DNA of 20,000 bases, taken from Moniliella sp. 'wahieum' (taxonomy: Eukaryota). Under the pieces are notes generated by a model. That model was not told where the DNA came from. It did no database searches and was given only the letters and a program-made list of their open reading frames with translations. Shown in pieces: positions 1 through 20,000 of the stretch; position 1 is the stretch's first letter; every line of letters starts with the position of its first letter. The stretch spans positions 917,260 through 937,259 of the forward strand of contig RSEE01000015.1 in the NCBI GenBank assembly GCA_003971905.1. The letters are read 5' to 3'. Both the position numbers and the translations under genes were made by a program.

Positions 1-536
1 GAGGGTACGTTCTCTCCTCTGGCACTCTCTCCTGGCCAAATTACCTACTAACCTATTTTTACCCTGTAGCGGTCATCCTCAACGAACACCTGACCGAAGC
101 CTTGCGGCGCTTGCGCACCGAGTCGTCGGAAAACAACGTTGATCGCCGGCTCGTAACCAACCTGTTCTCCAATTCCTCAGCCCCCCCCGACGGGAAGCGG
201 TTCGAAATGCTCAACGTCATGGCATCTGTCCTGGGCTGGACCGATGAGGAACGCGAAACGGCCGGGATAGCACGGCGGGGTCACAACCTCCCACCGCCGG
301 GTAAGCGCCAGGGCCCTCAACGTGCCTCGGAGGACGAGCCATCGGATGCACACAATGAGGTATGTTTTCTTTCTCCCCCTCCATCATATGCGCATCATGG
401 CGACGCAGGTGGTTTTCGGTGCTTAGTGTTGACCCTGCCTCTCTCAGTCTTTACTCGCATGTTTGTCCAGTTCTTGCTACGCGAAGCGGATAGCGGTTCT
501 GCGCCCAACGGCAAGAATACACCAGAAAAGGCATAG
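1..536 (+). CDS. RUD3: 3' part of a GRAB-domain golgin (Rud3/GMAP-210-like); 5' part lies outside the window; exons <1-4, 70-359, 448-536
   Basis: Spliced translation gives E-AVILNEHLTEALRRLRTESSENNVDRRLVTNLF(LQFLS)..DGKRFEMLNVMASVLGWTDEERETAGI, then after intron 2 S(F)TRMFVQFLLREA. These match the GRAB domain and the C-terminal GA1-type motif of fungal Rud3-family golgins. Stop TAG at 534-536. A compensating frameshift pair near 165-190 and one missing T near 450 are needed. Confidence 0.85.
   Translation, partial: GYVLSSGTLSWPNYLLTYFYPVAVILNEHLTEALRRLRTESSENNVDRRLVTNLFSNSSAPPDGKRFEMLNVMASVLGWTDEERETAGIARRGHNLPPPGKRQGPQRASEDEPSDAHNEVCFLSPPPSYAHHGDAGGFRCLVLTLPLSVFTRMFVQFLLREADSGSAPNGKNTPEKA
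5..69 (+). other. Spliceosomal intron in the Rud3-like gene
   Basis: GTACGT donor at 5, TACTAAC branch point at 46-52, TAG acceptor ending at 69. Removal gives in-frame GAG-G|CG-GTC-ATC (E-A-V-I). Confidence 0.9.
360..447 (+). other. Spliceosomal intron in the Rud3-like gene
   Basis: GTATGT donor at 360, pyrimidine-rich interior, TTGAC branch-like site near 429-433, CTCTCAG acceptor ending at 447. Removal joins HNE to the S(F)TRMFVQFLL motif. Confidence 0.8.
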
Positions 537-800
537 CTGCATTCGTTCCTCTATCAATGAGATTTTGGGCTTGTTTGGGACCTGGTATTGTCCCTCTGGC
601 CTCACCCCCCCACCCCCTTTCTAATCGGTGCCTGTTCCCACCGGTCATCTTCCATGGCTGTGCATTTGGCCTCGGATTGCGTATTCGCCCCCGCCCAGTA
701 ACTTTAAGAGTGGTCCCACAGGCTCGTTTCCTGCCTGCCTCCCATTGGCTCTCCAGGCCTTGCGTGAGATCGATCGCTCAGCGTGGACAGGCCCCTCAGT

Positions 801-852
801 GTTGAGTTGAGCGTTGAGTGACGTTGAGCCTCAACGTTGAGTTAACGTTGAA
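801..852. promoter_or_regulatory. Homotypic GTTGA(G) motif cluster in the intergenic region upstream of the dynamin-like gene
   Basis: GTTGA at 801, 806, 813, 823, 836 and 847, plus inverted TCAAC at 831 forming the palindrome TCAACGTTGA (831-840). The repeat is seen directly; a regulatory role is inferred only. Confidence 0.4.
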
Positions 853-1599
853 GACGATGCGAGGAAGGCAGGGTGGGTGGGACATCACGTGACGTGATAC
901 TCAATATGCACCGAAGATGCACTTTACCCTGAACAAAGTCACTCCACTCTGGGTTGGGGGCCGGTAGGATGAGACACGGCGTGCCGTTTTGCTCCACTCG
1001 GCCAATCCCGGGACGCAACAGGAGCAAGAGCAACAGACGGTGGGTAGCATGTGCGGGAGAGAGAGGGGGCAGGCACAGTGCGCTTGCACCAAAGTATACA
1101 CACAGTGAGAGCGGGGCATCAAGCTATACGTCAGCACCGACAGGAAACGTAGGAAACGTTGCTTGATTGTGAGCGCGCGCGAACCGTTGATCCCGGCGCT
1201 GATGATCATCTCGACCGTTATTGCGGCCTAGGGCCCCAAGCGCCCAGGGCCCAGGAGAGGGGATTGGTATTGAGCGCGCGCATTGAGCGTGGGCTGAGCG
1301 CAGCTCCCGCTGAGCGCGAGCGCAGTTTGAGCCGTCTGGACTGCCCGTCCTCTTCGCATATTCATCTGCCCAGCCTCATCACCCGGCGGTCCCGAGGGTC
1401 CTCCTCTGAGACGCAGGCTCTCCACAGGCACAGCGTGCTTCAGTTGGACCCACTCGGGTCCCTCATATACAAACCCCACATCCGCCTGCTTCCTTGTTGC
1501 CTGAAGTGGGGTCTCTTGAACACACCCGCCACGCTTCCGCCCCTCTCCTGTTTTCCTTTGCGCTGCCACCACCACTGTTGCTCCTTCACCTGACACTCT

Positions 1600-4382
1600 A
1601 TGGAACAACCCTCCCTTAGTGCCTGGTCGCGACCGCCAGCGAGAAAGCTCCCTTCGGCATACGAGCGCACCCATACCGCCTGCGCCGCGGCAGATCTGCC
1701 GCTCCCCGGTCTGCCTCAATGTGTGCTCCTTGCCGGCCCAGGGGCAGCAACAAGCACCGCACACGTACTACATGCTCTCGGGGGCAGCCCCCTTGCACCC
1801 CTGATATCTCCTCAAATGCCCACCATGTATGGTTTTCACCGCTTGCCGACAACACCATTTTGGTCGGAAGATGCAACTGCTCGTCCTCTGTTGGTTCGTT
1901 TGCAGCCATCTGAAGATACGTCCATGGCTCCGCGTCTGTCCTTACTGGCGTCGACTCGATGGAGCCAGACCAAGTGTGGGCGCGCATCAAGGCGGAGCGC
2001 TCGCATCCTCCACAGGAAGGCGACCCTCTAGCTGCCTCACCTTATGCGCCCCCGACTTGCCTCATCTGCAGCTGGTCGAGCTCCCTGCCCTAATTGTTCC
2101 GGACGAGCAGGCCTCTTCTCTCCAGCTACGACGGTCGCGTCCGGCAACGTTGGAAGCAAGGTGTCTCCTGAAGATCTGGTGGCGCAAGCTCGTCGTTCTT
2201 TGGCCTTGTCGTACGCTTCGGAGCCGGATGCAGTTCTTTGCGTTGTTTTATCCCCATGGGAGCGGGCCGAGACTAGTCCCGCCGTCCAGTTGGCTCTCGA
2301 AGTGGACCCAAAGGGGGACAGAACGGTTGGAGTGATCCCCTTTGCCATGTCGTCTGCAGGGAGATACAACCTTCCGTTCCTGGGGCGCCCCAGTTCCCCC
2401 TTTAAGAACGGTACCATCTACCTCCCCATCGCGCAAGCGGGTGGGTTCGAATCTAGGGCGCTCCCCGGTCTGGCTACGTGGCAACAGCATTCTGTCTCCT
2501 TTTCTTCTTCTTGGCTGGGCAGAGGTGCGGCGGGCTGCGTTGGTGGATGCAGTGGCTCGGACTTTGCTGAACCGCTTTCAATGTCGGGTCCCAGCATTGA
2601 CAGCGCGATTGAGCGCGTTGGTAGCTCAGACGCAGCACCAACTTGCGCGGGATGCCCCCTCCCCCGTCTCTGCCTGTTGACACGTTTCGACGGCCGCGCA
2701 CGCAGGATGAAGAAGAGAGGACACTGGTTGGATCAGACTGGGACAACGCTAAGGTGGGGAAAGCGTCCCCACCCCATTCACCTTCTTTATCCATTGCCCC
2801 TTCCCTTACTCCTTCCGGGGCAACTGCCTCTGTTGTAGGCCCCACAAGGGTGAGTGCCTCATCCCCAATCGGATCAGAGGCAGCTCAACTGGTGCTCTCT
2901 CTCACAACCCAGTTTGCTTCGGATGTGGTGGCCTGCATTGAGGGGGAAGGCGGGGCCAGGATCTATCGTACTTTTGTCGACTCTTTCCATCAAGCTCTTC
3001 TTGATACCATTCCTTCCCCTCATCTTCAGCAGTGCGACGAGGGGCTGCCTCCTGGCAACCCCGACCCTGAGTGGGACGAAGCGTCGGGGCTATCCACCCG
3101 GACCATTCGTACCGCCTTGCGTAACGCTGCCGGTCCAAGACCGGGGCTCTTTGTCCCAGACCAAGCATTCCAATTGCTCGTCAAGCCACAACTGCATCGC
3201 CTCCACTTCCCGGCTCAACAATGTGTGGAAAGTGTGTTTGAGGAATTGGTTCGCATTGCTCACGTCTCGGCTCGACCCGTACGTCATTCCGCTATACTAC
3301 CCCCGCACTGAACAAAAAAACGTACTAACCCCCGTGTCCCAGGAGCTTGCTCGCTTTCCTCATCTACGCACCGCGCTAACGGATCGCGTTGACCTAATGC
3401 TGACAGAACGACGAGGGCCTACAGCCGAGTACATTAGGAACCTCGTCGACCTCCATTCCGCATATATCAAGGTTGACCATCCTGCTTTCGTTCGCGCGAG
3501 AGAAGCGATTTTTCATCCTCCTTTGCCCCACCTGTTAAGCCCGCGTCCAAACCCAACCTTACCCACACCACAAACCGCAGCCCGACCATGACGCCCCCTC
3601 GCCCTTCTGTACAGGAGGAAGAAGGCCACCCTCCCCTTTCCCGTGCCCAAACCGTGCCTACGATCCCCGTGTCCCCTCTGATCGGTGCCTTCCGATGGAG
3701 GCGAACGCCCACACCCACTCCGCCTGCCAAGCCGACGCCTACCAAGGCACGAACACGGTCCAGCACCCAGAGTCTCTCCTCTCCTCCCATCCCTCCTGTG
3801 TCTGGTCATCACCGCGGGGCGACAGTGGCGCCGTGCCGACGGTGATTCTTCCGCCTCCAGCTGGGTCCGCTCCGCAGCTGCTCCCGCCCCCCCCACCGTC
3901 CGAAGGATTTTTCTCTCGCTTCTTGGGGGGCAGCGAGGACCGGCATCGGCCGTCCTCGGTGCAGGACGAAGCACGCTCGTCCTCCCCTGGCCCTGCTGCA
4001 CCCCAAGGTTCAATCGAGTCGGAAAGCGTGCCAGCCCAAGCGGAGAAGGTGCAGCCTAGTCGAAGGAAGAGTTGGTGCGCGCGTTAGTCTTGGCTTACCT
4101 AGCCCTGGCACGGGAGGTGGTGGAGGACACGGTGCCCAAGGCCATCATGCACCTTCTTGTCCACGCGGCCACAGAGGCGATGGAGACGCGGTTGGTGCAG
4201 GCGCTGTACTGTGCTTCGCCAGAGCGAGAGGTGCCGCTCCTCCATCCGGCCTCGTTGGGCCGTTTGCTGGAGGAGGACGAAGCGGCAGTACAGCGCGCAT
4301 CGAGGCGCGTGCCCGGCTGGAGACCTACCAGCACGCGCTCCAGCAGATTGCGCGTGAACTAATATGGGGGGCAGGAGGCTGA
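1600..4382 (+). CDS. Dynamin-related protein, Dnm1/Drp1-like paralog with degenerate GTPase motifs (G domain, stalk, insert B, GED); one intron 3279-3342; multiple frameshifts
   Basis: Colinear dynamin blocks across frames: LPQCVLL..VLHALGG (P-loop region), ATARPLLVRL (cf. TRRPLVLQL), LTLCAPDLPHLQLVELPAL (cf. LTLVDLPGL), ALEVDPKGDRTVGVI, VARTLLNRFQCRVPALTARLSALVAQTQHQL. Stalk: QFASDVVACIEG..GGARIY..IRTALRNAAGPRPGLFVPDQAFQLLVKPQL..CVESVFEELVRIAH, then ELARFPHL..ERRGPTAEY..AYIKVDHPAF. GED: LVRALVLAYL..VEDTVPKAIMHLLV..RLVQALY..LLEEDE. ATG at 1600. After a final frameshift the frame ARLETYQHALQQIARELIWGAGG ends at TGA 4380-4382. Confidence 0.9.
3279..3342 (+). other. Spliceosomal intron in the dynamin-like gene
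   Basis: GTACGT donor at 3279, TACTAAC at 3323-3329, CAG acceptor ending at 3342. Removal joins HVSARP to ELARFPHL in frame, as expected for the Dnm1 stalk. Confidence 0.92.
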
Positions 4383-5059
4383 TAAGATTACGAGATCTAA
4401 GATCTAAGGTCTGAGAGGGCTGTGGCAGCGATCCATACTTTTTCTCATCGTGGCAGGATGGTCTTGAGGCCTTTTTTGGCAAGGGAGCGATTCGATCACG
4501 TACACGAAATCACAGGCATCACAGCGTGTCCCATACGTGCATTTGAAATTTGATGCCAATTTGAGGGTGGCCGACGTGGCTGTGTGACATGTGATGGATG
4601 ATGGATGCGTGATGGCGGCTCCGTGCTGGCACTCGGATGCGTGGCGGAGCTCCATGGACGGGACCGTTCTGCTGGCCCGCAGTTCCTGATCGTCTGATCT
4701 GCGTGGGATGCGCCGGCGGCACGTGAGCGTGGGCGGTGCGGTGTGCTGGCGCGGTGCGAGTGTTGAATGTTGGACTTACGCGAGTGCGCGGGCGGCGTGT
4801 GTGTGTGCTGCGCATCTTCGGACTCAGTACGCAGTCTCAGTACTCAGCCCGAGTTGCGCGCTGCGCCGAGCACGAGTACGCGAAGTGCTTGCTCAGGCGG
4901 AGCCCCAGGCGTGTCTACTCCGTGGCAGCTATGCGCCCCCCCTGCCCTTCCAGCCTGCGCACGCTGAGCCCCCGCCGCCCACGCCCGCTGGCGCCCCCTC
5001 CGCTTTGGCGCTGCGCTGCCGCTCTCTTCCTTGCCTCCACCCCCCCTTCTCTGTTCGCC

Positions 5060-7266
5060 ATGGGTCCCTGGCGGCGTGCTGTTACCGCCCTGGCCCTGGC
5101 CATCGCCGCTGCCTCCTCCACCCCCGCCCTCGCCACCACCTCCAGCGTCAGCCTCTCGCCCGCCCTCAATGCCAGCAACGCCGGCTCCACCCTGTCCCAG
5201 ACGCTCCTCCCCTCCTTTGCCGGTGTGGGCATCGAACCAAGCAACGTGCTGGCCTTCACGGGCACCGACACGGTCACGTCACCCCTTACATACCAACTCC
5301 TCAGCAACCTCGGCGCATACACCGGCGTCCCCCGCATCTGCGTCTCGGCGGCAACACTGGCGACAACATGCTCTATGACGACGTGGCTTCCACCTCCGCC
5401 ACGCTTCAGACCAATGCCAGTGGCAGTACGACGTCACGCTGGTACTACGGAAATGGTCTCTTGGCCGCCGTTGACCGGTTGCCCGCCGGCACCCCCATCA
5501 CATTTGGCCTCAACTTGGCCTACAATGGATCCGATGCCATCCCGCGCATTGTAGAGCAGGCCGCGGCCGTGTTGGACAATCTGCACAATGTCAAAATTGC
5601 CGGTTTTGAGGTGGGCAACGAACCGGACTTGTACGTCACCAACCAGTACCGCCCCGCTGGCTACACCGAGCAAACTATGGGGCAGAGTGGATTGCCCGTG
5701 TCCAGGCGATCCACACGCAGGTCCTTGCTCCGCGCAACAAGTCCTCCAATTTCTTTGAGGCTGCGGTCACTGCCACTACGGCCGACAAAACGGTCACCCT
5801 ACCGCATTTCGAACTTGGTACAGGACACCAATGGCGTTGCCACGGGCAACGGCATCTACGTGGCTGGCCCAACCAACACTATCTTGTACGTTTTGCTTCC
5901 TGATCGGCCGAGCGCCGTACGTGCCAATCTGGGTCTGACAGATGATCTATGTACATGCAGTATTACATTGGCGTCTCCAACTTCCCCATCACGGTCGATT
6001 GGCTGCTTGACTTTCAGAATCCCAAAATCAACTTACCGAGTGGATCGGTCAAGCGCAGCAGGCCCAGCAGATCGGTCGCCCTTACTACCTCCGTGAGATG
6101 GGCTCCATCGGACCCGAGGGAATTCAAGGTATCTCGGACACGTTTGCCAACACGCTGTGGACCTTCAACTTCTTCCTCTATGCCGCTACGGTGCAGATGA
6201 ACTCGGTGCAGATGCATATGACCCAAACCTCCTATTCTTCCCCCTGGCAACCTATCTATGCCAACGGGGTTCAGCCGCATGTGCGCTCGTCTTACTATGC
6301 CTATGCTGCAATTGCCCAAGTTATCGGCGCCCAGTGCAACACCCGGGTTGCTTCGATTTCCATGGGCACGGTGCCCGCTGGCTACACTGGTCGCCTGGTC
6401 GCCTACTCTATTTACGCAGGCAACTCCCTCACTGGCTTGGTTCTAATCAACTCGCAAACGAGCAACCAAACCAACCCCACAGGCAACAGTGTCAGCTTCA
6501 CCTTCTCTCTGCCTTCCCTGGCTGGCAAGACATTTTACCTTTCTCACCTCACGGCGGCAGGCACAGATGCCACGACGAATACGACGTGGAATGGCGTGTC
6601 GTTCGAGACGCGCTCAGATGGCAAGCCCCAACCTGTGGCCAACAACACTGTTGACAGCGTCACGGCCAATTCGAGTGGTGCCGTGACAATTACCGTGCCG
6701 GACGGACGGCGGTGGTGGCCAACATTGGGTCCCAGCTCGGGTCCAACACCAGCGTCAATCAGAACAACTGTGCCGCGCTGAGTCAGACGGGCGAAGGGCC
6801 CGATGCCAATCCGTCTGGCTCCCAAGGCGGTCCCGCGCCGACGTTTAGTTCGACCCAGTCTCCAGCAAACACCATGGATTGACAACTGGCGCAATCGTCG
6901 CGATTGCCGTGGCGGTACCATGTGGCGTGTTGGCCATCTTGGCTGTCGCTGGTGTGATCGTTTCTGCCTCTGCCGCCGAAGGAGGCGCAACGGTGGTGCA
7001 GCCAGTGGCATGCACTCCAAGTTGCACGGAGGAGAGGACTGAGGGATGTGACGCTTCAAGCAGATTCGGCACTGGATCGCCCGCCTACGGCTTCCCAGCT
7101 CACCTCACATGATCTCTCTGCCCATCCCGAAACCGACTCCCAAAACAGCGCACATGGTACACCCGTCGGACTCACCCAGTTGAACGGTACTGCCCCCACT
7201 TGCCTCGATCCCTACCGCCATACCCGACCTCCACCAAGCTCCTCGTCGGACCCTCTTTCAAGATGA
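5060..7266 (+). CDS. Glycoside hydrolase family 79 (beta-glucuronidase-like) with signal peptide, GH79 C-terminal domain and C-terminal transmembrane helix; intron 5886-5960; frameshifted
   Basis: Signal-peptide-like start MGPWRRAVTALALAIAAASS at ATG 5060. GH79 motifs: SFAGVGIEPS, HLRLGGNTGD, FGLNL, FEVGNEPDLY (acid/base Glu at 5620-5622), YYLREMGS (putative nucleophile Glu at 6095-6097), GISDTFANTLWTFNFFLYAAT, VRSSYYAY. C-terminal beta domain LVAYSIY..LVLINS..LSHLTAAG..TWNGVSFE. Hydrophobic helix GAIVAIAVAVPCGVLAILAVAGVIV followed by CLCRRRRR. Probable stop TGA 7264-7266. Confidence 0.9.
5886..5960 (+). other. Spliceosomal intron in the GH79 gene
   Basis: GTACGT donor at 5886, CTGAC branch site near 5935-5939, CAG acceptor ending at 5960. 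Removal joins NQHYL to YYIGVSNFPITVDWLLDF. Confidence 0.85.
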
Positions 7267-9248
7267 TCCTTCGCATCTACTGCCTCTACCCCCCCCCCCC
7301 TTCCCAACTCTTTCCCTCTTTGTGAGCTTCTTGATCTTCTCTTTCCATTTGCATCCACACACCTACACCTTCATCTTGTCCAACTTTGCTAGAGATCGTT
7401 CGACTTTGCTTTGAATCCTAATCTCGCGTCTTGTCCTGGGTTATCCATTTGTCGGACTCGTGCAATGTTTTGTTGGATTGGCTGCAGTGCATATTGTCTT
7501 CTTCTTGTTCGTTGTTGCTGATGTGCATGTGTTTTCTTGTCGATACTCAGACACTAAGAGCAGTGGTGTTGCTTCACTCTTCGCTACTGAAAAGACTGAC
7601 AATTGCGATGGATGATGTTGCTGCGCTCTGAGGTACGAGCTTTGCTTGTTTAAATGTGTCCTTAAGCCTTATCGTCCTAGATTTCTACGGTCGTCGTGTC
7701 CCCTGTCCTCCAGTAAGATACCCCAGTTAGGTGCAGGTGGTGGATGCCCCTGGATGGCTTGGGATGAGAACGAAAGAGAACTGAGAAGGGCTATTCCGCC
7801 GCTTGGCAAAGTTGTGCCCACTATTAATACGCTGCTGCCCTGGCTCAGGCACCCGGTCGGTTAGGATCATCATGTAGGCCACGCGTGCACCCTTTCCCTC
7901 TCCTCCATGTTTGTCCCCCGCTGCCCTCTTCGCTCCATCCCCCGCAATGGCGACCGGCAGCGCTGGGCACCCTGTGTCGTCAAAAAGACAGCAGTTGGCC
8001 TGCCGGAGACTGCGCTGGCGTTCGGCGCCACAGCGGAACGTATGGAGGCAGTCTCCGTTTAAGGTACCACATCTGACAACATTTCAAATGCAAAAAACGC
8101 GTTTTTGCGGGACGCGTCGATTCAGGTTTTCCTTCTGACCCTCGTCCTCCCCAACCAGCTTCACCCCGACGGGCTCCGGTTGGTATGGCGAGGGCAACGC
8201 CATTGCCCACAGCATCTCTCCGCAAGGGGGCACCCGCGTTCGGTGTCTATAAACGGAATATCTCAGCTGGACCAACACCTGAGCAAGAAAAGACCATTCT
8301 CGTTGTCTTTTCTACAAGCACACATGCTCTTTTGCCTTTGCAGTGGCTGTTGGGGGTGCCGATGCCCCCAGACCCTTCTCGGCGCGGCGCGTGTAACCCT
8401 CTCGTTCCGAAGGATGGGTTGGCCGGATTGCTCGATCGTGTCCTGCACCAAATCTGCTACATTCGGGGCTCCATCGACGTAGTCACCAAAAAGCGGAATA
8501 TAGCAAGCGGAGAGCCTCCAACGCATGATAGGATCCGAATGATAAAGCATATGGGGGGCGCATTCGGGTGCCCTGCGGGTCCACCAATACGAAGCAGGAA
8601 CGCTGGGAGCGCAGGAGCAATCCTTAGAGTGTAAAGCCGGGGGGGGGCGGGGTTACGGGGTCGATAGTTCGCAGACCAATGGCGGAAGCAAAGCCAATGC
8701 AAAGGCGGATGAGGCGGCGTACACGTTGGCCGATTCGGCGCACACAACCTGGCTGACCCCGTGCCGTTTGTCCTCTCTCCGATGCGATGGGACAAGGTGA
8801 AAATTCACGCGCGCCCCGCCAGCATCGCTTGCCTTTGCACCTCCATCGCCCTCGCCACCGCATCTGCGCCGCACATTGCTGCCATTGTCGTGTGCTGCGT
8901 GCTGTGTGCTGTGTCCTGCGTGCTGTGTCCCGCCCGGCATCCTGCGTGTCTGCCTCTGCCTCTGCCTCCGCTGCCGCTGCCTCCACCGCCGCCGTGTCCA
9001 CCGCGTTCCCCTGCCACCCCACCGTCCGCTGACAAAGCCGGGCTTGCCGTCAGCAGCCCAGTCCTCGCCCCTGCTCCTGTGGCCTGGCAGCCCCGAGTGT
9101 CGCCGCTCCTATTCGTGCGCAATAGGCGTTCACCTTATTTGCCTCCGCACACGGCGTTGGCTCAACCCTCTTCCCTTGCCCTTGGCCTCACCCTTCTCCT
9201 CCACCGCCACCCACCATCCCCTTCTGCCCGCGCCCCCACCTCGCTGCT

Positions 9249-12200
9249 ATGGAAACGGACACGTCCCTCTCCCCATTGTCCCCGTTAGGCAGCGTGCCCT
9301 CCTCGACCCCCCTTTCCGCCGCGAAGCAAAGCGCAAGAGCGGACCCACCACTTCCCCTTCCCCTTCTTCTGCTGTCCTCAAGAAGCCCAAACCCACTTCG
9401 AACCCCCTGGCCGATCAGTCGGTCGAGCCCGACTCGTCAACCGGCACGATCCGCCGCATGAGCGGCCGCCTCTCCACCGCCAAGGGCCGTGCGCGCAGTA
9501 CAGCCGTGCGCGTGCCCACCAAGCCCGCGTCATGGCCGCCAGCCCGCTCCCACCGGTGGAGGGGGGGCGGGGGGAAGGTCTGATGAGTCCCGCTTCTCCC
9601 TCTGGTCATCTGGGTCACTGTCACCAGCACCGCCGATTCTGTGGTCGACCAATGCTACAGTGCACGGTTGTACGCGATAACCACCAGCGCTGTCGGTTGC
9701 GGTATTGTGACTATGCGCTAAGGCCTACTATGGTCTTTCGCGCGACGCGATTGTCACGCGCGGCCGGGACCCGTCGGCGGGGGACCCGAACAAGGTTCAG
9801 CTTGGGCTGGATCCGAGCCAGATGTGCTCGGCGTCCGAGGCTGGGTTTGTTTGCTTGCCCACGGTGCACTGGGACATGCGACTGTTCGGTCTGTCGCAAC
9901 CATCGCGGCGTGCCTCCATTGGCGGCGCCTCCTTTGACGCCTACGGACAACACACACGATCTCCATTCCCATGCTCATAACTATGTGGACGGGGAGGATG
10001 CTGAGAGGAGGAAACCCTGCCGGATACCCCCGTCCGCAATGGCAAGCAAACTGCTAAAGGAAAAGCTAAGCCCAAGACTAAGGCTAAGCCTAAGAAGGCA
10101 AAGCCTCAATCGGGTACGTCCAAGTCTGCCAAGCAGACCAAACCAGTCAAGCCCAGAGCCAGGCCCAAAGTCAAGGCCAAAGCATATGCCAAGGAGGATT
10201 TGATTAGCTCGGATGAAGAGGCTTCAATCAACTTGGATGGGGACGCTTCGATCATCTTGGATGAGGACGTTTCGATGAGCTCGGATGAGGAGACTTCAAC
10301 CAGCTCGGATGAGGAGGCCCTGGCGGCCAAGATCCCGAAGAAAATGGTGGCGCCCAAGCGCAAATCGATTTCCAAATCTGCAAAGGAGAGTTTCGACCAA
10401 AGCAAAGCGAAGTGAGGACGACCATCTGATGGATGTCAATGAACAAGACATGGAAACCTCCTCTGGCTCGGAGCCACCATCGTCCCCACCCACCAGCCCA
10501 AGGAAAATCGAGGAAAACCGATGTCGTCTCTAAGGCCAAAACCGCACCCAAGAAGGCATCGGCCAAGACTAAAAAGACGACCGCTGGTAAAGGGGTCAAA
10601 TCCACAACGACCAAGGCGAAGTCCTCTGCCGCTAAGAGCAAGACGGCCGCCAAGTCTACAGACACGACCAAGGCGAACAAGAAAGCTTCGGATAAAGCGA
10701 AGGCCAAGGTTACGCCTACCAAGGATGCTAACGCAACTCCTACTAAAGGAGCCAAGGGGACGCCCACGAAGGCAATTACACCGGCCAAAGGCAGAAAATC
10801 GGCCGCCAAGGACAACTTCAACATTCGCCCCAAGCCTGTTGTTACTCCGCCGGACTTGGCGGAGGCGCCTCTTACTGAGGTGTAGGGACATCCTTGCCCG
10901 CGGCCAATCTGTTCGCTCGAATGTGGATTTACGAGGCTCTCGTTCGTTTTGATGCTGTCGCCACCCCCGCCACGATTCTCCGGCGACTCGACAGATTCGA
11001 TGACTGGGATCCGCGTATGCTCAACCTGATTCTCGAAGCGGTGACAGCTTGTCTCGCAGGCACGACGATCAAGTCGCTCCAGATTAGTGCCAAGCCGACG
11101 TTCCATGGTACGATGCAGGGTGTTATGCCCCTGGTGCGTGCGGTCCGAATCCACCACGCGCCCGACGCATCGACGCGTGGCGAGGCATGGGAAGCAGCAC
11201 GAGCGTGGCTCGAGGCGGAGCGGGTGACGATCGAGGACCTTCCTGACATTGAGCACCACTTTATCGAAGAGCCCGATGAACAGGTATCTACGCCTGCGTC
11301 CGACTTCGCTCTAGCACCAGGCACGAGCAGACGCGTCCTTACTCGTGCGGGCCGGGCCAAGCTCAACAACGTTTATATCCCTCGCAAGAGCTTGCGCGAG
11401 GCGTCGATCCACAGCGAAGATGACCTGGAAGAGGATGACGAGGACGACAAAGAGGGTGGCGAGGACGACATGGACTACGATGGTGTCCAGTCCCCAGATG
11501 CAAGCGAGGGTGAGGGTGAGGATGAAGCCACTCGATCAGAGTCAATTGTCTCTCAGACTCGCCGTGGTCGTGCTTCATGGAACAGCAAAGAAAGTCCCTC
11601 GAATGCTGACCAGACGGAGCTGAGGCGCTCCGGGCGCACCCAACGGGGCCAACCTCAATCGGGAGTGGCATCCCGCGTCCCGTCTGTTTCGGTGCCAGCT
11701 TCCCGCCAAGCCTCGGTTCTGCCCAGCAGCGCCCATGTGCCTCTCGCTCCCGGTCAGGAAGGGCCGGCTGAATCAGAGCTTTCCTCTGAATCCGCGCAAG
11801 TCACTGTGACGCCTACCCCTCCCCATCTGCACCCGTGCCCGCCCCGCCTTTCGAGCAACGCGTCGCCATTCTCGGTGCGTTGATCAACAATTTCGTTCCT
11901 CGCACAAGTGCCGTGCGCACGGATCTGATCGAGGGATGGAGCAGTGTCCTGCGTCGGAGCGAGAGGCCCGTGCGGACATGAACCGGATCAAGACGGAGCA
12001 CAAGGAGCGCATGCAGGCACTGAACGAAAAGTTGGACAGTGAGACGGTTCAGCGGTATATTGAGGAGCTGGGGCGCAAAGTACGTCTACCCACCCACTTT
12101 CCTTCTTCCTTTCCCTTTCCCTTGCTTTTTCCTGACTGTTTTCTTCACTCCAGAAATCTCGCGAGCAGCGCAACTTTGCCTGGAGCTTACTACAACGCAA

Positions 12201-13205
12201 AGTGCAACTCTACAATCGCCTCAACCGAACCAAAATGCGCTCCGGCCCGCTCGGTACCGATGTTGATGGTCGTGAGTACTGGCATTTGGCCGAGTATGTC
12301 GAATCGATGCCCAAGAATACCGAGGGCCGATGGGCGTGGGGACTTTACATTTACGGCAAACCATTCCCCCACGCTACAACCGTTGCGGAGCTCACGGCCA
12401 AGCCGGATCCAACCAAGACTGATGAGCCTAATGAGGCAAGCCAGTCCGCCCCCGAGTCTGTCGAGGCGACGTGCAGGATCGCAGCGTTGCCCAACCGTCA
12501 CCCGATCCAACCGAGACAGATGAAGCTAAGCCGCTCAATGGAGTCAAGGAGGCCAAGGCAGGGCAGATACCAGGCGACCCACGGACGAGCCCTCGCTCTC
12601 CCCGTCGCCCGAGGCACAAGTGTGGGCACAAGAAAAGTTTGTGTTGGAGCAGGAGCCGAGGGCAGATGGTCAACTGGCGTACTGGATCTAAGATGACAAA
12701 ACACATTCAGTATCGTCTTGCTTCCGTTGAAGCCGATGAGAAGCGCGCGCGTGAGCTGGCAAAGTGGCAGCGTGCCGTTCTCAAGACCGAAAATGAAGCG
12801 CTTGCTGCAGCACCGAGCAGGAAAAGCAAGACTCGAGCCAGCTTCTCTGCAGCGGGCGTACCTTTCCTTGCGCCAGGTGAGGGGGCGCGCTGGGCCGCTT
12901 CAGCGGCTGCATCAATCGTGCCTAGCCCCTCGTCGGAAGAGGCCTTGAAGGAGCATGAGGTACCTGGGCACAGCCCCTCCTTGGGGTTGCTGGACAATGA
13001 GCTGGCCACACCTTCGGCTCAGGCCAAGATTGATGCACTGGAAGAGGTTGTCCGTTTGTCTGAAACTGCTTACGAGGAGAAACGCAAAGCTCGCCGGGTT
13101 CAGGTGGAGGAGTTGTGCCAGCACCTGGACAAGGTGCTGGAATACTTTATGTTCCACCTCGGCTTTGTGGAGCGCTCAGAGGTGGAGACGGAGACAGTGA
13201 GTTAA
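9249..13205 (+). CDS. Chromatin-associated protein with zf-4CXXC_R1 (CDCA7-type) zinc finger, Lys-rich H1-like and acidic regions, and DDT-like, WHIM1-like and WSD/WHIM2-like motifs; intron 12080-12153; frameshifted
   Basis: Zinc finger at about 9619-9920: CHQHRR..C..C..YCDY(C)..YYG..FACPRCTGTCDCSVCRNHRGVPPL. LFARMWIYEALVRFD (DDT-like, near 10909-10953). PFEQRVAILGALI..TSAVRTDL (WHIM1-like, near 11845-11930). RSGPLGTDVDGREYWHL (WSD/WHIM2-like, 12238-12288). Coiled-coil-like C-terminus, stop TAA 13203-13205. The start at ATG 9249 (METDTSLSPLSP) is probable, not certain. Confidence 0.8.
10203..10322 (+). repeat. Coding minisatellite, 5 x 24 nt, encoding ISSDEEAS/INLDGDAS/IILDEDVS/MSSDEETS/TSSDEEAL
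   Basis: Units start at 10203, 10227, 10251, 10275 and 10299; consensus approximately ATC-AGC-TCG-GAT-GAG-GAG-GCT-TCG. Confidence 0.9.
12080..12153 (+). other. Spliceosomal intron in the zf-4CXXC_R1 gene
   Basis: GTACGT donor at 12080, pyrimidine-rich interior, CTGAC at 12132-12136, CAG acceptor ending at 12153. Removal joins ELGRK to KSREQRNF. Confidence 0.88.
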
Positions 13206-13440
13206 GCAACAGCTCGTCCTGAGCTTGTCATGTTTATGTCTCTCTGTGCAACTTTTGTTCTGATCAAACCGCGTCTAACATGCATCATACGATAGAGTGT
13301 GTTTTTGCAGCTTATATGGGCGGGTTCCCTACAGGAACCTCTTCGTCATATAGTCAAGATACCAACTCATATTGATAGTAGGACCAGAGGTCTTCTCTCC
13401 CACATTCCTAGTTGCTGTCCTTCTCGACGCTGCTTCATCG

Positions 13441-15127
13441 TCAAGGGTTGTGATCAAAGCGCGAGCGCATCGCTTCGATGCCCTGACCCAGCGAACCAGG
13501 ACGAAGGTTGTGAGTGTCGGAAACATGGAACTTGTTGACAAACTGCTCGGCGACCTTTTGCATGCCTTGGGATGCCTGCATCATATGGTCGTAGGCCTTG
13601 TCCTGCATGGTCTGTTCCGTGACGGGTGGCTCTAGCCCGACGCCCCAAGACAGGGCCCGCTCGGTAGGGAGGAGCGTGTTGGGGTTGCTAGCCTGTTGCC
13701 AGAGGAACCTGAGACGATTCGGGTCCTCCTTGCGCAACGACTCAAACTGGGGGGAGTTGGCAGGGTCATAATTCCCACCAACGATAACCGAATAGTGAAG
13801 GGCTTCATGCCGAGCGCTACTATTGCCCTGGAGCATGTCACTCCACACAACACCCACCAAATTCGCCCGGGTCAGACGCTCAGTGTCCACCTGGCGCACC
13901 GCTTGCGCCTCGATCGCAATCCGACTCTCGTGCTCCGTCTGCTTGGCCCAGGCGTACCGTTTGTCCTGCAGTGACTTGAGATGGTCAAGGTCAATCCCCA
14001 GCAGGCCGGAAGGGTGGTCGCGCAGGTTTGCCACCATCCAAGCCAATGTGATGTCGGACAAGCCGTGGAGGGAGTAGCCTCCGCCCACGTCGGCGTGACA
14101 ACCTTGGAACCAGGTTTGCTTTAACACCTGGGTTGGAGGCGCCGTCTTTTGCTGGTACCACAGCGTCGGCAAAAAGTCCTTGCGATCTTCATGAAGAGAG
14201 AGCGCGTGAAAGGCATTCTCTACCCCAACGCCCAGACCCGGGTCAAAGAACGAGCTCAAGTGCTCGTTGCCCAACGTCTTGAACAGTCCCGGCACCCCGA
14301 GCGCGCGACTGTGTCCCACACCCTACCACCTTGATCGGCACCACCTCCACCGTAGGAGTAGGCATGACAGGGTGGGCAGGGTTGGCTTCATGTGCGAGTG
14401 CATTGAAGGAGACAGAGGCAGGTAGACTCAAGTGCTTGAGGGACTGGCCAACTTTCTCAACAAAGGTGCCCCGAATCAGATCCGACGCCACACTGGTGAC
14501 GCCCACTGTGCTGCCATTGGGCCAACGACCAGTGATGTCATGCAGCACGTAGCACGCCTTGGCAATCGTCCATGGTTCGTCTGGCCGACGATCCATGTAG
14601 GCCTGCCACAGTTCGTGGAGCCGAATGCTCTGCGATTGGTCAACACGCCTGCAAAATCAATCACCCCCGCAATACAGCGCGCCTAAAGGCACCGCGCGAG
14701 AAGCCAAACAGGAAAATCTCGTCTCCCGGCTGATAGTTGTCGTAAATGAAGCGAATGCCCTCGAGCACTTTGTCCTCCATGCCATCCCCGTTGCTCCCTG
14801 CACAATCTTTTCCTCCAAGTTGGGCGTCGCCCCCAGCCCAGACAGGTAGTGAATGATTTGCGGGCGCACATACCCGTTCGCATCAGCCCCGATCGGCGGC
14901 AGGGAGGATGCATTGGGCCAACAGGGCCACATTGGTATACCAATCTTCTTTGGCATTCTTGGATGTGGCCACGCCGTGCTGCACCTTGGTGAACACAGTC
15001 TCCCGCGACGCCCAGGTGCCATCGCACAAGACGACAAGACGAATGGGACCGCGCCGCGGCCGATTCGGGCAGAAGGAGTGCCTGGACCCGGAGGCGGATA
15101 GTTGATGGAAGGACCGGGCTGGGACAT
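13441..15127 (-). CDS. DUF2235 / Tle1-like alpha/beta hydrolase (putative phospholipase catalytic domain); frameshifted
   Basis: Family motifs in order on the minus strand: RLVVLCDGTW, YTNVALLA, QIIHYLSGLG, IYDNYQPGDEIFLFGFSRGAF (GFSRG at 14705-14691), IKVVG(V)WDTV(G)ALGVPG, AFHALSLHEDRKDFLPTLW, LKQTWFQGCHADVGGGY, LSDITLAWMV. ATG at 15127 (MSQPGPSINY); stop TGA at 13443-13441. Confidence 0.92.
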
Positions 15128-16583
15128 TGGTTTGATCGAGGGGGTGGTGGGGTGGCAACAATGGTAGTTGATGGAGAGCACCAAAAGAATAGGAGACGCT
15201 AGTGGGCATACTAAATAGTTGTGTGGAGCGCCACATATATATATCCGGTGGGAGCAACTTGTGGAGCCTCCGGGGACTTGCCGAAGCGAGTTTCGTGTGA
15301 CAGGTCAAGCGTCTGCTTCGGTGGTGGGATCACGCGCACGCGTGAAAGGACGGGGCGTTGTGAGCGACAGCAAAGCCCGTCGCCTTCTTCCTTTGCTGCC
15401 AAAAAGCAGATTATGTACATGTGCGTACCACTGTCTGAACCTTGGGGTCCTTTTCCTCTCCGGGGGCGCGCTGCCCTCGCCCCCCCCACGCCCTCAAAAG
15501 GTCACGCGCGCCGTGCCCGCTTGGGAAAGAACCATGACCCATGATTGTGCGTCAGCTGACACGTTCTCCCCCCCATGTTCCTCCGATATATTACCCCTGA
15601 GCCTGATGCCTGGGTCTGACATGATGTAGCTTAGCCAGGAGTATAGTCGAGCGATACAAGGCAGCGCCATATGAAGCTTGAAGCTTTTCATTCGATCGTC
15701 TCCACATTGATGGCAATCATGCAATGCATCTGATCATGCACCTGATCTGGTACGGATTGGCTAATCGCGCTGATCTAGCTAGTTCCCACCGCTCCCCCTC
15801 CACCGGGAGAGGGCCGCAGCAAAGACGCAGCTACCCAGTCAGCCACAGATCGAAAAGCGCACAACGCGCACGCTCCTGCGGCCACTTTCATATAACCCAA
15901 GGCCCTGGACAAGCAGGGTTGCATTTGGTTTGGGCGTCACGCGTCACGCATCACATACCATGTCATTAATGCCATTAATGCCATTTCGGCTCCCCTTACC
16001 GTGGGCCTCCGGTGGGCGCTGGGCACTCGCCCCGGGTTCACCATCCGATGGCCGGCAGCACCCACGTTTGTCCCCACACCGTGTCTCCCACGGTCCACGC
16101 GCTTCGGTTGAACGTTGACATGCATGTGGCATTTGAAGCTGAAGTTCAAGCTTGAAGGCACGGGCGAGCGGTGCCGGTGCCGCGATGACGGGGCCGTCCA
16201 ATAATGCATGCGGATGCGTTACTGTCATCTGCTGGCACCAGCACCACTGCTCCGTTCTCTGTCCTGCTCGTAGGAAACCTGTGTGATGCATGACGTATGT
16301 GGTGGTTCGCACGCTCAGTAACGTTCTTGTCGTCGTTGGCAACCAAAATGCGCCTGCTACGTTGCCCGCTTCTCTCCTCCGCACAGAAGTCGGGGCAACG
16401 TCAGATCTCTGAAAGGACGCACGCAGCTGCGAGCTTTTATACCCCAGCCACCGCTCTCCCAGCACGGCACGCGTTACGCGTCACACACATGCACACCGCA
16501 CTCTATAGATAAAAAGATAGGCACAACAAGCGAGGCAGACAGAGGGGAAGATACAAGTGAAGCCCAAAAGACTTCTATAGGCT

Positions 16584-16635
16584 CCTCAAGCACCAAGCAC
16601 CAAACTCCAAGCTCCAAGCTTCTAGCTTCAAGCTT
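16584..16635. repeat. Degenerate heptamer tandem repeat, about 7 x C(A/T)CCAAG
   Basis: cctcaag caccaag caccaaa ctccaag ctccaag cttctag cttcaag ctt. Confidence 0.8.
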
Positions 16636-16818
16636 CCGGGCGGCCGCGAACCAAGCGCAGCAAGCCCAATACGACGCCCCATTCCCCTGGAAAAGGCGCT
16701 GCGCGTTGCGTGTTGCGCGTTACCGGGCGTGCATGGCCCCCTCCCCCCTCCCGCTCCAAACAAAGACCAAGACATATCCATCAAGCTTCAAGGGTATCGG
16801 GCCGGACGAAGGGACGAG

Positions 16819-16996
16819 CGAACGAACGAACGAACGAAGAACAACCGAGCAGGCGCTCCAAAAACAAAGGAAGGAAAGGCAAGAGGCACAGCACAGCACA
16901 GCAGACATAGCATGGATAGACAGAGCAAAGCGGTGGAAAAGCGACACGGGTCGTACGAGGGGAAAAAGCAAGCTCAGACGCGAGACGCGAGACGGC
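16819..16996. repeat. Cluster of short simple repeats downstream of the minus-strand gene (probable 3' UTR)
   Basis: (GAAC)4 near 16820-16836, (GCACA)3 near 16886-16900, and about 3 copies of AGACGCG near 16976-16994. Confidence 0.7.
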
Positions 16997-17082
16997 AAGC
17001 AGATAACGGCAAGCGGAAAACGGCAAACGGGGGATGGGAGCAGAGGAGACTTGGGAGAGGAGACCTGTGACCCGCCAAGTTC

Positions 17083-20000
17083 TCAGCGCAAGCCGGTTTG
17101 CGCAAATTTGGCAAACAACGCCGCGTCGCGTTCCAGATGGCCTGGCTCGCCTTGAACGTCGCAGTGGGCGGGGCGGGGGTGGGGGCAGTGAGCGTGACTG
17201 CTGTCGGAGGTGGCGTACGGCGATGCGGAGTGGCAAGGATAGGGTCGAGGCCAGGGGAGAAGCTGGGGTGCAAGGCGGCCGATCCGAGGCTCGGAGAGGC
17301 GGCCGAGTGTAAGCTCTCCGGCCTGGGATGGGCAATCGATGCGGACGTCCGATTGGAAAGGAAGTGCGTGTGGATCCTGGCCGAGAAGGGTGGGAGGTAT
17401 GCGAGGCCGCAGTGTGCAGGGAGGCCGTGGTGGTACTTGGAGTTGTGGAAGAGTGAACCGTCCCCATCCCACTCGGATGAAGTGACACGAGACCCAGTCC
17501 AGGAGAAGGGGCCTCGCTGGTAGATGGATACATGGACTGAAAGGCCAAAGGCGGAAGGGAGGAGGGCAACTTGTTCGAGGACCGTGCCGGTGTGGATGGT
17601 GGCGATACCGTCTCCCCCTCGGCCTGTGAGTCCCGCTGAGCAGGAGTACTGGCTCGTGTATAAGAAGCCGCGGCTTTTCCCTTTAGCCAAGCAGAGGACT
17701 GGTAGGCATCGGACGGGTCCCGGCTCCAGAAACCGACCTAGGGAGCGTCGTCGCCGTATTGGGGGGGGTGGAGGCCGAAGAGCGTGGGGGCACAACAGAG
17801 GAAGAGAGTAAACTGGTTGTATACACTGGCGAGCCCACCGAATACCTCCCATCCGCCGTGCTCGAGCTGAATCGCCCCTCACCCCCACTCGCGCCACTGA
17901 CATCGCCCTTGTTGGATCGCCGATCCGACATGTCGGCCTCCTCTGCGTGCAATGGAGGGCCAACCTGTTCCCACACTTGAGCCAGAAAGCCTTCAATCCC
18001 TTCCCCAGGGAAGGAGGGGGGAGCAAAGCGAAGTGCCGCCCGCACCTCGACTGGAAGCGAGGGGTCGCGTGGGGTCATAGATGAGGGAGCGGGGTCCAGC
18101 TGGGAGAGGGAGCGCCACAACAGCGATTCCAAACTGGACAGACGAGTTTGCTGACTACGCGCAGAGAGGATCAAAGCGGCGCGCGTTGCTTCCAAGGCCA
18201 GCCAAAGATCCACGTTGGAGGAGTTGGAATCCAAATCACCATAGGGAACGAGAGCAGCCCGTTTCAACACATCTTTGAGTTCTTCGGAGGATTGACCAGG
18301 ATCAACATGCGGCTCTTCGGTGCCACTTTTGGACAGATCAGAAGATAAAGTAAGCCCAGGAGCCAAAGGCGGACCCGGGGCAGGAGAAAATAAGGGGGAA
18401 TGTAATGGCTTCTCTACCCCAGCTGAGGTGGAAGACAAGGACGAGAGTAATCGAGAAGCTGGCATCGGAGCAGGGAAGCCTGTGCAGTGGAAGGCTGACC
18501 CAACCGGAGCCCATCCGTCCAAGATTGAGAGGGGGACATGGCTTGGAATACGGGTAAGGTAGAAGGAGACGGCTTGGCACTCTTGTCTCCTGCCGTATCG
18601 TGGAGCCCTAGACCCAACCACCCATGCTCTTTCCCTCTTTCCTCCGAAAGATTGGGAGGTTGGGTGGCAGGAAATGAAGGGGTTGGATCCGGCGCCGGGG
18701 CATTGCCCGAGGGGAGCCAAGCCAACTCCTTGTCTCGATCCCGTCTGCTCTTTTCCCGTGCAGAAGAGAACGACTTTCGGCCCAGGACGGCGAGGCGAGG
18801 AGAGAGAAGAGGACGCAGCACTTGTCGTGCGGGACGCTGGTTTCCCGCCTTTGCCCCCGAAACCTATTGGGCTGGTGCTTCCGACCGCAGTGGGGTGTGC
18901 GCTTGCGACCCGCCCTGACGGGAAGATGCTGGCGGGAGAGAGGCTGGGGCCGTCGGCGGAGGAGATGGGTTGTCGATCTGGCGGGATGAGAGAAGGCCCA
19001 GTGGGTGACGGCGTGGGATGGCGCTTCAACCCATTCGCAATCCCATTAAGGGGTGTGCGAATCCAAGAGGCGAGTGGGGTCCCATCAGGGACTGCTTGGG
19101 GCGGCGAGCAAAGCCAGCGGCAAAGTGTCCTTGCGAGCTGGCACCCGTACTGGACATGTGACTCGTCTCCTCACTTGTGGGGGCAGCAGTGTAATACGAA
19201 GAACCAGAGGGCATAAGCACTTTGGTAAAGTTGCTATTGGAAAGCTCCGCCTCAAAATCAAGCTCGGCTTGGGATTTGGGCTCAGGTAAGGGGGGATTGG
19301 TGGTGCCGCGTCCAGGCCCGAGACAGAAGCCGAGTCCGAGTCTCTGTCGTGCGAGGAACGGGTGAAGAGGGCCGAGGCGGAGCTGGCAGAGAAGGTCGCA
19401 GCATCGGGAGGGAAGGAAGTTTGCCCACACGGGGTGAGAGGACGGAGCGCAAGGAACGCGAGTCGGACCCCGAGTTGGACGCTGAGCCCGAGGTGGAGGA
19501 GAGGGGCATCTCAAACAGAGAGAGCGATTCGGTATTGGATTGGGGCTCATCCCTCGAACCAAAGGAGCGTGGGAAGCCTTCGCCTGCCAGGGAGCGGGTT
19601 TCGCCGAACCGCCATCTGTGGGCTCAGCGAGCACTTCGCGTTCCACATCTGTCTCCTCGCCTCCATTGGCAGCAAGGGCAGCCAGGCTATCAATGTCGGG
19701 AGCAGCGCCTGCAGAGGTGGAGGGAAGGTCGTGCTCGTAGCGGGCACGTGCGACTGGAATCGGGGACGAAGGGGTGGTCGCAGGGTTGGTGTTGCGGCGA
19801 GCGATGCCCTGAGCAACGGCGTCCCTGGCACGGCTCAGGAAGCGGCGGCGGGCAGGCGGGGCAGGCTCGTCGCGCAGAAAGGAGGGAGGGGGGGTCGTCG
19901 GATGCGGCGGCGGGGGGGGCGGTGGTGCGGAAGAAGTGGGCGAGGTCGGCGGTGCTGGAGCTGGTGACGCCGGACGGGCGGGGGAGATGCTGGGAGCGGA
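17083..20000 (-). CDS. Large hypothetical protein, mostly Ser/Pro-rich with short conserved-looking islands; start lies beyond the window; frameshifted
   Basis: Overlapping long minus-strand ORFs (19646-19026, 19509-19282, 19029-17683, 17569-16781, 17472-17083) stitch into a natural-looking protein: TADLAHFFRTTAPP, KSQAELDFEAELSNSNFTKVL, ELKDVLKRAALVPYGDLD..DLWLALEATRAALILS, GIEGFLAQVWEQVG. A plausible C-terminus HLERDAALFAKFAQTGLR ends at the stop at 17085-17083. The exact end is uncertain. Confidence 0.7.

Follow-up and report, generated by a model that had tools for sequence, protein, structure and literature searches.

A Dnm1-like fungal gene with a degenerate GTPase domain and a conserved stalk: a candidate pseudo-GTPase

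The window (the whole stretch of 20 000 nucleotides from Moniliella sp. 'wahieum' analysed here) contains a Dnm1-like gene which, as assembled, extends over 1600–4382 on the forward (+) strand, with an ATG at 1600 and a TGA at 4380–4382. The gene model was derived from frameshift-aware alignment to the Dnm1 of Panus rudis (P0138) and to nine other Dnm1 proteins of basidiomycetes, and comprises about 900 codons in 11 frame segments with one intron. Frames are numbered as the start position modulo 3, frame 1 having a remainder of 1, and every feature given below is on the + strand. The host is a smut-related fungus. A GH79 gene with one 75-nt intron, which lies outside the feature (5147–7052), served as a control. 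The Dnm1-like gene is flanked by this gene and by one for a golgin with a GRAB domain.

The middle (stalk) domain begins at 2880–3278 with a part that contains GGARIY and RNAAGPRPGLFVP. A 64-nt intron (3279–3342) separates it from the second part (3343–3585; ELARFPHL ... YIKVDHPAF), which continues into the start of the variable region. This is followed by an insert-B-like low-complexity region rich in Pro and Ser (3588–4060), in which the frame changes are poorly placed and which includes EGFFSRFLGG (3902–3931), similar to the conserved FLNYFFG motif. The GED (VPKAIMHLLV ...) occupies 4063–4379, with a frame change near 4300, and translation of the explicit path ends in ...ARELIWGAGG without a hydrophobic tail.

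The GTPase domain has lost its signature motifs. The stretch 1711–1773 translates as LPQCVLLAGPGAATSTAHVLH in frame 1, and the P-loop (G1) equivalent within it (1735–1758) reads GPGAATST, without Gly-Lys-Ser/Thr. At the G3 equivalent (2078–2089, frame 2) ELPA replaces DLPG, and at the G4 equivalent (2338–2349, frame 1) PFAM replaces TKxD. Regular-expression searches of all three + frames over 1500–2600 returned no match to GK[ST], [NT]KxD or D[LIVMA]PG. These readings of G1, G3 and G4 are the same as those in the original prediction and are confirmed here. Its statement that only the G2 Thr appears kept needs qualification: the Thr of DATARPL (1876–1878) does align with the switch I Thr of G2, but only after a 20-residue insertion. 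We cannot follow it in describing a full-length protein of intact domain architecture in which the losses are substitutions rather than frameshift noise; the motifs are spread over two frames, the model needs nine frame changes and an intron, and the gene as assembled shows nine frame breaks. At G3 itself, sequence reading places ELPA two point changes and no indel from a DLPG-coding string. We do note that the P-loop stretch carries a Lys codon in frame 0, reading GSNKH. Given the one-base assembly errors, a P-loop of the GxxxxNKH type is just conceivable, yet even this would not be GK[ST].

Insertions are also present in the G domain, both around switch I and downstream of G3. The former, about 20 codons reading ISPQMPTMYGFHRLPTTPFW, was placed at 1804–1863 by alignment, directly 5' of the G2-like Thr. 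A candidate 44-nt intron (1827–1870) that would remove it joins out of frame, and we therefore take 1804–1863 as an insertion. Further downstream, a Ser/Pro-rich stretch (2666–2879) has no counterpart in canonical Dnm1. The aligner modelled an 'intron' of 183–214 nt here, with its start at 2666 or 2684 and its end at 2848, 2854 or 2879. This was rejected for its poor donor, GTCTCT, and because frame 0 runs through it without a stop; the stretch is therefore probably a coding insertion.

The original prediction had proposed a comparison with the Pfam models, and this gave a divided result. Dynamin_M (PF01031) exceeds the Pfam cut-off in two exon pieces, corresponding to the two parts of the middle domain (76.3 bits, E = 3e-21; 40.2 bits, E = 3.1e-10), as does GED (PF02212; 44.1 bits, E = 2.5e-11), but Dynamin_N (PF00350) falls short of its cut-off of 27 (16.4 bits, E = 0.0094) with a query limited by the frame breaks to the longest single-frame piece (2044–2835). 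When phmmer was run against the G domains of Vps1 and Drp1 in the PDB, the E values were between 6e-5 and 1e-3 and GVIPF-AM paired with GVLTKVDL. The core strands QCVLLAG, LQLVELPA, VLCVV and TVGVI are still present. The alignments indicate a weak but real homology between this region and dynamin G domains.

The family assignment is clearer. The best PDB match of the middle piece is human DRP1 (PDB entry 5wp9, E = 5.2e-15). In a tree calculated from the middle domain and GED only, with Vps1 as the outgroup, the gene falls inside the Dnm1 of Dikarya (SH-aLRT 93), the fungal Dnm1 group itself having an SH-aLRT of 99. The sequence comparisons thus support a gene of the Dnm1/Drp1 type and not of the Vps1 type, and the label 'Dnm1-like' of the original prediction is borne out by the Dynamin_M and GED matches, the DRP1 match and the Dikarya placement. 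Membership of Vps1 was rejected on its outgroup position and on middle-domain identity, which is 38% between Vps1 and Dnm1 and 52% for the Dnm1-like gene. Membership of MxF was likewise rejected, since the middle piece gave 14 matches in the PDB, none of them to an Mx chain. The terminal branch of the gene is very long (6.77, compared with a median of 0.3), and its position lies outside the Dnm1 clade of Ustilaginomycotina (SH-aLRT 97, with the long branch as a caveat). The Ustilaginomycotina Dnm1 proteins that were retrieved are all canonical and share 64–85% identity among themselves. Over the whole gene, identity to the ten basidiomycete Dnm1 proteins is 36–39%.

Comparison of the two regions with other dynamins indicates that the stalk has been conserved far better than the G domain. 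Of 38 invariant dynamin positions in the middle domain 33 are retained, compared with 35 of 96 in the G domain, where 61 are altered (Fisher p = 9e-8); a deliberately generous (union) count gives 39/47 and 50/85, respectively (p = 0.006). The middle domain is 52% identical to that of Panus Dnm1, within the range observed for the Drp1 proteins of Allomyces, Amoebidium and Rhodelphis (47–53%). In the G domain, however, its identity to Panus Dnm1 is 32%, whereas these three proteins and two full-length dynamins reach 64–75% and an N-terminally truncated fragment (P0001) reaches 59%. The invariant stalk motifs GGAR, RNxxGPRPxLFVP and HPxF are all retained. A stalk conserved far better than the G domain is what would be predicted for a retained but catalytically dead paralogue and not for a pseudogene in uniform decay; the decay found here is strongly non-uniform over the domains. 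One bias should be noted, namely that the aligner maximizes the BLOSUM score, which biases the comparison of 'conservative' replacements.

The nine frame changes are located near 1961, 2035, 2131–2193, 2521, 2660, 3588, 3830, 4062 and 4300. By a tally of the frame numbers along the path, seven are of the minus-one type and two are not simple minus-one changes. The GH79 neighbour provides a measure of how far such changes can be attributed to the assembly. It is 68% identical to P0005 (446 of 654 residues), and its reading requires nine one-base-deletion events and two two-base skips, the majority of which adjoin short base runs. This corresponds to 11 corrections in 1.9 kb (5.8 per kb), compared with nine in 2.7 kb (3.3 per kb) for the Dnm1-like gene. 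As the rate does not exceed that of a conserved neighbour, the nine breaks look like assembly errors and are not by themselves a sign of decay; in so error-ridden a draft, real and artefactual shifts look alike, and the open reading frame is only putatively intact. Substitution error appears to be low, since the conserved blocks of GH79 nearly match those of its relatives.

The explicit path through the gene covers 900 codons without an in-frame stop. When neutral evolution was simulated to 33% identity, the G domain alone acquired 5.2 stops on average, and only two of 100 runs were stop-free. Six frame switches suffice to keep the sense strand open; the antisense strand needs 12, and 200 shuffled sequences needed 16.3 on average and never fewer than 9. 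The stop-free path is nevertheless not strong evidence, because six or fewer switches also suffice for 11% of 138 stretches of equal length in this GC-rich DNA. In addition, the aligner penalizes stops and can thereby evade them through frame switches. Third codon positions have a GC content of 0.61 (G domain), 0.55 (middle domain) and 0.79 (GED), compared with 0.73 in GH79. RIP-type mutation was considered as a cause of the divergence and rejected, as GC content by codon position ranges from 0.41 to 0.79 around the 0.60 of the flanks, with no AT enrichment.

The 64-nt intron was placed identically in all ten reference alignments, and its signals (GTACGT, TACTAAC and CAG) are at consensus. With the substitution rates of the neutral simulation, the chance that all 16 splice-signal positions would be unchanged comes to 0.005 for 0.33 substitutions per site and to 7e-5 for 0.60. 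The position of the intron coincides with the point at which the gene-caller fragments P0124, P0125 and P0132 diverge from canonical Dnm1, which suggests that the Dnm1-like gene and canonical Dnm1 have this intron site in common. The gene thus lacks the premature stops, the loss of introns and splice signals and the uniform decay of a processed or decaying pseudogene. Together, the unequal conservation, the 900 stop-free codons and the splice signals suggest selection.

A search for orthologues with the same motif loss, also proposed originally, found none in the protein and metagenome collections that were searched. An exhaustive HMMER search of 1.84 billion representatives gave no match at E = 1e-30 or better, the best being 9.8e-19; ten named matches of the 150 listed, together with seven sequences that were inspected, are ordinary Dnm1/Drp1 proteins. 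With the middle domain as query, a word-index search of proteins identified only three distant matches among 2971 candidates. Scanning metagenomes with the G-domain piece gave 454 pattern matches and no relatives, and with the middle piece a single locus at 35% identity and no orthologue. This locus (L001) proved to be an AT-rich canonical dynamin (DTPG, TKLD) that is uninformative on the intron position. The ESM Atlas returned no usable match to the G-domain remnant. An orthologue of the Dnm1-like gene might have been expected, since relatives of the GH79 neighbour at 64–71% identity (P0004–P0006, of which P0005 comes from a 21-kb contig) are present in the protein collection.

In our view, the chances are about even that the locus represents a Dnm1-type pseudo-GTPase, specific to its lineage, that functions by way of its stalk. 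It would encode, or would have encoded until very recently, a fast-evolving Dnm1/Drp1-type protein of about 900 residues confined to this lineage, and would have originated by duplication at the DNA level, as an intron is retained. Purifying selection would hold the stalk (middle domain and GED), while the GTPase domain would have kept its core strands and lost the Gly-Lys-Ser of the P-loop, the Asp and Gly of DxxG and the entire TKxD box. From these losses the protein is predicted neither to bind nor to hydrolyse GTP. The reading-frame breaks would be due to one-base deletion errors of the assembly. We infer that the protein could oligomerize with itself, with canonical Dnm1 or with both through the stalk interfaces (GGAR, the GPRP loop and the YIxxxHPxF tip). 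It might thus form a nucleotide-independent scaffold, or a natural subunit that poisons or caps assembly and so tunes mitochondrial and peroxisomal fission; the role of scaffold, cap or inhibitor is our conjecture. The original prediction of a retained, catalytically dead paralogue therefore stands with respect to the Dnm1 type, the loss of G1, G3 and G4 and the conserved stalk, but lacks the support of an orthologue with the same losses.

The main alternative is a dead duplicate, a DNM1 copy turned pseudogene that is no longer transcribed, or no longer translated, and that had at most an earlier phase as a pseudo-GTPase. We consider this possible but rather unlikely. It would account for an orphan gene without an orthologue in any collection searched, for the long terminal branch, for the large low-complexity insertions and for a third-position GC content below that of the GH79 neighbour in the G and middle domains. 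The nine frame breaks as assembled, two of them not of the minus-one type, would also be expected, but such breaks are at least as frequent in the clearly conserved GH79 neighbour. The retention of 33/38 as opposed to 35/96 invariant positions contradicts uniform neutral decay, and the splice signals and the lack of any stop in 900 codons, where about five were expected in the G domain alone, also argue against a dead duplicate.

It is improbable that the gene is the sole Dnm1 orthologue of the organism, degenerating as the lineage gives up Dnm1-driven fission. Loss of Dnm1 has been reported for some fungi in the available parts of a published survey (PMC11789081). However, in Pseudozyma flocculosa, to judge from the gene numbers, DNM1 (PFL1_05418) is not at the position next to the GH79 gene (PFL1_00500), and the canonical Ustilaginomycotina Dnm1 proteins form a clade from which this gene, with its long branch, is excluded. 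That sequencing or assembly errors created the motif losses in an otherwise normal DNM1 is very improbable: despite the many one-base deletions and the frame-0 Lys codon, the motifs are missing from all three frames, it is substitutions that separate ELPA and PFAM from DLPG and TKxD, substitution error appears low from the GH79 blocks and the divergence extends over the whole gene.

If the pseudo-GTPase interpretation is correct, a natural Dnm1 with a dead head would be a ready probe for separating stalk assembly from GTPase action in fission, as well as a case in which a pseudoenzyme paralogue acts as a regulator. A stronger form of it, which we advance tentatively and think doubtful, is that this would be the first natural pseudo-GTPase of the Dnm1/Drp1 type, with selection on the stalk alone, co-assembly with canonical Dnm1 and a role as a brake, cap or nucleotide-independent scaffold of mitochondrial and peroxisomal fission, in the manner of a K38A or K41A dominant negative encoded by the genome itself. 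If the gene is a dead duplicate, the locus only shows that uncorrected one-base deletions can make conserved genes seem broken.

The closest known systems are fungal Dnm1 and animal Drp1 (P. rudis Dnm1, KAI0070705.1; human DRP1, PDB entries 5wp9 and 4bej), with which the gene shares the domain order of G domain, middle domain, variable insert with a FLNYFFG-like motif and GED. It differs from them in lacking G1, G3 and G4 and in the insertions that it carries within switch I, downstream of G3 and at 2666–2879. To our knowledge, all characterized Dnm1/Drp1 proteins are active GTPases. Engineered P-loop mutants (Dnm1 K41A, Drp1 K38A and dynamin K44A) co-assemble with the wild type and block fission, and the inhibitory role suggested above is modelled on them. 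The P-loop Lys is absent from these mutants as it is from the Dnm1-like gene, but each of them has one substitution in a G domain that is otherwise intact, whereas here G1, G3 and G4 are all lost.

The architecture of Dynamin_N, Dynamin_M and GED is shared by fungal Vps1 and the Mx-like MxF, according to the available parts of the survey mentioned above (PMC11789081), in which MxF is reported missing from Ustilago maydis and the representative fungi sampled have one copy of Dnm1, with the exception of one duplication and two losses. As the trees of that survey were built on the GTPase domain, a Dnm1 copy whose head has degenerated could easily have escaped it. A full-text literature search returned no Drp1-type pseudo-GTPase in the excerpts of the matches listed, and the one fungal dynamin-superfamily pseudoenzyme that we found in print, Mmc1 of Schizosaccharomyces pombe, belongs to a separate, bacterial-dynamin-like branch (PMC10592917). 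As described in the excerpts of that account, Mmc1 is a DRP-like pseudoenzyme without motifs for GTP binding or hydrolysis, proposed to be a self-assembling scaffold and not a motor; it matches no Pfam domain, is similar to bacterial dynamin-like proteins and to mitofusin, and carries both a mitochondrial presequence and a transmembrane domain at the C-terminus. On that description we rejected membership of the Mmc1 type for the Dnm1-like gene, which has Dynamin_M and GED, is of the Dnm1 type and has no C-terminal hydrophobic helix. What the two have in common is that both are fungal proteins of the dynamin superfamily without GTP motifs.

The dynamin-like gene lies at 1600–4382 on the plus strand, in GC-rich fungal DNA (59% GC in the window). 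Dnm1 from Panus rudis (P0138) could be aligned with it as a dynamin from end to end, with 249 of 646 residues identical (38.5%), using a protein-to-DNA aligner written for this analysis which allows both frameshifts and introns; identity is 36–39% for nine more Dnm1 proteins of basidiomycetes, including eight from Ustilaginomycotina. An explicit path from the ATG at 1600 to the TGA at 4380–4382 comprises 11 frame segments and 900 codons with no in-frame stop, and a 64 nt intron (GTACGT ... TACTAAC ... CAG) is located at 3279–3342 (+). Pfam recognizes the stalk, with Dynamin_M matched by both pieces of its coding exons (E = 3e-21 for one, 3.1e-10 for the other) and GED at E = 2.5e-11, but not the head, as Dynamin_N scores 16.4 bits where the cut-off is 27. 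The solved structure most similar to the middle piece is human DRP1 (5wp9, E = 5.2e-15), with no Mx chain among the 14 matches. The G-domain piece gives weak matches to the Vps1 and Drp1 G domains (E = 6e-5 to 1e-3), in which GVIPF-AM stands opposite GVLTKVDL.

The P-loop region (1711–1773, frame 1) reads LPQCVLLAGPGAATSTAHVLH, ELPA is encoded at 2078–2089 in frame 2 and PFAM at 2338–2349 in frame 1, while a threonine at 1876–1878 aligns with the G2 threonine of dynamins. A scan of the three plus-strand frames over 1500–2600 gave no match to GK[ST], [NT]KxD or D[LIVMA]PG, which bears out the G1, G3 and G4 readings of the original prediction; the motifs are, however, spread over two frames, a point which that prediction left unmentioned. 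Within the P-loop stretch there is also an out-of-frame AAG (lysine) codon at 1752–1754 (+), which gives GSNKH in frame 0. As bases are missing elsewhere in the assembly, the true sequence may contain an atypical GxxxxNKH P-loop. The strand-like segments QCVLLAG, LQLVELPA, VLCVV and TVGVI can still be aligned, as had been claimed for the flanking structure, whereas other sequence stands in the loops bearing G1, G3 and G4. Pseudoenzymes that retain their fold usually look like this, and the pattern is one of four lines of evidence bearing on selection.

The neighbouring GH79 glycoside hydrolase gene (about 4990–7052, +; Glyco_hydro_79C, E = 1e-19; 75 nt intron with a GTACGT donor at 5886–5960, +) served as a control for assembly errors. 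Identity with its closest match is 68% (446/654) and long blocks are nearly unchanged, and yet 11 frame corrections are required in 1.9 kb (5147–7052), or 5.8 per kb: nine single missing bases and two two-base skips, mostly beside short base runs (CCCCC, AAAA, CCC). The dynamin-like gene has 3.3 frame changes per kb, and in a tally of frame numbers seven of the nine are of the minus-one type, as in GH79. Its frame breaks therefore look like an assembly problem and carry no information on whether the gene is a pseudogene. Substitution errors must be few, since GH79 would otherwise not appear so conserved, and the dynamin-like gene has consequently diverged in reality. By implication, one-base deletions are frequent throughout the window, mostly beside short base runs, and ORF-based annotation of this assembly will fragment genes.

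Several observations concern the other genes of the window. The best named GH79 relatives are from Ustilaginomycotina (58–60% identity), and a hydrophobic segment at the C terminus (TGAIVAIAVAVPCGVLAILAVAGV), with an arginine-rich stretch after it, suggests membrane anchoring. Immediately upstream, the dynamin-like gene is preceded by the 3' end of a GRAB-domain gene of the Rud3-type golgins (3–533, +; PF10375, E = 3.2e-15). A gene at 13441–15330 (−) carries a DUF2235/Tle1-like α/β-hydrolase catalytic domain, of which Pfam matches the C-terminal half (PF09994, E = 6.3e-23, profile 188–286); three upstream ORF pieces have no Pfam match to its N-terminal half, consistent with the frame-breaking errors seen elsewhere. 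At 9289–10900 (+), a zf-4CXXC_R1 match that is weak and falls short of the cut-off (E = 0.0007) precedes a long coding-like stretch of low complexity rich in Lys, Ala, Ser and Thr.

Uniform neutral decay predicts equal loss along the protein. The middle domain is 52% identical to that of Panus Dnm1, comparable to the Drp1 proteins of Allomyces, Amoebidium and Rhodelphis (47–53%), whereas the G domain is 32% identical, compared with 64–75% for those three and two more full-length dynamins and 59% for P0001, an N-terminally truncated fragment. Of positions identical in six canonical dynamins, 33/38 are kept in the middle domain and 35/96 in the G domain (Fisher p = 9e-8); a count made generous on purpose, in which a position was scored as kept if it matched under at least one of ten alternative alignments with a panel of 18 proteins, gave 39/47 and 50/85 (p = 0.006). 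The stalk has therefore been under constraint, with the head released. The 900 codons contain no stop, whereas in simulated neutral evolution of a Dnm1 G domain to 33% identity a mean of 5.2 stops arose, and only two of 100 runs were stop-free. As the aligner can dodge stops, we also counted the fewest frame switches that keep a path open: six in the sense direction, 12 in antisense and a mean of 16.3 (minimum nine) in 200 shuffles. Among 138 window stretches of equal length 11% open with as few, and the stop-free path is supportive evidence only. The intron donor, branch and acceptor signals are all consensus, and the chance of all 16 positions remaining untouched at the simulated neutral rates is 0.005 to 7e-5. 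Against selection, third-position GC is 0.55–0.61 in the G and middle domains compared with 0.73 in GH79, although GED, at 0.79, runs contrary to this.

An HMMER search with the middle domain against 1.84 billion representative proteins gave 669 matches at E = 0.001 or better (best 9.8e-19) and none at 1e-30 or better; ten named among the 150 listed and seven inspected sequences, from sources including Panus, Allomyces, Amoebidium and Rhodelphis, are ordinary Dnm1/Drp1. A word-index search gave three distant matches, two metagenome scans nothing closer than 35%, and none of these searches yielded an orthologue sharing the motif loss. Canonical Ustilaginomycotina Dnm1 proteins were readily found. 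Because the collection includes relatives with GH79 64–71% identical, the lack of an orthologue among the matches argues somewhat against a conserved family. In a maximum-likelihood tree of middle domain plus GED rooted on Vps1, the gene falls inside the Dikarya Dnm1 clade (SH-aLRT 93; fungal Dnm1 99) and outside that of Ustilaginomycotina (97), but with a terminal branch of 6.77 against a median of 0.3 this placement is unsure. In Pseudozyma flocculosa DNM1 is PFL1_05418 and the GH79 gene PFL1_00500, so the dynamin-like gene is not at the location that DNM1 has in that species, which hints weakly at a paralogue. Three prokaryote-style gene calls for canonical Dnm1 in metagenomes (P0124, P0125 and P0132) leave the canonical sequence exactly at its intron, past the residues preceding EL.RFP. 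This suggests a common intron site, which would point to duplication at the DNA level rather than a retrocopy.

G1, G3 and G4 are absent from the dynamin-like gene and its stalk is conserved. In dynamins the P-loop lysine, the DxxG aspartate and glycine and the TKxD box are required for GTP to be bound and hydrolysed, and the GPRP loop and conserved middle-domain glycines have a role in stalk assembly. The protein would accordingly be expected to be blind to nucleotide but still to oligomerize. Most likely it would join Dnm1 polymers or build its own, and would serve as a scaffold or restrain fission. The finding comes from a single locus in an assembly rich in errors. We put the chance that this is a selected pseudo-GTPase gene at about even, and give less weight to a specific co-assembly role, which we regard as tentative.

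A full-text search, mostly at title and abstract level, gave no Drp1-type pseudo-GTPase among the matches listed, and the sections retrieved from a pseudoenzyme review mention Drp1 only via MiD51 (PMC10211241). According to the parts of a further source that bear on this, representative fungi have a single copy of Dnm1, and Ustilago maydis lacks an Mx-like gene (PMC11789081). One fungal pseudoenzyme of the dynamin superfamily has been published, Mmc1 of Schizosaccharomyces pombe; its authors describe it as resembling bacterial dynamins (BDLP) and mitofusin, with no Pfam match and with a presequence and a transmembrane tail (PMC10592917). The dynamin-like gene does not belong to the Mmc1 family.
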